DNA from: SAR324 cluster bacterium
Lineage (GTDB): Bacteria; SAR324; NAC60-12
Direction: 5' to 3'
Length of the DNA: 64,000 nt
NCBI GenBank assembly: GCA_015231885.1
Contig: JADGAT010000001.1
Span: forward strand, 27,436-91,435
Shown: positions 1 through 64,000 of the stretch, piece by piece
Numbering within the stretch: the first letter of the stretch is position 1
Layout of the letters: every line of letters starts with the position of its first letter
Translations under genes and position numbers: made by a program
Notes under the pieces: model-generated
Told to the model about the DNA's origin: nothing
The model's input: the letters and a program-made list of their open reading frames with translations, nothing else
Database searches by the model: none

Positions 1-1475
1 CCATTTTACTGATTATTGGGATTTGGGTTCTTTTCATGCGACAGCTGCAGGGAGGAAGCAATAAGGCCTTGGGATTTGGAAAAATTCGTACCCGAGCCGT
101 CGATAAGAATGAAAACGAAATCACTTTTAATGATGTTGCCGGAATTGATGAGGCAAAAGAGGAAGTTGGCGAAATTGTAGACTTTTTGTCGGATCCTCAA
201 AAATTCGAAAAACTAGGAGGAGAAATTCCTCGTGGCGTCCTACTGGTTGGTAGTCCAGGTACTGGTAAAACATTGCTGGCCAAGGCAATTGCAGGAGAAG
301 CCGGAGTCCCATTTTTCAGCATCAGCGGCTCTGACTTTGTAGAAATGTTTGTTGGCGTTGGGGCAAGCCGAGTCCGTGATTTATTTGAGCAGGGAAAAAA
401 AGCGGCTCCTTGTATTATCTTCATTGATGAAATTGACGCGGTAGGGAGAAGTCGCGGTGCTGGCCTCGGAGGAGGAAATGACGAACGGGAACAGACCTTG
501 AATCAGCTGCTTGTTGAGATGGATGGTTTTGATACCAATAATGGAGTGATCATTATTGCGGCAACAAACCGCCCAGATGTCCTGGATCCCGCATTACTGC
601 GCCCTGGACGCTTTGACCGGCATGTCAATGTTCCTCTTCCCGATATCAATGGCAGAGAATCCATTCTAAAAGTGCATACCATGTCTATTGAATTGGCAGG
701 AGAAGTGGATTTGCGTATCATTGCCAGGGGAACACCAGGCTTTACAGGAGCCGACTTGGCAAACCTTACCAATGAAGCGGCGTTATGGGCGGCTCGCCAA
801 GACAAGTCTTGTGTGGACCTATCCGATTTTGAATATGCAAAAGATAAGGTGTTAATGGGGACCGAGCGACGCAGCTTGTTCATCACAGATCAGGAAAAAG
901 AGACAACCGCTTACCATGAAGCAGGACATGCTTTGCTCGCAGCAACCATTCCTGGTGTGGATCCCATTCATAAGGTCACCATCATTCCAAGAGGAAGAGC
1001 ACTCGGAGTAACACAATTGCTGCCTGTGGAAGATCGCCATAGTCACACAAAAAAAGGATTATTGGGCCATATTGCCATGACAATGGGAGGACGTGCCGCA
1101 GAACATCTCATTTTTAATAAATTTACGACAGGCGCAAGTGACGATTTGAAGAAAGCAACGGACTTAGCAAGGAGAATGGTCTGTTACTGGGGCATGAATG
1201 AGAAGCTGGGACCCATTACCTGTGGTGATAGTGACGATCAGGTTTTTCTGGGAAAAGATCTCATGACCCATAGAAACTATAGTGATGAGACGGCGCAGCT
1301 GGTGGATTCGGAGGTCAAGGAACTCATTACCAAATGCTATACTAGGGCTAGCGAAATTTTAACCATGCACCGGCAAGCCTTAGAGCATTTAGCAAAACTG
1401 CTTATTGAAAAAGAGACTATAGATGGAGAGGAAGTAAAGCAAATCATCAAGGAGTTTACCCCTGTAATCAATTGA
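1..1475 (+). CDS. ftsH: ATP-dependent zinc metalloprotease FtsH (5' partial; reading frame continues upstream of the window)
   Basis: Frame is open from base 3. Contains a TM2-like [10 protein letters not shown] segment, AAA Walker A GSPGTGKT, a Walker B DEID region and the zinc motif HEAGHAL. Confidence 0.9.
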
Positions 1476-1570
1476 TCATTTCGGCAGCATTTCTTTTTCC
1501 TGAGAATCCCTTTCATATCCCGACAATCCGAGATTTTGAGAGCATTGTCTTATAGGCCCCCTTTTGGCAA

Positions 1571-2431
1571 TTGGTTATGGAAAATATTTTTTCAAATGTA
1601 GGTTGGCAGGATATTATTGATATTTCTTTGTTAACCTTCATTTTTTATCGACTGCTTGTTTTTTTTAAGGGAACAAGAACAATACCGATATTGGCAGGAT
1701 TTACTTTGTTGCTTGCCCTGTATCTACTCTCGCAGATTTTGCAGTTAGAGGCCATTGGGTTGTTGCTGGACAATCTAGCGAATTCGTTAGTATTAGTGTT
1801 GGTCATTCTTTTTCAAGCAGAAATTCGCAATGCCTTGGCACAGTTTGGTCTGATTACTTTCTTGACAGGTAGTGGCCGTTTTAAAAAAGATGTACTGGAT
1901 GAAGCAATACAGGGATCCTTTTTAATGGCTCGTGAACGCATTGGTGCCCTCATTGTATTTGAACGAGAAGTGGGTTTACGTAATTTTATTGAAAAAGGAA
2001 CAGCAATAGATGCTGTGTTGACTAAAGAGGTATTGATCAGTATCTTTCGTCCCACCTCTCCCCTCCACGATGGGGCTGCCATTGTTGACCGCAAAGGGCG
2101 TCTTGCAGCAGCCAGATGTTTGTTACCCATTACAACGAGCACCAAAATCAGTCCTATTTTGGGGACTCGTCACCGTGCAGCCATTGGTCTTACTGAAGAA
2201 ACCGATGCCATTGTACTGATCGTTTCGGAGGAACGCAGCGAAATCAGTCTCAGTCACAAAGGCGAACTGATCCGAGGTTCTTCGCAGCAGGATATCAAAA
2301 AAGTTCTATTTGAATTGATGGATGTGAAAGCACAGGAACCACCAGTGACCTTAGATACTCCACAAACGGATGCGGTGGAGACCGAAGCCGATATCGAAGA
2401 AGATGAAAAATCAGTGGCCGTGACTGTATGA
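1571..2431 (+). CDS. cdaA: diadenylate cyclase CdaA/DacA (c-di-AMP synthase)
   Basis: N-terminal hydrophobic helices are followed by a DisA_N-like domain with DGA and RHRAA-type motifs. The gene sits immediately upstream of a YbbR-like gene. Confidence 0.8.
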   Translation: MVMENIFSNVGWQDIIDISLLTFIFYRLLVFFKGTRTIPILAGFTLLLALYLLSQILQLEAIGLLLDNLANSLVLVLVILFQAEIRNALAQFGLITFLTGSGRFKKDVLDEAIQGSFLMARERIGALIVFEREVGLRNFIEKGTAIDAVLTKEVLISIFRPTSPLHDGAAIVDRKGRLAAARCLLPITTSTKISPILGTRHRAAIGLTEETDAIVLIVSEERSEISLSHKGELIRGSSQQDIKKVLFELMDVKAQEPPVTLDTPQTDAVETEADIEEDEKSVAVTV

Positions 2432-2453
2432 TTATCTTTCCCTTTTTTTATGA

Positions 2454-3446
2454 ATGATGCTTGTGCGAAAGATAAAGAAAATTTTACCATTCACACTTAT
2501 CTCTTTTTTTCTGGCAATTTTTGTTTGGTATTTAGCCAAGCAAGGAGCACAAACAGTAGGAATGAGTTTTTTTGTTCCAATCGTGTTTAAGAACTTGCCG
2601 CCAAATATGAGAATCACTTCGGATGTTCCCGCAGGTGTTAATGTTTCTGGAAGAATAACCCGACGATACAACAATAATTTCAATCCATCCAGTCTTCAAG
2701 CAGTAGTTGATTTAAAAGAGGCGAGTGCCGGCACATTTCAATATACGTTAACCAAAGAAAATATTGCAGCACCAGAAGACGTCTCCATCACTCAAATCAA
2801 TCCTCTTCAGATAGACTTGTTCATTGAAGAAATTATAGAAAAAAGCTTGATCGTCCGCCCACGGTACCATGGACAAATCAAAAAAGAACACATTCTTCAA
2901 AAAATTGAATTATCCCCAAATATTGTTACAATCCAGGGACCAAAGACCAAACTAGAAACCGTCACATCGATTTTTACTAAAGAAATTAATTTACAGGATT
3001 TGGACCGTACTACAAACATGATCGTACAACTGGACATGCCTGATCGCAATATCCGTTTGGTCAACAATCAAGAAGTGTTTGTTGCTCATGTGGTGATTAT
3101 TGGTTTTCCTATCAGAAAACGATTTGATGATATCAGCATTCATTTGATGAATCAAACCTATGTGGCACTGATCAATCCTAAAAAATTCAATCTATATCTA
3201 GAGGGACCTGAAGAGTTACTGAATAATTTGGATTCATCACAACTCTATGGCATTATTGACATGTCACAGTATACTCCTGGCAGCCATCGGATTCATCCAC
3301 AACCGATCTTACCCAAAGGTGTTTCTTTACTCCAGCAATGGCCAAAAGTCGCCTTATGGGTCAAACCGCAAAAATTATCTGAAGAGGAAAGCTCCGGCCC
3401 TCAATTGCCTCCTCAACAACCGTCCTCTAATTCAATAGGAAATTGA
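2454..3446 (+). CDS. cdaR: YbbR-like CdaA regulatory protein CdaR
   Basis: N-terminal TM segment plus repeated YbbR-like beta-rich region. Its position after cdaA matches the conserved cdaA-cdaR operon. Confidence 0.65.
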
Positions 3447-3450
3447 AACA

Positions 3451-4170
3451 ATGATTGCTCTACATGTGAATGTTGACCATATTGCAACCATTCGTCAAGC
3501 GCGTCAAATCAGAGAACCGGATCCTGTAACAGGAGCCCTACTGGCCGAATTAGCAGGTGCCGATGGTATCACAGTCCATCTTCGTGAAGATCGCCGGCAT
3601 ATACAGCAGCGTGATGTACAAGTGATAAGAGAGACTGTGCAGACTTACTTAAATTTGGAAATGGCTGCTACAGAAGAAATGTTTGCTGTTGCACTCTCAA
3701 TCAAACCGGACATTGTGACTCTGGTACCCGAAAAACGTGAGGAAATCACCACAGAAGGAGGATTGGATCTTACAAGAAATACTTCTAATTTACACCAGGG
3801 CATTGAAAAACTCAAAAATGCGGGCATTCGTGTTAGCCTGTTCATTGATCCAGCACCAGAGCAGATTGAAAAAAGTAAGGCCGTAGCTGCAGATGATGTG
3901 GAACTGCATACAGGAGCCTATGCCAATTCTACTGATTCACTCACAAAAGAAAGCGAATTAGCACGCTTAAAAAGTGCGGCTCTGTTAGCACATGATCTCC
4001 GTTTACAAGTCAATGCTGGACATGGACTGAATTATCAAAATGTCCAGCCTGTTTGTCATTTACCCCATTTAAAAGAACTGAATATTGGCCACAGCATCAT
4101 CAGCCGCTCCATTTTTGTTGGAATCACAGAAGCGGTTAAAGAGATGCGAACCCTAATTCAAACCGCATAA
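3451..4170 (+). CDS. pdxJ: pyridoxine 5'-phosphate synthase
   Basis: Begins with [12 protein letters not shown], the characteristic PdxJ N-terminus. About 239 aa, with a TIM-barrel-like composition. Confidence 0.85.
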
Positions 4171-4177
4171 TACTACT

Positions 4178-5656
4178 ATGCCAAAAGATATGATTATTAA
4201 CCACTCGCCTCATGAAGCGCGGGTTGCTGTGATGGAAAATGGTATTGTTTCTGAACTATATTATGAACGCCTGAAAGAAAGAGGAATTGTTGGTAATATT
4301 TACAAAGGAAAAGTTTTAAAAGTATTACCTGGAATGGAAGCCGCTTTTGTCGATATTGGCGTAGAGCGTGCGGCTTTTTTATATATTGATGATGTCCTGC
4401 CAGAAAATGCTATTTTTGATGATGAAGGGGCAAGGGTTTCCGGCAAAAAAGATGAGAAACCCACCATTGAAAAGCTGCTGCAAGAGGAACAGGAAATTTT
4501 AGTTCAGGTCTCTAAAGGCCCCATTGGGACCAAAGGAGCAAGAATCACCAGCCATATTTCTATCCCAGGACGTAATCTGGTTTATATGCCAACCGTAACG
4601 ACACTGGGGGTTTCTCGCCAGATCACCAGTATTGACGAACGCCATCGTTTGAAAGATATTGTCAATCGCCTTCGGCCTGAAAAATCTGGATTTATTATTC
4701 GTACGGTCGCCGAAGGGCGCTCAGAAGACGACCTGCGTTCAGATTTGAATTATTTAGTCTCTATTTGGGATGAAATTATAAAAGATTACAAACAAACGGA
4801 AGCTCCTGCCTTGCTGCATCGGGATCTTGACATTGTTTTTCGATCAATCCGCGATGTTTTGTCTCCAGAGGTCCGAAGACTCATCATTGATGATAAAGCA
4901 CAATACAAGGCAATCAAATATTTCCTCAATACCTACCTTCCTCGCTACCGCTCTGTACTAGAGTTTTTTACCAAAGATACTCCCATTTTTGATCATTATG
5001 GTATTGAAGCCGAAATTGAGCGTGCATTGGACCAAAAAGTATGGTTGAAATCTGGAGGATATTTGGTGATCGATCAAACGGAAGCATTGATCTCCATAGA
5101 CGTCAATACAGGACGTTTTGTTGGCAACGAAAGTCATGAAAAGACCATTCTTAAAACAAATTTAGAAGCCGTGGAAGAAATCGTCTACCAGCTGCAACTT
5201 CGGAACATCGGAGGTATCATTATTATTGATTTTATTGACATGGGTGTCGCCGAGCATCGGCAGAAAGTCTATCATGCTCTCAAGGAACATTTAAAACACG
5301 ATAAAACACGTAGTAAAATTTTGCAGATCAGTGAAATGGGATTGGTTGAAATGACTCGTAAGCGAGATCGTGAAAATCTGACTCGCTACCTGTGTAATCC
5401 TTGCCCTTATTGTGAAGGCAAAGGTCGAACCAAGTCTGTATCCACCGTCAGTTACGAAATTTTTAGAGAATTATACCGCAACCGTTTGAAAAATCGAAAT
5501 GGTTCTTTTGTCGTCTATGTACATCCGGATGTTTACGAATTCCTCATGGAAGAAAATTCAACCGTAGAACAAGTTGAGCAAGATGTAGGGCAGAAAGTGG
5601 CTTTCAAAATTTCCAATTCTTTGCATCATGAGCAATTTGAACTATACGAATACTGA
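4178..5656 (+). CDS. rng: ribonuclease G (RNase E/G family)
   Basis: S1 domain near the N-terminus (GNIYKGKVLKVLPGMEAAFVDIG) followed by an RNase E/G catalytic core. 492 aa. Confidence 0.85.
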   Translation: MPKDMIINHSPHEARVAVMENGIVSELYYERLKERGIVGNIYKGKVLKVLPGMEAAFVDIGVERAAFLYIDDVLPENAIFDDEGARVSGKKDEKPTIEKLLQEEQEILVQVSKGPIGTKGARITSHISIPGRNLVYMPTVTTLGVSRQITSIDERHRLKDIVNRLRPEKSGFIIRTVAEGRSEDDLRSDLNYLVSIWDEIIKDYKQTEAPALLHRDLDIVFRSIRDVLSPEVRRLIIDDKAQYKAIKYFLNTYLPRYRSVLEFFTKDTPIFDHYGIEAEIERALDQKVWLKSGGYLVIDQTEALISIDVNTGRFVGNESHEKTILKTNLEAVEEIVYQLQLRNIGGIIIIDFIDMGVAEHRQKVYHALKEHLKHDKTRSKILQISEMGLVEMTRKRDRENLTRYLCNPCPYCEGKGRTKSVSTVSYEIFRELYRNRLKNRNGSFVVYVHPDVYEFLMEENSTVEQVEQDVGQKVAFKISNSLHHEQFELYEY

Positions 5657-5680
5657 CACCCGATTTCTAAATTTCCCAAA

Positions 5681-6637
5681 ATGCAGGAACCCTATTGCTA
5701 TACTGTTTCTGATGCGGAGTCAAAAAAAAGGATTGATGCTCTATTGAGTTCATATCCAAAAGTAAGCTCTCGAACAATGGCCCAGCGCTTATTGAAGATA
5801 GGATTAGCAAGAGTCAATGGACAATTGGTTGCGCCAGCATATAAAGTGCGTGCTGGTGATGAAATTCGTTTTTCTCTGCCGGCGCCAGAACCTTTAGCGG
5901 TTGCTTCAGAAGCAGGGAATTTAGACATATTGTTTGAAGACCATTCATTGATTGTTGTCAACAAGCCCAGTGGACTGGTTGTTCACCCGGCTCCTGGCCA
6001 TGCTTCTGGTACTCTGGTCAATTTACTGCTCCATCATTGCCAGGATCTCTCTGGTATTGGAGGAATTTTACGTCCAGGCATTGTCCATCGGTTAGATAAA
6101 GGCACCTCTGGTGTTTTGGTTGTCGCTAAAACCGATGCTGCCCACCGTGGCCTATCAGAACAATTCCAACAGCATTCTATTCAGCGTACATATCATGCTT
6201 TGATTTGGGGGAATCCACTACAAAATAAAGGAACCATCAATGCTCCGTTAGCTCGTAATCCCCATCATCGCAAGAAAATGGCAATCGTTGCAAATGGTAA
6301 GTCTGCAACAACACACTGGAAAGTAATTGTGCGATTTCGGCATTTTACTTTATTGGAATGCCGCTTAGAAACAGGACGGACTCACCAAATTCGAGTGCAC
6401 TTGAGTTCTCAATCAATTCCAGTTGTTGGAGACCCACAATACGGGCAGTCACACCTCCGTCGAATTCGGGTTCAACCCTCATTGTCTGCAATCCTCTCTC
6501 AATTCAATCATCAAGCACTGCATGCTCAAACATTGGGGTTTATCCATCCTATTACCCAAACCCCCCTTGAGTTTACAGCACCGGTTCCTGCTGATTTTCA
6601 AAAGATTTTGGACGAGTTGGCACAATGGGATATCTAA
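5681..6637 (+). CDS. rluD: 23S rRNA pseudouridine synthase, RluA family (RluD-like)
   Basis: N-terminal S4-like domain followed by the catalytic HRLDKGTSGVLVVAK motif of the RluA family. Confidence 0.8.
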   Translation: MQEPYCYTVSDAESKKRIDALLSSYPKVSSRTMAQRLLKIGLARVNGQLVAPAYKVRAGDEIRFSLPAPEPLAVASEAGNLDILFEDHSLIVVNKPSGLVVHPAPGHASGTLVNLLLHHCQDLSGIGGILRPGIVHRLDKGTSGVLVVAKTDAAHRGLSEQFQQHSIQRTYHALIWGNPLQNKGTINAPLARNPHHRKKMAIVANGKSATTHWKVIVRFRHFTLLECRLETGRTHQIRVHLSSQSIPVVGDPQYGQSHLRRIRVQPSLSAILSQFNHQALHAQTLGFIHPITQTPLEFTAPVPADFQKILDELAQWDI

Positions 6638-6789
6638 ATTATTCATAGGGATCTTTGTATCTTCCCATGTTCTATGTTATGAATACAAAGAGTGTGTAAG
6701 AATGGATCCATGCATGATTAACAACTTGTAATTTCTGATCACATACGAAATAGCATGAGAGTAAATTACTCATCACAATTGATAAAGCC

Positions 6790-8997
6790 ATGGCAAAAAT
6801 AGAAAAAATTCAAATAGCACAAGGAGTACATTGGATCACTATACCAGAGGCCAAACTCTATATATTGTGCGGATGCCCTGCTGATAGCGTTAAACTTCTG
6901 ATGAAAAGAGGATTGATTGTCTCCAAAGAAGAAAATGGGGTGGTATTTGAAACAGGCCCAAACGCAATTTTGCTGTCAGATGTCTTGGTTCAAAATGGAA
7001 ATTTTTCTAATCTTGCCGAATTTCCAGTATTACAAATGTTTTACAGGCAAGGCATGATGCTGCCGAATCATCCAAATAATACAGGAATCAAACCTTTGTT
7101 AATTGGTATGGAAGATCAGTTGAAATCACAGTTGCACTATATTTATCGTGGAAATTATGGACTGATCTCAGCAGATGAAATCATGCAAACCGGAATTTCC
7201 AGCAAGCAAGCTAAAGACATGATGCGTTTGAAGTTAAAATTTGCTTTTGGAAAAATTCATCCTACAGAAGACTTGCTGGATACATTGTTGGTCTCCGAGG
7301 ATACCGTAGAAATTCGCAATGGCGTGCATATTCGGCACATCGGTTGGAATCTTTATGAATTCATATACCAGGGAGAAAAAGTTACGGTTGATTTGAATTT
7401 ACCCCCGCATGTGTATTATGAGGCACCATACCGGTTGGAATTCCATAAAGTTCGGAGAGAATATTTTGCAGTTATTCATTCAGGAGAGGGCGATGGATGG
7501 GACACTCATCGACCCTGTATGGCGAGTGTTTTAACATTTCAAGGAAAAATCTATTTGATTGATGCCGGCCCCAATGTACTATACAGTCTGAAAGCCCTGG
7601 GAATCGGAGTTAACGAAATTGAAGGTATTTTCCACACACATGGTCACGATGATCACTTCGCCGGCTTACCCACACTGATGCGTACAGATCGTCGCCTCAA
7701 GTACTACAGCACTCCGCTGGTACGCCACTCGGTCGCCAAAAAACTCTCAGCACTGGTGTCCATCAAAGAAAGGGATTTTGCTGATTATTTTGACGTCTGT
7801 GATTTGGAGCTTTCTAAATGGAATGATATTGACGGTTTAGAAGTCTACCCTACTTTTTCTCCCCATCCCGTAGAAACCAATAATTTTATCTTTCGTACTC
7901 TGTGGAAAGGAGGGTATCGCTCTTATGGACATTATGCTGACATTTCTTCTTTCGACGTGTTAAAAGGAATGATTACCAAAAATGATTCGGAACCCGGAAT
8001 TTCTGAATCTTTTTTTACAGAAGTTAAAAAAAATTATCTGGCTACTGTGGATTTAAAGAAAATTGATATTGGGGGAGGCATGATTCACGGAGTAGCTGAA
8101 GACTTTCGTAGTGACTCATCGGCTAAAATAGTTTTATCCCACACTGCTTTTACCCTCAACGCTCAGCAAAAAGAAATCGGTTCGGAAGCATCTTTTGGCA
8201 TGCCCGATGTGTTGATCGAATCAAATCAGCAGTATGTCATGCAGTATGCCTTCAATTATCTGCATTCTTACTTTCCATCCGTACCCCGACATCAGCTTCA
8301 TATCTTACTCAATAACCACTTAGTATCATTCAATGCGGGAAGCATCTTACTCAAAAGAGGCGAAAGGATTAACGATATCTATCTCATATTGGGCGGTAAT
8401 GTTGAAATGATTCAAGCAGACGCCGGGATAGAAAGCTTACTGTCAGCAGGCTCTTTAGTCTCAGAAAGCTGTGAATTTACTGGATCACCTTCAACATGCA
8501 CCTATCGGGCGGCCAGTTTTGTGCAGGCACTGCAACTACCAAGCTCTTTATATTTCGAATTTGCTAAACAAAATAAAGTCTATACAGAACTGGCAAGACT
8601 TCAAAAAAACAGAGCTTTTTTGCAATCATCCTGGCTGTTTGGTGATGAAATATCAGATCCTGTGCAAAATCGAATTTTACAGACAATAAAATCAGAGAAA
8701 TACTCAAAAGGGCACGTATTCCCGAAAGAGTGCTACTCCAATTTTTATTTGATCAAAAAAGGTAAGTTAGAGAGTTATATTGATGATGATTTGTTTGAAA
8801 CTTTGACTAAAACAAATTTTTTTGGAGAAGAAAATATTTTATTCAAGATTCCATGTTTATTTACGGTCAAGGTTGCCAGTTCTGCAGAAGTATACCAGAT
8901 ACCTGATGAGGCGTTGCGCAATATTCCAATCGCCCGCTGGAAAATGCTCGAAACATTTCAAAAGAGAATGAGAAAATTAGGAAAACATTTTACTTGA
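6790..8997 (+). CDS. multidomain protein: unknown N-terminal domain + MBL-fold metallo-hydrolase + C-terminal cyclic-nucleotide-binding (CAP-family) domain(s)
   Basis: MBL HxHxDH motif within HTHGHDDHF. The C-terminal region carries cNMP-binding-like signatures (FFGEENILF...TVKVASSAEVYQIP, and a weaker one around CEFTGSPSTCTYRAAS). 735 aa. Confidence 0.6.
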   Translation: MAKIEKIQIAQGVHWITIPEAKLYILCGCPADSVKLLMKRGLIVSKEENGVVFETGPNAILLSDVLVQNGNFSNLAEFPVLQMFYRQGMMLPNHPNNTGIKPLLIGMEDQLKSQLHYIYRGNYGLISADEIMQTGISSKQAKDMMRLKLKFAFGKIHPTEDLLDTLLVSEDTVEIRNGVHIRHIGWNLYEFIYQGEKVTVDLNLPPHVYYEAPYRLEFHKVRREYFAVIHSGEGDGWDTHRPCMASVLTFQGKIYLIDAGPNVLYSLKALGIGVNEIEGIFHTHGHDDHFAGLPTLMRTDRRLKYYSTPLVRHSVAKKLSALVSIKERDFADYFDVCDLELSKWNDIDGLEVYPTFSPHPVETNNFIFRTLWKGGYRSYGHYADISSFDVLKGMITKNDSEPGISESFFTEVKKNYLATVDLKKIDIGGGMIHGVAEDFRSDSSAKIVLSHTAFTLNAQQKEIGSEASFGMPDVLIESNQQYVMQYAFNYLHSYFPSVPRHQLHILLNNHLVSFNAGSILLKRGERINDIYLILGGNVEMIQADAGIESLLSAGSLVSESCEFTGSPSTCTYRAASFVQALQLPSSLYFEFAKQNKVYTELARLQKNRAFLQSSWLFGDEISDPVQNRILQTIKSEKYSKGHVFPKECYSNFYLIKKGKLESYIDDDLFETLTKTNFFGEENILFKIPCLFTVKVASSAEVYQIPDEALRNIPIARWKMLETFQKRMRKLGKHFT

Positions 8998-8999
8998 GT

Positions 9000-10361
9000 T
9001 CATGTAAACAATGATTCTGTAAATTCAGATGCATTGAATGGCTGCAGGTCTTGTATACTCTCCCCAACTCCAATGTAGCGTACCGGAATGTCAAATTCAT
9101 TCACTATTCCAATCACAACCCCCCCTTTGGCGGTCCCATCCAACTTTGTAATGATCAACCCTGTTATTTCAGCAATCTCACGGAATTCACGAACTTGAAA
9201 AATAGCATTTTGTCCAGTCGTTGCATCCAAGACAAGAAAAATCTCATGAGGGGCATCAGGAATAACTTTTTTAATCACCCGAATCATTTTTTTTAGCTCT
9301 TCCATCAGGTTGGCTTTTGTATGCAATCGCCCCGCCGTATCACAAATGACAACATCGTAGTTTTCCTGAATCGCCTTGCTGACCGTTTCATACATCACAG
9401 AAGAAGGATCACTGCCGGCTTTTTTAGACACAAAATCACTGTTGGCACGTTTGCTCCATTCTTCCAACTGTTCAATGGCCGCCGCACGGAAGGTATCCCC
9501 AGCACCCATGAGTACCCTTTTTCCAGCTTGTTGATACTGTGCTGCTATTTTTCCAATAGTTGTTGTTTTGCCAACACCATTGACTCCTATAAATAACAAA
9601 ACCAATGGTTTTGTATGATCGACTGTAGCAGATGGATAGGATTTTTCCATAATTTTAATGATTTCTTCCTGGACTGTAATACGCAATGTCTTTGGATCAT
9701 TGAGCTCATTGCGTGCCAATTTGTGATGAAGCACTTCAATAATACGGTTCGTGGTTTCAGGACCAATGTCTGCCGTATACAGTAGCTCCTCCAGGTCATC
9801 AAGTGTATCTTCGTCAATTTCTTTTTTTCCTAAAACAATACCACCAATTCCTTCTATCAGGTTGCTCCGTGTTTTTGCCATCCCTTGCTTTAAACGTTCC
9901 ATGAAGCTGGCGGGTTCTGCAGGAGTCTCTTCCTGATCGGGGATTAAATCACTCTGTAATACTTTGGTTTGACGACGTTCCTCTTCAATTTTTGTAAGTT
10001 TTTCTTGAATCAGCCTTTCTTCTTCTGCAATTTGGGACAACCGAGCTTCATTTTTCTTTTCTTGCAGTGCTTTTTGTTCTTTTTCTTCCTGTTTTTGTCG
10101 TTTGAGGTGGGCTTTTTCTAGCTTTGCCAGCTGTTTGTCTGTACCTTTTTCTGAAATTTCTTCTCCGTCTCCTTTTTTTGCCAGTAAGCGGTACAATGCA
10201 ATTAAAAAGAAAATCGAAAGCAGAAAAAAGAAGACCCCTCCTCCAAGGATATATAAAATAGCCTCTTCCGTTAAATCGGTTCCGAGATCCTTATTCAGAA
10301 ATTGAACAATATCGATACCAAGATCCTCATTCAGAAATTGAGTAATAAAAGTTAAATCCAT
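9000..10361 (-). CDS. ftsY: signal recognition particle receptor FtsY
   Basis: SRP GTPase NG domain (GVNGVGKTTTIGKIA, DTAGR, TKLDGTAKGG). The N-terminus has a TM helix and a charged EK-rich linker. Confidence 0.9.
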   Translation of the reverse strand: MDLTFITQFLNEDLGIDIVQFLNKDLGTDLTEEAILYILGGGVFFFLLSIFFLIALYRLLAKKGDGEEISEKGTDKQLAKLEKAHLKRQKQEEKEQKALQEKKNEARLSQIAEEERLIQEKLTKIEEERRQTKVLQSDLIPDQEETPAEPASFMERLKQGMAKTRSNLIEGIGGIVLGKKEIDEDTLDDLEELLYTADIGPETTNRIIEVLHHKLARNELNDPKTLRITVQEEIIKIMEKSYPSATVDHTKPLVLLFIGVNGVGKTTTIGKIAAQYQQAGKRVLMGAGDTFRAAAIEQLEEWSKRANSDFVSKKAGSDPSSVMYETVSKAIQENYDVVICDTAGRLHTKANLMEELKKMIRVIKKVIPDAPHEIFLVLDATTGQNAIFQVREFREIAEITGLIITKLDGTAKGGVVIGIVNEFDIPVRYIGVGESIQDLQPFNASEFTESLFT

Positions 10362-10534
10362 GATGGTTCGTTTACCTAAAGTTTTCTATTGATTTTAAAA
10401 TTCAATCCATGCGTCTGGGTTGAATAGCCTGAAAAGTCCTTTTCATCTTGAGCAGAATACTATATAGTTTCTAAAAAAAATACTATGAATGTGTACCATC
10501 CTCTCTAAAAATCCAACATTTTATCATTTTTGCC

Positions 10535-12541
10535 ATGGAGGTCTTGAATTCTGCCCAACAAAATATTGTGTCTCATTACCATGGGCCTGCTTTAGTCATT
10601 GCAGGGGCAGGTAGTGGAAAAACTCGTGTGATTACTCATCGAGTTGCTGAGTTAATTCGTTCTGGCATTGATCCCTCCACTATCATGCTCCTGACGTTTA
10701 CCAATAAAGCCGCCAAAGAAATGGCAAATCGAGTTGCCCAGGCAACCAACCAGCAAAAAATAGAACATGCCATGATTCATGGTACTTTCCACAGCGTGGC
10801 CAACCGATTTTTAAGACGCCATGCCAAGCTATTGCTCTATGAGAATAATTTTTCAATTTTAGATAGTTCCGATTCCCGCGATTTGCTCAAGGCTGCTGTA
10901 GCAGAATCTATTGGCAAACCCAGTAAAAACTTTCCCAAAGCCGCTGTACTGCAAAATATATTTTCTCTTGCATTCAATCAGAATTGTGATGTGGCGACTC
11001 TTGAGCGAACTGAATACCTTCAACGATATTTTGATCTAGAATTACTGGTGGAACAACAATATCCTCATTTTTATCCGTTGATTCCAGAAATCCGAATGAT
11101 CCATGCTTCGTACCGCCACAAAAAACGACGTAATAATGCGTTGGATTTTGATGACTTATTAGAAAATTGGTTGGATCTCTTGTTAAAAAAGCAAAAAAGC
11201 CTTCCTTGGGTCGAGCAAATTCAGTTCATTCTGGTTGATGAATACCAAGATACCAACAAAGTACAGGCTTCCATCCTGGATCGTCTTGCTCAGGAACACA
11301 AAAATTTAATGGTAGTCGGCGATGATGCCCAATCTATTTATAGCTGGAGAGGAGCAAATTTTAAAAACATTCTTGACTTCCCCGTACGATATAATGCAGC
11401 TGTTTATCGCCTGGAACAAAACTATCGAAGCACACCTGATATCCTGGCATTGGCCAATAGTAGTATCAACCAGAATAAAGAGCAATTTCAAAAGGAACTG
11501 TATTCTCTCTTGCCTAATTTAGAAAGACCAGCCCTGTATCGTCTCTATGATTTAGAAAGTGAAGCGGAAATTGTTGTTGGACGCATTTTGGAGCTCAAAG
11601 ATCAAAACATCAGCTTAAATGAGATGAGCGTTCTCTATCGCAATCATGTGCAGTCAGCAACCCTGCAAGTCGCTTTGACACAAAGAGGCATTCCTTACAT
11701 TGTGCGATCAGGAGTTCAGTTTTTTGAACAAGCCCATATGAAAGATATTGTTTCGTTTTTAAAAATTATCTTCAACCCCTTAGATGAAATAGCCTGGATG
11801 CGTGTTTTGAAACTAATCCCTGGTGTGGGAAACACAACAGCACAGAAAATATTTCATGTCTTTCTAGAACAAAAAGCAGTACGTTTGACTTTTGATAATG
11901 TGGAACTACAAAAGAAAATTCCAAAGAAAGCAAAAGTTGCCTGGGAACAATTGCTCATCTGCTTCAAGCGGTTGTTGGAAGAAGGAACGACTCCTTCTCA
12001 AATGGTAGCCATTGTCTATCAAATGATCTATCGCGATTATCTTTTTGTCAGTTATGAAAATGCGGTGCAACGAGAAGCTGACATTGCTTACCTGGAAGAG
12101 TTTGCAGGAAAATATAAATCACTGGAACGATTACTCAATGAACTGTCGTTAGTCGGGACCACAGCCATCAAAGACTACGAAGCAGAACGATTTCAGGAAG
12201 ATGAGTGTTTGACTTTAACCACCATCCATCAAGCCAAAGGATTGGAATGGAACGTCGTGTTTGTGATCGGCTTGACAGAAGGGCAGTTTCCACATCAACG
12301 GTGCCTGGAACCACCAAGCCGCCTGGAAGAAGAACGGCGACTTTTTTATGTGGCAATGACTCGTGCACGCCGCTATTTAACGCTGACAGCTCCTATCGTC
12401 AGTAGTTCTTTTGGGGCAAACACCCTGTCATCCAGATCCAGATTTATCGAAGAATGTCCTCAGACCTTAATGTCATGTGTAACAACTCCTGGCACTGAAG
12501 ACATGTCGTATTCAAACTACAAGGCCCGTTTCACTTTCTGA
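10535..12541 (+). CDS. uvrD: ATP-dependent DNA helicase, UvrD/PcrA/Rep family
   Basis: Walker A GAGSGKTRVITHRVA, helicase motifs (DEYQDTN, VGDDAQSIYSWRGA) and a C-terminal UvrD_C region with QAKGLEWN. Confidence 0.85.
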   Translation: MEVLNSAQQNIVSHYHGPALVIAGAGSGKTRVITHRVAELIRSGIDPSTIMLLTFTNKAAKEMANRVAQATNQQKIEHAMIHGTFHSVANRFLRRHAKLLLYENNFSILDSSDSRDLLKAAVAESIGKPSKNFPKAAVLQNIFSLAFNQNCDVATLERTEYLQRYFDLELLVEQQYPHFYPLIPEIRMIHASYRHKKRRNNALDFDDLLENWLDLLLKKQKSLPWVEQIQFILVDEYQDTNKVQASILDRLAQEHKNLMVVGDDAQSIYSWRGANFKNILDFPVRYNAAVYRLEQNYRSTPDILALANSSINQNKEQFQKELYSLLPNLERPALYRLYDLESEAEIVVGRILELKDQNISLNEMSVLYRNHVQSATLQVALTQRGIPYIVRSGVQFFEQAHMKDIVSFLKIIFNPLDEIAWMRVLKLIPGVGNTTAQKIFHVFLEQKAVRLTFDNVELQKKIPKKAKVAWEQLLICFKRLLEEGTTPSQMVAIVYQMIYRDYLFVSYENAVQREADIAYLEEFAGKYKSLERLLNELSLVGTTAIKDYEAERFQEDECLTLTTIHQAKGLEWNVVFVIGLTEGQFPHQRCLEPPSRLEEERRLFYVAMTRARRYLTLTAPIVSSSFGANTLSSRSRFIEECPQTLMSCVTTPGTEDMSYSNYKARFTF

Positions 12542-12701
12542 TGGCCTGTTCGTAATGGACTCACCACGCTGTTCTTCATAGTAATTGCCAGTAATTCGGA
12601 TACCCTCTTTTTTACCAACGTGATAAGCAATCGGAGCTACAACGGCAATCAATAATGCAATTGCTCCAACATGTATGCTGAGTAACATCATAGAAACTCT
12701 T

Positions 12702-12859
12702 CTAAGGAAGGCGAAAATAATAACATGAGAAAGTTATGCGGGATTTTCATCGAGATTCAAGGCGTTTTATCGGGCGCATAGCTTGCACCGGTAAAGCAAC
12801 GCAGAAGATCGTTGAAAAGACAAGTAGATTTGCTAAGTTATTGTTTGAGCATTCCTAAG
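12702..12859 (+). repeat. dispersed ~158 bp MITE-like repeat, copy 1
   Basis: Sequence CTAAGGAAGGCGAAAATAATAAC...GTTATTGTTTGAGCATTCCTAAG. About 23 bp imperfect terminal inverted repeat, flanked by TAA on both sides. Confidence 0.85.
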
Positions 12860-13262
12860 CCAAATCTTTCAAATTATTGATGATGAGCCGAACACTACTG
12901 CGAACCTCTTCCAAATCGAGTCCGTCTTCTGATGCAAAATAAGGATGTGTTTCCGGATTCATGTCAAGGCGATGCATCACTTTGGTAATGTACTCTCGTT
13001 CTTCGTCCTCAAATATATTATCAGCACTTGCTACCAACACGAGGACATCAATCAAAATCTGTTTCCCTTCTTCGGATTTTAATCCCTCAATCGCATCTTC
13101 TAATGATAGCTTTTGCCTGATGGTTTCCAACTCTTCGTTGTTGACACCAATTGCTTTAAACAAGGCAAACAGCACCTTTTTTTCCATCGGATGGAGTTCA
13201 CCATCAGCAGCAGCCATGTGTTTGGCTAAAAACAAAATATCCAGAAATTCTTCACGTTCCAT
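12855..13262 (-). CDS. TerB-like (tellurite-resistance/DjlA N-terminal-like) small acidic protein
   Basis: 135 aa helical acidic protein whose pattern (LAKHMAAADGELHPMEKKVL, ASADNIFEDEEREYI) resembles the TerB family. The stop codon lies inside the terminus of repeat copy 1. Confidence 0.5.
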   Translation of the reverse strand: MEREEFLDILFLAKHMAAADGELHPMEKKVLFALFKAIGVNNEELETIRQKLSLEDAIEGLKSEEGKQILIDVLVLVASADNIFEDEEREYITKVMHRLDMNPETHPYFASEDGLDLEEVRSSVRLIINNLKDLA

Positions 13263-13473
13263 ATTTTATTTCCAAAATACAAGGTTTCAAATCTCATCTT
13301 GTAATCAGGATCACACCAATCGTATTGATGGGTCCTTATTGAGTTTATATTAGATTAACCAATAAATAACTAATTTAAACAACGATTGCCAATAAAATAT
13401 TTTAAAATTAGTGAATAGATTCACGAACAGGACAAAGAGTCGTCAAGATCAGTCATACCAATAGAAATTCGGC

Positions 13474-13500
13474 TTGACAAATATTATATAATATTAGTAT
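13474..13500 (+). promoter_or_regulatory. candidate sigma70-type promoter for tRNA-Gln (TTGACA ... TAGTAT)
   Basis: TTGACA at 13474-13479. An AT-rich spacer of about 15 nt precedes TAGTAT at 13495-13500, which is about 14 nt upstream of the tRNA 5' end. The spacing is suboptimal. Confidence 0.3.
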
Positions 13501-13514
13501 TTTAGTCATTTATT

Positions 13515-13589
13515 TGGGGTGTAGCCAAGTGGTAAGGCAGCGGGTTTTGATCCCGTCATCCGCAGGTTCGATCCCTGCCACCCCAGCCA
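13515..13589 (+). tRNA. tRNA-Gln (anticodon UUG)
   Basis: Cloverleaf folded by hand. Acceptor UGGGGUG/CACCCCA with a U1-A72 pair typical of bacterial tRNA-Gln. D-arm GCC...GGC. Anticodon stem GCGGG/CCCGU with loop UUUUGAU, giving anticodon UUG. T-arm GCAGG-UUCGAUC-CCUGC, discriminator G and an encoded CCA. Confidence 0.9.
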
Positions 13590-13822
13590 ATCTCATAGAG
13601 GATTCAGGAATAATATTCGTTTTAGTGGCCTCCTGATAAACCATCGCGCAGATTCTTGGTTGCTTCATCATTTTAAAATTGAATATTGGCAAAAATTAGC
13701 CTAAGTACTCTCTTTAGAGCTACAGAAAATCATGATCATGAATTCATGGTAAGTTTTTGTATAGAAGTTGTTTTGTAATTTAGTCATATTTGGCTGATAA
13801 AATTGGACCATTAACCATTTGG

Positions 13823-14143
13823 AGTGTAGAGATGACTTACGTAGTAATGGAAAACTGTGACAATTGTAAATATACCGATTGTGTAGAAGTATGCCCAGTA
13901 GAGGCTTTTCACGAAGCACCCACAATCCTGTATATCAATCCAGAAACATGCATTGATTGTAATGCCTGTGTCGAAGAATGTCCAGTAGAAGCAATTTATG
14001 CAGAAGAAGATTTACCGGAAGAATTTGCTGAGTGGACAGAAATAAATGCCACTAAGTGCGAAGAATTCCCGGTTATTACTGAGAAACAAGATGCCCTGCC
14101 TACAGCAAGAACACTGGAGGAGATACAGGCCAGTCGCGGATAA
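13823..14143 (+). CDS. fdxA: 7Fe ferredoxin (FdxA-like, [3Fe-4S][4Fe-4S])
   Basis: MTYVV... start with GGAGTG 6 nt upstream. Two cysteine clusters (CDNCKYTDCVEVCP and CIDCNACVEECP) plus an acidic C-terminal extension typical of Azotobacter-type 7Fe ferredoxins. I prefer the ATG at 13823 to the upstream ATG at 13790. Confidence 0.85.
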   Translation, partial: SVEMTYVVMENCDNCKYTDCVEVCPVEAFHEAPTILYINPETCIDCNACVEECPVEAIYAEEDLPEEFAEWTEINATKCEEFPVITEKQDALPTARTLEEIQASRG

Positions 14144-14251
14144 TTCCTGGACACAAAAAAGTATTTCCAATCAGCGATTGATTCTCTAAAAATCGGCATT
14201 GACAGTCAGTGGTGTCTAAAATTCTGCAAACAGAGTTATTGCGAAGGAAAT

Positions 14252-14776
14252 ATGAGTTTATACATACGAATTCAAGATATTTCCGACCACAAATCCTTTC
14301 ATCATAGTGGAGAAGTCCCATTAGCAAACATGGAAGATCTTGTCACTCTTGCAGGAAAACAAACAGGCTGTGCTGATTTTGATTTACAATTGTCCCGCAG
14401 CGAAGAAATTATTTTCCTAAAGGGAGCAATTGAAGGCAAGATAAATTTAGATTGTGACCGCTGTTTAGAGAGGTTTGAGCATTGTTTCGAAGAGAGCTTT
14501 TCTCTAACCCTGTCACCAGTGGTCCCTCAACAATCACTGGCTAAAGATCAGGTTTTATCGTCCGAAGACCTGGAGGTTGGATTTTACCAAGGAGAATCGA
14601 TTGGCTTACTACAGATTTTGGAAGAACAAGTTGTATTGGGAATACCAATGAAGAGGATTTGTTCTGAAACATGTAAAGGATTTTGTTCTCAGTGTGGAAT
14701 AAATCTGAATTTAAAAGCATGTATTTGTCTTCCCCCAGATCAGCTAGATCACCCATTTTCGGATCTTCGTAGGTAG
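14252..14776 (+). CDS. yceD: YceD/DUF177 family protein (upstream partner of rpmF)
   Basis: Cys-containing C-terminus (CDRCLERF...CKGFCSQCGINLN), acidic composition, and conserved synteny immediately upstream of rpmF-plsX. Confidence 0.7.
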   Translation: MSLYIRIQDISDHKSFHHSGEVPLANMEDLVTLAGKQTGCADFDLQLSRSEEIIFLKGAIEGKINLDCDRCLERFEHCFEESFSLTLSPVVPQQSLAKDQVLSSEDLEVGFYQGESIGLLQILEEQVVLGIPMKRICSETCKGFCSQCGINLNLKACICLPPDQLDHPFSDLRR

Positions 14777-14833
14777 TTATCTCTTCATAAATCCAGCATT
14801 TATTTGCAAAAAACACTTATCACCCTTTCATTG

Positions 14834-14979
14834 GAAGGCAAAAATAATACATGCTAAAGTTATGCAGGATTTTCAACGAGATTCAAGACGCTTTATTGGT
14901 TACATAAGCCGGTAAGGCAATGCAGAAGATCGTTAAAAAGGCAAATAGATTTGGTGAGTTATTGTTTGAGCATTCCTTA
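14834..14979 (+). repeat. MITE-like repeat, copy 2 (diverged; fills the yceD-rpmF intergenic region)
   Basis: Aligns with the family over GGAAGGCAAAAATAATACATG...GTTATTGTTTGAGCATTCCTTA, with multiple substitutions and indels. Confidence 0.7.
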
Positions 14980-14997
14980 TCCATTTTGGAGTAAATC

Positions 14998-15189
14998 ATG
15001 GCCGTACCTAAACGCAGAGTTTCACGAGTAAAACGCGATTCCAGGCGCTCACATAATACAAAATTGAAGACCCCAGGCTTGAGTGTTTGTACAAATTGCC
15101 GCACATTGATCCTTCCCCACCGTATCTGTCCTCATTGTGGTCATTATAAAGGGGTTGCTGTTATTGAAACAGACAGTAGTTTAGTATAA
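14998..15189 (+). CDS. rpmF: 50S ribosomal protein L32
   Basis: MAVPKRRVSRVKRDSRRSH N-terminus and a zinc-ribbon CxxC...CxxC region. Confidence 0.9.
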   Translation: MAVPKRRVSRVKRDSRRSHNTKLKTPGLSVCTNCRTLILPHRICPHCGHYKGVAVIETDSSLV

Positions 15190-15244
15190 CCAAAGTCCGT
15201 TAGCTGCAATAGCAACGCACTACATACTTGTAAACTCAAGGAGA

Positions 15245-16282
15245 ATGATGGCAATTGCAATTGATGCCATGGGCGGAGATTACGCCGTAACAGTACCAGT
15301 GGAAGGTGCTGTGAATGCAGTTAATGATTTTGGCATCGATGTAATTTTGGTGGGCAAACAAACCGAAATTGAAACCGAGTTAAAACGATACAACTATAAC
15401 GAGAGTAAACTCCACATTGAAAATTGCTCAGAGGTCGTGGAGATGCACGAATCTCCAGCGCAAGCACTGCGCCAGAAAAAAGATTCTTCAATACGAATTG
15501 CAGTCAACCTTCATCGCAACAAACAAGCTGATGCAGTCGTAACGGCAGGGCACACAGGGGCATCCATGGCCACTGCAAAGTTTGTCTTAAAATCCATCCA
15601 GGGAATTGACCGTCCTGCTATTGCGACAGTCATGCCTTCCTTAAAAAACCCCTGTGTTATTCTCGATATTGGAGCAAATGCTGATTGCAAACCAGAATAC
15701 TTGCTTCAGTTCGCCTTAATGGGAGATGCTTTTTCTCGCTGTTTACTCAGCGTAAAATCCCCTCGTGTTGCTCTCCTTAGTAATGGAGAAGAAGAAGGAA
15801 AAGGAAATCTTCTGGTCAAAGAAAGTTATGATCTGCTCAAAGAAAGCACCCTGAACTTTATTGGCAACGTGGAAGGAAAAACCATGTTTCAAGGTTTAGC
15901 CGATGTGATTGTTTGTGATGGATTTGTGGGAAATATCACCCTCAAAGTAGCAGAAGGAACCTTTGACTTCATCAAGCAAGTACTCAGGGATGAAGTTTCT
16001 AAATCATGGGTTGCCAAATTAGGTTACTTAGGAATGAGAAATCCATTTCAGTCATTAAGAAAACGAGCCGAATACACAGACTGGGGAGGAGCTCCATTAT
16101 TGGGCATTCAAGGCATGGTCATTATTTGCCACGGCAATTCAACAGCACACACTTATCGAAATGCGATCAAGCATGCTCAGGAATGTGTAGACCTCGGGTT
16201 GAATGAAATGATTGCAAGAGAAATTATGGAAAATGAAACTCTGCTTCAAACAGCAGAGTCAAAAGCAGTGGTTGCCATTTAG
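15245..16282 (+). CDS. plsX: phosphate acyltransferase PlsX
   Basis: N-terminus IAIDAMGGDYA, conserved HTGASMA region, and rpmF-plsX synteny. Confidence 0.9.
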   Translation: MMAIAIDAMGGDYAVTVPVEGAVNAVNDFGIDVILVGKQTEIETELKRYNYNESKLHIENCSEVVEMHESPAQALRQKKDSSIRIAVNLHRNKQADAVVTAGHTGASMATAKFVLKSIQGIDRPAIATVMPSLKNPCVILDIGANADCKPEYLLQFALMGDAFSRCLLSVKSPRVALLSNGEEEGKGNLLVKESYDLLKESTLNFIGNVEGKTMFQGLADVIVCDGFVGNITLKVAEGTFDFIKQVLRDEVSKSWVAKLGYLGMRNPFQSLRKRAEYTDWGGAPLLGIQGMVIICHGNSTAHTYRNAIKHAQECVDLGLNEMIAREIMENETLLQTAESKAVVAI

Positions 16283-16851
16283 ATAAATCCTTTTTCTGTC
16301 AAAATCGCATCCATTGGAATGTCATGAGGCAGTTGAGGAATAGAGTCAACCACTTGGAAATCAAAAGCAAGCCCCAAAAAAAAAGCATGAATTTGGGATA
16401 AAAAACGATCATAATACCCTTTTCCATATCCCAGCCTACCGCCTTTTTCATCAAAAGCAACACCTGGTACAATCACTAAGTCAATTTGTTCTAACTCAAT
16501 GGATTGTCGCATTGCCGAGATGGGTTCCTTTATATTAAATTTTCCTGCTTGTAACTGGTTAAAACTGGTTAAGGGGGAATGGCCCAATACAAAGTTGTTC
16601 CCCACCATATAGGGAACAACAACGGTTTTTTTTATTTTCCAGCAGCTTTCAATAACAGAAACGGTTTGAGGCTCCTCCGATTGGTTTAGAAAAATATGAA
16701 CAACTTCCGCTTTTTGGAAAATAGGCCACTGCACAAGATGTCCATTTATTTTTTGAGAGGCCTGCTCTCGCTGCAAGGCAGAAAATTGAGCCCGCTGAGC
16801 CAATATTTTCTGACGGATTGATGATCTTTTGTCATAGTCATTTTGATACAT
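16279..16851 (-). CDS. 5-formyltetrahydrofolate cyclo-ligase family protein
   Basis: GYGKGYYDRFL motif characteristic of the MTHFS family. The start is placed at the internal Met (MYQNDYDK...) so it does not overlap the upstream response-regulator gene. Confidence 0.6.
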   Translation of the reverse strand: MYQNDYDKRSSIRQKILAQRAQFSALQREQASQKINGHLVQWPIFQKAEVVHIFLNQSEEPQTVSVIESCWKIKKTVVVPYMVGNNFVLGHSPLTSFNQLQAGKFNIKEPISAMRQSIELEQIDLVIVPGVAFDEKGGRLGYGKGYYDRFLSQIHAFFLGLAFDFQVVDSIPQLPHDIPMDAILTEKGFI

Positions 16852-16882
16852 TTTGCACGAGCCGAGATGAACAGCAGAGAAA

Positions 16883-17305
16883 CTACATGGACGAATGCTT
16901 TTTATAGAGAGCATTCCAGCGAGAAACACGACGAGCCGCTTCATTGATAGTTCGGATGATATTATCTATTTTTATTGGCTTTTCAAAATAGTCATAAGCT
17001 CCTCCTTTCATGCACTGAATCACATATTCCAGATTACTGTGCGCTGTAATCACATAAACCTGGATCAACGGATTCAGTTCCTTAATCTCACGTAGTAATT
17101 CCACACCTGTCATTTCAGCCATTTGAATATCAGTAATCACAACATGAAAATGACTCCTTTGCAGAGCAGACAATGCCTCTTCGGCTGTTTTTTCTAGGCT
17201 GACATGGTGGCCCAGTTTGGTCAGGGCCTTGTTCAGTATCATCCTCACATTGTCATCATCATCAACAACTAAAATATGAAGTGGGGTGAGTTCCTCTTTT
17301 TTCAT
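16883..17305 (-). CDS. single-domain response regulator (CheY-like receiver)
   Basis: Receiver motifs ILVVDDD, phospho-acceptor D in VVITDIQMAEM and K in YDYFEKP. The start is placed at MKKEEL, which has an AAAGGAA RBS. Confidence 0.8.
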   Translation of the reverse strand: MKKEELTPLHILVVDDDDNVRMILNKALTKLGHHVSLEKTAEEALSALQRSHFHVVITDIQMAEMTGVELLREIKELNPLIQVYVITAHSNLEYVIQCMKGGAYDYFEKPIKIDNIIRTINEAARRVSRWNALYKKHSSM

Positions 17306-17335
17306 CACATTCCTTTCTATGCATTCACACAAATG

Positions 17336-18205
17336 TTAAGGAAGAGTCATTAGGCTCTTTAGAAATTCAATCCGATCACTTGCCGTCATTACTGCATTGC
17401 CAATCAAAACAGCATCATAAGGCAGAGGCTCAATTTTCTGAACATCTGCGGATTTATCAATACAACTGGCACTGATTAAAATTTTTCCATCTTGCTGTTT
17501 CCAAGCCTGCAACTCTTTTTCAGTATTCCACCACTGCACACTCACATCAATACTGCCTTGGTGATATGTTTGTGTCGGGTCTGCAGGAATTGCGGCAATG
17601 GGGCGGTTGTTGATTAATAGAATATCCGGATTGGCCTGAAGCGCCCTGGGTAATTCCTGTGGCAATGAACACTCAACCACAGCTTCCATGCCTGTCTGCT
17701 TTGCTTTTTCAATCATCTCCTTCAATTCTGCTTCCCCAAAATAATGAACAAGAATCAACGCAGCACTTGCTCCACAAAGACGACCTTGTAACAATTGATA
17801 AGGACTCACAATGAATTCTTTGTGTAGGAGTGGTAATTTTACCAAGCGGTGAACAGCAGACAATATTTCTAAAGAACCACCAAAGTATTTCTGATCGGTC
17901 AACACAGATATTGCTCTGACACCAGCCTTTTCATAATCACGGACTATTGCCTCCGGATCCAGTATTTTTACATTTTCTCGATTCGGGGCTTTTGCTTTGA
18001 CCTCTGCAATGATAGAAAGTGGTTGATTAACGGAGCGGCAAATGGATTGGGAAAACGGAATCGCTGATGGTAGATCCCTGACTTGATGCCATAACTCCTT
18101 TTCAGAAAGCCTTGATTTTTGCTGTGCGATCTCCTCTAATTTTTCTGTACGCACTTTATCTAAAAATGTCTGCAAAATTTCTCCTGATTCCCTTCGTCTA
18201 TCCAT
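17336..18205 (-). CDS. trpC: indole-3-glycerol phosphate synthase-like protein (TrpC family)
   Basis: AISVLTDQKYFGGS, EVKAKAPNREN, LHKEFIVSPYQ and LINNR motifs parallel the E. coli IGPS motifs ECKKASPSKG, AISVLTDEKYFQGS, CKDFIIDPYQ and GINNRDL. The start is placed at MDRRRESG. Confidence 0.65.
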   Translation of the reverse strand: MDRRRESGEILQTFLDKVRTEKLEEIAQQKSRLSEKELWHQVRDLPSAIPFSQSICRSVNQPLSIIAEVKAKAPNRENVKILDPEAIVRDYEKAGVRAISVLTDQKYFGGSLEILSAVHRLVKLPLLHKEFIVSPYQLLQGRLCGASAALILVHYFGEAELKEMIEKAKQTGMEAVVECSLPQELPRALQANPDILLINNRPIAAIPADPTQTYHQGSIDVSVQWWNTEKELQAWKQQDGKILISASCIDKSADVQKIEPLPYDAVLIGNAVMTASDRIEFLKSLMTLP

Positions 18206-18302
18206 GTAAAACTTAGTAATTTTGCTTTCCTGGCAGGAAAGACCTTCCATCAATTTGGATAAAAAAACAGAAAAGTACAATCTAATAGTAACAACCCCTG
18301 AT

Positions 18303-18959
18303 ATGCCTATGAAGAAACTCATAATTTTTTTGGGAATGATGATACTGTTAATAGCTGGGAGTGTTTCCCAGCATCAATTTTTATTAACCCAATATGCTCA
18401 TTTATTCACAGTCAATAATGCCACCAAAGGAGCCGATGCATTAGTTGTTCTTTCCGGCGGTATGATGACCCGTTTGCCCTACGCCATTGAATTGTACCAA
18501 CAACAATATGCCCCAGTTATTCTTTTCACAGAAGAAAAAAAGCGGATCGTTTCGCCCAAATTAGAAAGCTTGGTAAGCTCCAACATGGAAGTGGCCAGAA
18601 AAATCATGACAGCTTTGAAAGCGAATGTGAAGTTCCGTGTGGTACCTTCTGCCAAAGGAGGAGCAACTTCTACCTTTGATGAAGCATATGACTTGCTCCA
18701 ATACGGGCGCCAACACCACTTTAAGCGTGTCATTATTGTCAGTGATGCATTTCATACACGTCGAGCCCTTTATGCATTTAAAAAAATATTTGAAAATAGT
18801 GACATCCAGATAGAAGCAATGGGGGCTCCCAATGCTATCTTTGATGAAACAAACTGGTGGCAGGCTGATGTGGGAATTTCTACTTATGTTCTGGAAGGGA
18901 TCAAATACATGGTGTACCGGTTCACCAACCAAAATGTTTCTTTTGTGAAAAATTATTAG
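18303..18959 (+). CDS. YdcF/ElyC (DUF218) family membrane-anchored protein
   Basis: N-terminal TM helix, then a VVLSGG motif and a DUF218-like Rossmann region (IIVSDAFHTRRA). Confidence 0.5.
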   Translation: MPMKKLIIFLGMMILLIAGSVSQHQFLLTQYAHLFTVNNATKGADALVVLSGGMMTRLPYAIELYQQQYAPVILFTEEKKRIVSPKLESLVSSNMEVARKIMTALKANVKFRVVPSAKGGATSTFDEAYDLLQYGRQHHFKRVIIVSDAFHTRRALYAFKKIFENSDIQIEAMGAPNAIFDETNWWQADVGISTYVLEGIKYMVYRFTNQNVSFVKNY

Positions 18960-18985
18960 TTTTCCACCGAAACAAATAGTTTCAA

Positions 18986-19792
18986 TTATGTATCAGTTGT
19001 TTCACCCTGTTTCGTATCAGCCTTTTTTTTACGGGGCTCCACCATCCTAGAAACCAAAATACTGATTTCATACAAAACAATAAGGGGGCCCGCCATCAAG
19101 GTCTGAGTGAAAACATCCGGTGGGGTAAGGATAGCAGCAACAACAAAAATGACGATGATAGCAAATTTACGATTGCTCCGAAGCCATTGTGCATCAATGA
19201 CACCAAGCCGAGTTAGAAACAGGGAAATGATGGGCAACTCAAAAATTGCTCCAAATGCAAAAAGAATACGGATTGTCAGAGTCAAATAGTTACTCATCCG
19301 CAAGGAAGGTTCGGTGAATAGATTTTGGAAACTGAGAAAAAAATCATAGCCAAAGGGCAGTACAATAAAATAGCCAAATAATCCTCCTCCTACAAAAAGA
19401 GGATAGGAGATGAACAAAAATGGCCAAAACAGTTTCTGTTCTTGAGGATAGAGAGCGGGCTTAGCAAAAAGCCATAATTGCCCTAGAGAAATAGGAAGAG
19501 TAAAAAAAATACTGGCGTACAAACCAACCCTTAGGTAAGTAAAAAAAGGTTCTGTCAATTCATCAAAAACCAGAGGAATCTTACGAGCGTCCAAGGGGTT
19601 GCGAAGTAGGGTCAAGATCGGCTGATTGAGTTCAATCTCAATAGTCGTTGCGATCACAAAACCAACGAATATAAAAGCTCCTGCAATGAGTATACGCTTT
19701 CTCAATTCTCCCAGATGCTCTTGTAGTGGCATAGGGGGGTCGTGCGGATTCTCTTTAGAAGCATAATTTATGGTTTTTTTGGTATTCGGCAT
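18986..19792 (-). CDS. tatC: twin-arginine translocase subunit TatC
   Basis: Six-TM protein with the TatC N-terminal LxEHLxELRxR-type motif (LQEHLGELRKRIL) and conserved P/F-rich loops. Confidence 0.85.
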   Translation of the reverse strand: MPNTKKTINYASKENPHDPPMPLQEHLGELRKRILIAGAFIFVGFVIATTIEIELNQPILTLLRNPLDARKIPLVFDELTEPFFTYLRVGLYASIFFTLPISLGQLWLFAKPALYPQEQKLFWPFLFISYPLFVGGGLFGYFIVLPFGYDFFLSFQNLFTEPSLRMSNYLTLTIRILFAFGAIFELPIISLFLTRLGVIDAQWLRSNRKFAIIVIFVVAAILTPPDVFTQTLMAGPLIVLYEISILVSRMVEPRKKKADTKQGETTDT

Positions 19793-19942
19793 GGTTTCTT
19801 AGTAAGATTTTTTAAAAAGGAATTGTTTCGTTTTTTGTTGTATGTCAAATTTTATTATCATGAACTGCCAGACCCGAATGCAGTTCTGTGAAAAACGGCA
19901 CCATGGGTTGAGTTATGCCGCAATACAAAGGAGTGATCAAAA

Positions 19943-22855
19943 ATGAATATGGGTGTGCTTCATATGACAGCAAAATTCATGCTACGTGCATTCTGTTTGA
20001 TGACCATCTTATGTAGCAGTGCTGGGGTCATGTCAGTTCAAGCAGCAGATGAATATATCATTCAGCAAATTTTAAAATTAGGAAACAAAAAAGCGTATGA
20101 TGCAGTTTTTAGTCCAGACAACCGATTCATAATTACCTTATCCGGAACTCACAAGCTGGAAGTTTGGAATAGCCGAACAGGTAATCCTGTGAAAGCATTT
20201 CCCACCGGAAAACATAAAGCCATGTCGTTGATTTCCCATCCACAGGATTCGGTTTTAATCACTGGGGGTAATGATCATACCATTCATGTATGGGATGTCA
20301 ACCGTGGGAGTACAACTAATGCCATGCGTGGGCATGTGGGAGCAATCACCACATTGGCCATTAATTATGACGGAACCCTGCTGGTTTCGGGAAGTGAGGA
20401 TGGTGCTATTTTGATATGGGATCTGAAACACTTTGCTTTACAAAGTACGATCCAAAAGGCGCATCTCGGCATCGTCCACAGTGTGGACATTCATCCCAAC
20501 GGAAAATTGCTGGCGAGCGGGGGAAAAGATCGCAAAATCAGGATTTGGAACCTGCAAACCGGGAAGATGATCGTTGAGTTCAAGGAGCATGCAGGAGAAG
20601 TAACAAAGGTGGCATTCCACTCGAATGGAAGAATATTAGCTTCGGCCTCTCAAGATAAAACCATCAAATTGTGGAATTGGCAAGAAAAATTTGCAGAACA
20701 TACCCTGAGCAACCATGGCAATGTGGTAACCGGATTGAGCTTTCACGCAAATGGGACGGTTCTGATTTCCAGCAGTGAGGATGAAAGGATCATTCTCTGG
20801 GATATTGAAAAAGGGAAAATGCTTTCCGAATTGAAATCGGTGGATGGCTCCGTCGAAAGTGTTCATTTTGACAGTAGCGGGAAACGAGTTATTGCAGCTA
20901 CAGCAAAAGGATTAGCAGAAGTTTGGGAGTTGGGGCCCTCTTCGTTTCTGGCCTCATTGCAGGGACACCAACGCTTCATTACAGCCCTGGATTTCACAAA
21001 AAATGGCAAGTATTTGCTCTCTGCAGCATTGGATAAAACGATCAAAGTCTGGAGTATGGACCAGCAGCAATTAGCCGTCACGTTCCCATCCGGAAACCAC
21101 CGTGTCCAGGACCTTCGTATGAGTCAGGACAGCCGAAACTTTGCAACCGCAGGTGCCGATTCGCTAGTTGGTATATGGGATACACAATCGGGACAGAGAC
21201 TGGCTTCGTTAGAAAAACATAAAGGAAAAGTCAATAGCATTGATTATCATCCAACACAACCATTTTTAGTGTCTGCTGGATCTGATCGGCAATGGTTTCT
21301 TTGGGATTTGGAGACGAGCCAGGCAACTCAATCCAGCATGACCCATCAAGATCAAATAACCGTAGTGCGGTTCGCTCCTGATGGATCACACTTTGCTACT
21401 GGCAGTGCGGATAAATCTATCATGGTATGGAGTTATCCCCAAGGGCAGCTCGTTCACACATTGACCGGTCATCGTAAAGCAATCAGTGATCTTGCTATTA
21501 GCCCCATTTCACCGATCCTGGCTTCTGCATCTGCTGATGAGACCATTACACTATGGGATATTTCTTCAGAAGGCGGGAAAAAAATACATGATTTGAAAGG
21601 GCATGGCTTTATTGTAACGGGAGTTGCTTTTTCTAAAGACGGCAAAGTTTTGATTTCTGTGTCACGTGATAAAACCGTACGCCTCTGGGATGTGGAAACC
21701 GGAAAGCCGATTAAAATTCTTAGCGGAGAACGCCATCCTATCAGCAAAATGGCCGTACGGCCGGATGGTAAACTGATTGCAGTGGGTACTCTAGGAAATG
21801 AAATCACTTTATTAGGATATCCGCTGGACATCATTGAAGTGAGCAAAAAAAAACAGGGATTGATGACAAAAGGAAACCATGCTTCAAACCAAAATCAGAA
21901 AACTGCGCAAAGGGTTGATATTTCTGATGCTGAAGCTTATATTGTGGATCAATCTGACCTGGAGGAAACTGTCGAAGAGTATGTCGAAGAGCAGATTTAT
22001 CAGGTAACGCAAAAAGAAGACTTTGCCAAGATCCAGGAAACCCGTCAACACAGCCTGAATATTGTGTTGAATAAAGGAGAAGTCTGTGAAAACGCGAACG
22101 ACTTGGAAGAAAAAGCCATTGAGGTATTGCAGATGGCTCCAGGAGACTTATCGGCATACCATGCATTTTTAAAAGTTGCTATCACACGCCAAGATATCAA
22201 TATGATATTTTTGCTGGCAAAAATCAGTTCATACGCATCCTTTGTTCCAAGTCGTTACAACTATGCACTTCCCATTGATGTAGAAAATAACTTCCGCTCC
22301 TGGATAGAAGATATTTTTGAGCAATCTCATATACGACAACAGGATAGTTTCCTGCTTTCACTCAAAAATTGCCTGGGAAAAACAATACAAATGAGGATCC
22401 CAGACATGCTGTATTATTTGGATATTCCAGAAGAATTTATACAAAAAATAATCACCATCCCACGATTTATCGACTTGCGCGATTTTAAAGGTTTAGGAAC
22501 AGAAGAATTTAAAAACCGTTTGTTTGGACAAATTTTGAAAAAACTGGGAAGTTCCACACCATATCAGGATAATCGAAGTCCCTTGGGAAATAATTTTATT
22601 TCCCCACCCGTGCCTTCAGGGCAGCTTGTTGTGAACCTGACACAAACACAACTCTGGGGCAATCCAACGCAGGTTCGCTTCCAGCTCAGAGAAAGAAGCA
22701 ATCCGTGGCAAACGTATTATACGGCAATGGATAAACAGAAAATTCTGTTTCTCCCAACAGGTCAATATTATCTTAAAATTGATAAAAGCATTCGACGTGC
22801 TTTTGTGCTAAAAGCAAATCAGAGCACCCAAATAAAAGGACCTGATTTACAATAG
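19943..22855 (+). CDS. secreted WD40-repeat protein (about 14 blades) with a C-terminal domain of unknown function
   Basis: Signal peptide ending VQA/ADEY. Fourteen WD-type blades, each with a W[DNES] dipeptide at its C-terminal end (LEVWNS, IHVWDV, IRIWNL, IKLWNW, ... VRLWDV). An acidic linker is followed by a ~300 aa C-terminal region with no recognisable motif. An AAGGAGTG RBS precedes the ATG. Confidence 0.8.
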   Translation: MNMGVLHMTAKFMLRAFCLMTILCSSAGVMSVQAADEYIIQQILKLGNKKAYDAVFSPDNRFIITLSGTHKLEVWNSRTGNPVKAFPTGKHKAMSLISHPQDSVLITGGNDHTIHVWDVNRGSTTNAMRGHVGAITTLAINYDGTLLVSGSEDGAILIWDLKHFALQSTIQKAHLGIVHSVDIHPNGKLLASGGKDRKIRIWNLQTGKMIVEFKEHAGEVTKVAFHSNGRILASASQDKTIKLWNWQEKFAEHTLSNHGNVVTGLSFHANGTVLISSSEDERIILWDIEKGKMLSELKSVDGSVESVHFDSSGKRVIAATAKGLAEVWELGPSSFLASLQGHQRFITALDFTKNGKYLLSAALDKTIKVWSMDQQQLAVTFPSGNHRVQDLRMSQDSRNFATAGADSLVGIWDTQSGQRLASLEKHKGKVNSIDYHPTQPFLVSAGSDRQWFLWDLETSQATQSSMTHQDQITVVRFAPDGSHFATGSADKSIMVWSYPQGQLVHTLTGHRKAISDLAISPISPILASASADETITLWDISSEGGKKIHDLKGHGFIVTGVAFSKDGKVLISVSRDKTVRLWDVETGKPIKILSGERHPISKMAVRPDGKLIAVGTLGNEITLLGYPLDIIEVSKKKQGLMTKGNHASNQNQKTAQRVDISDAEAYIVDQSDLEETVEEYVEEQIYQVTQKEDFAKIQETRQHSLNIVLNKGEVCENANDLEEKAIEVLQMAPGDLSAYHAFLKVAITRQDINMIFLLAKISSYASFVPSRYNYALPIDVENNFRSWIEDIFEQSHIRQQDSFLLSLKNCLGKTIQMRIPDMLYYLDIPEEFIQKIITIPRFIDLRDFKGLGTEEFKNRLFGQILKKLGSSTPYQDNRSPLGNNFISPPVPSGQLVVNLTQTQLWGNPTQVRFQLRERSNPWQTYYTAMDKQKILFLPTGQYYLKIDKSIRRAFVLKANQSTQIKGPDLQ

Positions 22856-22886
22856 CAGCAAAGCATACCAACAGAATCGTGTTAAT

Positions 22887-23049
22887 CTAAGGAAGGCGAA
22901 AATAATAACATGTGAAAGTTACGCAAGATTTTCATCGAGGTTCAAGGCGTTTTATCGGGCGCATAGCTTGCTATGTCACTGGTAAAGCAACGCAGAAGAT
23001 CGTTGAAAAGACAAGTAGATTTGCTAAGTTATGTTTGAGCATTCCTAAG
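22887..23049 (+). repeat. MITE-like repeat, copy 3
   Basis: Near-identical to copy 1 with an 8 bp internal variant. Followed by a second copy of the TAAGGAAGGCGAAAATAA left-end sequence, which supplies the metX-like RBS. Confidence 0.85.
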
Positions 23050-23064
23050 GAAGGCGAAAATAAA

Positions 23065-24138
23065 ATGATTGTTGAAAGTAAAAGATTACAACTTTCCCAA
23101 CCTTTCTACACAGAAAATGGGGATGTCATTGAAAAGCCTATAGTTGCTTATGAAGAATATGGTCAAAAAGAAGGCCACGTTGTATTGGCCCTTCATGGAG
23201 GGTTAAACAGTCATCATGTTGCAGGAAAGTATGCTGCTGAGGATCGAAAATCAGGAGAGTGGGATGGTTTGATTGGTCCTGGAAAAGCAATTGATACAAA
23301 CCTCTATCGTGTGATTGCTCCAAATGCTTTGGGCAGTATGTACGGAACGTCCTCGCCGTTAACCCTGAACCCTGATACAAAACAACCCTGGGGTGCGGAT
23401 TTCCCAAATATTACATTTATTGACATGGCTCATTTCCATAAAGTATTTCTGGAAGAAATAGGAGTGTCTAAAGTATTCATGAGTGCAGGCCCTTCGATGG
23501 GTGCACTACAATCCCTTCAATTGGCCGCACTCTATCCAGATTTGATGGACAGTGTCGTGGCAGTAGCATCTTCAGGAAGGATGACTCCTTCGGGAATGTG
23601 CATGCATCACTTTATCATGAATGCCATGCGCATGGACCCTGACTTCAATGAGGGCCGGTATGAAATTGGTACACCAAAATTGGGTTTGCGCTATGTTCAC
23701 CAGGTCATCATGATTTACTATACCCATGAAAGCATCGTCAGGGATTTATGCTGGGACGAAACTTCTCAAGAGAAAAGAAGTGAAAAAGCCCGAAATTTTA
23801 TAACTCCTCATTACATAGAAGAACACCTCCAAACATTAGATCCCAATTGTTTTATCCGGGTTCTCAATGCACTGAATTCTTATGATCTGGCAAAAGGAGC
23901 ATCAAGCTACGAGAAGGGTGTGCAGCGTATTCAATGTCCTGTTTTAATGATGAATGTTGACACCGATCAAGAATTTCCCCCCTACTGGGCCGAAGAAGTC
24001 GCTAATATTTTAAACCAGAAGAATCCAGGTCAAGCAGAGGCTATCACTATTCGTTCCAAGTGGGGGCATGCAGGGTGTCTAAAAGAAATGCAAACCATGG
24101 GGGAACATATCAAAGCCTTTATCAAACGGATTTCTTAA
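23065..24138 (+). CDS. metX: homoserine O-acetyltransferase family alpha/beta hydrolase (MetX-like)
   Basis: LALHGGLNSHH oxyanion region, nucleophile elbow GPSMGALQS, about 358 aa. The start at 23065 is preceded by AAGGAAGG. The longer ORF beginning at 22912 runs through repeat copy 3 and is rejected. Confidence 0.65.
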   Translation: MIVESKRLQLSQPFYTENGDVIEKPIVAYEEYGQKEGHVVLALHGGLNSHHVAGKYAAEDRKSGEWDGLIGPGKAIDTNLYRVIAPNALGSMYGTSSPLTLNPDTKQPWGADFPNITFIDMAHFHKVFLEEIGVSKVFMSAGPSMGALQSLQLAALYPDLMDSVVAVASSGRMTPSGMCMHHFIMNAMRMDPDFNEGRYEIGTPKLGLRYVHQVIMIYYTHESIVRDLCWDETSQEKRSEKARNFITPHYIEEHLQTLDPNCFIRVLNALNSYDLAKGASSYEKGVQRIQCPVLMMNVDTDQEFPPYWAEEVANILNQKNPGQAEAITIRSKWGHAGCLKEMQTMGEHIKAFIKRIS

Positions 24139-24140
24139 AA

Positions 24141-24581
24141 TCACTGACTGAAATCCATGTGATAGAGCATGATATAGACAAGCACTCCTGTTACTGAGAC
24201 AAAAAGCCAAATGGGATAGGCCCATTTTACCATCTTGCGGTGAGACTCTCTCTCTCCGCAAAACGCTTTATAAACAGCAATCAAAATCAGAGGAACCTGT
24301 ACGGCTGCCAAAATAATGTGCGGTATCAAAATGGCAAAATAGATAACACGGATGGTCCCAACCCCCTGAAAAGGAACTGAGCCCACATTGACATGGTAAA
24401 TCGAATAGCCGATCAGGAACAGTGCGGAGAACCCACAGGCAAGCAGCATGTAAAGCTTATGCCTGTCTTCCTGACCGTTTTTAATGGCCAAAAAGCCCAG
24501 CAACAGGAGACATGTTGTGATGCCGTTGAGAATTGCATTAAGAGTGGGTAAATCAGTAGTGCTCATGGACAGATTTAGCAA
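24141..24581 (-). CDS. DUF420-family small membrane protein (often linked to heme-copper oxidase loci)
   Basis: Four predicted TM helices and about 146 aa. Lies adjacent to ctaA on the same strand. Confidence 0.45.
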   Translation of the reverse strand: MLNLSMSTTDLPTLNAILNGITTCLLLLGFLAIKNGQEDRHKLYMLLACGFSALFLIGYSIYHVNVGSVPFQGVGTIRVIYFAILIPHIILAAVQVPLILIAVYKAFCGERESHRKMVKWAYPIWLFVSVTGVLVYIMLYHMDFSQ

Positions 24582-25581
24582 AAGAGTAGCTCAATAAACC
24601 GACAATTGTAGCCGCAATGGCAGTGTGTGCGGTGGATATCGAGGCAGGGATGCGATAAAGCGCATTCAAAATGCCGATGGAGATCTCTCCTAAAATTAAG
24701 ATACAGATCCAGATTCCGATCATGCGATAGGTTTTGTTGGAGTGATTATATAATGTTCGCCAGGATAAAACAAGCATTGTCAGTCCACCAGCAACAGCAA
24801 TCAAACGGTGTGTCATATGGATCCATTCGTTCTGAAATTTTGGCAAAAAAGCACCTTCTGCTACAGCCTCTCCCACATGAAAAGAAAAAACGCTCCCTTC
24901 ATGACATCCAGGAAATGCCGCACATGCATACCCGGAATAAGTACTACTGTTCGCCCCACCTGAAATCAGAATTACAAAAAACAGCAACAGCATTCCGGCT
25001 TGTTGTTTACTTAAATTCGACCATTGACGATTAGGAAGGCTATTCGGATGATGCTCATCATAATACGCTCGATAAGCCAGGAAAATCAACAGGCCAAATA
25101 AGACATTGCCTCCCACCAAATGGAAAACAACGGTTGGCGGAGAAAGCCGCATCAAAACCGTCAATCCACCCAAAATTCCCTGGATACAGACAAGCACGAA
25201 AATCCAGGCAGAAAGAAAACGGTAGTTTTTATACAGGGGTTTGGAATACGATAAAATCAAAAGGATGGTAATAAACAAGCCTAGCAAGGAGGCCACAAAA
25301 CGATGTCCAACTTCCAGCGCAATTTCAAATCCTGCAGGGGGTATAATTTGTCCATGGCATAATGGCCAATCGGGACAAGACATCCCTGCATTTTTCAAAC
25401 GCACATACGTACCAAAAGAGATCAACGGCCATGTCAAAATGGCAGATGCCAGCGTTATCCACCGGAAAAGCGGGTGTCTTTTAATCGAGATATCGCTGCT
25501 AACATCTTTTGTAATCGTTTCTTCTCCTGGAGAAAACTCATCAACTGGTGGAGGATTGCCGGGGGATGGAGATGGAACCAT
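24553..25581 (-). CDS. ctaA: heme A synthase CtaA (COX15 family)
   Basis: Multi-TM protein with the conserved Cys pair in the first loop (MSCPDWPLCHG) and His-containing helices. Confidence 0.75.
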   Translation of the reverse strand: MVPSPSPGNPPPVDEFSPGEETITKDVSSDISIKRHPLFRWITLASAILTWPLISFGTYVRLKNAGMSCPDWPLCHGQIIPPAGFEIALEVGHRFVASLLGLFITILLILSYSKPLYKNYRFLSAWIFVLVCIQGILGGLTVLMRLSPPTVVFHLVGGNVLFGLLIFLAYRAYYDEHHPNSLPNRQWSNLSKQQAGMLLLFFVILISGGANSSTYSGYACAAFPGCHEGSVFSFHVGEAVAEGAFLPKFQNEWIHMTHRLIAVAGGLTMLVLSWRTLYNHSNKTYRMIGIWICILILGEISIGILNALYRIPASISTAHTAIAATIVGLLSYSFAKSVHEHY

Positions 25582-25822
25582 TGTTTTCCGAAAGCTCGTT
25601 TATAGCATGATCGATTTTTTTCTGATGCCGCCTATAAAACCAAACAAATAGGCCGACCATCGTCAAGGGGAGCAAGCTCAAAAATATAGCAGTTGAATAA
25701 TAGGCAACCATGGACCCCTCTTTACCAGTAAAGCACACGGTGCAGGCAAATACTGGTGAAGAGAAGATCAATAATCCCAGGAACGTAATCACCGATTGTA
25801 TCAGCTTTGCGAACAAAATCAC
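25541..25822 (-). CDS. small 2-TM membrane protein of unknown function within the cox cluster
   Basis: 93 aa, two hydrophobic helices and a CTVCF motif. It overlaps the ctaA start by about 40 nt and could be spurious. Confidence 0.3.
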   Translation of the reverse strand: MILFAKLIQSVITFLGLLIFSSPVFACTVCFTGKEGSMVAYYSTAIFLSLLPLTMVGLFVWFYRRHQKKIDHAINELSENNGSISIPRQSSTS

Positions 25823-25823
25823 C

Positions 25824-26417
25824 TCAAATCAAATAAACCAAAACATAAAGGAAAGGCCAGACACCAACAACAAAATACCAAAAAATCTGCATGGAAAGAA
25901 ATTCTGCAGAATCAGGTTTTGTCTTTCTGGCAGGACTCAATCGCCAATAAGCATAGAACAACACCAACAGTGCCAGAACAGCATGAAGGGCATGAGTTCC
26001 AATAATTAAATAGAACAAAGCACCATAGGTACTGGATACCATTGTCAATCCAAACTGGATCAACTGCACCCACTCATATCCCTGGAATGCTACAAAAAAA
26101 ACTCCCAAGGCAATAGAAATACCAACCAATTTTTGAGGAAGAACAGAATTATCTTCCCTGAAAAATGTTTTATGGGCTTTGAGTAAAGCAGCACCACTCA
26201 AAAGTAAAATCACTGTATTGAATGATGTTGCAGCAACAGGCAACCTGGGTTGTCCCCACGGCGGCCATTCCAATGCGCCAGCACGAATAACCAGGTAAGC
26301 ACTGATCAATGAGGCAAAAAACATAATTTCTGTTGCCACAAAAAGCAGCATGGCAATCACCCCGCTGGGAACTACCTGCCTCCTGGGAATAGCGTTCGTG
26401 CCAGTATGAAGTGTCAT
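25824..26417 (-). CDS. heme-copper oxidase subunit III-like protein (second paralog)
   Basis: Five TM helices with the subunit-III conserved pattern (GTHALHAV..., YWHFVV-like). Confidence 0.65.
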   Translation of the reverse strand: MTLHTGTNAIPRRQVVPSGVIAMLLFVATEIMFFASLISAYLVIRAGALEWPPWGQPRLPVAATSFNTVILLLSGAALLKAHKTFFREDNSVLPQKLVGISIALGVFFVAFQGYEWVQLIQFGLTMVSSTYGALFYLIIGTHALHAVLALLVLFYAYWRLSPARKTKPDSAEFLSMQIFWYFVVGVWPFLYVLVYLI

Positions 26418-26428
26418 TAGGCTCCGTA

Positions 26429-26761
26429 TTACAGACGTTGTTCAACACAGGAAGAAGTGGCGATACAATCTTCCCAATTCTTGCCGGTATCAGTCATGAT
26501 ATCGGAGGACAACCCGACAAATAAAACCAAAAGTGCTACCAAGCCTGAAATGAGCATATACCAGACATACCTTTTCTCAATATTCAGGTGCATGAAGTAG
26601 GCAGCCACCATCAATGCTTTGACAATGGCAATACCAAAAGCAGTGATGAGAGTCAATACCGGTATTTCCAGCATTGGCCCTACAACACTAACTACCAACA
26701 GGAACAATAAAATGCCCCAAATTTTTACATAATTGGTGTGACCATGTGATTCTGCAGTCAT
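26429..26761 (-). CDS. cytochrome c oxidase subunit IV (prokaryotic CoxD/CyoD-like)
   Basis: About 110 aa and three TM helices. Sits between two subunit-III genes, as in cox/cyo operons. Confidence 0.5.
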   Translation of the reverse strand: MTAESHGHTNYVKIWGILLFLLVVSVVGPMLEIPVLTLITAFGIAIVKALMVAAYFMHLNIEKRYVWYMLISGLVALLVLFVGLSSDIMTDTGKNWEDCIATSSCVEQRL

Positions 26762-26782
26762 TATGAGTCTCCTGATAAAAGC

Positions 26783-27361
26783 TTATTTAGCAATGTAAAG
26801 TAAAGGAAATAAAAAGATCCAGACAATGTCTACAAAGTGCCAGTAAAGACCAATCAGCTCAACACGCTGCAACTCTTTACCTTTTTTCACATCCATGGAA
26901 ATAATGCCCATGATGACCATACCACCAATGACGTGAAGCGCATGAAGCCCCGTAGCCGTATAGTAGAATGACCAAAATACACTTTTAAAAATAGTATATC
27001 CATGAGAAATTTCCGTGGTATATTCATAGGATTTGACAAGAAGAAACACGAGTCCCATACCAATGGTGTACCAAATGAACTTAAAGGCTTTTTCAGTGTC
27101 CTTTTTTTCTGCTGCGGCATGAGCAAGTACAATAAACAAACTTGAGGTCAACAGCACAAAGGTATTGGTTGCTCCAGCAGCAGTACTGGTGTGCGATGCT
27201 TCATCTCCCCAGGATACGTTATTGAGACGCATGAGTAGATAACAAGTAACCAATCCTCCAAAAATGACTATTTCAGAAGCAATGACCCACCATACTGCCA
27301 GACGACCTGTAGGTATTCCAGTGACTTCCCTGGTGGTTGCTATTGGTTTCGCTAAAGACAT
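26783..27361 (-). CDS. ctaE: cytochrome c oxidase subunit III
   Basis: Subunit-III signatures (ATGLHALHVIGG, YWHFVDIVW). Confidence 0.8.
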   Translation of the reverse strand: MSLAKPIATTREVTGIPTGRLAVWWVIASEIVIFGGLVTCYLLMRLNNVSWGDEASHTSTAAGATNTFVLLTSSLFIVLAHAAAEKKDTEKAFKFIWYTIGMGLVFLLVKSYEYTTEISHGYTIFKSVFWSFYYTATGLHALHVIGGMVIMGIISMDVKKGKELQRVELIGLYWHFVDIVWIFLFPLLYIAK

Positions 27362-27408
27362 ATTCCATTCTCCAGAGTTCGATGTTTTTGAAAAATAAGT
27401 AGCTTTAT

Positions 27409-29112
27409 TTAATTGGGAGCATTCTGAGGCCAGTAGTCTTCGTCACGGCCTGGCACACTGTATTCATAAGGACCGCGATATACCGTGGGCAGTCCATCAG
27501 GAAAATTACCATGAGGTGGTGGAGAAGGAGCCACCCATTCCAAAGTATTGGCCTTCCAAGGATTATTGCCTGCTTCTTCTCCAGATTTCATGCTACGGAA
27601 CCAATTGATTACAAAAGGGATCTGGAAAAGCAGCATAATCACCGTTGCGGTAGTAGCTAATACGCGTAAATTTTGAAATTCTGGGCTCGCTAAATCAGGG
27701 AAATTCAAATAATTATAAATCCTTCGGTGCTGTCCCCCAATCCCAAGAGAGAAAAGAGGCATGAAAATAAAATTGAAAGGAATGATAGTTCCCCAAAAAT
27801 GAATTTTACCAAGCGTTTCGTTCATCATACGGCCAAACATTTTTGGATACCAGTAGTACATCCCTGCAAAACCACCAAGAATCACAATGGGAAACATGGT
27901 GTAATGGAAGTGAGCTACTACAAAAGTATTTTCATGAAAATAAATATCCAGTCCACTGGCACCCAAATAAATTCCAGTCACTCCGCCAACCAGAAATTCT
28001 GCAATCATCCCAATTGCCCACAGCATTGGCAGTTTGAATTCAATCGAGCCTCCGTATAGAGTCGCAATATAAGCAAAAAACGTGACAGCAATAGGAATCG
28101 AAATCAGGATGGTGGTGAAGCTGAAAACAGAAGCCATTCTTGGGTCAATTCCTGCGATAAACTGATGATGTGCCCACACAATCATGCTTAAAATTCCTAC
28201 CATGAATGTTGTATAAACAATCAGCTTGTAACCAAATAATTTTTTTCGAGAAAAAACCGTAATAATTTCTGCAACAATTCCCATTTCCGGCAACAAAATC
28301 ACATATACCTCAGGATGACCAAAGAACCAGAACAGATGCTGGAATAAAACCGGATCTCCTCCTCCAGACGGAATAAAAAAGCTGGTACCCAGCACCTGGT
28401 CAAAAAGCAGCATGACCGCTCCAGCAACCAGTGGGCCAACAGAAAACATGAACAAAACCACTGCGATGATTATCATCCAAATCACAATAGGGATATCCAT
28501 CATTTTCATGCCTGGCGCACGAGAGTTCATCACCGTGGTTACAAAATTGATCCCTCCCAGTAAGAAGGCCACAATCTCCAGTGCCACAGCCAGCAACCAT
28601 ATTGGAGCTCCGAGAGGAGTTAGATTATACTCACCACGAGCAGCAAGCGGAGGGTAAGTTGTCCATGCACCGCCAAATGCACCGCCTGGTACAAAAAAAC
28701 CAGCAAGAAGAAGAATCGTACTGATTAAAAAAATCTGGTACGATAAACGATTCAGCCGGGGAAATACCATGTCATCACAGCCGATCATCAGTGGAATTAA
28801 AAAATTTCCAAAAGCAGCAATCAGCATCGGCATGGCAACCCAGAAAATCATAATGGTGCCATGATTGGTAATCAAAGCGTTGTAATCCCCTGGTGTGACT
28901 AATCCAAAACCAGGCACGGATTCGCCGGGAAATGCCAATTGCATGCGGAAAACATACGCCATGAATCCACCAACGGCAGCCATGAATAAACCGGTAAATA
29001 AGTATTGAAAACCAATCATTTTATGATCGGTTGAAAAAACATATGTGCTCCAAAAATCCTGTTCGTGATGACCATGATGATCATCAACATGAGCAGTTAC
29101 GGTGTCACCCAT
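27409..29112 (-). CDS. ctaD: heme-copper oxidase subunit I
   Basis: 567 aa, 12 TM helices, His ligands (WAHHQF, HFHYTM, GHPEVY), and the canonical D/K-channel-era sequence. Confidence 0.92.
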   Translation of the reverse strand: MGDTVTAHVDDHHGHHEQDFWSTYVFSTDHKMIGFQYLFTGLFMAAVGGFMAYVFRMQLAFPGESVPGFGLVTPGDYNALITNHGTIMIFWVAMPMLIAAFGNFLIPLMIGCDDMVFPRLNRLSYQIFLISTILLLAGFFVPGGAFGGAWTTYPPLAARGEYNLTPLGAPIWLLAVALEIVAFLLGGINFVTTVMNSRAPGMKMMDIPIVIWMIIIAVVLFMFSVGPLVAGAVMLLFDQVLGTSFFIPSGGGDPVLFQHLFWFFGHPEVYVILLPEMGIVAEIITVFSRKKLFGYKLIVYTTFMVGILSMIVWAHHQFIAGIDPRMASVFSFTTILISIPIAVTFFAYIATLYGGSIEFKLPMLWAIGMIAEFLVGGVTGIYLGASGLDIYFHENTFVVAHFHYTMFPIVILGGFAGMYYWYPKMFGRMMNETLGKIHFWGTIIPFNFIFMPLFSLGIGGQHRRIYNYLNFPDLASPEFQNLRVLATTATVIMLLFQIPFVINWFRSMKSGEEAGNNPWKANTLEWVAPSPPPHGNFPDGLPTVYRGPYEYSVPGRDEDYWPQNAPN

Positions 29113-29837
29113 TTTACCTCTCCTATGTTACTGTTTGTTTGGTTCATTGCTACGGTTGCGACTTCATTGCCTGGATTCTTACTGGCTTTCGCCATCCATT
29201 GATCGTAGTCTGCAGGAGTGTGTATAAAAATTCTTGCTCCCATCAGGCCATGTCCAATTCCGCACATTTTGGTACATTGGATATCAAATTCCCCAGTTAA
29301 AGTTGGTTTGAACCAACCCGTAATGATCCTGCCAGGAATGACATCCTGCTTCAAACGAAAAACTGGCACAGAAAAACCATGCAGCACATCTTTGGATTCC
29401 AATTCAAAATGCACCACTTTGTTGACATTCACATGCAATTCATTGACGGTAGAAATGTCATCGGCCGTATTCAATTTGCCATCGGGTCCTTCGTGAATAA
29501 AGATCCAGGACCATTGCTGTCCAATGGCACGTACCTTTTCATCTTCAGCCGGCAAATTTAATTTAATATTGTTCCACACTTTGACAGTGGCTAAATCGAT
29601 CCATATATCGCACATCACCACCAAAGCTAAAGGAACAAAAATCCAGGCTAATTGCTTTTTTGTCTCCCCTGTAATGTAGAGGGCTTTCACTCCTTCTTTC
29701 TTGCGAAACCGAAAAACCAGGTAAAACAAGACAATTTCTGCCAAAATAAACCAAAATCCCACAAGGGAAGTTATTAAATTGAATAAATAATCCACCTCCC
29801 CACTAAAGGAAGCTGCACTCACAGGGAATTCCCACAT
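29097..29837 (-). CDS. ctaC: cytochrome c oxidase subunit II (CuA-containing)
   Basis: Two N-terminal TM helices and a cupredoxin domain. The CuA motif has canonical spacing (H...CTKMCGIGHGLM). There is no fused cytochrome c domain. Confidence 0.85.
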   Translation of the reverse strand: MWEFPVSAASFSGEVDYLFNLITSLVGFWFILAEIVLFYLVFRFRKKEGVKALYITGETKKQLAWIFVPLALVVMCDIWIDLATVKVWNNIKLNLPAEDEKVRAIGQQWSWIFIHEGPDGKLNTADDISTVNELHVNVNKVVHFELESKDVLHGFSVPVFRLKQDVIPGRIITGWFKPTLTGEFDIQCTKMCGIGHGLMGARIFIHTPADYDQWMAKASKNPGNEVATVAMNQTNSNIGEVKWVTP

Positions 29838-29899
29838 TTATAACTCCTATCTATTGGATAAATATACTGTACATGCTTGCATTTTAAGTAAACCGCTGA

Positions 29900-30004
29900 T
29901 CAATGAGCTGCCATGTAGCCGGCGATCATGAACCCAAAACAAGCAATCAACGTGACTATGAAGACTTGTAACGCAAGAACATCTGCTTTATTTGCATCTG
30001 ACAT
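29900..30004 (-). CDS. candidate 34-aa single-TM peptide upstream of coxII (MSDANKADVLALQVFIVTLIACFGFMIAGYMAAH)
   Basis: Unannotated small ORF on the cox strand with an AGGAA motif just upstream. Its size and topology recall small oxidase subunits such as Thermus subunit IIa. This is speculative. Confidence 0.3.
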   Translation of the reverse strand: MSDANKADVLALQVFIVTLIACFGFMIAGYMAAH

Positions 30005-30340
30005 ATCATTCCTATATTTTATTCTAATTTTTGTAAAAAATTGGATTTTTTTGAGTAATCAACAAGGCGGGCGTGTTATGTCGATTACGTTTGAGGATTT
30101 TATCTTACCCGTGACTCACATCAAAAATCTTCAAAAATATGCGGGGCTGTAAATTCAAAGCCATATACATAATGAAGTGAATACAGGAAATCAAGTAATT
30201 ATTTATATTTACTTTATAATGTTCATATATTAGCATCCAATTAAGACGATTCTATTAAATGAGAGTTTTATCCGTTCGCAAAAGCACTTTTCGTGATGAA
30301 GCTACAACCATTTCAACCATTTTTTAACAGAGAAAGCAGA

Positions 30341-30898
30341 ATGTCCAATCCCGTATGTAAAAAAATTCGAGCACTGCGATTGCAGCATAATTTAACCCAG
30401 ATGGAGCTGGCATCAAAAGCTAAAATCCCCCGGGCATCTTTGGCAAACATGGAAAGTGAAAAAGGAAATCCTTCAATCATAGTCGTCACCAAAGTAGCAG
30501 AGGCATTAGGGGTGACAATAGATGACTTAGTTGAAAACAAAGACCACAGTTCTGTTACCAAAGTGAAGCGGGGCGATATGCAAGTGAACCGACAGGATGA
30601 AGGAAAATTTGCGATTACCTTGCTTTCACCATTGAATGCTCCTTATATCAATGTCAATGAAATAAATATGCTTCCGGGATGCTATTCAAAGGGAAAACCA
30701 CACCCTAAAGGAAGTCATGAGTTTTTTTATTGCCTTGAAGGAACTGCGGTTTTAGAAATTCAAGGAGACGCAATAGAGGTAAAGAGTGGAGATCTGGTCT
30801 ACTTCCCAGGAAACTTGCCTCATGTCTATTCTAACCCTGGGATAAAGCCGGTACACGCGGTTGCTGTCGTCAATATTGTGGAGCTTTCAAAAAGGTGA
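30341..30898 (+). CDS. XRE-family HTH + cupin domain transcriptional regulator
   Basis: N-terminal HTH (LRLQHNLTQMELASKAKIPRASLANME) and a C-terminal cupin fold (GDLVYFPGNLPHVYSNPG). Convergent with ctaB, with stop codons 2 nt apart. Confidence 0.7.
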   Translation: MSNPVCKKIRALRLQHNLTQMELASKAKIPRASLANMESEKGNPSIIVVTKVAEALGVTIDDLVENKDHSSVTKVKRGDMQVNRQDEGKFAITLLSPLNAPYINVNEINMLPGCYSKGKPHPKGSHEFFYCLEGTAVLEIQGDAIEVKSGDLVYFPGNLPHVYSNPGIKPVHAVAVVNIVELSKR

Positions 30899-30900
30899 AA

Positions 30901-31821
30901 TCATGCAAAGATCTGCTCCAGAATCATGACAAACCATAAGACAGGAAAATAAACGATAGAAGCAATAAAGACCCTCTTTGCATTGAGTACACTCTTTTCT
31001 TTAAAGAAAAGAACTGTTGTCATCAAAAATAAGCATCCTAATCCTGCGGCACTAACCAAATAAAAAATTCCTGCTTGATTGGTAAAAAATACAGACAAGC
31101 TGGCAATCAAAAGCAAAAGCGTATTGACAAATATCTGGTAGCTCGTTTTTTTACCAGTTGGGTCATCCAGGGAAAGCATCCGAAAGTTTCCGTTTCTGTA
31201 GTCATCACGGTACATCCATGAAATGGCAAAGAAATGAGGAAGCTGCCAAAAATACAAAATAGCAAAAAGGGTCAGTGCTTCCAGTTCCAGAGTTCCACGT
31301 GCCGCAGTCCAGCCCATGAGGGGAGGCAGTGCGCCAGGGACTGCACCAATCCAAGTGTTTAAAACGGTTTTCTGTTTAAGGGGAGTATAAATAAAAAGGT
31401 AAGAGCTCCAGGTCAGAAAACCCAAGATGGTAGTGAGCCAGTTGACCGTCACAGCAAGATAGCTCAATCCTATCAAGGAAATGACCATTCCAAAGCGCAG
31501 TGCTTCATCACTGCTGATTCGCCCTGATGGAATAGGACGATTTTTTGTCCGCCGCATACGAGCATCAACATCCTGCTCGTACCATTGATTCAGCGAGTTA
31601 GCTCCGGCTCCTACACACCCAGTTCCCAACAAAACATTGAACAATAACAAAAAGTTTTGTCCTTGCCAGGAAGATAAATAAAAACCAATACCGGTTGTAA
31701 TCAGAACCAGCATCAATAAACGCAATTTACCAAGTTCCGTATAGTCGGAAAGTTTGTTTCGTCCGGCTGGCACAATAGACTCGAGAACAATCGATTTTTC
31801 TTTTAACATACAACTCACCAA
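30901..31821 (-). CDS. ctaB: protoheme IX farnesyltransferase (heme O synthase) CtaB/CyoE
   Basis: UbiA-family polyprenyltransferase with the NQWYEQDVDARMRRTKNRP motif and about 9 TM helices. Confidence 0.8.
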   Translation of the reverse strand: MVSCMLKEKSIVLESIVPAGRNKLSDYTELGKLRLLMLVLITTGIGFYLSSWQGQNFLLLFNVLLGTGCVGAGANSLNQWYEQDVDARMRRTKNRPIPSGRISSDEALRFGMVISLIGLSYLAVTVNWLTTILGFLTWSSYLFIYTPLKQKTVLNTWIGAVPGALPPLMGWTAARGTLELEALTLFAILYFWQLPHFFAISWMYRDDYRNGNFRMLSLDDPTGKKTSYQIFVNTLLLLIASLSVFFTNQAGIFYLVSAAGLGCLFLMTTVLFFKEKSVLNAKRVFIASIVYFPVLWFVMILEQIFA

Positions 31822-32015
31822 TTCAATCCAAACAGAAATAAAACGTCAGATACAACATGAATATGACAGATAATTCAAGTTATTTTTTTTGGAGGGAGCC
31901 AAATATAAAAAGAAAAATCACTTTAAAGTAGGGAGTGCTTGCAGTTTTGTACATTTATTGAATATAACTTATCATAAGGTCAATCGTTTCGATACCAAAA
32001 AAACTTTTCCATCTT

Positions 32016-33584
32016 TTGAACCGTGACATGAATAACCCTTCGAAACAAAAATATTACCAGCAAATCGCTAATAAAAAACGCGATTTTCCGGCATTAATCA
32101 TCATCAGTGAAAACAGTTGTGTCGTGTATACCCATTGCGGAACAGGACCCAAATATGAGGAAGTCTTCAAAGAATTTGAATCGTTTCATGAGCAAAACCT
32201 TGGTGGATCTCTCCTGGCATCGTTGTCTGAAAATGATCGTACTGCTTTGCAGAACTGGATAGATATTCTCTATGACGAAACCTATGTCGAATTGATGATG
32301 CCGGAAGATATTGTCAAACTGTGCCCCTCATTTTCTCTCACCTGGACAGATGGACAAAACTATGAGGTGCGTTTTGAAGCAATCAAAACCGAAGTCATTT
32401 ATGAGTATGTTCTGGTATGGCTGGAGCCCCATGGACACACTCAGCAGCAGCAACTGGCATCCGATATTATTGAATTGATGGGCGAGTTGAGAGCAGCCCC
32501 ACGAGAGGTGATCAATAATCTAAGAGAATACCTGCCAGAAGTGAATACGAACATCAATTTCGCTAGCTATGCCGATATTGAAGACTCAGAAGAGTTATTG
32601 CATCAACTTTCCCGGCATTTGCACGCAGCAAAGGGGACCACTTTTTTTCTTGGATTTTCCACATTGGGGAATGCATGTCATGGTGCTGAATCGAAGCTTG
32701 GAGAGTTGAGAGGCACATGGCAGCTGTCCGATGGACTGCAGCCGATTCGTGACGTACTCAGCCAATTACAATTGTTATTGAACCTGGCAGAAGGAATCAG
32801 TACAAAAGTATACAACTCTAGCGCAGAATCTGAGGAAGAAGAAATGTCTGTCTCTCGCTCTGATTATTATGAGATATTGGGCAATGCTGCTTTGATTTAT
32901 GAGGAATGGAAACATTTATTTGAAAAAGAAGAAAAACTCGTTCTTTTGATCGATCAACTATATCATGGGTTGATACATCTAGATGCTGTGCCTATTACAA
33001 CCCTTTTTGAAAGATTAAATAGCTCAACAGCTCAACTTTCAAAAGAGCTCGACAAATCCGTGGAATTTTCCGTTGGTTCGAACTCTCCCACGGTACACCT
33101 CCCTCACCGGGTATTAGATGGTTTATGGAATGCCCTCTATCAGGTGTTAAAAAATGCGATCGATCATGGAATTGAAGATCCTCCCACCAGAGCCAAGTGC
33201 AACAAATCTCCTGTTGGACAAATTATATTCACTGTGAACGTAATAGACGAACTGCTCGTCTTACAATTACATGACGATGGTAGGGGAATCAATCCGCAAG
33301 ATATCATTCGAACTGCTGTAGAACGAGGGGTCATTTCCAAGGAAAAAGCAAAGCAACTGGAAGGGTTCGATTCTACAGATGAAATTTACCAATTGCTATT
33401 CTCTCCAGGATTTTCCACACAGAAAGTAGTTACGACCATCTCAGGCAGGGGGGTTGGCACCGATGTCATTCGCGAAGAAATTGAAGAATACTCGGGACAA
33501 ATTTCTATTGTTTCTGAAGTCGGACAGTGGACGGAATTTATTTTGAGAGTCCCCATTGCTCCTAACCACATTGTCGTAGAATGA
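32016..33584 (+). CDS. CheA-like HPt-containing histidine kinase lacking a CheW-like domain
   Basis: HPt-like motif LHAAKGTTFFLGFSTLGNACHGAESKLGEL (compare CheA P1 HSIKGgagtFGf). The C-terminal HATPase_c has G-box motifs (DDGRGINPQDI, GRGVGTDVI). The protein ends right after the ATPase domain. Confidence 0.55.
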   Translation: MNRDMNNPSKQKYYQQIANKKRDFPALIIISENSCVVYTHCGTGPKYEEVFKEFESFHEQNLGGSLLASLSENDRTALQNWIDILYDETYVELMMPEDIVKLCPSFSLTWTDGQNYEVRFEAIKTEVIYEYVLVWLEPHGHTQQQQLASDIIELMGELRAAPREVINNLREYLPEVNTNINFASYADIEDSEELLHQLSRHLHAAKGTTFFLGFSTLGNACHGAESKLGELRGTWQLSDGLQPIRDVLSQLQLLLNLAEGISTKVYNSSAESEEEEMSVSRSDYYEILGNAALIYEEWKHLFEKEEKLVLLIDQLYHGLIHLDAVPITTLFERLNSSTAQLSKELDKSVEFSVGSNSPTVHLPHRVLDGLWNALYQVLKNAIDHGIEDPPTRAKCNKSPVGQIIFTVNVIDELLVLQLHDDGRGINPQDIIRTAVERGVISKEKAKQLEGFDSTDEIYQLLFSPGFSTQKVVTTISGRGVGTDVIREEIEEYSGQISIVSEVGQWTEFILRVPIAPNHIVVE

Positions 33585-33795
33585 AGTTTTCTATTCATGT
33601 CACGAATCAGCATTTCTGCGTTTAACTTTATAAGACTTCCTTATTTACCCTGAACTTTCACCTCAACTTCAGATATTTTTTCTATTGCTTCTTTGCCAAT
33701 GTTCCGCTAAAAATCATATGCTTATTATCAAAATAAATTTGTAATTTCTTACTGAGAAATCAAAAAAATATATTCTGCATACGTAAGGAGGATGA

Positions 33796-34320
33796 GTGTT
33801 TTCCCCAGAGGGACAAAAAAAAGTAAATCATCTACTCAGTCGCTATCCAGTCAAAGCCAATGCATTACTGCCTGTCCTACACCTAGCCCAAAAGGAAAAT
33901 AAAGGTTATTTAACTCCCGAATGGCTCGAGCATGCTGCCAAATTGTGTGAAGTTCCATTAGCTCATGTCGAGGGAGTAGCAACATTTTATACCATGTTTA
34001 AATTTCGTCCTCTTGGTAAATACCACCTTCAGGTTTGTACTAATGTTTCCTGCACACTGTGTGGCGGATCAGAGATTTTAGAGCACCTGGAAGAACGTTT
34101 GAATGTTCATGCAGGACACACAACAGAAGATGGACAATTCAGTCTAGAAGAAGTGGAATGTTTGGGGGCTTGCGGTTATGGGCCTGTTGTCATTGTCAAT
34201 GAGGACTATCATGAGCACCTTACCATTGAAGAAATGGATGCAATGATTGATAAACTGGCAAAGAGTACCGAAGAGTGGCCTGAACGGATCCTCCCCATCA
34301 CTGGAGCATCGTCTTCATAG
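33796..34320 (+). CDS. nuoE: NADH-quinone oxidoreductase subunit E (24 kDa)
   Basis: Thioredoxin-like [2Fe-2S] cysteine motifs (CTNVSCTLCG...CLGACGYGP). GTG start with an AAGGAGG RBS. Confidence 0.85.
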   Translation: MFSPEGQKKVNHLLSRYPVKANALLPVLHLAQKENKGYLTPEWLEHAAKLCEVPLAHVEGVATFYTMFKFRPLGKYHLQVCTNVSCTLCGGSEILEHLEERLNVHAGHTTEDGQFSLEEVECLGACGYGPVVIVNEDYHEHLTIEEMDAMIDKLAKSTEEWPERILPITGASSS

Positions 34321-34363
34321 ACTTGCTTGTGTTGACTAATTTACAACAGTTGGAAAGTTTCCC

Positions 34364-35620
34364 ATGTTACAAGAAACACTTGTTCTGTTTAAAAATGTAA
34401 GAAAACCCGGGTACAAAGGCAACTTAGCCAGTTATAAAGCAGAAGGGGGCTACTCTGCTCTCAAAAAAGCATTGAAAATGACGCCGGAAGAAATTGTGAG
34501 CATTGTCAAAGAATCCAATGTTCGCGGCCGAGGCGGTGCTGGATTTCCGACAGGCCTCAAGTGGAGCTTCATGGCAAAAAATACAGGAAAACCCAGTTAT
34601 CTGATTGTCAACGCAGACGAAGGAGAGCCTGGTACCTTCAAAGATCGTGAAATCATGCTCAAAGATCCACACATGTTTCTCGAAGGATACATGATTGGAT
34701 GCTATGCCTTGGGTTGCCATCATGGTTATATTTATGTTCGGGGAGAATTCGTCCCAGCCATGAAACAACTGCAGAAAGCCATTGATGAATGCTATGAGGC
34801 CGGACTTCTTGGTCCTTCTATGTGGGGTTCTAAATTTCCTCTGGACATGACCATTCATCCTGGTGCTGGAGCCTATGTTTGTGGAGAAGAAACAGCATTG
34901 CTGGATTCGTTAGAAGGAAAGCGGGGCCAGCCTAGAACCAAACCGCCATTTCCTGCGGTTGCCGGGTTCAACGGATGCCCAACAAGTGTCAATAATGTAG
35001 AAACCATCACCGCTGTTACCTCCATTATCAATGATGGTGCAGAAGCATTTAAAGAATTGGGCACTCCAAATAACTCAGGAACTCACTTGGTCAGTCTCAG
35101 TGGACATGTTAACAAGCCTGGAGTCTACGAATTACGGATGGGAGTTTCTTTAAAAGATATCATTTATGATTTAGGAGGGGGCATTAAAAATGGAAAGAAG
35201 CTCAAAGGCGTCATTCCAGGAGGTTCTTCTACTCCCGTCCTGCTGCCGGAAGAAATTGACATCCCTTACGATTTTGACTCCTTGATGAAGGTTAAAAGTA
35301 TGATGGGATCTTCCGCCATTATGGTGTTTGATGAGGATACCGATGTAGTCAAACTTCTGCATCGGATGGTACGATTTTATAATCACGAATCATGTGGACA
35401 ATGCACTCCATGTCGAGAAGGAACCCATTGGAGCAGTATGATTTTACGGGACTTTGTGTACAAACAAGGCTCTGCTGCAAAACTGGATCGTTTGAAGAGA
35501 GTCAGCGGCAATATCCTCGGTGCTACTTTATGTGCCCTCGGAGATGCGTGTGCCATGCCGATTCTATCCTTTATTGAAAAATACCCTGAAGAATTCCGTG
35601 CCTATTTTGCGGATGCTTGA
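34364..35620 (+). CDS. nuoF: NADH-quinone oxidoreductase subunit F (51 kDa)
   Basis: FMN/NADH-binding GRGGAGFPTG motif and the C-terminal [4Fe-4S] motif ESCGQCTPCREG. Confidence 0.9.
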   Translation: MLQETLVLFKNVRKPGYKGNLASYKAEGGYSALKKALKMTPEEIVSIVKESNVRGRGGAGFPTGLKWSFMAKNTGKPSYLIVNADEGEPGTFKDREIMLKDPHMFLEGYMIGCYALGCHHGYIYVRGEFVPAMKQLQKAIDECYEAGLLGPSMWGSKFPLDMTIHPGAGAYVCGEETALLDSLEGKRGQPRTKPPFPAVAGFNGCPTSVNNVETITAVTSIINDGAEAFKELGTPNNSGTHLVSLSGHVNKPGVYELRMGVSLKDIIYDLGGGIKNGKKLKGVIPGGSSTPVLLPEEIDIPYDFDSLMKVKSMMGSSAIMVFDEDTDVVKLLHRMVRFYNHESCGQCTPCREGTHWSSMILRDFVYKQGSAAKLDRLKRVSGNILGATLCALGDACAMPILSFIEKYPEEFRAYFADA

Positions 35621-35642
35621 TCATTAAATTGAAGGAATTGTA

Positions 35643-37235
35643 ATGCCGACATTTTATCTCGATGACAACCCTATAGAATTCGAGCCTGGTGAAAAGGTTC
35701 TGGCTGCTGCGCTGCGATCAGGATTTCATATTCCTCACTATTGTTACCATCCTGCGTTGTCTATTGTTGCTACCTGCCGAATGTGCCTTGTTGACGTAGT
35801 GGACATGGGAAATGGTCGTCCTGCCCCCAAGCTGATGACCTCATGTTCTATGGATCCTGCCGATGGTATGAAAATCGAGACAAAAAATGAAAAAGTGAAA
35901 GAAGCTCGAGAGTTGGTAATGGAATTTTTACTGGTCAATCATCCTTTGGATTGTCCGATCTGTGATCAAGCAGGAGAGTGCACACTGCAAGACTTTTCTT
36001 TTGAGTACGGTTCTGGCTCTTCAGAAATGGAATATTCCAAACGTGTCTATGGGTGGCGTGATATTGGTACGTTTGTGATGTTGGAACGGAACCGCTGTAT
36101 CCACTGTACCCGTTGCCACCGTTTTACGACAGAGGTTACCGGAACCCATGAATTTGGAACATTCAACCGTTCTCATCAATTGACGGTAGATACGTTTACG
36201 GATCGCCCGATGACAAATAAGTTCCAGGGAAATATGGCCGATATTTGTCCGGTCGGATGCATCACAGAGCGTGAATTCCGCTTCAAACGCCGTGCATGGA
36301 AACTGCAAAAAACAAACTCCATCTGTACCCACTGCTCCACGGGCTGCAATATCACGGTAGAGCAAGACCAAAACACGGTATTTCGTTTGAAGCCTAGAGA
36401 AAATCAAGAGGTTAACCAGTGGTGGATGTGTGATGATGGCCGTGTTAGCCTTCGCCAGTTCAACAACAAGAAAAACCGAATCATGCAGCCGATGGGACGT
36501 GTGCAGGGGACTCTTGTTAAAGCCAGTTGGGAACAAATCTATGAGGCCATAAAAGACAAAGTGAAACAATTGGCTGTCAAAAAAGATGAAGTTGTGGCCA
36601 TTACAGACACACATGCCAGTAACGAGGAATTGTTTTTGTTGAAAAAACTGCTCCACGATGTTTTTAGCTCAGAGCATGTTTTCTTTCCGCTCCGTCTCTG
36701 GGCACAACCCGATTCTCCTAATTTTATTGATACATTGATTACAACAGACAAAAGCCCGAATACAGCAGGAGCAATCGCACTGGGAATAAAAGGCAATGAG
36801 GATGATAGTGCTCTCAAACAAGTGCTGAGTGAAAAAACCAAGCTCGCTTTTGTGTTGGGCAATCCGTTGGGCAAAGAATCTGAAATTTATGATTTGGTAT
36901 CGAAAGCAGACCTGATCATTTGTATTGGTACAGTTCTTAATGAGTGGGCAGAGCGCGCAGATGTTCTGCTGCCGGGCTCCACACCTGTGGAAAAAGAGGG
37001 GACATTTATCAATAAAAATCACCGGGTCCAAAAAATCAATGCTGCCGTTAAAGCTCCCCGGCATGCTAAAGCCGACTGGTTGATTCTACAGGAGTTGATT
37101 CAATCTTTGGGAAAACAATCAACATTTCAATCGACATCTGAAATTTTTAATTCCCTGGCCACCACATTAGAAACATTTCAAGGGTTAACATTCGAAGATG
37201 TGGGCGATCTTGGCTGCTCACTCCCGGCCACATAA
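35643..37235 (+). CDS. nuoG: NADH-quinone oxidoreductase subunit G (75 kDa, short 530-aa form)
   Basis: N-terminal [2Fe-2S] and [4Fe-4S] cysteine clusters (CRMCLVDV, HPLDCPICDQAGEC, CIHCTRCHRF) plus a molybdopterin-like region. AAGGAA RBS. Confidence 0.85.
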   Translation: MPTFYLDDNPIEFEPGEKVLAAALRSGFHIPHYCYHPALSIVATCRMCLVDVVDMGNGRPAPKLMTSCSMDPADGMKIETKNEKVKEARELVMEFLLVNHPLDCPICDQAGECTLQDFSFEYGSGSSEMEYSKRVYGWRDIGTFVMLERNRCIHCTRCHRFTTEVTGTHEFGTFNRSHQLTVDTFTDRPMTNKFQGNMADICPVGCITEREFRFKRRAWKLQKTNSICTHCSTGCNITVEQDQNTVFRLKPRENQEVNQWWMCDDGRVSLRQFNNKKNRIMQPMGRVQGTLVKASWEQIYEAIKDKVKQLAVKKDEVVAITDTHASNEELFLLKKLLHDVFSSEHVFFPLRLWAQPDSPNFIDTLITTDKSPNTAGAIALGIKGNEDDSALKQVLSEKTKLAFVLGNPLGKESEIYDLVSKADLIICIGTVLNEWAERADVLLPGSTPVEKEGTFINKNHRVQKINAAVKAPRHAKADWLILQELIQSLGKQSTFQSTSEIFNSLATTLETFQGLTFEDVGDLGCSLPAT

Positions 37236-37256
37236 CTCAAATACAACGGACTCCAT

Positions 37257-37763
37257 ATGCTGTTTACTTTTTATCTTTTTGCCGTGATCGCAGTTGCCAG
37301 TTCCTTGGGGGTACTGATTTGCAGAAACCCCATTTATAGTGCCATGTCCCTCGTATGTACCTTCTTTTGCTTGGGAGTGATTTACATACTGCTCAATGAA
37401 GAATTTGTAGCAGTGATACAAATCTTGGTTTATGCAGGTGCAATACTGGTTCTGTTTCTATTTGTCATCATGCTTCTCAATATCACTCCGGATGGCGAAT
37501 TGTTTCGATTGAATATACCAAAAGTCATTGGCATTGGAATTACTATCGGATTCCTTGCACAAATCATTGGTTTGTTTTTGAGTGGTCTCCAGTATGGACC
37601 AAAGGACATCTACACCGTAGAAAAATTGACTGAAGAAGGTTCAATTGCCGTAATTGGACGCCTGTTGTATGGAGAGTATGTACTTCCTTTTGAAGTGGTA
37701 TCTCTCTTGCTTCTGGTTGCCGTGATTGGTGCCGTCATAATTGGTAAACGCCGTTTAGACTAA
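37257..37763 (+). CDS. nuoJ: NADH-quinone oxidoreductase subunit J
   Basis: Five-TM hydrophobic ~168 aa protein in the conserved position between G and K. Confidence 0.7.
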
Positions 37764-37773
37764 GGAAATTCTG

Positions 37774-38076
37774 ATGATTCCTACACAACATGTTCTCATT
37801 CTCAGTGCTGTTTTGTTCACAACAGGTGTACTGGGGGTCATGTTGCGACGCAATGTGATTGTAATATTCATGAGCATTGAATTGATGCTCAACGCCGTGA
37901 ATCTTTCTTTTGTTGCTTTTGCCAGAGCGCTGGACTCGATGACAGGTATCATTTTTATCTTTTTCATCATCGTAGTTGCTGCTGCAGAGGCAGTGGTTGG
38001 CTTATCCATCATTCTATCCATCTATCGCAATCAAAAAACTCTGAATGTGGATGAATTCAACTGGCTCAAATGGTAA
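37774..38076 (+). CDS. nuoK: NADH-quinone oxidoreductase subunit K
   Basis: 100 aa, three TM helices, conserved Glu residues ([19 protein letters not shown]). AAGGAAA RBS. Confidence 0.85.
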
Positions 38077-38142
38077 TTGCCTTCCAGTGGCACAGGCGGC
38101 TGAAAACAAACACTCAGACCATTATTTCCAGGAGAAATGTAT

Positions 38143-47833: not shown

Positions 47834-48118
47834 GAAGAAAAAAATATTTTATTTTGCCTGATACAACAATACAAATCAATGCCTATTTGATGCATAAACA
47901 CCATGGATCTTAGATAATTGATAAAACTACGTAGATTTACGGATAGATTTCTTAAATTGAATTAACTTATAATGCCGACGCTGCAAGGACTCAAGGTAAC
48001 TTGTGTCATACTGTCAGCAACAGAGGATTTCTGTTAAAAACTAAATCAAGCGTTTCCGGTGAAAAATCAGGAATTTTCCTGATTTCCTTTAATCCAATCT
48101 TACTATGAAGGATCAACT

Positions 48119-48760
48119 ATGGGCTCAGACTTTCTCCTGCGTCGTATCCACAGTATTACAGGTATTGTTCCAGTAGGTCTGTTTTTGATTTATCATCTCT
48201 ATACACAACTTTATTTGCATCATGGAGCTGAGGTTTATAATCAACAGGTCAATGGCTATTACGATAGTCCTCTTGCAATTCTGGCTTTAGTCATTTTTGT
48301 CTACATTCCTCTTATTTTTCATTCCGTTTATGGTTTGAAAATATCTTCCAGTCTTGCGAACCCCTCAGAAATCAAGGCAACGCAGGAATATAAATATTTT
48401 TCCAACCTTCTGTATTGGCTGCAACGGTTGAGCGGAGTGGGAGTTTTCTTATTTGTTGTTGCTCATTTGGCCAATGCCCAGATCATTCCATTGATGAATG
48501 GAGAATGGGGAGCACATTATGAACATTTGCAGGGAGGTTTTCTCAATCCCAGCAGTGGTTGGCTTACACTAACAGTCTATATCCTGGGAATTACTGGCGC
48601 TGCATTTCACTTAGGAAATGGTATCAGTACTTTTTGTATGACATGGGGAATTGCATTGACTCCGTTGTCACAAAAAATGGTTCGTACTTGCGGTATTGGG
48701 GTGTTTTTTGTCCTCGTACTCAGCGGTTATTATTCAATCAGTGTTTTCTGGCTTAACTAA
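48119..48760 (+). CDS. sdhC: succinate dehydrogenase/fumarate reductase diheme cytochrome b subunit (B-type, 5 TM)
   Basis: Five TM helices with His residues in helices, order C-A-B as in B. subtilis/Wolinella-type enzymes. Confidence 0.7.
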   Translation: MGSDFLLRRIHSITGIVPVGLFLIYHLYTQLYLHHGAEVYNQQVNGYYDSPLAILALVIFVYIPLIFHSVYGLKISSSLANPSEIKATQEYKYFSNLLYWLQRLSGVGVFLFVVAHLANAQIIPLMNGEWGAHYEHLQGGFLNPSSGWLTLTVYILGITGAAFHLGNGISTFCMTWGIALTPLSQKMVRTCGIGVFFVLVLSGYYSISVFWLN

Positions 48761-48775
48761 TTCGGAGAAGAGCTC

Positions 48776-50710
48776 ATGTCAAAACAACGCGTAATAGTAA
48801 TAGGCGGTGGTTTAGCAGGATTAGCTGCAACCATGAAAATTGCAGAGCAGGGAATGCAGGTGCTGCTGGTTTCATTTCTACCAGTGAAGCGTTCGCATTC
48901 TGTATGCGCTCAAGGCGGCATTAACGGTGCTGTTAATATTAAAGGGGAAGGAGACTCTCCTGACATTCACTTTTATGATACAGTAAAAGGAGGTGATTTT
49001 CTTGGACACCAGCCTCTTTGTAAAGATATGTGTTACAATGGACCATTTGTCATTCACCTGATGGATCGTCTAGGTGTAACTTTTAACAGAACCCCTGAAG
49101 GCAACCTTGATTTCCGCCGTTTTGGAGGAACACTTCACCATCGTACCGCATTTGCTGGTGCGACCACAGGTCAACAATTACTGTATGCACTGGATGAACA
49201 GGTTCGCCGGTTAGAAGTAGAGGGAATTGTAGAAAAAATGGAATGGCATGAATACCTCGGTGCTATCCTGAATGATGAGGGGCGTTGTGTTGGAGCCGTC
49301 ATTCACAATTTACGCAGCGGAGAAATTGTATCTGAGCGTGGAGATGCGGTGGTATTGGCAACAGGCGGCCCAGGTCTGGTTTATGGACGTTCCACCAACT
49401 CTGCGGTTTGTACAGGGACAGCCACCACTTCTGCCTACCTGCAAGGTGCTAAATATGGCAATGGCGAATTCATACAAATACACCCATCTGCCATCCCGGG
49501 GCATGATAAACTGCGTTTGATGAGTGAATCAGCTCGTGGTGAAGGCGGTCGTGTGTGGGTTCCTCGCAAACCTGGAGACAATCGTCCTCCGAAGCAAATC
49601 CCCGACAATGAACGGTATTACTTTCTGGAAGAACGCTATCCTTTGTTTGGTAATTTGGTTCCTCGTGATGTGGGCTCCCGTGAAATCTATGATGTTTGTA
49701 TCAATGGTGGCCTAGGAGTCGGTGGAGAAAATAAAGTATACCTGGATTTGACTCACCATAGTCGCGAACACTTGAATAGACGTCTGGGAGGAATTTTAGA
49801 AATTTATGAAAAATTCACAGGTGTGGATCCTCGTGAAAACCCAATGGAAATTTTTCCTGCAGTGCATTATTCCATGGGAGGCATCTGGACCGATTATGAG
49901 CGTACTGAAGAAGGCTTGATCAATCATGAATCTCCTCGCAATCAGTCGACCTCTCTTACAGGATTGTATGCAGCGGGAGAAGCCGATTACCAATATCATG
50001 GCGCTAACCGTCTGGGAGCCAATTCACTGCTCAGTTGTATCTACACAGGACTGATGATGGGCCCTGGAGTTGTGAATTATGTGAAAAACGTGGATCAGGC
50101 AGCAGAAGATATTCCCAGCAGTGTATTTGAAAAAGCTGTTCAAGAAAAGAAAGAGCGCTTTGACCAGATCAAGGCGATGAAAGGAAAAGAAAATCCCTAT
50201 GCCCTTCATCACGAACTGGGTGAACTGATGATCGCCAACGTATTGATTGTGCGGGAAAATGACAAACTGGAAAAAACCTTGGATGTTATCAATGAGTATG
50301 AAGAACGCTGGAACAATGTTGAATGCGTCGATACCCAGGTTTGGACCAACCCTGTGCCCAGTTACATCAATCAGTTGTATAACATGATCCAACTCTCTAA
50401 AATCATTACCAAAGGTGCAATGTTGCGTAATGAATTTCGAGGGGCCCACTATAAACCTGAGTTTGATCTGAATCAACCAAAAGACTTTAAACCAGAAACT
50501 TATCTGGAGTATTACGAGCAGAAGCAAAATGGGAAGGTCAACGAAGATTCGTTTACCCCGGAGCATATGGAGTATATGAAACGATTTGAAGCAAATAATG
50601 ATAAATGGCTGAAATCATCCATTGCCCAATTTAAAAATGGACAGCCTGATATTACTTATGAAGAAGTGGATACATCTTTAGTCACCCCTCGACCTCGTAA
50701 ATACGACTGA
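48776..50710 (+). CDS. sdhA: succinate dehydrogenase/fumarate reductase flavoprotein subunit
   Basis: FAD-binding VIGGGLAGLAA, covalent-FAD His region (RSHSVCAQGG), and catalytic HPTAIPG-like and R..GE motifs. Confidence 0.92.
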   Translation: MSKQRVIVIGGGLAGLAATMKIAEQGMQVLLVSFLPVKRSHSVCAQGGINGAVNIKGEGDSPDIHFYDTVKGGDFLGHQPLCKDMCYNGPFVIHLMDRLGVTFNRTPEGNLDFRRFGGTLHHRTAFAGATTGQQLLYALDEQVRRLEVEGIVEKMEWHEYLGAILNDEGRCVGAVIHNLRSGEIVSERGDAVVLATGGPGLVYGRSTNSAVCTGTATTSAYLQGAKYGNGEFIQIHPSAIPGHDKLRLMSESARGEGGRVWVPRKPGDNRPPKQIPDNERYYFLEERYPLFGNLVPRDVGSREIYDVCINGGLGVGGENKVYLDLTHHSREHLNRRLGGILEIYEKFTGVDPRENPMEIFPAVHYSMGGIWTDYERTEEGLINHESPRNQSTSLTGLYAAGEADYQYHGANRLGANSLLSCIYTGLMMGPGVVNYVKNVDQAAEDIPSSVFEKAVQEKKERFDQIKAMKGKENPYALHHELGELMIANVLIVRENDKLEKTLDVINEYEERWNNVECVDTQVWTNPVPSYINQLYNMIQLSKIITKGAMLRNEFRGAHYKPEFDLNQPKDFKPETYLEYYEQKQNGKVNEDSFTPEHMEYMKRFEANNDKWLKSSIAQFKNGQPDITYEEVDTSLVTPRPRKYD

Positions 50711-50725
50711 TTTATGGAGAAACTC

Positions 50726-51481
50726 ATGGCAGAAAAAACCATTACTATACAGATTAAACGCCAAGACAGTAGAGATAGCTCGTCTTACTGGCAGACCTTT
50801 GAAATTCCGTACAAGCCAAATTCCAATGTGATTTCGTGCTTGATGGATATTCGAAGAAACCCGGTTACGAAAGAAGGGAAGCAGGTACCTCCCGTTATTT
50901 GGGAATGCAACTGTCTGGAAGAAGTGTGCGGGGCATGCACTATGGTCATCAATGGTCGTGTTCGGCAATCATGCAGTGCATTGATTGATACACTGGCACA
51001 ACCAGTCCGTTTGCAACCAATGAGCAAATTCCCTGTTGTTCGTGATTTGGCGGTTGATCGTTCTCGGATGTTTGAGAACCTCAAGAAAGTCAAAGCCTGG
51101 ATGCAGGTGGATGGGTATCATGATTTGGGTCCAGGAGCAAAAGTTCCAGAAACGAATCAGGGCATCGCTTATAAACTTTCAGAATGCATGACCTGCGGTT
51201 GTTGTATGGAAGCATGTCCTCAATTCTCGCTGAACAATAATTTTATTGGTGCTGCGCCTATTAGTCAGGCCAGGCTCTTCAACATGAACCCTGTGGGCAA
51301 ATTCATTGCAGAACAACGGCTTCAGCCCTTGATGGAAGCTGGTGGAATCGGAGACTGCGGAAATGCGCAAAACTGCGTTGAAGCCTGCCCCAAGTCCATT
51401 CCTTTAACCGAATCGATTGCCGAAATGAGCAAACAGGTTTCTGTTCAAATGTTTAAAAATATTTTTCAGAAACGCTCATAA
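50726..51481 (+). CDS. sdhB: succinate dehydrogenase/fumarate reductase iron-sulfur subunit
   Basis: [2Fe-2S], [4Fe-4S] and [3Fe-4S] cysteine clusters (CLEEVCGACTM, CMTCGCCMEACP, CGNAQNCVEACP). The start is placed at the second ATG, which has a GGAGAAA RBS. Confidence 0.9.
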   Translation: MAEKTITIQIKRQDSRDSSSYWQTFEIPYKPNSNVISCLMDIRRNPVTKEGKQVPPVIWECNCLEEVCGACTMVINGRVRQSCSALIDTLAQPVRLQPMSKFPVVRDLAVDRSRMFENLKKVKAWMQVDGYHDLGPGAKVPETNQGIAYKLSECMTCGCCMEACPQFSLNNNFIGAAPISQARLFNMNPVGKFIAEQRLQPLMEAGGIGDCGNAQNCVEACPKSIPLTESIAEMSKQVSVQMFKNIFQKRS

Positions 51482-51482
51482 G

Positions 51483-52955
51483 TTAAAAGATATTTCCCTC
51501 GAATTTTCCGTATATGAGGTCTTGGAGCTCATATACGGTTCGCAGGGAATCTCTTAAAAATCGTCCTTGAAGCGGATTCAATTCGCGAAAACTGATCATA
51601 TTATCCGTCCTGGTACTGCCTTCTTTTCTTGCAAAATCCTGCCGAATTCTCAACAATAAAATAAAATCATACGCTTCTCTGACTGCTCCGACTACCTCAG
51701 GAGACAGCAGACCCGCTTTTTCAATCACATCCAAACGTTCCATAGAATGAGTAACCGGTGATCCGCAGGTCAAGGCAAGAACCCGTATGGCCCTCACTAA
51801 CGGAGCCAGTGCTTCCCTTTTGATATCAACAGGTGGGGGAAACATTTCTATCAAGCGGCGGAGTCTCCATTTCCAGTTCTTGACTGGAGGGCGCCCTGCC
51901 TTAATCATGTTTTCTGTTAAAAATCGGAGAAAACTTTTATTATTCTCTATTGCCTGTAGCAATCCTTCCCATAATTCATCAACAAACCTTGTTTGTCCAT
52001 ACAACGCTCGAAAATCAAAATAAGTAGAGGCCTTGAGCAAAGAGTCAGGTTCCGGATTGACAACAATCGAGTGAAATATCTGATGCCAGCGGTCTACTGA
52101 CAGACAAAGTTCCGGATTGCTGGCCATGATGTTACCTTCGCAGCGGGGAAAACCGCATGTTTCCAGGCCCTCAACCGCTTTTTCAGCAAATTGCAGAAAC
52201 CACTGCTGTACTTCGACAAACTGACTGTCTGGAACATTAGCAAATACAATTCCATTATCCTGGTCGGTACTGGAAGTTTGCTCTTTTCTACCTTCACTGC
52301 CCATTGCCATCCAGCAAAATTCAACAGGAGGCTCCCCTTTTCCATCTTCCTTCATCTCTCTGAGTGAATTTGCTATGATTGCTTCTGTAATGCGGTCGTT
52401 GACTTCTGTCACAATCATGGTGAGAGACCGGGCATCTCCTTCTTCTTCAAATATGTTTTCAATCAGAACATTGGACTCTGTTTTCAATTCAGCAGCATCA
52501 GCAATCGTACTTGCTTCTTCAATAGCACGAAACAAATAGGCGGGATGCCGTGCTTGATAGCGCACCCAGTCATGCTCCGAGATCATACCCACCATTATCC
52601 CTTCGCCTATCACCAGAAGGTGGGTGATTTTATGACGAAGCATCAGCAGCAAGCCCTCAAAAATGGGCCGATCGTACTCAATAGAGAGGATTTGGGGACT
52701 CATTATTTCTTCAATAGGTAGATTGGTTTCCTTGCTGACTGCCAACACGCGGCGCACCAAATCCGTCTTGGTTACAATTCCGATGGGTTGTCCCTTTTCG
52801 ACAACCACTAACGATCCAATGGACTTTTTGGTCATTTTATTGGCCGCTTCTTGAATCGAGGTACCTTTACCGATTGTGTGGATCGGCCCTTTGACCAATT
52901 CATAGACTATATTGGAAAAAGGAGAAAAAGCTTTGGTGTGTACAGGAGTATTCAT
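51483..52955 (-). CDS. CBS-pair + DUF294 (putative nucleotidyltransferase) signal-transduction protein
   Basis: Tandem CBS domains at the N-terminus, followed by a DUF294-like nucleotidyltransferase region and a C-terminal substrate-binding-like region. Its stop lies 1 nt from the sdhB stop. Confidence 0.65.
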   Translation of the reverse strand: MNTPVHTKAFSPFSNIVYELVKGPIHTIGKGTSIQEAANKMTKKSIGSLVVVEKGQPIGIVTKTDLVRRVLAVSKETNLPIEEIMSPQILSIEYDRPIFEGLLLMLRHKITHLLVIGEGIMVGMISEHDWVRYQARHPAYLFRAIEEASTIADAAELKTESNVLIENIFEEEGDARSLTMIVTEVNDRITEAIIANSLREMKEDGKGEPPVEFCWMAMGSEGRKEQTSSTDQDNGIVFANVPDSQFVEVQQWFLQFAEKAVEGLETCGFPRCEGNIMASNPELCLSVDRWHQIFHSIVVNPEPDSLLKASTYFDFRALYGQTRFVDELWEGLLQAIENNKSFLRFLTENMIKAGRPPVKNWKWRLRRLIEMFPPPVDIKREALAPLVRAIRVLALTCGSPVTHSMERLDVIEKAGLLSPEVVGAVREAYDFILLLRIRQDFARKEGSTRTDNMISFRELNPLQGRFLRDSLRTVYELQDLIYGKFEGNIF

Positions 52956-53526
52956 AAAATCAGGAATTAGAAATTATAGGGCGGATCAACAAAGAGAATG
53001 GATCATTATACTCGACTTTTAGAAAAATAGTTGAGATTTTTTAAAAAAATGGCATATTTTTTGTGTCATGCGGCCTCTGGCAAAGAAAGATCGTCAAGAT
53101 GCTTTAAATCGGCTACCCACTTAATCAGGGCACTCTTTACCACCCTCGGCCCCTCCCAGGAGAGGATAGGGGTGGTGCACAAGCAAGCGATTGATTAACG
53201 GCCCCGCTTTTGTATGAAACCAGTTACTAAGTTATTGATTTAAAATATTATTTATTATTGTTTTAAAGATTTATATTTTGATTTCATCTATAAGACACAA
53301 TACGAGCGTGCTTTTCAAAAGTATAGCTTTTTTGCAAAAAACTCGTTTAAAAATATAAACTCAGCTGAACTGAATATAGTTTTGTATGCGTAGTCGAACT
53401 AACAATTTGTGGTACAATCAGCTGAGCAGTCATGTTAAGTTCGGGCTCGAGGCATCATTTGCGGGACGACCTGAACGAGTCATCACTCAAAAGCTTTGAG
53501 TAAACATTTTCAGTAAAGTGATTGCT

Positions 53527-54300
53527 TCAGGATGTCACTGGTACTAATTCAAATCCAAATTGTTTAGCCTGACGTTTTAGACGTTGTAACGCGTTTGAAT
53601 CCTTTTGAGAGAAATACTCTTCTCCGAGTTCGTGATAGGATTTTCCCTCTTTGAGGATCAAGTAAATAACTTTGAGTATTTTATGAGCAATAGCGACAAT
53701 GGCTTTTTTAGAACCTCGACGGGATTTGAGTCGATAATATTTGGCTTTCCAAAAGCTGTTTTTCTTTTTGACAGCGGCCCAGGCCATTTCCACAAGCATT
53801 TCTCGAAAAAGATGTTTTTTAGCCGGGTTGCTCCCATTGCGTCTTTTGCCGGCACTTTCGTTATTGCCGGGACAAACTCCGGCCCAGTTGCTCAAGGCCT
53901 CCGGGGATCGAAAGGCCATCAGATCAGGGCCCAATTCGCCTAGAATAGATTGAGAGGCGACTTTATCAATGCCAGGAATTTCATCGAGCCGTTTCAAGGC
54001 TTCTTGATGGTCGCCCATGAGGCTTTCTACTTGCTTTTCAAGAGCGGTAATCTCATTCTCTAGTGTATTCAGGATATGGAGCAAACTCCGTAATTGAAAA
54101 CGATGGTGGTCATTAAAAAAGCCTTGGATAGAACGATATAATTCCTCAGATTTATTAACAAGGGTTCCACGACATTGTTGTTGAACGCCCTCTAAAGTGG
54201 GTTGAGAACATTCAAGTAAATAGCGCATCAAATTTCGACCGGTCACTCCAAAGAGTTCGGAGACCACAGAATCAATTTTGATATTAGCTGTTTCAAACAA
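53527..54300 (-). mobile_element. IS110-family transposase remnant (C-terminal Transposase_20 region only; N-terminal DEDD catalytic domain missing)
   Basis: 257 aa matching the C-terminal two-thirds of IS110-family transposases (LDEIPGIDKVASQSILGELG, HLFREMLVEMAWAAVKKK, AIVAIAHKIL). An in-frame stop lies immediately upstream, and no N-terminal domain is found in any frame of the adjacent 210 bp. Confidence 0.7.
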
Positions 54301-54512
54301 TTTATGAACCCGACGTTAAGTGGGTAGCCGTTTTTACATGAGCACATACATGGGCAGCCGCCCTCAAACTGAGCGTATTTCAGTATAACTCAGTATAAAT
54401 GGCTGATTTCAGCAATCCCTTAATTTAACTAGCCTGGTAGAGCTTTATAACACTCAGCATAAATAAGTCAAATTCGTTCAATACGAGCCAACTGCTCGTT
54501 TGTGGGTTCTGC

Positions 54513-55886
54513 TCAACAGTACCAGGGTTCGTTCAGGTAAGGAAAATCCGTACGACCTGGAACCAGGGGAAGCGGTGGTAAGGAGGAATGGGGACTGGTT
54601 TTTGTACTGGCACAATTCCAGAGTGCCTCAAATATCTCTGGTCGAGTCTGGTTCTTTTGCATTCCTGATGAGACCAACTCCAACACGTCTGAATAAAGTT
54701 CATCCATTGTTGAATCGGGATGCTCCCATTCATAAACTAAACTCTGCTGGTTAAAATTTTCTGATTGTTTCTGCATGTCAGGAATTTCGAACAGCATTGA
54801 TCCTTCTGTGATCAATAAGCGTATTGCCAATTGAATGGGGGATGTTTGCTCCGCCAATCCCAATTCAAATAAAGATGAAAGAAATTCCTGGTAGCCGGTG
54901 ACACTGCTCCATGGAGTAAAAGGGATGAAGGTAGGATTGAGAGTCAACCCGGCTTTTTGGCACAATTGAACCACCTGGATGAAGTCTGCAACCGTATGTT
55001 TTTTATTCAAAAGTGCCAGAATATGGTCATCCATCGCCTCCACGGCACTGGTAACGACCACACAGCCTGTTTCTTTCAGAAGCGGGAGATGTTCAGAATG
55101 CCTCAGCAAATGCTCCACCTTGATGGTGACATCATAAGTAACTTTGGGAAATTCCTGGTGCAATGCCTGAACAATCGGAACGGCATGTCCCACGCCATTG
55201 AAAAAATCGGGATCACCAAATGTAATATGTTCGGCACCAGCCTTCACCTGTTGGCGAATGTCTGCTAACACAACATCCTTTTGGATGATTCGAAAATTAC
55301 CTTCATAAACCGGAACGATCGGACAATGACGGCATGAATGTTTGCAGCCCCTTGTTGCCTCCACGTAACCTGTCTTTCGGGGTGGATGACTGCCCCAATG
55401 GAGTTGTGCATATTTCGATAATTCTGGTAAATCGCAACGATCCGGGATTAAAAATTGCTGACGGGCCAGAGAAACCAAAGGTTCGGTTTGTTGATCAGAA
55501 AGGCTTCCTGCTAAAATACTGTGCAGTCGATGGCAAAGGTGGAGTAATCCGGATTCATATTCTCCTCCCAGGATCGTTTGAGCACCCAGCTTACGGAGAA
55601 AGACTTCATTCAAAGGAGCATAAAGCCCGTAAAAACAAAGATGGGCCAGGGGATTGAGCTGACGCACATGAGTGAAGACTTCTACGGCAAGCCGGGTTGC
55701 TGTGTGCATGGGAATATAAAAGGCAACCAGATGGGCCTGACGGACGATCTCTGAGGGCAGAGAATCGACCGCAAGATCCACACAGTTCACTTGAAACCCG
55801 CTTTGCCGCAGCCAGGCAGCCGGTGAAGCAAGTCCGAATGGCTGATGTCCCAGGTCGTATGTCGAAACTAATACAATTTGCAACAC
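54513..55886 (-). CDS. B12-binding domain-containing radical SAM protein
   Basis: N-terminal cobalamin-binding Rossmann-like region, a radical SAM CxxxCxxC motif (CKHSCRHCP) and a C-terminal Cys (..EPWYC). Confidence 0.75.
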   Translation of the reverse strand: MLQIVLVSTYDLGHQPFGLASPAAWLRQSGFQVNCVDLAVDSLPSEIVRQAHLVAFYIPMHTATRLAVEVFTHVRQLNPLAHLCFYGLYAPLNEVFLRKLGAQTILGGEYESGLLHLCHRLHSILAGSLSDQQTEPLVSLARQQFLIPDRCDLPELSKYAQLHWGSHPPRKTGYVEATRGCKHSCRHCPIVPVYEGNFRIIQKDVVLADIRQQVKAGAEHITFGDPDFFNGVGHAVPIVQALHQEFPKVTYDVTIKVEHLLRHSEHLPLLKETGCVVVTSAVEAMDDHILALLNKKHTVADFIQVVQLCQKAGLTLNPTFIPFTPWSSVTGYQEFLSSLFELGLAEQTSPIQLAIRLLITEGSMLFEIPDMQKQSENFNQQSLVYEWEHPDSTMDELYSDVLELVSSGMQKNQTRPEIFEALWNCASTKTSPHSSLPPLPLVPGRTDFPYLNEPWYC

Positions 55887-55891
55887 AGGCT

Positions 55892-56833
55892 CTATTTTCC
55901 AGGCTGATAATAAGGGTTGGTTCCATTGGCATGATCTGTCACATCCAAAACCTCAACAATCCCTGGAATGTGTTCTTTGACCAATACTTCGACACCTTGC
56001 TTCAATGTCACATTGACCATCCCGCATCCTTTACAGCCGCCGCCAAATTCCAAGTAAACCCGTCCGTCTTCAATATCAATTAATTGAATGACGCCTCCAT
56101 GAGAGGCGACCATGGGGTTGATTTGTTCTTCAAGCAGCTGCTCCATTGCTTCTTTCACGGATCCTGTCAAAGGACTCACTTCTCGGTTTGGATTTTTAAT
56201 GCTCAAACCATGCTCTGCATCTGACTCACGCTCCACTATTGTATCTTGAAGGTATAACAAGCTTTCCTGGTTCAGATAAACGTCAATCTCCCCCACTTTA
56301 ATGATGGTATCTTGTGCCGTGTCCTCACTTTCCTGGACAAAATCAACGCTGTACTTTGCTATTTTTGGAGAAATGGCACTTGCGATGATACGGAAGCCTT
56401 TCAATGACGATCCCGCTTCCTGCAGCCTTTTTTTGATTTCCTCCAAAGCCGCATCCGTGATGGTGAATTTTGAATCGGCCAGCGCCTGGAGCAATTCTTC
56501 ATAATCTTCAATAAAATAAAAGGAATCAAAACCATTTTCATAGAGCAGTTCTGCTGCTTGTCTTGCTTCACCATGGTTGCTTCCATATATCAAAATATCC
56601 CCCTCGTAAGGCATCTGGTAGATGGAATTCTCAAAATGTTCGATGGGTAATGAGTGAGCTCCTGGTAAATGGGACTGTTCAAAATCTTCTGATGACCTCA
56701 GATCAAAAACATAGGATTTCGTTGCAGTTCTGCGTTTTTCCAAAAACTCTTCATAAGACACCTTGAACTCATCTGAATTGAACTTTGGTTCTTCTGACTT
56801 CTCATTTCCGGTTAAATTTTTAAATTTGAACAT
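55892..56833 (-). CDS. rhodanese + IscA/HesB-like + NifU-like (NfuA-type) fusion protein
   Basis: N-terminal rhodanese fold, a middle A-type-carrier-like segment, and a C-terminal Nfu domain with the GGGCKGCGM motif. Lies 6 nt upstream of the radical SAM gene on the same strand. Confidence 0.6.
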   Translation of the reverse strand: MFKFKNLTGNEKSEEPKFNSDEFKVSYEEFLEKRRTATKSYVFDLRSSEDFEQSHLPGAHSLPIEHFENSIYQMPYEGDILIYGSNHGEARQAAELLYENGFDSFYFIEDYEELLQALADSKFTITDAALEEIKKRLQEAGSSLKGFRIIASAISPKIAKYSVDFVQESEDTAQDTIIKVGEIDVYLNQESLLYLQDTIVERESDAEHGLSIKNPNREVSPLTGSVKEAMEQLLEEQINPMVASHGGVIQLIDIEDGRVYLEFGGGCKGCGMVNVTLKQGVEVLVKEHIPGIVEVLDVTDHANGTNPYYQPGK

Positions 56834-57080
56834 GAATTTTTCCTTTCTCCAAGCAAATGTAAATCAAATAGGACTCTTTTAGTCCTGATTTTACCCGAAG
56901 TATTACGGATGTCAACAGTTCTGTTTTGAAACAAATTCCTAATTTATGAGCTTACATGGCAGGACACCCGATACCATTCTTGTATTGCAACTAATCTTTT
57001 CTTACATTACAATTTTGTCTGACAAATCATTTCTAAGAATGAAAAAAGACCATGCATGCCTTGTTTAATGTAGGACAATC

Positions 57081-59336
57081 ATGAATGACAACGATAAACC
57101 AAAAGGGGGGTTAATAGAAGAACTGAACGAATTACGACAGAAGGTTGCCCTTTTAGAAAAGACTCTTTCTCAAAAGGAAATGCATGCATCTGAAGAAGTA
57201 ACGTCAAGGCTCTATAAGACAAACGAATCCGTTAATCTGCGAAAGCTGGCCGAACAACATTTACCAGCACCTCCACCCATTGATCTGCTGGAATTAACCC
57301 GGGAAGATATCGAGCACTTGTTTCATGAGCTGCAGGTCCATCAGATTGAGTTAGAGCTCCAAAACGATGAGCTTCTCAAAAACCAGCAAGAATTGGAACA
57401 ATCCCGAGATCTCCTTTACGATCTCTATGACCTTGCCCCAGTAGGATATCTGACGGTTAATAAAAGCGGCATCATCCGGAAAGCCAACCTCACCCTGGCA
57501 GCTATGCTCAATGCCGATAAACAAAGTTTGGTTGGCAAGCCGTTATCGCATTTTGTACATCCAGAAGACCAGAATCTGTATTTTTTGAAGGGCAGGGATC
57601 TGTTTAGAAGCCCCAGTTTGAAACAAACTGAGATCAGGATGCTAAACAGTGACGGTTCCTTCTTCCATGCGATGCTGACAGGAAGGAAAACAGAAAATAC
57701 GAAGGAGGCGCGACTGGTTGTTACCGACATCACCCCCCTCAAAAGAACCGAAGAGGCACTGAAGTATGCAGAAAAAGAAAACAAACGTGCTGCGGATATT
57801 GTGGCCAATATAGGCGTGGGGCTTCACATATACCAGTTGGAAGATATTGACGATGATTCTTCTTTGAGGATGATCACTGTCAATGAAGCAGCAGCCGTGA
57901 TGACAGGCATTCCTGCTGGAAAGACGATCGGTAGAACCCTGGATGAGAATTTTCCTGAACTGCGCAGGATGGAAGTGCCCCAAAAGTATGCACAGGTGGC
58001 TCGTTCCGGCATATCAATAGAACTTGGAGAAATCCATTACAGTAATGAACAGATCGGCTTTGCGACATTTTTTGTAAAAGTCTTTCCGCTTCCTGAAAAC
58101 TGCGTGGGAGTTTCGTTTGAGAATATTACCAAACGCAAACTGCTGGAGTCCCAGCTCCATCATTCGCAGAGATTGGACTCCCTGGGAACCCTGGCAGGAG
58201 GGATTGCTCATGAGTTCAATAATATTTTGTCGATTATTCGAGGCTACGGCGACATTCTGCTCCAAAAACTTCCTGAAGACAGTACAGAGAAATCCTATAT
58301 GGAGAACGTCCATACAGCCAGCAGAAGAGCCGTTGATCTGACAAAACAAATCTTAACCTTCAGTCGGATGGAACATCAAAAAAACGATGTACATTACATA
58401 CAGCCTTTGATTAAAGAAGTCCTCAAAATGATGAGAGCCACCTTACCTGTCACCATTGAGATCCAGGAAGATATCGATTCCAATTGCGCCCCCATCCTGG
58501 CAGACCCATCACAAATACATCAAGTACTTGTCAACCTCTTTACCAATGCGTTCCATGCCATGGAAGAGACTGGAGGTCTTCTGACAGTCACTTTAAAGCA
58601 AGAAACCCATAATGGGAATCAGCCGCTGCTATCCGAATTAAAAGGTGATTCGTTTCTGAAGCTGACAGTCAGCGATACAGGATATGGCATTCCAATCGAA
58701 GATCAGGAAAAAATATTTGATCCCTTTTTTACCACAAAAAAAGTAGGTGAAGGAACCGGACTTGGTTTATCCATGGTTCACAGCATTATCAAACAACATG
58801 GAGGCATCATTACGGTAGAAAGTGAGATGAAGACGGAGCAGTGCTCTGGGGGAACCTCTTTCCATATTTATCTTCCGACCGCTTCCAGAAGTTCCGAAAG
58901 CCAGCAGGAAGAAAAAAAGACACTTCCCAGAGGAAGAGGACACATCTTAGTTGTTGATGACGACACGTTGATCACCGAAGTGTACCAAGATATATTGACG
59001 GAAACTGGATATGACGTCACTGCTTTTGACAACGAGTTGGATGCATTGAAAAAATTTCAGCAAAATCCAGATCAATTTGATTTGATTTTTACAGACTTCA
59101 CCATGCCTCACTTAACCGGAGATCAGTTGAGCCAACAAATATTAAAGATCCGACCCGACATTCCCATTATTCTGACAACAGGTTACAGCAATATGATCTC
59201 TGAAAAAAAAGCAAAAGCTCTTGGAATTCAAGAATTTTTGATGAAGCCTGTTGAAAAAATTCAGCTGCTTGAAACCATTCAGAAGCTGCTTAAAAAGAAT
59301 CCAGAAAATAACCATTCAAATACGATTTTTTCTTGA
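57081..59336 (+). CDS. PAS-domain hybrid sensor histidine kinase (coiled coil, PAS, HisKA, HATPase_c, receiver)
   Basis: H-box IAHEFNNIL, N/G boxes (NLFTNAFHAM, DTGYGIP, GTGLGLS) and a C-terminal receiver (ILVVDDD...DLIFTDFTMP). Confidence 0.8.
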   Translation: MNDNDKPKGGLIEELNELRQKVALLEKTLSQKEMHASEEVTSRLYKTNESVNLRKLAEQHLPAPPPIDLLELTREDIEHLFHELQVHQIELELQNDELLKNQQELEQSRDLLYDLYDLAPVGYLTVNKSGIIRKANLTLAAMLNADKQSLVGKPLSHFVHPEDQNLYFLKGRDLFRSPSLKQTEIRMLNSDGSFFHAMLTGRKTENTKEARLVVTDITPLKRTEEALKYAEKENKRAADIVANIGVGLHIYQLEDIDDDSSLRMITVNEAAAVMTGIPAGKTIGRTLDENFPELRRMEVPQKYAQVARSGISIELGEIHYSNEQIGFATFFVKVFPLPENCVGVSFENITKRKLLESQLHHSQRLDSLGTLAGGIAHEFNNILSIIRGYGDILLQKLPEDSTEKSYMENVHTASRRAVDLTKQILTFSRMEHQKNDVHYIQPLIKEVLKMMRATLPVTIEIQEDIDSNCAPILADPSQIHQVLVNLFTNAFHAMEETGGLLTVTLKQETHNGNQPLLSELKGDSFLKLTVSDTGYGIPIEDQEKIFDPFFTTKKVGEGTGLGLSMVHSIIKQHGGIITVESEMKTEQCSGGTSFHIYLPTASRSSESQQEEKKTLPRGRGHILVVDDDTLITEVYQDILTETGYDVTAFDNELDALKKFQQNPDQFDLIFTDFTMPHLTGDQLSQQILKIRPDIPIILTTGYSNMISEKKAKALGIQEFLMKPVEKIQLLETIQKLLKKNPENNHSNTIFS

Positions 59337-59562
59337 TTTCTAAGCATTTGAAATCAATGATTTTAAAATCTTTCCCGACAAATTGGGTACCTCGTCCCCA
59401 TATTTTTAATCAAACTTTTCTGTTACCGTAGGATTGTATTTTTTTATTCCATGGAAGTCGTTTTCTATGGGACAAGTCATGACATACATCAAGGCGACAG
59501 AGCTGGAATGAACATAAGGCTCATGTTAGTGAAATGAAGCAACTGAAACAAAATGGATTACC

Positions 59563-59886
59563 ATGCCAATCAATTATGAAAAAGAAAAAAATGCTCTTAT
59601 TTTCAAACTCGCAGGAAACATTGCTTGGGAAACCGCACACAGATACAGCGAAGAAATGATGAATTTGGCGGAACAAGAAGATTATGAGTCGATACTGGTC
59701 GACTTTGAAAACGTCGATTTTGTTGACTCAACAGGAGTTGGATTATTAGTCGAGTTATATAAAATCGCACAGACCAGGAAGAAAAAGCTCTCCGTCTGCA
59801 GGATGAAAATGGCCTATAAGCTGGCAATGATTGGATTAGGCAGTATTATTGTCAATTATGACAGCAAAGAAGAGGCTTTGTGTTAA
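59563..59886 (+). CDS. STAS-domain protein (anti-sigma factor antagonist-like)
   Basis: 107 aa with the SpoIIAA-like DSTGVG motif. Overlaps the GTG start of the downstream kinase by 7 nt. Confidence 0.7.
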   Translation: MPINYEKEKNALIFKLAGNIAWETAHRYSEEMMNLAEQEDYESILVDFENVDFVDSTGVGLLVELYKIAQTRKKKLSVCRMKMAYKLAMIGLGSIIVNYDSKEEALC

Positions 59887-61913
59887 CAGATGATACGGAT
59901 AAAACCATCCGAATACTGGTTATCGATGATGATGCTCTCATTCTCCATGCGACCTCACAGACTTTGAGGTCGGCGGGTTATGAAGTGATAGAGGCATTGA
60001 CAGGCAGGGAAGGGTTGCGCCTGGCCACAGAAATAATACCTGAATTGATTCTTCTTGATGTTGAGCTACCGGATTTGCATGGTTTTGACGTGTGCCGCAG
60101 CATTAAGGCCGATCCGGCACTGGCACACACTTATGTAATGATGATCTCGGGCATCAAGATAAAATCGGAGCACTTGGTAGAAGGTCTTGAAATTGGAGCA
60201 GATGATTATGTGGTACGCCCTGTCCCAAATCGTGAACTTCTGAAACGTGTACAAATTGCGTTGCGCATCAAGCAAACAGAAGAGGAGTTGAAACAACACA
60301 GGGACCAGCTGGAACAATTGGTCGAAAAGCGTACGGCGGAATTACAGGCAAGCAATGCACAGCTGCAGCAGGAAATCACGGAGCGCAAACAGATCGAAGA
60401 TAAGGTCAATAAGCTGGCATTGGCCGTTGAATATAGCCCCAGCATGGTTATGATAACAGATAGCAATGGCATTATCGAATATGTCAATCCTAGATTTGTC
60501 GAAATCACCGGCATCCCGGCTCAAACCATAACTGGGAAAAATGCCAATACCGATTTAGGACTGCCCACCTCAGCAACGGATGATCAAGCAGCACTTTGGA
60601 ATAAAGTCCGTTCAGGGCAATTATGGAAAGGAGAGTTTCATAATAAACGGCATGATGGAACCTTTTATTATGAAGAAGCGTCTATTGCCCCTCTCACAGA
60701 TGAATCCGGCCGCATTACCCACTATATCAAAATTGCCAACGATATCACGGAGCGCAGACAACTTGAGTCTCAGGTACGACAATCCCAAAAACTGGATGCC
60801 TTAGGAACACTGGCAGGAGGAATTGCCCATGAATACAACAATATTTTAGCAATAATACAGGGATATGGAGATCTGTTGCTTTCTAGACTCCCGGAAAACG
60901 GCAAAGAAAAACACTATGTTGAGAAAATACGTGAAGCAGGAAAAAGAGCGGTTGATTTGACAAAGCAAATTTTGACTTTCAGTCAGATGGATAGTCAAAA
61001 ACTCCGAGTGCAATACCTAACCCCCTTGATCAGCGAGTCACTTAAAATGATGAGGGCAACGCTACCTGTCACCATTGATATTCAACACAACCTTGATCCT
61101 GGCTGTTCTCCAATTTTAGCGGATTCCTCCCAAATACATCAGGTACTAGTAAATTTATTTACCAATGCGTCTCATGCGATGGAAACAACAGGAGGTGTCC
61201 TGAAAATCAGCTTGCAGGAAAAGAAACATCATAACACTCAGGAGGTGTTGCCCAAACTAAAAACGGATACTTTTTTAAAGCTGACAGTCCAGGATACAGG
61301 CTGTGGTATACCATCAGAAGATCAGGAAAAAATATTTGATCCCTTTTTTACAACCAGGCAAGTTGGTCAAGGCAGAGGATTTGGACTGTCAGTTGTTCAC
61401 AGTATCATTGAAAAGCACGGAGGGGCGATTACAGTAGAAAGTGTAATCAACCAGGGAACAGCTTTTCACATTTATCTTCCTATTTCTCATGAAACAGTTC
61501 ACGAAGCCCAAGAAAAAAAGAAACAAGAACGATCTCTTTACCAAGGGAAAGGTCACATTTTAGTGGTGGATGACGAAGAGGCACTAGTGGTGATTCATGA
61601 AGCACTATTGACAGACATTGGATACGAAGTCACGAGCTTTACTGACGCATTGGAAGCATTAGCAAAATTCCAAGAAAGTCCATCTCGATTTGATTTGGTA
61701 TTTACCGACTTCACCATGCCTCATTTAACCGGAGACCAATTGAGCCAGCAGCTGTTGAAGATCCATCCCGATATTCCAATTATTATGGCAACGGGTTACA
61801 GCAGTATGATTTCTAAAGAAAAAGCAAAATCCATTGGTATTCGTGAATTCATGATGAAGCCTATTGATAATGATCAGCTGGTTGCCACCATTCAGAAACT
61901 GCTAAATGCATAA
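59880..61913 (+). CDS. hybrid sensor histidine kinase (receiver, PAS, HisKA, HATPase_c, receiver); paralog of the 57081 kinase
   Basis: GTG start. N-terminal receiver (ILVIDDD), H-box IAHEYNNIL and a C-terminal receiver. The kinase core is highly similar to 57081-59336. Confidence 0.8.
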   Translation: MLTDDTDKTIRILVIDDDALILHATSQTLRSAGYEVIEALTGREGLRLATEIIPELILLDVELPDLHGFDVCRSIKADPALAHTYVMMISGIKIKSEHLVEGLEIGADDYVVRPVPNRELLKRVQIALRIKQTEEELKQHRDQLEQLVEKRTAELQASNAQLQQEITERKQIEDKVNKLALAVEYSPSMVMITDSNGIIEYVNPRFVEITGIPAQTITGKNANTDLGLPTSATDDQAALWNKVRSGQLWKGEFHNKRHDGTFYYEEASIAPLTDESGRITHYIKIANDITERRQLESQVRQSQKLDALGTLAGGIAHEYNNILAIIQGYGDLLLSRLPENGKEKHYVEKIREAGKRAVDLTKQILTFSQMDSQKLRVQYLTPLISESLKMMRATLPVTIDIQHNLDPGCSPILADSSQIHQVLVNLFTNASHAMETTGGVLKISLQEKKHHNTQEVLPKLKTDTFLKLTVQDTGCGIPSEDQEKIFDPFFTTRQVGQGRGFGLSVVHSIIEKHGGAITVESVINQGTAFHIYLPISHETVHEAQEKKKQERSLYQGKGHILVVDDEEALVVIHEALLTDIGYEVTSFTDALEALAKFQESPSRFDLVFTDFTMPHLTGDQLSQQLLKIHPDIPIIMATGYSSMISKEKAKSIGIREFMMKPIDNDQLVATIQKLLNA

Positions 61914-61966
61914 GAGACGGCGGGTTTAAATCGTCTTCAAACAGGAGGAAAAAGGATAGCGGTATA

Positions 61967-63097
61967 TCAATCAGACTCAGCCTGTTTCAAAACCAATTTC
62001 ACTTCCGTTCCATGCTCGTCGATTCCTTCCATCTGTTCTTTTGAGAAAACTTCAATGCTTCCTCCATAAGCATGCATAAAGCTCCTGACAAGAGACATTC
62101 CATACCCTGTTCCCTGTTCACCATCTGTTCCTTTTCTAATGGTCATTTGATTAAAATCAAAAATACCTCCAAGCAGCTGTTCGGACATTCCAATACCCTG
62201 ATCTTTTATTGAAACAGCAACCTCCTCTCCATTTTGCGTTGCATCAATAGTGATGATTGACCCTGGATAAGAAAACTTTATGGCATTTGTCAACAGGTTG
62301 GCTAAAACAACATTCACAAAAGAAACCTGTTCTGTCAAGACATTCAAAGTCTCGGATATGTTGATTTCTAATTCAATATTTTTTTTTGCAAACACTCGTT
62401 TAACAATCTCTGCAGCTTCACCAACGCCCTCTTGAAGATTTAATTTTGTCAGTTGAAGAGAAAATTCTTGATCAACCAAGGACCTCAATTGCCGGCCTAA
62501 TTTAACCAGCTCTACACTGTTTTTGAGGCCCTTCAGAACAACATACTTCATTTGATGGGCAACTAGCGGGTTTGTATCCAGTTGCTCTAACATAAAAATG
62601 GAACCACTCAATGAATTAATGAGGTCATGGCTGAGCACATGAAGCAGTTGTTTTCGTTCATTATTCTGTCTTTCTGTTAACTTTCTCCTAAAAGTAAGCT
62701 CAAGGTGAGTTTTCACCCGTGCTAGAAGCTCTAAGGGATTGAATGGTTTTGTCACATAATCCACTGCCCCCAGCTCAAATCCTTCTGTAATGCTTTTTGT
62801 ATCTATTTTTGCTGTAAGAAAAATAATGGGAATCCTGTGAGTCTTTTCATTCTTTTTCAACTGACGACAGGTTTCAAAACCATCGAGCTTCGGCATCATG
62901 ATATCTAAAAGAATCAAATCAGGCTTTGTTATTTCAACCTTTTCCAGTGCTTCAATGCCATCTTGCGCTACATGTATTTCATAATCCTGAGCACTTAAAA
63001 TTGTTGCCAGTAGCTGAATGTTGACAGGCATATCATCCACAATTAAAATACAGGCTTTTTTGTCTGGTTCATGCATATTTTCCTTTTTACCACGCAT
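61967..63097 (-). CDS. response-regulator/histidine-kinase hybrid (receiver, HisKA, HATPase_c)
   Basis: N-terminal receiver (ILIVDDMP...DLILLDIMMP), H-box LSHDL, and a G-box (GTGYGMS). Confidence 0.75.
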   Translation of the reverse strand: MRGKKENMHEPDKKACILIVDDMPVNIQLLATILSAQDYEIHVAQDGIEALEKVEITKPDLILLDIMMPKLDGFETCRQLKKNEKTHRIPIIFLTAKIDTKSITEGFELGAVDYVTKPFNPLELLARVKTHLELTFRRKLTERQNNERKQLLHVLSHDLINSLSGSIFMLEQLDTNPLVAHQMKYVVLKGLKNSVELVKLGRQLRSLVDQEFSLQLTKLNLQEGVGEAAEIVKRVFAKKNIELEINISETLNVLTEQVSFVNVVLANLLTNAIKFSYPGSIITIDATQNGEEVAVSIKDQGIGMSEQLLGGIFDFNQMTIRKGTDGEQGTGYGMSLVRSFMHAYGGSIEVFSKEQMEGIDEHGTEVKLVLKQAESD

Positions 63098-63117
63098 ACG
63101 TTCTTATAAATCATTGG

Positions 63118-64000
63118 TCATGATAAGCCATCACTAAGTTTTTGAACAATTTCAGGATAAATGAGCATTATCTTGTTTGTGGCTTCTATGTCAAATATTT
63201 CAGCAGCCTCCCGCAACAGTTTTCCCCAGTTGAGCAAAGGACTGTATTGATACTGCTCGCCCAACTGCTTCAACTCACTTGCAAATATCACCGTATCCTG
63301 CAATGACAAACCGGTACGCTGATCCCACTTCTTTTTCACTTCACCTTCAAGCAGTTGAAGGAGCTGCGGTAACTTGTTCCGATTTTCAGGAGTAATGGGT
63401 TCTACACTCAATAAATCTTCTGTGATTGAAATGTTTTCAGTCAATGACGGAGTCAAAAGAGTATATTCCAAATGCATGGATTGGGGATCAAGCGATTGCT
63501 CTAAATAATCATCGGATTCTGCCATGGAATGGGATTGAACACCCGGTAAAATCACTTCAAACCGACTGCCTTGCTCTTGCTGACTGGCAACCAAAATGGT
63601 CCCTCCCATCAACTCTACAATCTTTTTGGTAATACTCAGCCCCAATCCAGTTCCCCCATATTGTTTTTGCTGCTGATCTTTTTGTTGTTCAAAAGCCTTA
63701 AAAATTTTTTCTTGCTGGTCTTCTGGAATTCCAATGCCACTGTCAACTACAACAATATGGAGATCTGACGATTGTTTTGTCTGTTCTTCAGTCTTGTGCA
63801 AAAAAGCAGACAACCGGATGTATCCGTTGTCCGTAAATTTAACAGCATTGCCGATGAGGTTGATCAGAACCTGGCGCAACCGGGTTTCATCAAGAATGAG
63901 CAGATTCGGCATGTCTTTGTCAAATTCCACGCTGAATTCCAGCCCTTTATCAACGATCTTCTGGTTAAAAAGAGTCTGCATTTCCTGTAAGAGTGCCTGA
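63118..64000 (-). CDS. sensor histidine kinase, C-terminal part (HATPase_c plus extra C-terminal domain); gene continues beyond the window end
   Basis: HATPase motifs (NLIGNAVKFT, DSGIGIP, GTGLGLS). The frame stays open to base 64000, so the HisKA and sensor regions lie outside the window. Confidence 0.7.
   Translation of the reverse strand, partial: QALLQEMQTLFNQKIVDKGLEFSVEFDKDMPNLLILDETRLRQVLINLIGNAVKFTDNGYIRLSAFLHKTEEQTKQSSDLHIVVVDSGIGIPEDQQEKIFKAFEQQKDQQQKQYGGTGLGLSITKKIVELMGGTILVASQQEQGSRFEVILPGVQSHSMAESDDYLEQSLDPQSMHLEYTLLTPSLTENISITEDLLSVEPITPENRNKLPQLLQLLEGEVKKKWDQRTGLSLQDTVIFASELKQLGEQYQYSPLLNWGKLLREAAEIFDIEATNKIMLIYPEIVQKLSDGLS

What the first reader, a model, noticed from the sequence alone, without database searches (positions are those of the whole stretch)
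6790..8997. 735-aa protein combining an MBL-fold hydrolase with C-terminal cNMP-binding domain(s) and an unknown N-terminal domain
The central region carries the metallo-beta-lactamase motif HxHxDH, within HTHGHDDHF. The C-terminal ~200 aa contain one clear and one weaker CAP-family cyclic-nucleotide-binding signature. The first ~240 aa match nothing I recognise. Class II cyclic-nucleotide phosphodiesterases are MBL-fold enzymes. A cNMP-sensing MBL hydrolase could therefore be an allosterically regulated phosphodiesterase or nuclease. It lies two genes away from cdaA (c-di-AMP synthase), which hints at cyclic-nucleotide turnover, but that link is speculative.
Basis: partly seen in the sequence, partly recalled or inferred. 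Interest (0 to 1): 0.6.

Follow-up and report, generated by a model that had tools for sequence, protein, structure and literature searches.

The report
Tandem-MBL phosphodiesterase with degenerate CNB domains
This SAR324 gene belongs to a widespread, uncharacterised bacterial family that fuses an inactive and an active copy of a metallo-beta-lactamase-type phosphodiesterase domain to two cyclic-nucleotide-binding-like domains lacking the key phosphate-binding arginine, so it is probably a regulated signalling phosphodiesterase but not a simple cAMP/cGMP sensor.

Summary
The 735-aa ORF (6790-8997, +) is real. It carries a significant Lactamase_B domain with all metal ligands intact and two cNMP_binding-type domains. 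Three things change the picture.
(2) The live MBL domain is closest, by both structure and sequence profile, to Apyc1/YhfI-type class II cyclic-nucleotide phosphodiesterases. It fails the membership cut-offs of Apyc1, RNase Z, RNase J and PDEase_II.
(3) Both CNB domains lack the phosphate-binding Arg, here and in almost all of 193 relatives. Canonical cAMP/cGMP sensing is therefore doubtful.
The family is found in at least 581 species genomes across many phyla at 53-63% identity. Its dead-MBL + live-MBL core also occurs alone or fused to REC, GAF, CHASE2, SBP and hemerythrin sensors. It has no conserved neighbours and none of 2.9 million viral contigs encodes a relative. cdaA lies five genes upstream, not two, and that synteny is confined to SAR324.
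Best reading: a sensor-regulated signalling phosphodiesterase whose substrate is unproven. It is a new variant of a known kind, architecturally analogous to Dictyostelium GbpA/GbpB.

The parts
6790..8997 (+). Complete ORF, 735 aa plus stop: dead MBL, live MBL and two CNB-like domains
   Evidence: ORF list and translation. 100% identical to a SAR324 MAG protein. AlphaFold2 model has pLDDT 88.8 and pTM 0.88.
6790..7455 (+). N-terminal degenerate (pseudo) MBL-fold domain, residues 1-222; no metal-binding His motif
6868..6885 (+). C27-G-C29-P-A-D32: relic at the topological position of HxHxDH (after strand 23-27, before helix 33-39)
   Evidence: Secondary structure of the model. Nearly invariant in close relatives. 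The second Cys is lost in the divergent members P0224 and P0230. The positional equivalence is inferred from strand/helix order, not from a superposition.
7465..8229 (+). Catalytically intact MBL domain, residues 226-480
7633..7659 (+). HTHGHDDHF (residues 282-290), containing motif II H284-x-H286-x-D288-H289
   Evidence: H284, H286, D288 and H289 are conserved in 192-193 of 193 family members.
7561..7563 (+). D258, MBL motif I aspartate
   Evidence: Invariant in 193/193.
7858..7878 (+). SPHPVET with H359 (MBL motif III)
   Evidence: H359 conserved in 192/193. S357-P-H-P is invariant.
7930..7941 (+). H381-Y-A-D384 (MBL motif IV bridging Asp)
   Evidence: D384 conserved in 192/193. H381 is invariant.
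8056..8091 (+). Family-specific invariant block K423-K-x-D426-x-G-G-G-x-x-H433-G434; role unknown, possibly substrate pocket
   Evidence: Invariant columns in the family alignment. It was conserved enough to be chosen as the scanning pattern KK[IL]D[VI]GGG.
8134..8145 (+). L-S-H451-T (MBL motif V His)
   Evidence: H451 conserved in 192/193.
8272..8589 (+). CNB-like domain A, residues ~495-600
   Evidence: Pfam cNMP_binding best stretch 512-594. Aligns to the CNB-C position of Plasmodium PKG.
8449..8514 (+). Degenerate phosphate-binding cassette of CNB-A (GSLVSESCEFTGSPSTCTYRAA): S558 for Gly, S568 for the phosphate-binding Arg
   Evidence: HMMER alignment to PfPKG places S568 opposite the R of RSAT. 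R at this column in 1/193.
8614..8979 (+). CNB-like domain B, residues ~609-730
   Evidence: Second Pfam cNMP_binding stretch. Alignments to PKG and PKA-R CNB domains.
8818..8874 (+). Degenerate phosphate-binding cassette of CNB-B (FFGEENILFKIPCLFTVKV): C689/L690 in place of Arg-Ser/Thr
   Evidence: HMMER alignment to PfPKG. R at column 689 in 4/193.

Best explanation
The gene encodes a cytoplasmic, sensor-regulated phosphodiesterase of a previously undescribed architecture.

Shown:
- An Apyc1/YhfI-like class II MBL fold is present twice in one chain. The N-terminal copy (1-222) has lost its metal site. The second copy (226-480) keeps a complete binuclear-metal site.
- Two CNB-fold domains follow, and both lack the canonical cyclic-phosphate-binding Arg.

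Inferred:
- The two copies arose by duplication and fusion of an ancestral homodimeric enzyme. The dead copy plays the role of the 'opposing protomer' and helps to build a single active site. This resembles long-form RNase Z, and Apyc1, where residues of the partner protomer are needed for catalysis.
- The substrate is a phosphodiester, most likely a cyclic nucleotide second messenger.
- The CNB-like tandem acts as an allosteric or auto-inhibitory module that reads a non-canonical ligand or relays signals. In relatives those signals would come from the appended hemerythrin, REC, GAF, CHASE2 or SBP sensors.

The position near cdaA is incidental.
For: Catalytic competence:
- D258, H284, H286, D288, H289, H359, D384 and H451 are conserved in 192-193 of 193 full-length relatives.

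Closest relatives are phosphodiesterases:
- The family profile's best MBL hit among PDB sequences is Apyc1, E 4.5e-6.

N-domain is an MBL fold:
- Foldseek gives Apyc1 at E 2.4e-5, prob 1.0.

Pseudo-dimer geometry:
- Yeast long-form RNase Z aligns over 367 residues and ELAC2 over 282, against about 216 for single MBL domains.
- In Apyc1, E74 and Y112 of the opposing protomer are required for catalysis (PMC9117128).
- The N-domain is as conserved as the catalytic domain.
- The N-domain is found in only 279 representatives at 50% identity among 1.84 billion proteins. Every hit examined that extends past the N-domain continues into an MBL domain.

Signalling-output behaviour:
- The dead-MBL + live-MBL core occurs alone, for example in a 437-aa protein from the complete Thiospirochaeta perfilievii genome.
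- It also occurs with REC, GAF, CHASE2 or SBP_bac_3 at the N-terminus and CNB or hemerythrin at the C-terminus.
- Immediate neighbours are modestly rich in HK/REC/PAS/GAF/STAS genes.

Functional precedent:
- Dictyostelium GbpA/GbpB are MBL-type PDEs activated through two downstream CNB domains (PMC11988041).
Against: - No substrate evidence exists. The same structural neighbourhood contains RNases (RNase Z, RNase J), PhnP, an arylsulfatase and PqqB.
- The protein fails the curated cut-offs of every specific family: Apyc1 PF23023 20.5 bits against 50; NF041851 15.4 against 400; RNase Z TIGR02651 45.2 against 293.
- No nucleotide cyclase or other partner is conserved nearby.
- Both PBCs lack Arg, so the usual argument 'CNB fusion implies cNMP metabolism' is weakened.
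- The pseudo-dimer geometry and the role of the N-domain rest on an AlphaFold model, not on a solved structure. Coordinates could not be inspected.
- Profile-profile comparison finds no sequence trace of the duplication (hhalign probability 0.1%).
Confidence: 0.5

Rival explanations
1. One reading: a canonical cAMP- or cGMP-activated cyclic-nucleotide phosphodiesterase. Its CNB domains bind the cyclic nucleotide that the MBL domain hydrolyses, exactly as in Dictyostelium GbpA/GbpB.
For: - Same domain order as GbpA/GbpB: an MBL catalytic domain followed by two CNB domains.
- Pfam cNMP_binding is significant.
- The Gly-Glu of the PBC is kept in most relatives: G558 in 173/193, E559 in 118/193, G679 in 164/193, E680 in 124/193.
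- The nearest MBL relative is a cNMP PDE.
- One relative (P0232) adds a third, fully canonical CNB.
Against: - The phosphate-binding Arg is replaced by Ser (CNB-A) and Cys (CNB-B) in the target.
- It is Arg in only 1/193 and 4/193 relatives.
- A canonical-PBC regex that finds 4/4 control sequences hits none of the family's two standard CNBs.
- In PKA RI-alpha this Arg (R209/R333) neutralises the cyclic phosphate. Kinetoplastid PKA-R, which lacks it, does not respond to cAMP (PMC10959531).
- CNB-A aligns to the CNB-C position of PfPKG. That CNB-C is the degenerate, non-binding domain is from my own knowledge.
- The target additionally has Ser for the PBC Gly (S558).
Confidence: 0.15
2. A regulated RNA endonuclease. 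This would be a bacterial analogue of long-form RNase Z (dead N-terminal MBL half plus live C-terminal half) that processes tRNA or another RNA under sensory control.
For: - The tandem dead/live MBL arrangement superposes on yeast Trz1 (367 residues) and human ELAC2.
- RNase Z/ZipD and ELAC1 are among the top hits for both halves.
- The best NCBIfam hit, weak as it is, is RNase Z.
- In the window the gene follows rng (RNase G) and rluD.
Against: - The RNase Z models match only residues 239-299, at 45 bits against a cut-off of 293.
- No beta-CASP or RNase J features: 18 bits against 820.
- Fusion to REC, GAF, CHASE2, hemerythrin and CNB sensors is typical of small-molecule second-messenger enzymes rather than RNases. 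That generalisation is from my own knowledge.
- The rng/rluD neighbourhood is confined to SAR324.
- Apyc1 ranks above RNase Z by both structure and profile.
Confidence: 0.15
3. A hydrolase of a non-nucleotide substrate, such as a sulfate ester, lactone/quorum signal, ribose cyclic phosphate or phosphonate intermediate. The CNB-like domains would be generic ligand sensors.
For: - The family-specific invariant block KKxDxGGGxxHG has no assigned counterpart in known PDEs.
Against: - Apyc1 gives the best structure score for the whole model and the best MBL sequence-profile score.
- There is no metabolic operon context of any kind.
- The sensor-domain swapping argues for a signalling rather than a catabolic role.
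Confidence: 0.1
4. A c-di-AMP phosphodiesterase functionally coupled to the nearby diadenylate cyclase cdaA.
For: - cdaA-cdaR lie upstream on the same strand in the window.
- The same arrangement is seen in a 70%-identical SAR324 relative.
Against: - Four unrelated housekeeping genes (cdaR, pdxJ, rng, rluD) lie between cdaA and the target.
- The linkage is lost in a 65%-identical protein of unnamed source and in Desulfonema and anammox members.
- No neighbour family recurs in more than 5 of 82 loci.
- The family occurs in Magnetospirillum-type Alphaproteobacteria and in Betaproteobacteria. From my own knowledge these groups generally lack diadenylate cyclases; this was not tested here.
Confidence: 0.03

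Closest known systems
Apyc1 / B. subtilis YhfI-type class II (MBL-fold) cyclic-mononucleotide phosphodiesterases
   Same: - They share the HxHxDH binuclear-metal site.
- They work as dimers in which the partner protomer contributes catalytic residues.
   Different: - Apyc1 and YhfI are ~245-aa single-domain homodimers without sensor domains.
- Here two copies are fused, one is inactivated, and CNB-like domains are appended.
- Identity is only ~19%, and the PF23023 and NF041851 cut-offs are failed.
- None of 2.9 million viral contigs encodes a relative of the family.
Dictyostelium GbpA (PDE5/PdeD) and GbpB (PDE6/PdeE), 'class IIb' MBL phosphodiesterases
   Same: Same order of parts: an MBL-type PDE catalytic domain followed by two CNB domains. 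These are the only characterised enzymes I found with this logic, and cNMP binding activates hydrolysis (PMC11988041).
   Different: - They are eukaryotic.
- The reported motif HCHADHDS (PMC3188802) differs from HTH[AG]HDDHF here.
- Their CNB domains are functional cNMP sensors, whereas this family's lack the PBC Arg.
- Whether GbpA/B have the dead N-terminal MBL copy, and whether they are specifically related to this family, could not be tested. Their sequences, AFDB and the primary papers were unavailable.
Long-form RNase Z (yeast Trz1, human ELAC2)
   Same: An intramolecular duplication of an MBL domain, with a degenerate N-terminal half lacking the His motif and an active C-terminal half. 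Both halves of the model superpose on Trz1 over 367 residues.
   Different: - It is a eukaryotic tRNA 3'-processing enzyme.
- There is no sequence-level membership: RNase Z models match only ~60 residues, far below cut-off.
- It has no CNB or sensor domains.
Kinetoplastid PKA regulatory subunit CNB domains and the degenerate CNB-C of Plasmodium PKG
   Different: - Kinetoplastid domains also carry a specific Ala-to-Glu change and bind purine nucleosides.
- Here the equivalent position is mostly Ser/Cys/Asn, with Glu in only 19/193 for CNB-A.
- No ligand is known for this family.

Membership tests
Metallo-beta-lactamase superfamily (Pfam Lactamase_B / Lactamase_B_2) | Significant match to the family HMM above the gathering score | tested here: met
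   PF00753 scores 37.5 bits against 22.7; PF12706 scores 31.5 against 27.
Metallo-beta-lactamase superfamily (Pfam Lactamase_B / Lactamase_B_2) | Five metal-ligand motifs: D; HxHxDH; H; D/C; H | tested here: met
   D258, H284/H286/D288/H289, H359, D384 and H451 are present. They are conserved in 192-193 of 193 relatives.
Metallo-beta-lactamase superfamily (Pfam Lactamase_B / Lactamase_B_2) | MBL fold, for residues 226-480 and separately for residues 1-222 | tested here: met
   [not shown]
Apyc1 / cyclic-nucleotide-degrading MBL phosphodiesterase (PF23023, NF041851) | Score above the curated family cut-off | tested here: not met
   PF23023 scores 20.5-23.6 bits against 50. NF041851 scores 15.4 against 400. 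It is the nearest neighbour but not a member.
Apyc1 / cyclic-nucleotide-degrading MBL phosphodiesterase (PF23023, NF041851) | Hydrolysis of 3',5'-cyclic mononucleotides | not testable with these tools
   Requires an enzyme assay.
Class II cNMP phosphodiesterase, yeast PDE1 / CpdP type (Pfam PDEase_II) | Match to the PDEase_II HMM | tested here: not met
   [not shown]
RNase Z (TIGR02651 / NF000801) | Full-length match above the equivalog cut-off | tested here: not met
   45.2 bits against 292.95, and only residues 239-299 align.
RNase J (NF047419) | MBL plus beta-CASP architecture, with a score above cut-off | tested here: not met
   18 bits against 820. No beta-CASP family is listed by Pfam.
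Cyclic-nucleotide-binding domain (Pfam cNMP_binding) | Significant HMM match and CNB fold, two copies | tested here: met
   [not shown]
Cyclic-nucleotide-binding domain (Pfam cNMP_binding) | Ligand-competent phosphate-binding cassette: Gly-Glu ... Arg-Ser/Thr-Ala | tested here: not met
   - CNB-A has S558 for Gly and S568 for Arg. CNB-B has C689-L690 for Arg-Ser/Thr.
- Arg is present at these columns in 1/193 and 4/193 relatives.
- The canonical-PBC regex finds none in the two standard CNBs.
Cyclic-nucleotide-binding domain (Pfam cNMP_binding) | Actual binding of cAMP/cGMP | not testable with these tools
   Requires a binding assay.
Dictyostelium GbpA/GbpB-type cNMP-stimulated MBL phosphodiesterases | MBL catalytic domain followed by two CNB domains | tested here: met
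   Domain order, compared with the description in PMC11988041.
Dictyostelium GbpA/GbpB-type cNMP-stimulated MBL phosphodiesterases | Specific sequence relatedness to PdeD/PdeE (GenBank AAL06059, AAL06060) | not testable with these tools
   Sequences were not obtainable, the afdb50 library was unavailable, and the primary papers are not held. The only datum is that the motif HCHADHDS differs from HTHGHDDHF.
Long-form RNase Z-like tandem MBL (ELAC2/Trz1) | Degenerate N-terminal MBL half plus active C-terminal half in one chain | tested here: met
   [not shown]

The most novel reading that the evidence does not exclude
The dead-MBL + live-MBL core is a previously unrecognised output module of bacterial signal transduction. 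It would be an intramolecular pseudo-dimeric phosphodiesterase that degrades a nucleotide second messenger, possibly a non-canonical one. Control would come from oxygen/redox (hemerythrin), phosphorylation (REC) and small ligands. In this reading the Arg-less CNB domains sense something other than cAMP/cGMP, such as a nucleoside or the reaction product. That would make it the first bacterial counterpart both of ELAC2-type MBL duplication and of kinetoplastid-type re-purposed CNB domains.
Probability: 0.3. Interest if true: 0.7.

Novelty: new variant of a known kind. Interest (0 to 1): 0.55.

Why it matters
The family is large: at least 581 species-representative genomes, from SAR324 and sulfate reducers to anammox bacteria, Campylobacterota, spirochaetes and magnetotactic bacteria. 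It is unusually well conserved (53-63% identity across phyla) and carries only generic database names.

If it is a sensor-controlled second-messenger phosphodiesterase, it adds a new catalytic output module to bacterial signalling, alongside EAL, HD-GYP and class III PDEs. It would link oxygen/redox sensing through hemerythrin to nucleotide signalling in gradient-dwelling organisms. It would also give a bacterial example of how a homodimeric MBL enzyme becomes a fused pseudo-dimer.

The Arg-less CNB domains are a tractable case for asking what CNB folds sense when they do not sense cyclic nucleotides. Cultured hosts such as Desulfonema, Paramagnetospirillum and Telmatospirillum make the question experimentally accessible.

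Tried and rejected
- Sequence evidence for the internal duplication: hhalign of the N-domain profile against the MBL-domain profile found nothing (probability 0.1%). The duplication claim therefore rests on fold only.
- Conserved operon partners: ORF calling and all-against-all clustering of 82 loci gave no neighbour family in more than 5 loci. Pfam on 131 flanking genes showed only a mild excess of two-component/PAS/GAF/STAS genes, and no cyclase or GGDEF among the recurrent families.
- cdaA linkage: rejected as SAR324-specific synteny.
- Defence or anti-defence role: PADLOC gave only sub-threshold hits to the CNB parts of Pycsar effectors. None of 2.9 million viral contigs encodes a relative.
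- Direct comparison with Dictyostelium GbpA/GbpB: the afdb50 library was not installed and four primary papers were not held. Literature searches for a characterised bacterial MBL+CNB(+hemerythrin) enzyme returned nothing relevant.
- Local regulatory elements: no Rfam family near the gene and no notable promoter- or terminator-like sites.
- The CxC relic as a metal or redox site: not pursued, because divergent members lose the second Cys.
- Mapping conserved N-domain residues onto the interface: not possible, because model coordinates are not exposed to the scripting tool.
Full report
**Observation.** The window has an uninterrupted ATG-to-stop ORF at 6790..8997 on the + strand, encoding 735 aa. 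The opposite strand is closed. HTHGHDDHF is at residues 282-290. Pfam gives these hits:
- Lactamase_B: E 3e-9, 37.5 bits against a cut-off of 22.7.
- Lactamase_B_2: 31.5 bits against 27.
- cNMP_binding: E 1.9e-17, two stretches.

The first 240 residues hit no Pfam family even at E<=10. The protein is 100% identical to an NCBI protein from a SAR324 cluster MAG, annotated only as 'cyclic nucleotide-binding domain-containing protein'.

One detail is wrong. The gene order is ftsH, cdaA, ybbR/cdaR, pdxJ, rng, rluD, target, then ftsY (convergent) and a UvrD/PcrA-type helicase. cdaA is therefore five genes upstream, not two.

**The family.** A search of 5.8 billion proteins found thousands of relatives. 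The best 120 align over 94-100% of the query's length (at least 97% for all but one) at 56-74% identity.
- Named members come from Desulfonema, Candidatus Magnetomorum, Kuenenia, Anaerolineae and Magnetococcales.
- About two thirds of the best 120 are ~870 aa because of an extra C-terminal hemerythrin domain.
- A scan of one genome per GTDB species found at least 581 loci encoding a relative. Lineages include SAR324, Desulfobacterota, anammox Planctomycetota, Campylobacterota, Spirochaetota, Magnetococcales, Magnetospirillum-group Alphaproteobacteria, Betaproteobacteria, Nitrospinota, Mariprofundus and others. Some genomes carry two or three paralogues.
- None of 2.9 million viral contigs encodes a relative.

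**The catalytic domain.** In an alignment of 193 full-length relatives, D258, H284, H286, D288, H289, H359, D384 and H451 are conserved in 192-193 sequences. These are the five classical MBL metal-ligand motifs. The site is thus a complete binuclear centre under strong selection.

A family profile searched against PDB sequences also picks Apyc1 as the best MBL hit (E 4.5e-6). All these neighbours cleave phosphodiesters, apart from an arylsulfatase and PqqB.

The protein nevertheless fails every specific family cut-off:

| Family model | Score (bits) | Cut-off (bits) |
|---|---|---|
| Apyc1 PF23023 | 20.5 | 50 |
| NF041851 | 15.4 | 400 |
| RNase J NF047419 | 18 | 820 |
| PDEase_II | not detected | - |

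It is a distinct branch of the ElaC/class II PDE region of the MBL superfamily.

**The 'unknown' N-terminal domain.** phmmer of residues 1-240 against 1.84 billion representatives found only 279 hits. The listed hits that extend beyond this domain are mostly ~450-480, ~720-750 or ~860-900 aa long, and all ten examined by Pfam continue into an MBL domain.

The domain has no His motif. At the topologically equivalent place, after strand 23-27 and before helix 33-39, it has the nearly invariant C27-G-C29-P-A-D32.

With the whole model, yeast long-form RNase Z aligns over 367 residues and ELAC2 over 282, against about 216 for single-domain MBLs. This means both halves superpose at once. I infer that the protein is an intramolecular pseudo-dimer made of a dead and a live MBL copy.

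Profile-profile comparison shows no residual sequence similarity between the halves, so the duplication is supported by fold only.

The N-domain is as conserved as the catalytic domain, with about 40 invariant residues, many of them polar. That fits an active role. In Apyc1, residues E74 and Y112 of the opposing protomer are required for catalysis (PMC9117128). By analogy, the dead copy may complete the single active site. This last step is inference.

**The CNB domains.** HMMER alignments to Plasmodium PKG place S568 of the target opposite the Arg of the RSAT cassette in CNB-A, and C689-L690 opposite Arg-Ser in CNB-B. The target also has Ser for the cassette Gly at 558.
- Across 193 relatives, Arg occurs at these columns in 1 and 4 sequences. 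The usual residues are Ser/Ala (CNB-A) and Ser/Ala/Gly (CNB-B).
- A canonical-cassette regular expression recognises four control cassettes. Among 278 family proteins it hits only one, and that hit is in an additional third CNB domain of P0232.
- The CNB tandem aligns best to the CNB-C/CNB-D pair of PfPKG, with CNB-A opposite CNB-C. That CNB-C is the degenerate domain is my own knowledge.
- In PKA RI-alpha, R209/R333 neutralise the cyclic phosphate. Kinetoplastid PKA-R, which replaces them, ignores cAMP and binds nucleosides. Putting the Arg back restores a cyclic-nucleotide response (PMC10959531).

I therefore consider canonical cAMP/cGMP sensing unlikely, though not excluded. The domains more probably act as an allosteric or auto-inhibitory module with a different ligand, or with none.

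**Architecture variants and context.** Pfam on divergent N-domain hits shows:
- REC + core + 2 CNB (P0121).
- SBP_bac_3 + core + CNB (P0134).
- CHASE2 + core + 2 CNB (P0135).
- GAF + core + CNB (P0142).
- The core alone at 437-483 aa (P0147, P0196, P0222, P0251). P0251 comes from the complete Thiospirochaeta perfilievii genome.

Swapping of sensor domains around a constant enzymatic core is the signature of a signalling output module.

Gene neighbourhoods are not conserved:
- The window's ftsH-cdaA-ybbR-rng-rluD-target-ftsY-uvrD order recurs in a 70%-identical SAR324 relative.
- It does not recur in a 65%-identical protein of unnamed source, in Desulfonema or in an anammox MAG.
- In 82 loci, no neighbour family recurs more than five times.
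- Of 131 immediately flanking genes, 10 carry HATPase_c, 9 REC, 7 HisKA, 6 PAS, 4 GAF and 3 STAS. No cyclase or GGDEF family is among the recurrent ones.

The cdaA link is therefore lineage synteny among housekeeping genes. No Rfam element and no notable promoter or terminator pattern flanks the gene.

**Mechanism proposed.**
- Shown: a complete, conserved binuclear MBL site; an Apyc1-like fold for both halves; two Arg-less CNB folds; variable sensor fusions; no operon partner.
- Inferred: the live half hydrolyses a phosphodiester, most probably a cyclic nucleotide second messenger. The dead half substitutes for the second protomer of the ancestral homodimer. The CNB tandem gates activity, together with hemerythrin, REC, GAF or CHASE2 domains in relatives.

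I give this 0.5. Rivals:
- A regulated RNase Z-like endonuclease: 0.15.
- A non-nucleotide hydrolase: 0.1.
- A cdaA-coupled c-di-AMP PDE: 0.03.

**Comparison with known systems.**
- Functionally, the closest characterised enzymes are Dictyostelium GbpA/GbpB, which are MBL-type PDEs activated through two downstream CNB domains (PMC11988041). Their reported motif HCHADHDS (PMC3188802) differs from HTH[AG]HDDHF.
- Structurally, the closest are Apyc1/YhfI for each MBL half and long-form RNase Z for the tandem arrangement.
- For the CNB domains, the nearest parallels are the re-purposed domains of kinetoplastid PKA-R and the degenerate PfPKG CNB-C.
- I found no publication describing the bacterial family. 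The library lacks most subscription-journal papers, so this is not proof of absence.

**Verdict.** The finding is real and moderately interesting. It is an uncharacterised, widespread, highly conserved signalling enzyme family. Its N-terminal domain is now explained as a dead MBL copy. Its 'cyclic-nucleotide-binding' annotation is probably misleading as to ligand.

It is a new variant of a known kind (sensor-coupled class II MBL phosphodiesterases), not a categorically new system. Interest: 0.55.

Noticed in passing
window 19943-22855 (+): A 970-aa protein made almost entirely of WD40/beta-propeller repeats (at least 9 WD40 repeats, Pfam E 5e-106), which is large for a bacterial protein. Its function is unknown.
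   Followed up: no
window 51483-52955 (-): A CBS pair + DUF294 putative nucleotidyltransferase + DUF294_C protein. From memory, this family often carries an N-terminal cNMP-binding domain in other bacteria. Only CBS was detected here.
   Followed up: no
window 57081-59336 (+), 59880-61913 (+), 32016-33584 (+): Two adjacent PAS-HisKA-HATPase-REC hybrid histidine kinases and an Hpt+HATPase protein (possibly CheA-like). The region is rich in signalling genes, but none is next to the target.
   Followed up: no
window 13515-13586 (+): A single tRNA gene, the only Rfam match in the 64-kb window (65.8 bits).
   Followed up: no
window 3451-4170 (+) compared with L004: pdxJ sits between ybbR/cdaR and rng in the window. 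It is absent from the otherwise syntenic locus of a 70%-identical SAR324 relative, so it is a small lineage-specific insertion or deletion in a conserved housekeeping block.
   Followed up: partly
P0232 (1167 aa; relative found): This divergent family member carries, after the two Arg-less CNB domains, a third CNB with a fully canonical cassette (FGEVGILEHKPRSATVAA). It also has a further ~300-aa C-terminal region with no Pfam match. This shows the lineage keeps a canonical cassette where it needs one.
   Followed up: partly
L066: One family member (55% identity) lies on a 13.6-kb contig of a Promethearchaeota (Asgard archaeon) MAG. This could be binning contamination or a horizontal transfer into archaea.
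   Followed up: no
window 6868-6885 (+), residues 27-32: The relic motif C-G-C-P-A-D of the dead MBL copy is nearly invariant among close relatives. It loses its second Cys in the divergent members P0224 and P0230. Whether the Cys pair binds a metal or senses redox is open.
   Followed up: partly

What the first reader, a model, noticed from the sequence alone, without database searches (positions are those of the whole stretch)
19943..22855. Secreted 14-blade WD40 protein with a novel ~300 aa C-terminal domain
A signal peptide (cleavage near VQA/ADEY) precedes 14 WD-type blades, which would form two seven-bladed propellers. An acidic linker (DLEETVEEYVEEQIYQ) then leads into a C-terminal region without recognisable motifs. 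Large exported WD40 proteins are uncommon in bacteria. They are typical of lineages with complex envelopes or host interaction. The gene is divergently arranged from tatC, but the signal peptide lacks a twin-arginine motif, so export is presumably Sec-dependent.
Basis: seen in the sequence. Interest (0 to 1): 0.5.

Follow-up and report, generated by a model that had tools for sequence, protein, structure and literature searches.

The report
Exported double WD40 propeller beside tatC
This gene in a SAR324 bacterium encodes a large exported protein with two seven-bladed WD40 propellers and a rare, unannotated tail; its function is unknown, but in most relatives it sits back-to-back with tatC, a protein-export gene.

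Summary
ORF 19943..22855 (+) encodes 970 aa. It has a Sec-type signal peptide (VQA|ADEY, no twin arginine), 14 regular 42-aa WD40 repeats modelled as two 7-bladed propellers, a disordered ~60-aa linker containing the acidic stretch, and a ~280-aa C-terminal module with no Pfam, NCBIfam or PDB sequence match.

New findings:
- The protein belongs to a rare family. An exhaustive search of 1.84 billion proteins gave 50 cluster representatives. Those with names are SAR324 or unclassified 'Deltaproteobacteria' MAGs, and all keep the same architecture.
- Cysteines in the mature proteins occur almost only in covarying pairs. C715 and C810 are invariant. With signal peptides in 19 of 20 members, this argues strongly for an extracytoplasmic, disulfide-bonded protein.
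- The tail is not a new fold. It models confidently as a TPR-like helical bundle, a small alpha/beta insert and a CnaB/transthyretin-like beta-sandwich. No solved structure matches it as a whole.
- tatC is the divergent neighbour at seven separately retrieved loci, plus eight near-identical metagenome loci. TatC identity is 43-91% and the outer flanks all differ. Four more distant members lack this pairing.

The most likely reading is a periplasmic protein-interaction scaffold, possibly linked to Tat. Moderately interesting; function untested.

The parts
18986..19792 (-). tatC (268 aa), transcribed divergently from the WD40 gene
   Evidence: - Pfam TatC E 5e-63. TIGR00945 equivalog 204 bits against a cutoff of 132.7.
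- It is the divergent neighbour of the family gene in L002, L003, L004, L006/L007, L011 and L012, and in 8 metagenome loci.
19793..19942 (.). 150-bp divergent intergenic region with the ribosome-binding site GGAG at 19930-19933
   Evidence: - Sequence read.
- AAAGGAGTGAT(C/A)AAAAATG is conserved in L002.
- No motif is conserved among the more distant loci.
- No promoter-like match lies inside the spacer.
19943..20044 (+). Sec-type signal peptide, residues 1-34, with predicted cleavage at VQA|ADEY
   Evidence: - n/h/c organisation.
- It evolves fast (39% identity, dN/dS 0.76 against L002), while AQA|ADEYIIQQILKLG is kept.
- 19 of 20 family members have an equivalent signal peptide and none has RR.
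- It is modelled as a lone helix, residues 7-27.
20045..20935 (+). First seven-bladed WD40 propeller (residues 35-331, repeats 1-7)
   Evidence: - Pfam WD40 and propeller models.
- Repeat units.
- 28 strands at pLDDT about 90-97.
- dN/dS 0.13.
20936..21823 (+). Second seven-bladed WD40 propeller (residues 332-627, repeats 8-14). This is the most conserved part of the family.
   Evidence: -.
- 27-60% identity to distant members, against 23-61% for propeller 1.
- dN/dS 0.057.
21824..22015 (+). Disordered linker (residues 628-691) containing the acidic segment 661-687 (nt 21923-22003)
   Evidence: - pLDDT about 30 in both models.
- 13 D+E against 6 K+R.
- Segment 666-690 is 96% identical to L002 with dN/dS 0.008.
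- A D-L ... Y/F pattern is semi-conserved in the family.
22016..22342 (+). TPR-like helical subdomain of the C-terminal module (residues 692-800), with invariant Cys715 (nt 22085-22087) and the D-x-AAYHALLK motif
   Evidence: - Helices 694-799 at pLDDT above 90.
- Invariant columns.
22343..22552 (+). Small alpha/beta insert (residues 801-870) with invariant Cys810 (nt 22370-22372) in a beta-hairpin, and the conserved IPxEF and DLRDF..L...EFKNR motifs
   Evidence: - Secondary structure.
- Conservation.
- Cysteine pairing pattern across the family.
22553..22855 (+). C-terminal beta-sandwich (residues about 888-966, CnaB/transthyretin-like) and the stop codon
   Evidence: - Seven strands, 892-964.
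- Foldseek best hits are DUF3823, CnaB2 and transthyretin, all with E above 0.01.
- Motif FQLR..(n)W.TY.T..D....L.LP.G.YYLK.
- dN/dS 0.057.

Best explanation
The gene encodes a Sec-exported, disulfide-stabilised, non-enzymatic scaffold protein of the cell envelope, most likely periplasmic, that is specific to the SAR324 lineage.

**Proposed anatomy and mode of action.**
- After cleavage at VQA|ADEY, the mature protein presents two seven-bladed WD40 propellers as protein- or peptide-binding platforms.
- A flexible ~60-residue acidic tether carries a locally conserved short motif.
- The C-terminal module has a TPR-like helical bundle, a small alpha/beta insert and a CnaB/transthyretin-like beta-sandwich. 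It would dock the protein to a partner or to an envelope structure.

**Link to Tat.** The gene forms a conserved divergent pair with tatC across deeply diverged relatives. I therefore infer that it is co-regulated with, and possibly acts together with, the Tat translocase on the periplasmic side. It could, for example, act as a receptor, holdase or assembly platform for folded Tat substrates.

**What is shown.** The architecture, family-wide conservation under purifying selection, the signal-peptide features, the paired-cysteine pattern and the conserved tatC adjacency.

**What is inferred.** The periplasmic location, the disulfide bond, the scaffold role and any link to Tat. I put the Tat link alone at roughly 0.3.
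For: **Architecture.**
- WD40 at E 5e-106 and whole-propeller models up to E 3.5e-139.
- 14 repeats of 42 aa.
- Full-length model at pLDDT 86.6 with 56 strands, a disordered linker and a folded tail. The tail alone models at pLDDT 84.

**It is a real, conserved gene.**
- The ortholog in a second SAR324 MAG is 79% identical over 970 aa with overall dN/dS 0.10. The tail is at 0.06-0.10.
- An exhaustive HMMER search with the tail finds 50 representatives, 21 of them at E<1e-30. The 18 full-length ones (905-1014 aa) all carry the tail at the C-terminus after the WD40 repeats.

**Export.**
- 19 of 20 members have an n/h/c signal peptide ending in a small residue, just before a conserved [DE]EY[IL] start of the mature protein. 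None has RR.
- There is no conserved lipobox.
- Mature proteins contain exactly 2 cysteines (the invariant C715/C810), or 4, or 6. The extra ones appear as covarying pairs at 277/307 and 390/403. There is one exception among 20.

**Non-enzymatic.** Invariant or near-invariant tail residues are mostly hydrophobic or aromatic, plus the two Cys. The only conserved acidic residues are D735 and E831.

**tatC pairing.**
- tatC is divergent and adjacent in the window, L002, L003, L004, L006/7, L011 and L012. It is also adjacent in all 8 metagenome loci that include upstream DNA.
- TatC identity is 43-91% and locus GC runs from 37 to 59%.
- The genes on the outer sides differ in every lineage (same calls).
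Against: - No experimental data exist, and no signal-peptide predictor could be run.
- The Cys715-Cys810 distance could not be measured, because model coordinates are not exposed.
- The Tat link rests on gene order alone.
  - Four more distant members (L005, L008, L009, L010) have no adjacent tatC.
  - The adjacent TatC proteins are of ordinary length (246-274 aa), with no tatA/tatB nearby.
  - The 8 metagenome loci are nearly identical to each other, so there are only about six independent lineages.
  - ilvD also recurs near the gene in three loci. This shows that some ancestral synteny persists without an obvious functional reason.
- The TPR-like and beta-sandwich matches are partial (at most 132 of 280 residues) and generic.
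Confidence: 0.5

Rival explanations
1. The same exported scaffold, but unrelated to Tat. On this view the tatC adjacency is inherited synteny kept by chance, or because a shared promoter region resists breakage. The protein would serve another envelope process, in the manner of TolB/CpoB, BamB/BamD or Lpo-type adaptors. Examples are outer-membrane or peptidoglycan biogenesis, or anchoring of a motility structure.
For: - The pairing is lost in four distant members. There a TrkA-type K+ channel gene (L005, L010) or ilvD/trkA/trkH (L009) lies upstream instead.
- ilvD recurs near the gene in L009, L010 and L011, so residual synteny exists.
- TatC shows no special features.
Against: - Both outer junctions of the tatC-WD40 pair were rearranged in every one of about six lineages, while the inner junction never was.
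- If breaks fell evenly on the three junctions, this would be expected roughly 2% of the time. That figure is my own rough estimate.
Confidence: 0.3
2. A surface-exposed or released adhesin or ligand-binding protein. The propellers and the CnaB/CBM-like beta-sandwich would bind external ligands such as polysaccharide, particles or other cells.
For: - The terminal beta-sandwich resembles pilin CnaB domains, DUF3823, CBM26 and a putative carbohydrate-binding protein.
- The protein has a signal peptide.
Against: - No sorting or secretion signal was found. TIGR04183 (T9SS CTD) gives no hit, and there is no C-terminal hydrophobic anchor and no autotransporter or repeat-in-toxin features.
- There is no secretion-system gene nearby.
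- The gene is single-copy in a housekeeping neighbourhood and under strong purifying selection, unlike typical fast-evolving adhesins.
Confidence: 0.1
3. A cytoplasm-facing membrane-anchored WD40 protein. The N-terminal hydrophobic helix would be an uncleaved anchor, with the bulk of the protein in the cytoplasm, as in most bacterial WD40 proteins.
For: - Most characterised bacterial WD40 proteins are cytoplasmic (my own general knowledge, not tested here).
- The closest solved structure is a cyanobacterial tandem WD40 protein (2ymu, 29% identity).
- Cleavage was not shown.
Against: - Positive charges precede the h-region and a small-x-small site follows it in nearly all members, which is signal-peptide topology with the N-terminus inside.
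- Cysteines are almost absent from the ~930-aa mature proteins, except for covarying pairs.
- No other hydrophobic segment reaches TM-like values.
Confidence: 0.05

Closest known systems
Tandem seven-bladed WD40 proteins with solved structures: the Nostoc punctiforme 'highly repetitive propeller' (PDB 2ymu); eukaryotic Aip1 (1nr0); the WD40 region of Apaf-1; chains of the SSU-processome/90S pre-ribosome structures and Pwp2
   Same: - 14 WD40 repeats arranged as two 7-bladed propellers.
- Foldseek E 3.8e-53 and 29% identity to 2ymu over 591 columns, and E 1e-34 to 1e-42 to the eukaryotic tandem propellers.
- Pfam WD40 is well above its gathering score.
   Different: - The matches cover only the propellers. 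TM-score normalised to the query is at most 0.35, so none extends over the tail.
- The repeats here are old and diverged (23% mean identity).
- Going by the entry titles, the eukaryotic matches are components of cytosolic or nuclear complexes, whereas this family is predicted to be exported.
Periplasmic beta-propeller plus TPR envelope adaptors of Gram-negative bacteria (TolB with CpoB/YbgF, BamB with BamD, LpoP, BepA)
   Same: - This is a functional analogy only. These are exported, non-enzymatic beta-propeller and TPR modules that organise envelope machines.
   Different: - There is no sequence relationship. No TolB/PD40, PQQ/BamB or TPR Pfam or NCBIfam model matches above threshold.
- Here the propeller and the TPR-like part are fused in one chain with 14 WD40 blades.
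- The conserved neighbour is tatC, not tol-pal or bam genes.
CnaB / transthyretin-like (prealbumin-like) beta-sandwich domains (BcpA and GBS52 pilins, CnaB2, DUF3823, CarboxypepD_reg/PEGA-type domains)
   Different: - No sequence-profile match to CnaB, PEGA or CarboxypepD_reg.
- Foldseek E-values are all above 0.01.
- Residues that would form an isopeptide bond were not examined.
Tat translocase components (TatA/B/C/E)
   Same: Genomic association only. A bona fide tatC is the conserved divergent neighbour.
   Different: - The protein is not homologous to any Tat subunit.
- It is not a Tat substrate by sequence, since it lacks a twin-arginine motif.
- I know of no accessory WD40 component of Tat. 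Three literature searches returned seven papers in all. By their titles and abstracts none concerns this, and none was opened.

Membership tests
WD40 repeat / beta-propeller (Pfam PF00400 and clan) | Repeated ~40-aa units that match the WD40 profile above the gathering threshold | tested here: met
   PF00400 at 343 bits against a cutoff of 27, with 11 stretches. Propeller-level models reach E 3.5e-139. There are 14 units of 42-44 aa.
WD40 repeat / beta-propeller (Pfam PF00400 and clan) | Four-stranded blades closing into seven-bladed propellers | tested here: met
   - AlphaFold2 gives 56 strands in residues 36-625 at pLDDT about 95.
- Foldseek matches tandem 7+7 propellers, E 4e-53 to 2ymu.
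- This is a prediction, not an experimental structure.
Sec-type (signal peptidase I) signal peptide | Basic n-region, hydrophobic h-region of 10-20 residues, and small residues at -3/-1 | tested here: met
   - K11/R15, a 17-residue h-region and V-Q-A|A.
- The same layout is seen in 19 of 20 homologs.
- SignalP itself could not be run.
Tat (twin-arginine) signal peptide | S/T-R-R-x-F-L-K-type twin-arginine motif in the n-region | tested here: not met
   There is no RR in the n-region of the window protein or of any of 19 homologs.
Bacterial lipoprotein (signal peptidase II) | Lipobox [LVI][ASTVI][GAS]C at the end of the h-region, with the Cys conserved | tested here: not met
   T-I-L-C24 does not fit a lipobox. 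C24 is absent in the 79%-identical ortholog and in most homologs.
TPR repeat proteins | Sequence match to TPR profiles (34-aa helix-turn-helix repeats) | tested here: not met
   No TPR family appears at E<=10 for the tail, or at E<=0.1 for any of 19 tails.
TPR repeat proteins | Right-handed superhelix of antiparallel helix pairs | tested here: inconclusive
CnaB / transthyretin-like beta-sandwich | Seven-stranded prealbumin-like sandwich | tested here: inconclusive
T9SS C-terminal sorting domain (TIGR04183) | Profile match at the extreme C-terminus | tested here: not met
   There is no NCBIfam hit for the full protein or for the tail.
TolB / BamB-type periplasmic propellers | Homology to PD40/TolB or PQQ-like BamB profiles | tested here: not met
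   None of these is among the 25 best of the 64 Pfam families matched; only those 25 were displayed. The only NCBIfam propeller hit is TIGR03866, at 53.7 bits against a cutoff of 287.
Tat translocase accessory component (hypothetical) | Physical or functional dependence on TatC | not testable with these tools
   Only the conserved divergent gene pair is available.
Anti-phage defence proteins (PADLOC) | Match to a defence-system protein model beyond a generic repeat | tested here: not met
   The only hit is a WD40-region match to positions 61-299 of a 1972-position model (HEAT-ARM_XIII). The tail has no hit.

The most novel reading that the evidence does not exclude
The family is a previously unrecognised periplasmic partner of the Tat translocase in the SAR324 lineage. 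On this reading it is a double-propeller/TPR-like receptor or holdase, encoded back-to-back with tatC. It would capture, check or hand on folded Tat substrates, or organise TatC complexes, on the trans side of the membrane. To my knowledge no trans-side accessory factor of Tat has been described in any bacterium.
Probability: 0.2. Interest if true: 0.8.

Novelty: new variant of a known kind. Interest (0 to 1): 0.45.

Why it matters
- **Abundant organism, unstudied protein.** SAR324 is, to my knowledge, one of the most abundant uncultured bacterial lineages of the dark ocean, and its envelope biology is essentially unexplored.
- **A rare, defined family.** This work defines a lineage-restricted family of large exported proteins, with about 50 cluster representatives among 1.84 billion. 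It has a fixed architecture and an unannotated C-terminal module that could be registered as a new domain family.
- **Testable predictions.** These are an invariant disulfide, periplasmic localisation and co-regulation with tatC.
- **Possible Tat component.** If the tatC link is functional, it would point to a new accessory component of a well-studied export pathway.
- **If the link is not functional.** The protein remains an ordinary, though unusual, uncharacterised scaffold protein.

Tried and rejected
- **Word-indexed homolog search.** It returned nothing for the tail, alone or as a 19-sequence profile. Yet exact look-ups find ten of the family members returned by the exhaustive search in the same collection. 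I treat this as a tool limitation, not as absence.
- **First metagenome scan.** The scan with the 19-sequence alignment failed for lack of a conserved 7-10 column stretch. A 7-sequence alignment worked.
- **Full-length prediction.** It was rerun without that sequence.
- **tatA/tatB nearby.** A pattern search for TatA/TatB-like ORFs in the window and loci L001-L010 found none.
- **Shared regulatory motif.** Alignment of the tatC/WD40 spacers shows conservation only between the two closest genomes. The sigma-70 scan found no more sites than in shuffled sequence, and none inside the spacer.
- **Rejected identities.** Lipoprotein, T9SS cargo, Tat substrate, defence protein, TolB/BamB homolog and enzyme were all rejected; see the membership tests.
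- **Gene fusion or frameshift artefact.** Rejected, because the 970-aa architecture is conserved in 18 full-length homologs.
- **Recent repeat amplification.** Rejected, because the blades are only 23% identical to each other on average.
- **Literature.** Searches for SAR324+WD40, TatC+WD40+periplasmic and SAR324+twin-arginine returned seven papers in all. Judged by titles and abstracts none is relevant; none was opened.
Full report
**1. The observation**

A GGAG ribosome-binding site lies 9 nt upstream of the ATG (19930-19933) and is conserved in the closest ortholog.

Pfam recognises WD40 repeats at E 5e-106 and whole-propeller models at up to E 3.5e-139. Reading the sequence gives 14 very regular units of 42-44 residues between residues 35 and 627. 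Their mean pairwise identity is 23%, so this is an old, diverged repeat array and not a recent amplification.

A full-length AlphaFold2 model, built on a 19-sequence family alignment, has mean pLDDT 86.6. It places 56 beta-strands between residues 36 and 625, which is 14 four-stranded blades. It also shows an N-terminal helix (7-27), a disordered segment (630-691, pLDDT about 30) and a well-folded tail (692-966). Foldseek against the PDB matches the propeller part to tandem 7+7 WD40 proteins. The best is the Nostoc punctiforme protein 2ymu (29% identity, E 3.8e-53), followed by chains of the SSU-processome/90S pre-ribosome structures, Pwp2, Apaf-1 and Aip1.

The acidic stretch DLEETVEEYVEEQIYQ is at residues 672-687, inside the disordered linker.

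The region after it has no Pfam match (best E 0.077), no NCBIfam match and no PDB sequence match, either alone or as a family profile.

The divergent neighbour at 18986..19792 is a genuine TatC (TIGR00945 204 bits against a cutoff of 132.7).

**2. Source and setting**

The exact protein is encoded on contig PDZZ01000028.1 of the NCBI assembly GCA_002753255.1. The neighbouring hydrolase clusters with a protein named 'SAR324 cluster bacterium'. The closest relative of the gene lies in a MAG titled 'SAR324 cluster bacterium isolate PL24a_bin.25'.

The window is ordinary core chromosome at about 42% GC. It carries ftsH, cdaA, pdxJ, RNase G, ftsY, uvrD, plsX, trpC, tatC, a MetX-like hydrolase, a cytochrome oxidase cluster (ctaA, COX3, COX4), complex I subunits, mfd and sdhA. 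Nothing suggests a mobile element or a defence island. PADLOC gives only a generic WD40 match.

**3. A rare, conserved family**

The word-indexed homolog search returned nothing for the tail. The exhaustive HMMER search of 1.84 billion cluster representatives returned 50 proteins at E<=1e-3, of which 21 are at E<=1e-30.

I retrieved 18 full-length hits of 905-1014 aa. All have the tail at the very C-terminus, preceded by WD40 repeats and an N-terminal hydrophobic leader. One 663-aa hit (P0033) carries the signal peptide, a shorter N-terminal region that probably forms one propeller (not scanned against Pfam) and the tail. The other short hits retrieved look like fragments from contig ends.

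Identity to the window protein across the family is 23-61% in propeller 1, 27-60% in propeller 2 and 20-53% in the tail. The linker hardly aligns.

The names available for members are 'WD40 repeat domain-containing protein' or 'WD40 repeat protein', from SAR324 cluster bacterium, Deltaproteobacteria bacterium (TL4, or an unnamed MAG) or 'bacterium'. NCBI files SAR324 under Deltaproteobacteria. The clusters hold one or two sequences each. The family is therefore lineage-restricted and rare.

Against the 79%-identical ortholog in L002, dN/dS varies by region:

| Region | dN/dS |
|---|---|
| Whole protein | 0.10 |
| Propeller 1 | 0.13 |
| Propeller 2 | 0.057 |
| Helical part of the tail | 0.10 |
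| Terminal beta-sandwich | 0.057 |
| Acidic segment 666-690 | 0.008 |
| Signal peptide | 0.76 |

The tail is clearly a functional, selected part of the protein. The 'linker' contains a locally constrained motif, and across the family a D-L ... [YF] pattern recurs there.

**4. Evidence for export**

No signal-peptide predictor was available, so I used three independent lines of evidence.

- *Sequence features.* The n-region has K11 and R15. The h-region has 17 uncharged residues and is the most hydrophobic stretch of the protein. V-Q-A precedes ADEY.
- *Comparison with homologs.* In 19 of 20 members a basic n-region and an 11-25-residue h-region end in a small residue. This comes just before a conserved [DE]EY[IL][IVL] start of the mature chain. 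The leader itself is not conserved, which is the usual behaviour of signal peptides. No member has a twin arginine. The one exception, P0031, looks like a truncated gene call. There is no conserved lipobox.
- *Cysteine pattern.* The mature window protein (~936 aa) has only two cysteines, C715 and C810, and both are invariant in all 20 sequences. Members of the more distant subgroup add exactly two more at aligned positions 277 and 307. One member adds a further pair at 390 and 403. Only one sequence has a single unpaired extra Cys. Cysteines that are otherwise avoided and that come and go in pairs are the signature of disulfide-bonded, extracytoplasmic proteins.

I could not measure the C715-C810 distance, because model coordinates are not exposed. 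C715 sits in the loop between the first two helices of the tail, and C810 sits in the turn of a beta-hairpin.

**5. What the tail is**

With the family alignment, the tail alone models at mean pLDDT 84, and above 90 over residues 692-960. It has three parts:

- Six helices (694-799) forming a TPR-like bundle. It carries the strongest motif, P-x-D-x-AAYHALLK.
- A small insert (801-870) made of a beta-hairpin and short helices. It carries the motifs IPxEF and DLRDF-GL---EFKNR.
- A seven-stranded beta-sandwich (about 888-966). It carries the motif FQLR...W-TY-T--D-----L-LP-G-YYLK.

The module is therefore a new sequence family and a new combination, but it is built from common folds. The invariant and near-invariant residues are mostly aromatic or hydrophobic core positions plus the two cysteines. 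Only D735 and E831 are conserved acidic residues. I see no catalytic constellation and read the module as a binding or docking unit.

**6. Genomic context: the tatC pair**

This is the most informative new result. tatC lies immediately upstream on the opposite strand in seven separately retrieved loci, and the genes on either side of the pair differ in every lineage:

| Locus (calls) | Beyond tatC | After the WD40 gene |
|---|---|---|
| Window / L001 (11, 16) | DUF218 | MetX-like hydrolase |
| L002 (20) | contig ends about 400 bp beyond tatC | MetX-like hydrolase |
| L003 (40) | HU | unknown ORF |
| L004 (41) | HAD hydrolase | toxin-antitoxin pair |
| L006/L007 (43) | DUF2157 | ScpB |
| L011 (71) | PAP2 | IlvD |
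| L012 (72) | NAGidase | Sua5/YciO |

- The spacers between tatC and the WD40 gene are mostly about 130-190 bp. L012 is called at 40 bp, but its N-terminal extension suggests the true start lies downstream.
- The adjacent TatC proteins are 43-91% identical. The loci range from 37 to 59% GC, so these are deeply diverged genomes.
- A metagenome scan added 11 loci. All 8 that include upstream DNA have the same divergent tatC. They are nearly identical to each other, so they add little independent weight.

Four more distant members lack the pairing. In L005 and L010 a TrkA-domain K+ channel gene ends 1-8 bp before the WD40 gene. In L009, ilvD is divergent and trkA/trkH lie nearby. L008 has neither.

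No tatA/tatB-like ORF lies near any of these tatC genes. The spacers share no motif beyond the closest pair of genomes.

Conserved divergent pairs are a recognised predictor of co-regulation or functional association (general knowledge of genomic-context methods). Here both outer junctions were broken in every lineage and the inner one never was. I roughly estimate about a 2% chance of that if breaks were spread evenly over the three junctions. However, ilvD also lingers near the gene in three loci, so inertia cannot be excluded.

**7. Best explanation and rivals**

*Best explanation (confidence about 0.5).* I conclude that this is a Sec-exported, disulfide-stabilised, non-enzymatic scaffold of the cell envelope. 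It offers two WD40 platforms, has a flexible acidic tether carrying a short conserved motif, and ends in a TPR-like/beta-sandwich docking module. It works like the periplasmic propeller and TPR adaptors (TolB/CpoB, BamB/BamD, Lpo proteins) but is not a member of any of those families. The conserved pairing with tatC suggests co-regulation with, and possibly action alongside, the Tat translocase. I give that specific link about 0.3.

*Rivals.*
- The same scaffold with no Tat connection (0.3).
- A surface or released ligand-binding protein (0.1). No sorting signal or secretion system supports this.
- A cytoplasm-facing anchored protein (0.05). The leader topology and the cysteine pattern contradict this.

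**8. Novelty and score**

The WD40 part is a known kind, and tandem 7+7 propellers are well documented. Three things are new:
- The family as such is rare, lineage-restricted, uncharacterised and annotated only as 'WD40 repeat protein'.
- The C-terminal module is absent from Pfam and NCBIfam and has no whole-module structural match.
- The gene is conserved next to tatC.

I rate it a new variant of a known kind, with interest 0.45. It is a well-defined, testable family with one intriguing association, but its function is inferred from architecture and gene order only.

The most novel reading that the evidence allows is a trans-side accessory factor of the Tat pathway. I give it about 0.2 probability, and it would be highly interesting if true.

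Noticed in passing
L005:2-3633, L010:7391-11291, L009:5144-12892: In the distant subgroup of the family, the gene is preceded by a K+ channel/TrkA-domain gene instead of tatC. That gene carries Ion_trans_2 + TrkA_N + TrkA_C, lies on the same strand and ends 1-8 bp upstream. In L009, trkA and trkH lie within 2-5 kb. This is a second recurring neighbourhood, and it is unexplained.
   Followed up: partly
L009:7984-9825, L010:3571-5412, L011:8902-10737: ilvD (dihydroxy-acid dehydratase) lies next to or near the family gene in three otherwise different loci, in different relative orientations. This looks like residual ancestral synteny, and it tempers the weight of the tatC adjacency.
   Followed up: no
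family alignment; window residues 277, 307, 390, 403: Extra cysteines in the propellers of distant members appear only as covarying pairs. One pair lies at aligned positions 277/307 (six members) and another at 390/403 (one member). This suggests additional lineage-specific disulfides in blades 6-7 and 9.
   Followed up: partly
P0033 (663 aa): A shorter family member has a signal peptide and the same C-terminal module, but its N-terminal region is only long enough for about one propeller. This suggests the tail is the family-defining unit and the number of propellers can vary. Its N-terminal region was not scanned against Pfam.
   Followed up: no
L005:5499-7586: About 2 kb downstream of the family gene in L005 lies a 695-aa protein that combines weak WD40/propeller matches with a C-terminal DnaJ (J) domain. 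This is an unusual combination.
   Followed up: no
window 22912-24138: The downstream alpha/beta hydrolase is MetX-like but scores below every NCBIfam equivalog cutoff (244 bits against 331 for PRK00175). The ortholog in L002 starts at the internal MIVESK methionine, so the real start here is probably near 23065 rather than the GTG at 22912.
   Followed up: partly
window 41255-42472 (+) and 42864-43787 (-): A 406-aa ORF has no Pfam family and overlaps a 170-aa ORF on the opposite strand. A DUF6765 protein lies next to it. Both are uncharacterised.
   Followed up: no
window 6790-8997: A 735-aa protein combines a metallo-beta-lactamase-fold domain with cyclic-nucleotide-binding domains. It lies downstream of a cdaA (diadenylate cyclase)/ybbR pair at 1571-3446.
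   Followed up: no
tools (vs 29, 63): The word-indexed protein search returned no hit for the tail, even though exact look-ups find family members with up to 40% identity in the same collection. Absence in that tool should not be read as absence of homologs.
   Followed up: yes

What the first reader, a model, noticed from the sequence alone, without database searches (positions are those of the whole stretch)
22887..23049. Dispersed ~158 bp MITE-like repeat family, six same-orientation copies in 64 kb
Six copies share one orientation: 12702-12859, 14834-14979 (diverged), 22887-23049, 42484-42577 (truncated), 43793-43955 and 47675-47833. All begin CTAAGGAAGGCGAAAATAA and end GTTTGAGCATTCCTAAG. 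The first ~23 nt and the reverse complement of the last ~23 nt match at about 19 of 23 positions, so the element has terminal inverted repeats and could fold into a long terminal stem. The flanking triplet is TAA in copies 1, 3 and 6, and TTA in copy 5. That is compatible with a 3 bp TNA/TWA target duplication, as left by some IS5/Harbinger-like transposases. No transposase of that type is present in this window. Copies differ by small indels: 8 bp variants occur near GCTTGCTATGTCACTGG and AAGTAGAT. The short internal ORF (ATG...TAG, 18 codons in copy 1) is destroyed by ATGTGA in copies 3, 4 and 5, which argues against a conserved coded peptide. Six copies in 64 kb implies hundreds per genome if the density is uniform. 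I cannot match the element to a named family from memory.
Basis: seen in the sequence. Interest (0 to 1): 0.75.

Follow-up and report, generated by a model that had tools for sequence, protein, structure and literature searches.

The report
New small transposon family (MITE)
The repeat is a real, previously undescribed family of ~155-bp non-coding "hitch-hiker" transposons (MITEs) in an uncultured SAR324 bacterium. They insert at TAA/TTA sites next to genes. This is an ordinary kind of element, with one odd feature: every copy points the same way.

Summary
The window holds six same-strand, intergenic copies of one element, 85-98% identical: five full (144-155 bp) and one left half. Each has imperfect terminal inverted repeats (GGAAGGCGAAAATAAT / GGAATGCTCAAACAAT). 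Each is flanked by a direct TAA or TTA that changes on both sides together. A related species (about 82% DNA identity) has a clean empty site exactly where copy 2 sits. It also lacks copy 6 and has no copy of the core anywhere in its genome. The termini match the inverted repeats of IS5 at 12/16 and 11/16 positions. TTA/TAA duplications are the PIF/IS5 hallmark. I conclude it is a MITE of the IS5/PIF-Harbinger type, moved by a transposase encoded outside the window. It does not code for protein: copies carry frameshifts and show no codon-position bias. It is not a conserved RNA: no Rfam hit, and substitutions within the family break predicted pairs. I also found a second, related, near-perfect palindromic element (47518-47675) abutting copy 6, a 15-nt left-end fragment (plus TSD) abutting copy 3, and two more copies on another contig of the same genome. 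Unexplained: all elements on a contig share one orientation, tandem pairs are head-to-tail, and the + strand is purine-rich. This is a new member of a known kind, of modest interest.

The parts
12706..12855 (+). Family A copy 1 (150 bp), GGAAGG...ATTCC. TSD is TAA at 12703-12705 and 12856-12858. It lies between a uvrD-like gene (+) and a TerB-like gene (-). The TerB gene's stop codon (12855-12857 on the - strand) is made of the last element base plus TA of the TSD.
14833..14976 (+). Family A copy 2 (144 bp), the most diverged copy (85-89% to the others). It sits in the yceD-rpmF spacer, and the rpmF ribosome-binding site remains downstream. The right flank TTA (14977-14979) is native target sequence. 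The left duplicate is reduced to T (14832).
   Evidence: (empty site in L001)
22891..23045 (+). Family A copy 3 (155 bp). TSD is TAA at 22888-22890 and 23046-23048. It lies between a WD40-repeat gene and a metX-like hydrolase gene.
23049..23063 (+). Solo left-end fragment (GGAAGGCGAAAATAA). Together with the shared TAA it gives 19/19 identity to the family start (23045-23063), with weaker similarity to about 23079. It sits head-to-tail after copy 3. Its AGGAAGG lies 11-12 nt upstream of the ATG at 23065 of the metX-like gene.
42488..42572 (+). Family A copy 4, a half element. The left arm and central loop are present and the right arm is deleted. The left TAA is at 42485-42487.
43797..43951 (+). 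Family A copy 5 (155 bp; the first G of GGAAGG is missing). TSD is TTA at 43794-43796 and 43952-43954. It fills the spacer between mfd (-) and a DUF6765 gene (-), so it is antisense to both. The mfd stop codon is the right TSD.
47679..47829 (+). Family A copy 6 (151 bp). TSD is TAA at 47676-47678 and 47830-47832. It lies in the divergent mfd / sdhC spacer and is absent from the relative.
47518..47675 (+). Family B element (158 bp), GGGTTCGTGCAGAAATAAC...GGTTATTTCTGTACGAGCCC. It is a near-perfect palindrome, homologous to family A and in the same orientation. It is flanked by TAA at 47515-47517 and TAA at 47676-47678, the second shared with copy 6.

Best explanation
[quoted passage not shown] These are non-coding, non-autonomous cut-and-paste DNA transposons, here about 155 bp long.

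Proposed mechanism:
- The ends carry imperfect inverted repeats, GGAAGGCGAAAATAAT and its partner GGAATGCTCAAACAAT.
- A DDE transposase of the IS5 / PIF-Harbinger superfamily, encoded elsewhere in the genome, is inferred to bind these ends.
- The element is inserted at a TWA trinucleotide, preferably within C-TWA-G, and that trinucleotide is duplicated on both sides.
- TAA, and TTA read on the other strand, overlap stop codons. Copies therefore land at or just beyond gene ends without destroying genes.
- Each insertion recreates good targets at both of its flanks. This would explain later insertions that sit directly against resident copies.
- When transcribed as part of a neighbouring mRNA, the whole element can fold into one long hairpin, more stable in the + sense. 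I found no evidence that this fold is selected.

Shown here: the repeat family, the inverted repeats, the duplicated TWA, an empty site, absence from the sister species, lack of coding constraint, and resemblance of the ends to IS5.

Inferred only: the transposase, the cut-and-paste chemistry, and any effect on host mRNAs.
For: 1. Family and ends. There are six copies in the window and two on another contig of the same genome, 85-98% identical. Terminal inverted repeats are 18/23 by my count on the consensus. The arms pair along the whole length: 55 Watson-Crick positions of about 82. The RNA fold z-score is -3.05 for copy 3.

2. Target duplication.
- TAA/TAA flanks copies 1, 3, 6 and element B. 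TTA/TTA flanks copies 5 and 8. Copy 7 has TTA/TCA.
- These are direct repeats, not inverted ones, and the two sides change together.
- Copy 8 has flanks A|TTA|GG...CC|TTA|G. That fits a 3-bp duplication and excludes a 5-bp one.

3. Empty site. In MAG GCA_028282505.1 (PlsX 92% amino-acid identity, DNA about 82%) the yceD-rpmF spacer reads CCTTTCAT|TTATCC. In the window a 145-nt block is inserted at that point, and the TTA is native target sequence.

4. Lineage restriction. The same relative lacks copy 6. No exact match to the 23-nt core exists in that genome or in any other of the 185,579 species genomes. The one metagenome hit is a chance match inside a gene.

5. IS5-like ends. The IS5 ends on plasmid Rts1 read TTAG|GGAAGGTGCGAATAAG...CTTGTTCGCACCTTCC|TTAG. 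The MITE ends match these at 12/16 and 11/16. Only 8 of 127,969 window 16-mers reach 12/16 against the IS5 left repeat, and 4 of them are MITE left ends. TTA/TAA duplication is the stated hallmark of the PIF/IS5 superfamily and of Tourist-like MITEs (PMC4565680; PMC5172404).

6. Context. The flanking genes are unrelated: uvrD, terB, yceD/rpmF, a WD40 gene, metX, mfd, DUF6765, sdhC, cheR/cheB/lon. Their orientations are mixed.

7. Not coding, not a conserved RNA.
- Copies 2, 3 and 6 carry frameshifts, and variable sites fall 8/10/10 over codon positions.
- There is no Rfam match even at E<=1.
- With 7 copies the covariation term is a penalty (+3.74), and many substitutions break pairs.
- Shuffle controls are not exceeded.
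Against: - No matching transposase or full-length parent IS was found. The window holds only a truncated IS110-type ORF, and the rest of the genome could not be searched.
- A cut-and-paste element with symmetric ends and a near-palindromic target should insert in either orientation. Yet all 8 elements and fragments in the window are on the + strand and both copies on L016 are co-oriented. That gives roughly p = 0.004, if the insertions are independent. All tandem pairs are head-to-tail.
- The + strand is purine-rich (0.56-0.59). As RNA it folds 10-25 kcal/mol better than the - strand in every copy. This asymmetry is not explained by simple selfish spread.
- Copy 2 has no intact left duplicate; a later 2-nt deletion must be assumed.
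- A 4-bp duplication (TWAG) with unequal ends is not strictly excluded.
- The IS5 comparison was chosen after the fact from memory. Family B matches IS5 ends less well.
Confidence: 0.75

Rival explanations
1. The element moves by a strand-specific mechanism rather than DDE cut-and-paste. One option is single-stranded transposition of the IS200/IS605 (HUH) kind, as in palindrome-associated elements. Another is insertion coupled to the replication fork. In this reading the element inserts 3' of a TWA and carries its own terminal TWA. That would mimic a 3-bp duplication.
For: - All elements on a contig share one orientation: 8/8 in the window and 2/2 on L016. All tandem pairs are head-to-tail with a single TAA between units.
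- A diverged relative in another assembly also appears as a tandem pair, with a period of 54 aa = 162 nt.
- The two strands are strongly asymmetric.
- The sequence pattern X-TWA-[element]-TWA-Y fits both models.
Against: - The left and right triplets change together (TAA/TAA versus TTA/TTA). That is expected for a duplication, not for a target plus a fixed element end.
- The ends are inverted repeats of each other, IS5-like and beginning GG. They are not separate subterminal hairpins.
- As single-stranded DNA the fold is no better than shuffled sequence: z = -1.0 and -0.5.
- No Y1/HUH transposase gene is present in about 86 kb of this genome.
Confidence: 0.1
2. The element is mainly a functional RNA module, such as an ERIC/REP-like mRNA hairpin or a small RNA gene. 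In this reading it is kept in the sense orientation because the + strand hairpin stabilises, processes or insulates transcripts, and its mobility is secondary.
For: - The + strand RNA fold is -40 to -53 kcal/mol (z down to -5.8), against -22 to -35 for the - strand.
- Families A and B differ at 15 of 52 pairs by changes on both sides that keep pairing.
- Four of five copies that lie between co-directional genes are in the sense orientation.
- The + strand is purine-loaded.
Against: - Within family A there are no compensatory changes beyond one pair, and substitutions break pairs freely. The covariation term is a penalty and the shuffle controls are not exceeded.
- The A/B comparison involves only two lineages. 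Independent fold-back origin of each family would explain it equally well.
- No promoter or terminator motif lies inside the element, and there is no Rfam match.
- Copy 5 is antisense, and copy 4 has lost an arm.
- The sister species does without the element at the same loci.
Confidence: 0.1
3. The repeat is a conserved regulatory leader, or a small protein gene, shared by paralogous genes. The open frame of about 42-48 codons in copies 1, 3 and 5 would be that gene.
For: The element starts with a strong Shine-Dalgarno-like AAGGAAGG followed by ATG. One reading frame is open across most of the element in copies 1, 3 and 5. Gene callers have called 42- to 63-aa ORFs on several copies.
Against: - The neighbouring genes are unrelated, and the element lies upstream, downstream, sense or antisense to them.
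- Copies 2, 3 and 6 carry frameshifts, and copies 3-5 have ATGTGA.
- Variable sites are spread evenly over codon positions.
- The element is absent from the same loci in the sister species.
Confidence: 0.02

Closest known systems
Tourist-like MITEs and the PIF/Harbinger-IS5 superfamily (e.g. mPIF, mPing)
   Same: Both are small non-coding elements with terminal inverted repeats and TTA/TAA (TWA) target duplication (PMC4565680; PMC5172404). The preferred target here is C-TWA-G. From memory only, and not verified (one search found nothing), maize PIF prefers CWCTTAGWG, which has the same CTTAG core.
   Different: Those families are eukaryotic. Their inverted repeats are 13-25 bp with unrelated interiors, whereas this element is palindromic along its whole length. 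No transposase partner was identified here.
IS5 (E. coli / plasmid Rts1) and IS5-family insertion sequences
   Same: The ends begin GGAAGG and match the IS5 inverted repeats at 12/16 and 11/16. The target is centred on TA within YTAR-like sequence: IS5 on Rts1 is flanked by TTAG.
   Different: IS5 is 1.2 kb, encodes its transposase and duplicates 4 bp. This element is about 155 bp, non-coding, and most simply duplicates 3 bp. From memory of ISfinder, not checked here, a 3-bp duplication is typical of the IS1031/ISL2 subgroups of the IS5 family.
Bacterial MITEs Nezha (Anabaena/Nostoc) and Chunjie (Geobacter uraniireducens)
   Same: The size class is the same (130-235 bp). Both have inverted repeats plus direct repeats and a stable predicted hairpin. 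Both are mostly intergenic and show filled versus empty sites between related species. Insertion inside an operon without disrupting it is also shared: copy 2 sits in yceD-rpmF-plsX (PMC3184786; PMC10969869).
   Different: There is no sequence similarity to those families. The parent IS is known for Nezha (ISNpu3) but not here. Uniform orientation and head-to-tail tandem pairs were not among the features noted in the passages I read.
ERIC and Correia elements (enterobacterial and Neisseria repeat elements)
   Same: These are imperfect palindromes of 100-160 bp in intergenic, transcribed regions that fold into long RNA hairpins. From general knowledge, their effects depend on orientation.
   Different: Those elements are flanked by TA or have no clear duplication, and their ends are different. 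No functional data exist for the present element.

Membership tests
MITE (prokaryotic miniature inverted-repeat transposable element) | Small size (<~500 bp) and no coding capacity | tested here: met
   The elements are 144-158 bp. Copies carry frameshifts and ATGTGA stops, and variable sites fall 8/10/10 over codon positions.
MITE (prokaryotic miniature inverted-repeat transposable element) | Terminal inverted repeats | tested here: met
   The ends are GGAAGGCGAAAATAATAAC and GGAATGCTCAAACAATAAC. With the flanks they match at 18/23 (my count on the consensus). Every copy matches the reverse strand of the profile. Family B ends match at 17/19, my count on the sequence; the repeat finder reports 27-nt arms 85% complementary.
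MITE (prokaryotic miniature inverted-repeat transposable element) | Flanking direct repeats (target site duplication) | tested here: met
   Six of the 8 elements with both ends present have identical TWA on both sides: TAA four times and TTA twice. Copy 7 has TTA/TCA, and the left duplicate of copy 2 has decayed.
MITE (prokaryotic miniature inverted-repeat transposable element) | Multiple dispersed copies at unrelated loci | tested here: met
   Six copies lie in the window and two on contig PDZZ01000004. A further ORF-bearing copy (P0241) exists, but its assembly was not identified.
MITE (prokaryotic miniature inverted-repeat transposable element) | Filled versus empty orthologous sites | tested here: met
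   A precise empty site for copy 2 exists in GCA_028282505.1. Copy 6 is absent from the same relative, but only the right boundary can be aligned.
MITE (prokaryotic miniature inverted-repeat transposable element) | A cognate autonomous IS with the same ends in the same or a related genome | not testable with these tools
   The window and about 22 kb of extra sequence hold no such IS.
IS5 / PIF-Harbinger superfamily (as the mobilising system) | TTA/TAA (3 bp) or YTAR (4 bp) target duplication | tested here: met
   TAA or TTA flanks the elements within C-TWA-G. Copy 8 excludes 5 bp, and 3 bp is the simplest reading. A 4-bp TWAG duplication with unequal ends is not strictly excluded.
IS5 / PIF-Harbinger superfamily (as the mobilising system) | Terminal sequence resembling family inverted repeats (IS5: GGAAGGTGCGAAYAAG) | tested here: inconclusive
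   Family A ends match at 12/16 and 11/16, against a background frequency of 6e-5 for 12/16 or better. The comparison was chosen after the fact, and family B ends align poorly without gaps.
IS5 / PIF-Harbinger superfamily (as the mobilising system) | DDE transposase of the family present in the genome | not testable with these tools
   None was found in the sequence available. The only transposase-like ORF is a truncated IS110-family fragment (Transposase_20) at 53527-54300.
IS200/IS605-derived palindrome-associated elements | No inverted repeats or duplication; separate subterminal hairpins; strand-specific insertion 3' of a fixed short target | tested here: not met
   The ends are inverted repeats of each other. 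The flanking triplets change together. The single-stranded DNA fold is not significant. Only the uniform orientation fits this family.
REP / BIME elements | 20-40 nt GC-rich palindromes with a conserved 5' tetranucleotide, without target duplication | tested here: not met
   The element is about 155 bp, about 40% G+C by eye, has 16-23 nt terminal repeats and is flanked by TWA.
Known structured RNA family (Rfam) | Match to a curated covariance model | tested here: not met
   There is no hit at the gathering threshold over the window. There is no hit at E<=1 on copy 3 with its flanks.

The most novel reading that the evidence does not exclude
The elements may not be ordinary cut-and-paste MITEs. 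They could be strand-aware fold-back elements, inserted at TWA sites in a fixed orientation relative to replication, transcription or a resident copy.

That reading would account for three things:
- the uniform orientation on each contig;
- the head-to-tail tandem pairs that share a single TAA;
- the purine-rich + strand.

A further possibility is that family A arose in this lineage from host DNA. Its right arm resembles the 3' end of mfd, which lies inverted directly beside copy 5.
Probability: 0.12. Interest if true: 0.6.

Novelty: new member of a known kind. Interest (0 to 1): 0.3.

Why it matters
- **Annotation.** Gene callers have produced spurious or over-extended ORFs across these elements. 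Examples are a 408-aa version of the metX-like gene that reads through copy 3, and 42- to 63-aa "hypothetical proteins". Masking the family would clean up annotation of this SAR324 lineage.
- **Assembly.** Repeats of this kind commonly fragment metagenome assemblies, and this family could contribute to that here. I did not test this.
- **Markers.** The family is absent from the sister species, so filled and empty sites can serve as strain or population markers.
- **Biology.** The element shows insertion at stop-codon-overlapping TWA sites that leaves genes and operons intact. The one unusual aspect is the uniform orientation with tandem head-to-tail pairs. If a genome-wide census confirms it, it would point to strand-specific insertion or strong orientation-dependent selection. 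Either would be worth following up.

Tried and rejected
- **Exact-pattern scans.** A scan of 185,579 species genomes with the 23-nt core gave 0 hits. The same scan of JGI metagenomes gave one chance hit inside a coding region.
- **Concatenated peptide search.** I searched the 5.8-billion-protein set with concatenated element-derived peptides. Nothing scored. The X linkers in the query may be the reason.
- **Plasmid collection.** A distant-mode search gave only 22- to 32-nt chance matches.
- **Rfam.** Nothing at the gathering threshold or at E<=1.
- **Promoter and terminator scan.** No site lies inside the element.
- **Same-genome polymorphism.** The second assembly, GCA_002753255.1, is 99.9-100% identical to the window and has the same copies, so it is uninformative.
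- **Exact-protein look-ups.** Several look-ups at the window ends failed.
- **IS110 bridge-RNA-type mobilisation.** I considered this because a truncated IS110-family ORF is in the window. I rejected it: the insertion sites share only C-TWA-G, the elements have inverted repeats, and no copy lies near that ORF.
- **Integron attC sites.** Considered and rejected. The neighbours are spaced housekeeping genes, and the R-box consensus is absent.
- **5-bp CTWAG duplication.** Rejected by copy 8, which has ATTAG on one side and CTTAG on the other.
- **G-U excess on the + strand as evidence of RNA selection.** The count is 5 versus 1, which is not significant. With 7 copies, substitutions break pairs freely.
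- **Three-way mfd comparison.** The MITE arm matches the window allele 11 times and the relative's allele twice. I set this aside because the match was found by its similarity to the window sequence, which biases the count.
- **Literature.** No paper held in the library links SAR324 with MITEs.
Full report
**What is there**

The window is a chromosomal stretch of about 42% G+C from an uncultured bacterium of the SAR324 cluster.
- The best PlsX match is 92% identical, and named hits are SAR324.
- A DUF6765 protein is 100% identical to one from a "SAR324 cluster bacterium" MAG.
- A second assembly, GCA_002753255.1, is 99.9-100% identical over every part I could fetch.

- The start string occurs 5 times against 0.04 expected. 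The end string occurs 5 times against 0.35 expected.
- The repeat finder, a MAFFT alignment and an nhmmer profile all recover exactly six + strand copies at the stated places.
- All six are intergenic. Pairwise identity is 85-98%, and copy 2 is the most diverged.
- Copy 4 is not a random truncation. It is the left arm plus the central loop.

**Anatomy**

With the flanking triplet set aside, each full copy runs from GGAAGG to ATTCC and is 144-155 bp long.
- The first 19 nt and the reverse complement of the last 19 nt are GGAAGGCGAAAATAATAAC and GGAATGCTCAAACAATAAC.
- The complementarity does not stop at the ends. The two halves pair along the whole element, with 55 Watson-Crick positions of about 82. 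The element is therefore one long imperfect palindrome.
- As + strand RNA, copy 3 folds at -46.2 kcal/mol (z = -3.05). As - strand RNA it folds at -30.6 (z = -1.86). The same asymmetry holds in every copy.
- As single-stranded DNA the fold is no better than shuffled sequence.

**Evidence that it is mobile DNA**

1. *The flanks.*
   - Copies 1, 3 and 6 have TAA immediately outside both ends, and copy 5 has TTA at both.
   - Two further copies lie on another contig of the same genome (L016). I reached that contig through a spurious 61-aa ORF called on one of them.
   - Of these, copy 8 has TTA/TTA and copy 7 has TTA/TCA.
   - The triplets are direct repeats, and they change on both sides together. 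This is what a target-site duplication does and what a fixed part of the element would not do.
   - Copy 8 has A|TTA|GG...CC|TTA|G, which rules out a 5-bp CTWAG duplication.
   - A 3-bp duplication with symmetric GG...CC ends is the simplest reading.
   - The bases around the triplet give a preferred target of C-TWA-G.

2. *An empty site.*
   - In the sister-species MAG GCA_028282505.1 (about 82% DNA identity) the yceD-rpmF spacer reads ...CCTTTCAT|TTATCCATTTGGGAG.
   - The window has the same flanks with 145 nt inserted at that point. The TTA to the right of the element is native target sequence.
   - The left duplicate in this old copy is reduced to a single T. I attribute that to a later 2-nt deletion.

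3. *Restriction to this lineage.*
   - The same relative lacks copy 6. Its mfd-sdhC spacer is 248 nt against 432 nt, and homology resumes directly after the element.
   - That genome is in the species collection. The 23-nt core of the element found no match there or in any other species.
   - The family therefore expanded after the two lineages split.

4. *Context.* The neighbouring genes are unrelated housekeeping genes in every relative orientation. This excludes a shared leader or regulatory region.

**What it is not**

- *Not a protein gene.* One reading frame is open for about 42-48 codons in copies 1, 3 and 5, and gene callers have used it (P0241, P0244). But copies 2, 3 and 6 are frameshifted, copies 3-5 read ATGTGA at the other candidate start, and variable sites fall 8/10/10 over the three codon positions.
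- *Not a known RNA.* There is no Rfam match even at E<=1 and no promoter or terminator motif inside the element.
- *No selection for the fold within the family.* With five copies the shuffle controls were not exceeded. With seven, the covariation term is a penalty and many substitutions break pairs.

**Which kind of transposon**

- From memory I recognised the ends as IS5-like, and I tested this. My recalled IS5 end is 100% identical to annotated IS5 copies.
- On plasmid Rts1 the element reads TTAG|GGAAGGTGCGAATAAG...CTTGTTCGCACCTTCC|TTAG.
- The MITE ends match the two IS5 repeats at 12/16 and 11/16. Only 8 of 127,969 16-mers in the window reach 12/16 against the IS5 left repeat, and four of those are MITE left ends.
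- TTA/TAA duplication is the stated hallmark of the PIF/IS5 (Harbinger) superfamily and of Tourist-like MITEs (PMC4565680; PMC5172404).
The IS5 comparison was picked after the fact. No parent element or transposase was found: Pfam scans of the ORFs, plus the annotation of the sibling assembly, show only a truncated IS110-family fragment at 53527-54300.

**How it most likely works**

- A trans-acting IS5/PIF-type DDE transposase binds the two ends, excises the element and inserts it at a TWA, duplicating that triplet. This step is inferred.
- TAA and TAG overlap the target. Four insertions sit right on stop codons, and in each case the stop is preserved.
   - For cheR and cheB, the stop is TA of the duplication plus the first G of the element.
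   - For the TerB gene, the stop uses the last element base.
   - For mfd, the stop is the duplication itself.
- Copy 2 sits inside the conserved yceD-rpmF-plsX operon and leaves the rpmF ribosome-binding site in place. This resembles the behaviour described for Chunjie.

- *A second family.*
   - The 184 nt to the left of copy 6 are not plain spacer.
   - Positions 47518-47675 are a second palindromic element, family B (GGGTTCGTGCAGAAATAAC...GGTTATTTCTGTACGAGCCC).
   - It folds at -79 kcal/mol, z = -10.9.
   - It is homologous to family A and in the same orientation (Smith-Waterman score 54, against a maximum of 33 in 968 random segments; nhmmer).
   - The arrangement is X-TAA-[B]-TAA-[copy 6]-TAA-Y. 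That is what successive insertions into one TAA would give.
- *Compensatory differences between A and B.* They differ at 15 of 52 paired positions by changes on both sides that keep pairing. This could mean the palindrome is needed. It could equally mean each family began as a fresh fold-back of a related IS end. With two lineages I cannot tell.
- *A left-end fragment after copy 3.* Copy 3 is followed head-to-tail by the first 15 nt of another copy. Counting the shared TAA, identity to the family start is 19/19. Its AGGAAGG lies 11-12 nt before the ATG at 23065 of the metX-like gene, so it may now serve as that gene's ribosome-binding site.
- *A distant tandem relative.* A 132-aa ORF in another NCBI assembly (P0243) carries two stretches, 54 aa = 162 nt apart, that are 48% identical to the element's translation. 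This suggests tandem pairs of a diverged relative elsewhere.

**What remains unexplained**

- *Orientation.* All eight elements and fragments in the window are on the + strand. Both L016 copies are co-oriented, and every tandem pair is head-to-tail. For a symmetric-ended element at a near-palindromic target this is unexpected (about p = 0.004 if the insertions are independent).
- *Strand asymmetry.* The + strand is purine-rich (0.56-0.59). Arm mismatches are mostly purine-purine on the + strand: 11-16 against 0-5 pyrimidine-pyrimidine.
- *Relation to transcription.* Four of the five copies between co-directional genes are in the sense orientation.
- *Possible causes.* These facts fit orientation-dependent selection at the RNA level, or a strand-specific insertion mechanism. 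I rate each at about 0.1, because the direct tests do not support them (within-family covariation, the single-stranded DNA fold, the paired change of the flanks).
- *Resemblance to mfd.* The right flank of copy 5 is the 3' end of mfd. It is an inverted match to the right arm of family A (score 44, against a maximum of 39 in 1,930 random segments). The Mfd C-terminus itself is ancient. The apparent excess of matches to the window allele is biased by how I found the match. I leave this as a curiosity that could hint at the family's origin.

**Verdict**

The finding is correct and its interpretation holds. This is a new, lineage-restricted MITE family, with a sister family, of the IS5/PIF-Harbinger type in a SAR324 bacterium. 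That makes it a new member of a well-known kind, useful for annotation and as a strain marker, and only moderately interesting. The orientation bias is the one feature that would justify a genome-wide follow-up.

Noticed in passing
window 47518-47675: A second, related palindromic element (family B, 158 bp) folds at -79 kcal/mol (z = -10.9). It is flanked by TAA on both sides and abuts copy 6 head-to-tail. Only one copy was seen in the sequence available.
   Followed up: yes
window 23045-23079: The first 19 nt of the family (TAA plus the left end) recur directly after copy 3, and weaker similarity runs into the first codons of the metX-like gene (ATG at 23065). The remnant's AGGAAGG may now serve as that gene's ribosome-binding site. 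The sibling assembly annotates a 408-aa protein that reads through copy 3 from GTG 22912, which is probably an over-extension.
   Followed up: partly
window 43956-44030 (3' end of mfd, - strand): The last ~25 codons of mfd form an inverted match to the right arm of family A, about 65% identity over 62 nt. The score is 44, against a maximum of 39 in 1,930 random segments. The match lies directly beside copy 5. It could be chance, a target preference for end-like sequence, or a trace of the family's origin.
   Followed up: partly
window 53527-54300 (- strand): A truncated IS110-family transposase ORF. It has only the C-terminal Transposase_20 domain, and the DEDD domain is missing. It lies in a 1.5-kb spacer between a DUF294 gene and a radical-SAM gene. 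No MITE copy is nearby.
   Followed up: partly
window 42654-42828: The spacer after half-copy 4 holds another small repeat, AAAATACTTTTGACCTA, twice. It also holds a perfect hairpin (AGGTCAAAA-TAC-TTTTGACCT) and 27- to 30-nt inverted arms. This could be a bidirectional terminator or another small repeat family.
   Followed up: no
window 58993-59292 and 61606-61905: A 300-nt direct repeat at 78% identity. It is the shared C-terminal part of two neighbouring hybrid histidine kinase / response regulator genes (57081-59336 and 59880-61913), so these are paralogues rather than mobile DNA.
   Followed up: partly
whole window: The target pentamers CTAAG and CTTAG occur 26 and 23 times, against about 71 expected from base composition. 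Roughly half of the CTAAG occurrences, by my estimate, are the flanks of the MITE copies or an internal GCTAAGTT inside each copy.
   Followed up: no
window 42472-42663, 47438-47773; L016 3229-3414: Short ORFs of 61-111 aa run through MITE copies. The 63-aa ORF at copy 4 and the 61-aa ORF at copy 8 (P0244) are called as genes in the public assembly, and a 42-aa ORF (P0241) comes from a further copy. The 111-aa ORF at copy 6 is open but I did not see it called. All are probably spurious.
   Followed up: partly
P0243 (132 aa, an NCBI contig of 6.5 kb, organism unknown): Two stretches, 54 aa (162 nt) apart, are 48% identical to the translated element (E = 2.5e-6 against 1.8 billion proteins). This is probably a tandem pair of a diverged relative of the family in another genome. 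The contig could not be fetched.
   Followed up: no

What the first reader, a model, noticed from the sequence alone, without database searches (positions are those of the whole stretch)
23040..23067. Repeat-end sequence supplies Shine-Dalgarno motifs for adjacent genes (metX-like and PLC-like)
The element's left-end motif TAAGGAAGG is a strong SD-like sequence. After copy 3 the flank repeats TAAGGAAGGCGAAAATAAA directly before the metX-like ATG at 23065. This gives AAGGAAGG with a 10 nt spacer. On the other strand, the end of copy 5 (CTTAG plus flanking GAG) reads CTAAGGAGTTATG, an AAGGAG SD 4 nt before the ATG at 43787. The element, or its preferred target, therefore builds translation-initiation regions, a form of MITE domestication. 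A weak outward promoter-like motif lies inside the element (TTGAAAAG, ~16 nt spacer, TAAGTT) about 20 bp from its right end.
Basis: partly seen in the sequence, partly recalled or inferred. Interest (0 to 1): 0.55.

Follow-up and report, generated by a model that had tools for sequence, protein, structure and literature searches.

The report
Small transposon ends mimic ribosome-binding sites
A 155-base non-coding mobile element in a SAR324 bacterium lands on TAA triplets at stop codons and ribosome-binding sites, so its ends look like ribosome-binding sites: one cited case is the gene's own signal, the other is a leftover element tip of untested function.

Summary
The "PLC-like" gene is a DUF6765 protein. 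Its AAGGAG lies 2 nt from the ATG, not 4. The internal promoter motif fails even a permissive consensus scan.

The repeat is a 150-155 nt imperfect-palindrome MITE with 6 copies in the window. Its inverted ends start GGAAGG, like E. coli IS5. It is flanked by a 3-bp TAA/TTA duplication inside C-TWA-G. "TAAGGAAGG" is therefore the duplicated target plus the element tip.

At the DUF6765 gene the SD is the duplicated TAA plus native GGAG. That TAA was also the mfd stop codon. The element supplies nothing there.

At the MetX-like gene, a second, solo 15-nt left tip abuts the ATG. A relative (85% aa identity) has an empty site with an SD-less leader of the same length (ACCAAACAAAAATAAA). So 8 nt of element tip replaced native sequence and created strong anti-SD complementarity (-8.6 vs +1.6 kcal/mol). 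The spacing is long at 10-13 nt.

Function and selection are untested. No copies were found outside this species. This is a new MITE family of a known kind, and "domestication" is not shown.

The parts
22891..23045 (+). MITE copy 3, full length, 155 nt. Left inverted repeat GGAAGGCGAAAATAATAAC, right inverted repeat ...GTTATGTTTGAGCATTCC.
   Evidence: It folds as one long imperfect hairpin (-47 kcal/mol, z -3.3). It is absent from the orthologous site in the relative.
22888..22890 (+). Left copy of the 3-bp target duplication (TAA) of copy 3, preceded by C.
   Evidence: The relative's empty site has ATC-TAA at this place.
23046..23048 (+). Right copy of the target duplication (TAA) of copy 3.
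23049..23063 (+). Solo left-end fragment GGAAGGCGAAAATAA. Bases 23049-23056 (GGAAGGCG) are element-specific. Bases 23057-23063 (AAAATAA) are shared with the native leader. Together with the TAA it forms the SD-like TAAGGAAGG.
   Evidence: Exact 15/15 match to the left end. The relative has ACCAAACAAAAATAA at the same 16-nt distance from the ATG. Duplex with an assumed canonical anti-SD is -8.6 kcal/mol, against +1.6 in the relative. It stays unpaired in the predicted fold.
23065..24138 (+). MetX-like alpha/beta hydrolase gene, 357 aa.
23003..23030 (+).
   Evidence: The sequence is present. The permissive consensus scan did not report it.
43797..43951 (+). MITE copy 5, full length. It lacks the first G of the left end.
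43794..43796 (+). Left target duplication of copy 5 (TTA). Read on the minus strand it is the TAA of the DUF6765 SD, TAAGGAG.
43952..43954 (+). Right target duplication of copy 5 (TTA). On the minus strand it is the TAA stop codon of mfd.
   Evidence: The relative's Mfd ends at the same residue with TGA.
43788..43793 (-). Native flank GGAGTT between the duplicated TAA and the DUF6765 ATG.
42864..43787 (-).
43952..47488 (-). mfd (transcription-repair coupling factor).
12706..12855 (+). MITE copy 1, with TAA duplicated at 12703-05 and 12856-58. The TAG stop of the TerB-like gene (12855-57, minus strand) overlaps the right junction.
14833..14976 (+). MITE copy 2, the oldest (82-87% identity). Its flanks are ATT and TTA. 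Its right end lies 21 nt before the rpmF ATG, and rpmF has its own GGAG in native flank.
42488..42575 (+). MITE copy 4, left ~88 nt only (right half missing), preceded by C-TAA.
47679..47829 (+). MITE copy 6, with TAA duplicated on both sides. Its right flank GGAAGAAAA is native, because it is present in the relative that lacks the element.

Best explanation
The repeat is a non-autonomous DNA transposon (a MITE) of the IS5 / PIF-Harbinger type. It is 150-155 nt long, has no coding capacity, and is an imperfect palindrome. Its roughly 19-nt terminal inverted repeats begin GGAAGG. It inserts at C-TWA-G and duplicates TWA. The SD look-alike TAAGGAAGG is therefore the duplicated TAA followed by the element tip.

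The target (C)TAA(G) is part of stop codons and of the SD consensus TAAGGAG. The duplication restores the triplet on both sides. So the element can land exactly on gene junctions without destroying either signal.

At mfd/DUF6765 it landed on the TAA that was both the mfd stop codon and the first bases of the DUF6765 SD. Both survive, and the SD is native.

At the MetX-like gene the likely history is inferred, not shown. An earlier copy was lost by a deletion or by interrupted repair between AAAATAA in its left end and AAAATAA in the native leader. That left an 8-nt tip (GGAAGGCG) and a regenerated C-TAA-G site. The present copy 3 then inserted into that site. The leftover tip gives this once SD-less leader strong anti-SD complementarity. 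Whether that changes translation is unknown, and the spacing is unfavourable.
For: Repeat family: 6 copies, 82-96% identical among full copies.

Inverted ends: 14 of 19 positions match between the two ends by direct reading. The whole element pairs end to end, with 45 consensus pairs and no compensatory changes, and z is -3.3.

Flanking triplets covary: TAA/TAA at copies 1, 3 and 6, and TTA/TTA at copy 5, each inside C...G.

The orthologous MetX-like site in the 85%-identity relative is empty (39-nt spacer). No copy was found in about 25 kb of that relative's assembly.

The terminal hexamer is identical to E. coli IS5, which there is flanked by a TTAG duplication. Three-bp duplications are typical of the IS1031 group and of Harbinger elements (PMC2516522, PMC12730594).

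The mfd stop coincides with the right duplication, and the relative's Mfd ends at the same residue. The TerB-like stop overlaps the copy 1 junction.

There are seven left ends but only five right ends.

The relative's leader ACCAAACAAAAATAAA has the same length as GGAAGGCGAAAATAAA.

There is no Rfam match.
Against: No transposase partner with matching ends was found. The only transposase-like ORF in the window is an IS110-type fragment.

The exact boundary and the duplication length (3, 4 or 5 bp) cannot be fixed, because the element's terminal bases equal the bases flanking the target. Copy 5 is one G short under every model.

Copy 2 has no matching duplication.

All six copies point the same way, which is about a 3% event by chance for random insertion. 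A simple cut-and-paste MITE model does not predict this.

The multi-step history at the MetX-like gene rests on a single outgroup. A more distant homologue (62% identity) does carry a GAGGAG SD, so the ancestral state of the leader is not secure.

Only about 70 kb of this genome could be read.
Confidence: 0.75

Rival explanations
1. True exaptation. The element-derived TAAGGAAGG is now the working, selected ribosome-binding site of the MetX-like gene. More generally, this MITE family is retained because it builds translation-initiation regions.
For: The tip replaced an SD-less leader and gives the joint third-strongest anti-SD duplex of 39 window genes scored (-8.6 kcal/mol). In the predicted fold the solo tip is single-stranded, while the identical motif at the element's left end is sequestered in the hairpin. 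Three of six copies have an end within about 21 nt of a start codon.
Against: The spacing is 10 nt from GG and 13 nt from TAAGGA, against 5-9 nt at most SD-bearing genes here. About two thirds of genes in the window have no SD core, so an SD is not needed. At DUF6765 and rpmF the SD is native flank. Closeness to starts follows from 91% coding density and short spacers. There is no conservation test, because the element is confined to one species in all searches.
Confidence: 0.15
2. No relic. The MetX-like leader of this lineage already read TAAGGAAGGCGAAAATAA. Because it resembled the element's own end, it attracted the insertion (end-like target preference).
For: Right flanks resemble the left end in register more than background does. 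Copy 5 native coding flank scores 9/16, copy 6 scores 12/16, and the relative's empty MetX site scores 9/16, against a background of 4.2 +/- 1.7. The GGAAGAAAA next to copy 6 is native in the relative.
Against: The 15/15 identity, including 8/8 over GGAAGGCG where the relative matches at only 2 of 8, sits in a block whose neighbours (ATCTAA and AAAATAAAATG) are unchanged. No background site reaches 12/16, let alone 15.
Confidence: 0.08
3. The repeat is a structured RNA element or a sequence mobilised by another route (an IS200/IS605-type palindromic element, or REP-like), not an IS5-type MITE.
For: All six copies share one orientation, a bias known for single-strand transposons (own knowledge). 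There is a strong hairpin. No IS5-type transposase was seen.
Against: Inverted ends and covarying flanking triplets are present, whereas IS200/IS605 elements have neither (own knowledge). There are no compensatory pairs. There is no Rfam hit even at E of 1 or less. The copies sit in unrelated contexts and in both orientations relative to neighbouring genes.
Confidence: 0.04

Closest known systems
IS5-family insertion sequences and their MITEs (IS5 and IS1031/IS427 groups; for example BrickBuilt in Porphyromonas and ATR in Neisseria, PMC4596501)
   Same: The terminal hexamer GGAAGG is identical to E. coli IS5. The duplication is short and centred on T-A-rich YTAR/TNA-type targets. Size, palindromic fold, multiple copies and intergenic location are typical of bacterial MITEs.
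   Different: There is no sequence similarity beyond the tip. No parent IS has been identified. The duplication is TWA within CTWAG, not the 4-bp TTAG seen at the IS5 copy examined. The family was found only in one SAR324 species.
PIF/Harbinger transposons and Tourist-like MITEs of eukaryotes
   Same: A 3-bp TAA/TTA duplication within a C-TTA-G core. The extended PIF target CWCTTAGWG is recalled from memory, and a literature search for it found nothing. The superfamily is phylogenetically linked to IS5 (PMC12730594).
   Different: The host is bacterial. The inverted repeats are unrelated. No Myb-like partner protein is involved.
Correia elements (Neisseria), ERIC, BOX and RUP: MITEs with regulatory side effects
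   Same: They are small palindromic repeats next to genes that can create promoters, RNase sites or new ORF extensions (background in PMC3049150). Here the ORF running through copy 3 led one assembly's gene call to give a 408-aa MetX-like protein.
   Different: They have different ends and targets (TA for Correia). Their described effects are mostly transcriptional or on RNA stability. An SD-like tip left as a solo remnant in front of a start codon was not found described in the open-access papers searched.

Membership tests
MITE (generic) | Short (<300-1000 bp), multicopy, no transposase ORF | tested here: met
   Six copies of 150-155 nt. The only ORF through it is a read-through artefact.
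MITE (generic) | Terminal inverted repeats and a highly base-paired fold | tested here: met
   The two ends match at 14 of 19 positions (read). There are 45 consensus pairs across 5 copies. Fold z is -3.3.
MITE (generic) | Target-site duplication that varies with the site | tested here: met
   TAA/TAA at copies 1, 3 and 6. TTA/TTA at copy 5. Not matched at the old copy 2.
MITE (generic) | Presence/absence at orthologous sites (empty site) | tested here: met
   The relative GCA_028282505.1 has a 39-nt spacer with C-TAA at the MetX-like site and no element. The mfd-sdhC spacer also lacks it.
IS5 family / PIF-Harbinger type | Ends resembling an IS5-family inverted repeat | tested here: met
   GGAAGG is identical to both ends of E. 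coli IS5, followed by a similar (G)CGAA..TAA run with indels. The similarity is limited to about 13 of 16 positions.
IS5 family / PIF-Harbinger type | 2-4 bp duplication at a TNA / YTAR-type target | tested here: met
   TWA within C-TWA-G. The length is ambiguous (3-5 bp) because the boundary bases repeat. Literature: PMC2516522, PMC12730594.
IS5 family / PIF-Harbinger type | A DDE transposase gene flanked by the same ends in the same genome | tested here: not met
   No DDE_Tnp_1-type ORF in the 64-kb window or in 5 kb beyond it. Only an IS110-type Transposase_20 fragment is present. The rest of the genome could not be read, so this is inconclusive for the genome as a whole.
IS200/IS605-derived palindromic elements | No inverted ends, no duplication, insertion 3' of a fixed tetra- or pentanucleotide | tested here: not met
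   Inverted ends and covarying duplications are present.
Functional Shine-Dalgarno site | Complementarity to the 16S 3' tail | tested here: met
   -8.6 kcal/mol for both leaders, joint third and fourth of 39 genes. The relative's MetX leader gives +1.6. The anti-SD sequence was assumed to be canonical, because no 16S gene lies in the window.
Functional Shine-Dalgarno site | Spacing to the start codon in the range used by the genome | tested here: not met
   MetX-like: 10 nt after GG, 13 after TAAGGA. DUF6765: 2 nt after GGAG. Most other SD-bearing genes in the window: 5-9 nt.
Functional Shine-Dalgarno site | Effect on translation | not testable with these tools
   Needs reporters, toeprinting or ribosome profiling.
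Known RNA family (Rfam) | Covariance-model match | tested here: not met
   No hit at gathering score for the window. No hit at E of 1 or less for 22800-23150.

The most novel reading that the evidence does not exclude
This MITE family prefers targets that resemble its own left end (TAA-GGA.G...AATAA). It therefore homes to stop-codon/SD junctions. Through tip remnants it can install a de novo ribosome-binding site on a previously SD-less gene, here the MetX-like gene. That would be a real case of a bacterial MITE fragment exapted as a translation signal.
Probability: 0.15. Interest if true: 0.5.

Novelty: new member of a known kind. Interest (0 to 1): 0.3.

Why it matters
The finding explains a conspicuous repeat in an uncultured marine or sediment lineage (SAR324). 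It shows how a TWA-duplicating element can sit exactly on stop codons and ribosome-binding sites without harm.

It has a practical side. The element makes gene callers extend ORFs: one assembly calls a 408-aa MetX-like protein where the real one is 357 aa. It can also mislead motif-based RBS or promoter predictions.

The solo tip in front of the MetX-like gene is a tidy natural experiment. The same gene has an SD-less leader in one lineage and an element-derived SD-like leader in another. If tested, it could show whether transposon debris seeds translation signals. As it stands it is an ordinary MITE with an interesting footnote.

Tried and rejected
(1) Scans of genome contigs and metagenome contigs with a 23-mer that matches all six copies returned 5 and 3 loci. 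All matched only the pattern itself, at chance level.

(2) blastn of the element against plasmids gave no match.

(3) Rfam at gathering score and at E of 1 or less gave nothing except one tRNA-Gln.

(4) Exact-protein look-ups for several window genes were not on record. The 290-kb source contig could not be fetched. The second assembly of the same species is 99.9-100% identical over the three stretches compared, so it shows no allele polymorphism. The extra 5.3 kb beyond the window holds no further copy.

(5) No DUF6765 orthologue exists in the 85% relative; the best hit is 70% identical. Synteny breaks at copy 5. The native state of that junction therefore rests on the duplication logic and the conserved end of Mfd.

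(6) The automatic alignment of the mfd-sdhC spacer misplaced the copy 6 site. It was re-read by eye, and only the right flank is recognisable.

(7) A long (18-bp) target duplication was considered as a general property and rejected, because only copy 3 shows it.

(8) A tandem duplication of the element end was considered. It is not separable from the relic model.

(9) GC skew gave no usable signal to explain the shared orientation.

Full report
**What is in the sequence**

The coordinates given (23040-23067) read CATTCC-TAA-GGAAGGCGAAAATAAA-ATG. The run TAAGGAAGGCGAAAATAA (23046-23063) exactly repeats 22888-22905, which is the left junction of a repeat copy lying just upstream. A 15-mer of that left end occurs seven times in the window within 3 mismatches (2.6 expected, and no shuffle reaches 7). 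Six of these are at the starts of repeat copies. The seventh, an exact match, is at 23049. The matching right-end 15-mer marks only five copies. So there is one extra, solo left end, and it abuts the ATG at 23065.

The ATG is the true start. Eight homologues of 54-85% identity all begin M-I/L-V-E/K. The 100%-identical database protein P0001 is 357 aa. NCBIfam MetX models align from residue 2, although below their cut-offs, so the protein is MetX-like only.

At the second site the minus strand reads ...CGCCTTC-TAA-GGAGTT-ATG. The gene is a DUF6765 protein (PF20551, E 3e-64, aligned from position 1). Nearly all listed full-coverage homologues are 303-324 aa, mostly 307. The spacer after AAGGAG is 2 nt, not 4.

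Its -10 matches only 3 of 6 positions, and a permissive scan did not report it. That scan found no more sites than shuffles do.

**What the repeat is**

The window holds six copies, all on the + strand:
- 12706-12855
- 14833-14976 (old, 82-87% identical to the others)
- 22891-23045
- 42488-~42575 (left half only)
- 43797-43951
- 47679-47829

The ends are inverted repeats, GGAAGGCGAAAATAATAAC against GGAATGCTCAAACAATAAC (14 of 19). The whole element is an imperfect palindrome: 45 consensus pairs across five copies with no compensatory change, and copy 3 folds at -47 kcal/mol with z -3.3.

Each well-preserved full copy is flanked by the same triplet on both sides, inside C...G. The triplet is TAA/TAA at copies 1, 3 and 6, and TTA/TTA at copy 5. 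That covariation is the signature of a target-site duplication.

The organism is an uncultured SAR324 bacterium. A relative with 85% protein identity (GCA_028282505.1) has the same WD40-then-MetX-like gene order, with a 39-nt spacer and no element. No copy was found in about 25 kb of that relative's assembly.

There is no Rfam match and no plasmid match. There are only chance hits in 596 Gb of genomes and in the metagenome collection.

The terminal hexamer GGAAGG equals that of E. coli IS5. In MG1655, IS5 is flanked by a TTAG duplication. Three-bp duplications are typical of the IS1031 group and of Harbinger elements, which cluster with the IS5 family (PMC2516522, PMC12730594).

No matching transposase lies in the window. 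The only transposase-like ORF is an IS110-type fragment at 53527-54300.

Conclusion: this is a new, lineage-restricted MITE of the IS5/Harbinger type. Membership of IS5 proper remains unproven without the parent element.

**Why its ends look like a ribosome-binding site**

TAAGGAAGG is the duplicated TAA followed by the element tip GGAAGG. The likeness to UAAGGAGG is built into the insertion chemistry.

The target C-TWA-G contains TAA on one strand and TAG on the other, and it is part of TAAGGAG. Stop codons and SD sites are therefore natural landing sites. The duplication restores the triplet on both sides.

Three junctions show this:
- The mfd stop codon TAA is the right-hand duplication of copy 5. 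The relative's Mfd ends at the same residue...F-I-(P/I)-N-stop.
- The TAG stop of the TerB-like gene overlaps the right junction of copy 1.
- The DUF6765 SD is the left-hand duplication of copy 5 plus native GGAG.

Deleting copy 5 and one TTA reconstructs AAC-TAA-GGAGTT-ATG. This is a tight operon-type junction in which the mfd stop and the DUF6765 SD overlap. The SD was the same before and after insertion. The element supplies nothing there.

**The MetX-like leader**

The relative's empty site reads ...ATCGTGCACATC-TAA-ACCAAACAAAAATAAA-ATGATTG. The window reads ...ATCGTGTTAATC-TAA-[element]-TAA-GGAAGGCGAAAATAAA-ATGATTG.

Both leaders are 16 nt long, and AAAATAAA is native. Only ACCAAACA has become GGAAGGCG, which is identical to the first 8 nt of the element. 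It sits in a block whose neighbours are unchanged. Chance is excluded: no background site following C-TWA reaches even 12/16 matches to the element end.

The most economical history is inference. An earlier copy inserted at C-TAA-A. It was then lost by slippage or interrupted gap repair between AAAATAA in its left end and AAAATAA in the leader. That left the 8-nt tip and a regenerated C-TAA-G. The present copy 3 inserted there. Copy 3 is 96% identical to copies 1 and 5.

The consequence is measurable. Against an assumed canonical anti-SD, the leader scores -8.6 kcal/mol, joint third of 39 genes, against +1.6 for the relative. In the predicted fold the solo tip is unpaired, while the same motif at the element's left end is buried in the hairpin.

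Several points weigh against function:
- The motif lies 10 nt (from GG) to 13 nt (from TAAGGA) upstream of the ATG. Most SD-bearing genes here use 5-9 nt.
- Only about 17 of 48 crude gene calls have any SD core.
- A more distant homologue has its own GAGGAG, so the ancestral state is uncertain.

**Positional association**

Three of six copies have an end within about 21 nt of a start codon: rpmF, the MetX-like gene and DUF6765. However, the window is 91% coding. Without the elements, the spacers hosting those three copies would be about 75, 49 and 6 nt. Any surviving insertion must therefore sit beside a gene boundary.

There is a hint that the element prefers targets resembling its own left end. 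In-register matches are 9/16 at copy 5 (native coding flank), 12/16 at copy 6, and 9/16 at the relative's empty MetX site, against a background of 4.2 +/- 1.7. That preference would bias it towards TAAGGA-type sequences. With five sites this is suggestive only.

**Verdict**

The element is a MITE. The "element" half is correct in origin for the MetX-like leader, but use, selection and promoter activity are all unshown. This is a new member of a known kind. Interest is modest, with a testable footnote in the solo tip as a possible new RBS.

Noticed in passing
window 12706-47829 (all six copies): All six MITE copies lie in the same orientation on the + strand, although their orientation relative to neighbouring genes varies. 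By chance this is about a 3% event. GC skew gives no replication-direction signal.
   Followed up: partly
window 22912-24138; L014 2719-3945, L015 18661-19887: No stop codon separates a GTG inside copy 3 from the MetX-like ATG. One public assembly (GCA_002753255.1) therefore calls a 408-aa protein with a 51-aa N-terminal extension encoded by the MITE. Homologues show that the 357-aa form is correct.
   Followed up: yes
window 42488-43951: The DUF6765 gene is bracketed by a truncated copy (4) and a full copy (5). The 85% relative has different genes downstream of mfd: an 82-aa ORF and a PIN/MazE pair. The nearest DUF6765 homologues are only 70% identical, and one of the few named ones is from Thermodesulfobacteriota. 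This may be a laterally acquired or rearranged segment with a synteny break at the MITE.
   Followed up: partly
window 42650-42840: A second small repeat lies between copy 4 and the DUF6765 stop. The palindrome AGGTCAAAATACTTTTGACCT, followed by ...AGTAC, occurs twice (about 42662 and about 42806). Its nature is unknown (seen).
   Followed up: no
window 53527-54300 (-): A 257-aa ORF carries only the Transposase_20 (IS110/IS116/IS902) domain. It is probably a truncated IS110-family transposase and is unrelated to the MITE ends. It is flanked by long non-coding spacers of 571 and 212 nt.
   Followed up: partly
window 58993-59292 and 61606-61905: A 300-nt direct repeat at 78% identity lies at the 3' ends of two neighbouring PAS/histidine-kinase/response-regulator genes. 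These are paralogous sensor kinases.
   Followed up: no
window 12512-12691 (-): A 59-aa ORF is called in the other assembly. It starts 11 nt from the left junction of copy 1 and overlaps the 3' end of the uvrD-like gene. It has no Pfam hit, and it is unclear whether it is a real gene.
   Followed up: no
window 19943-22855 (+): A 970-aa protein packed with WD40 repeats, matching many eukaryote-type beta-propeller models, lies directly upstream of the MetX-like gene. It is conserved in the relative.
   Followed up: no
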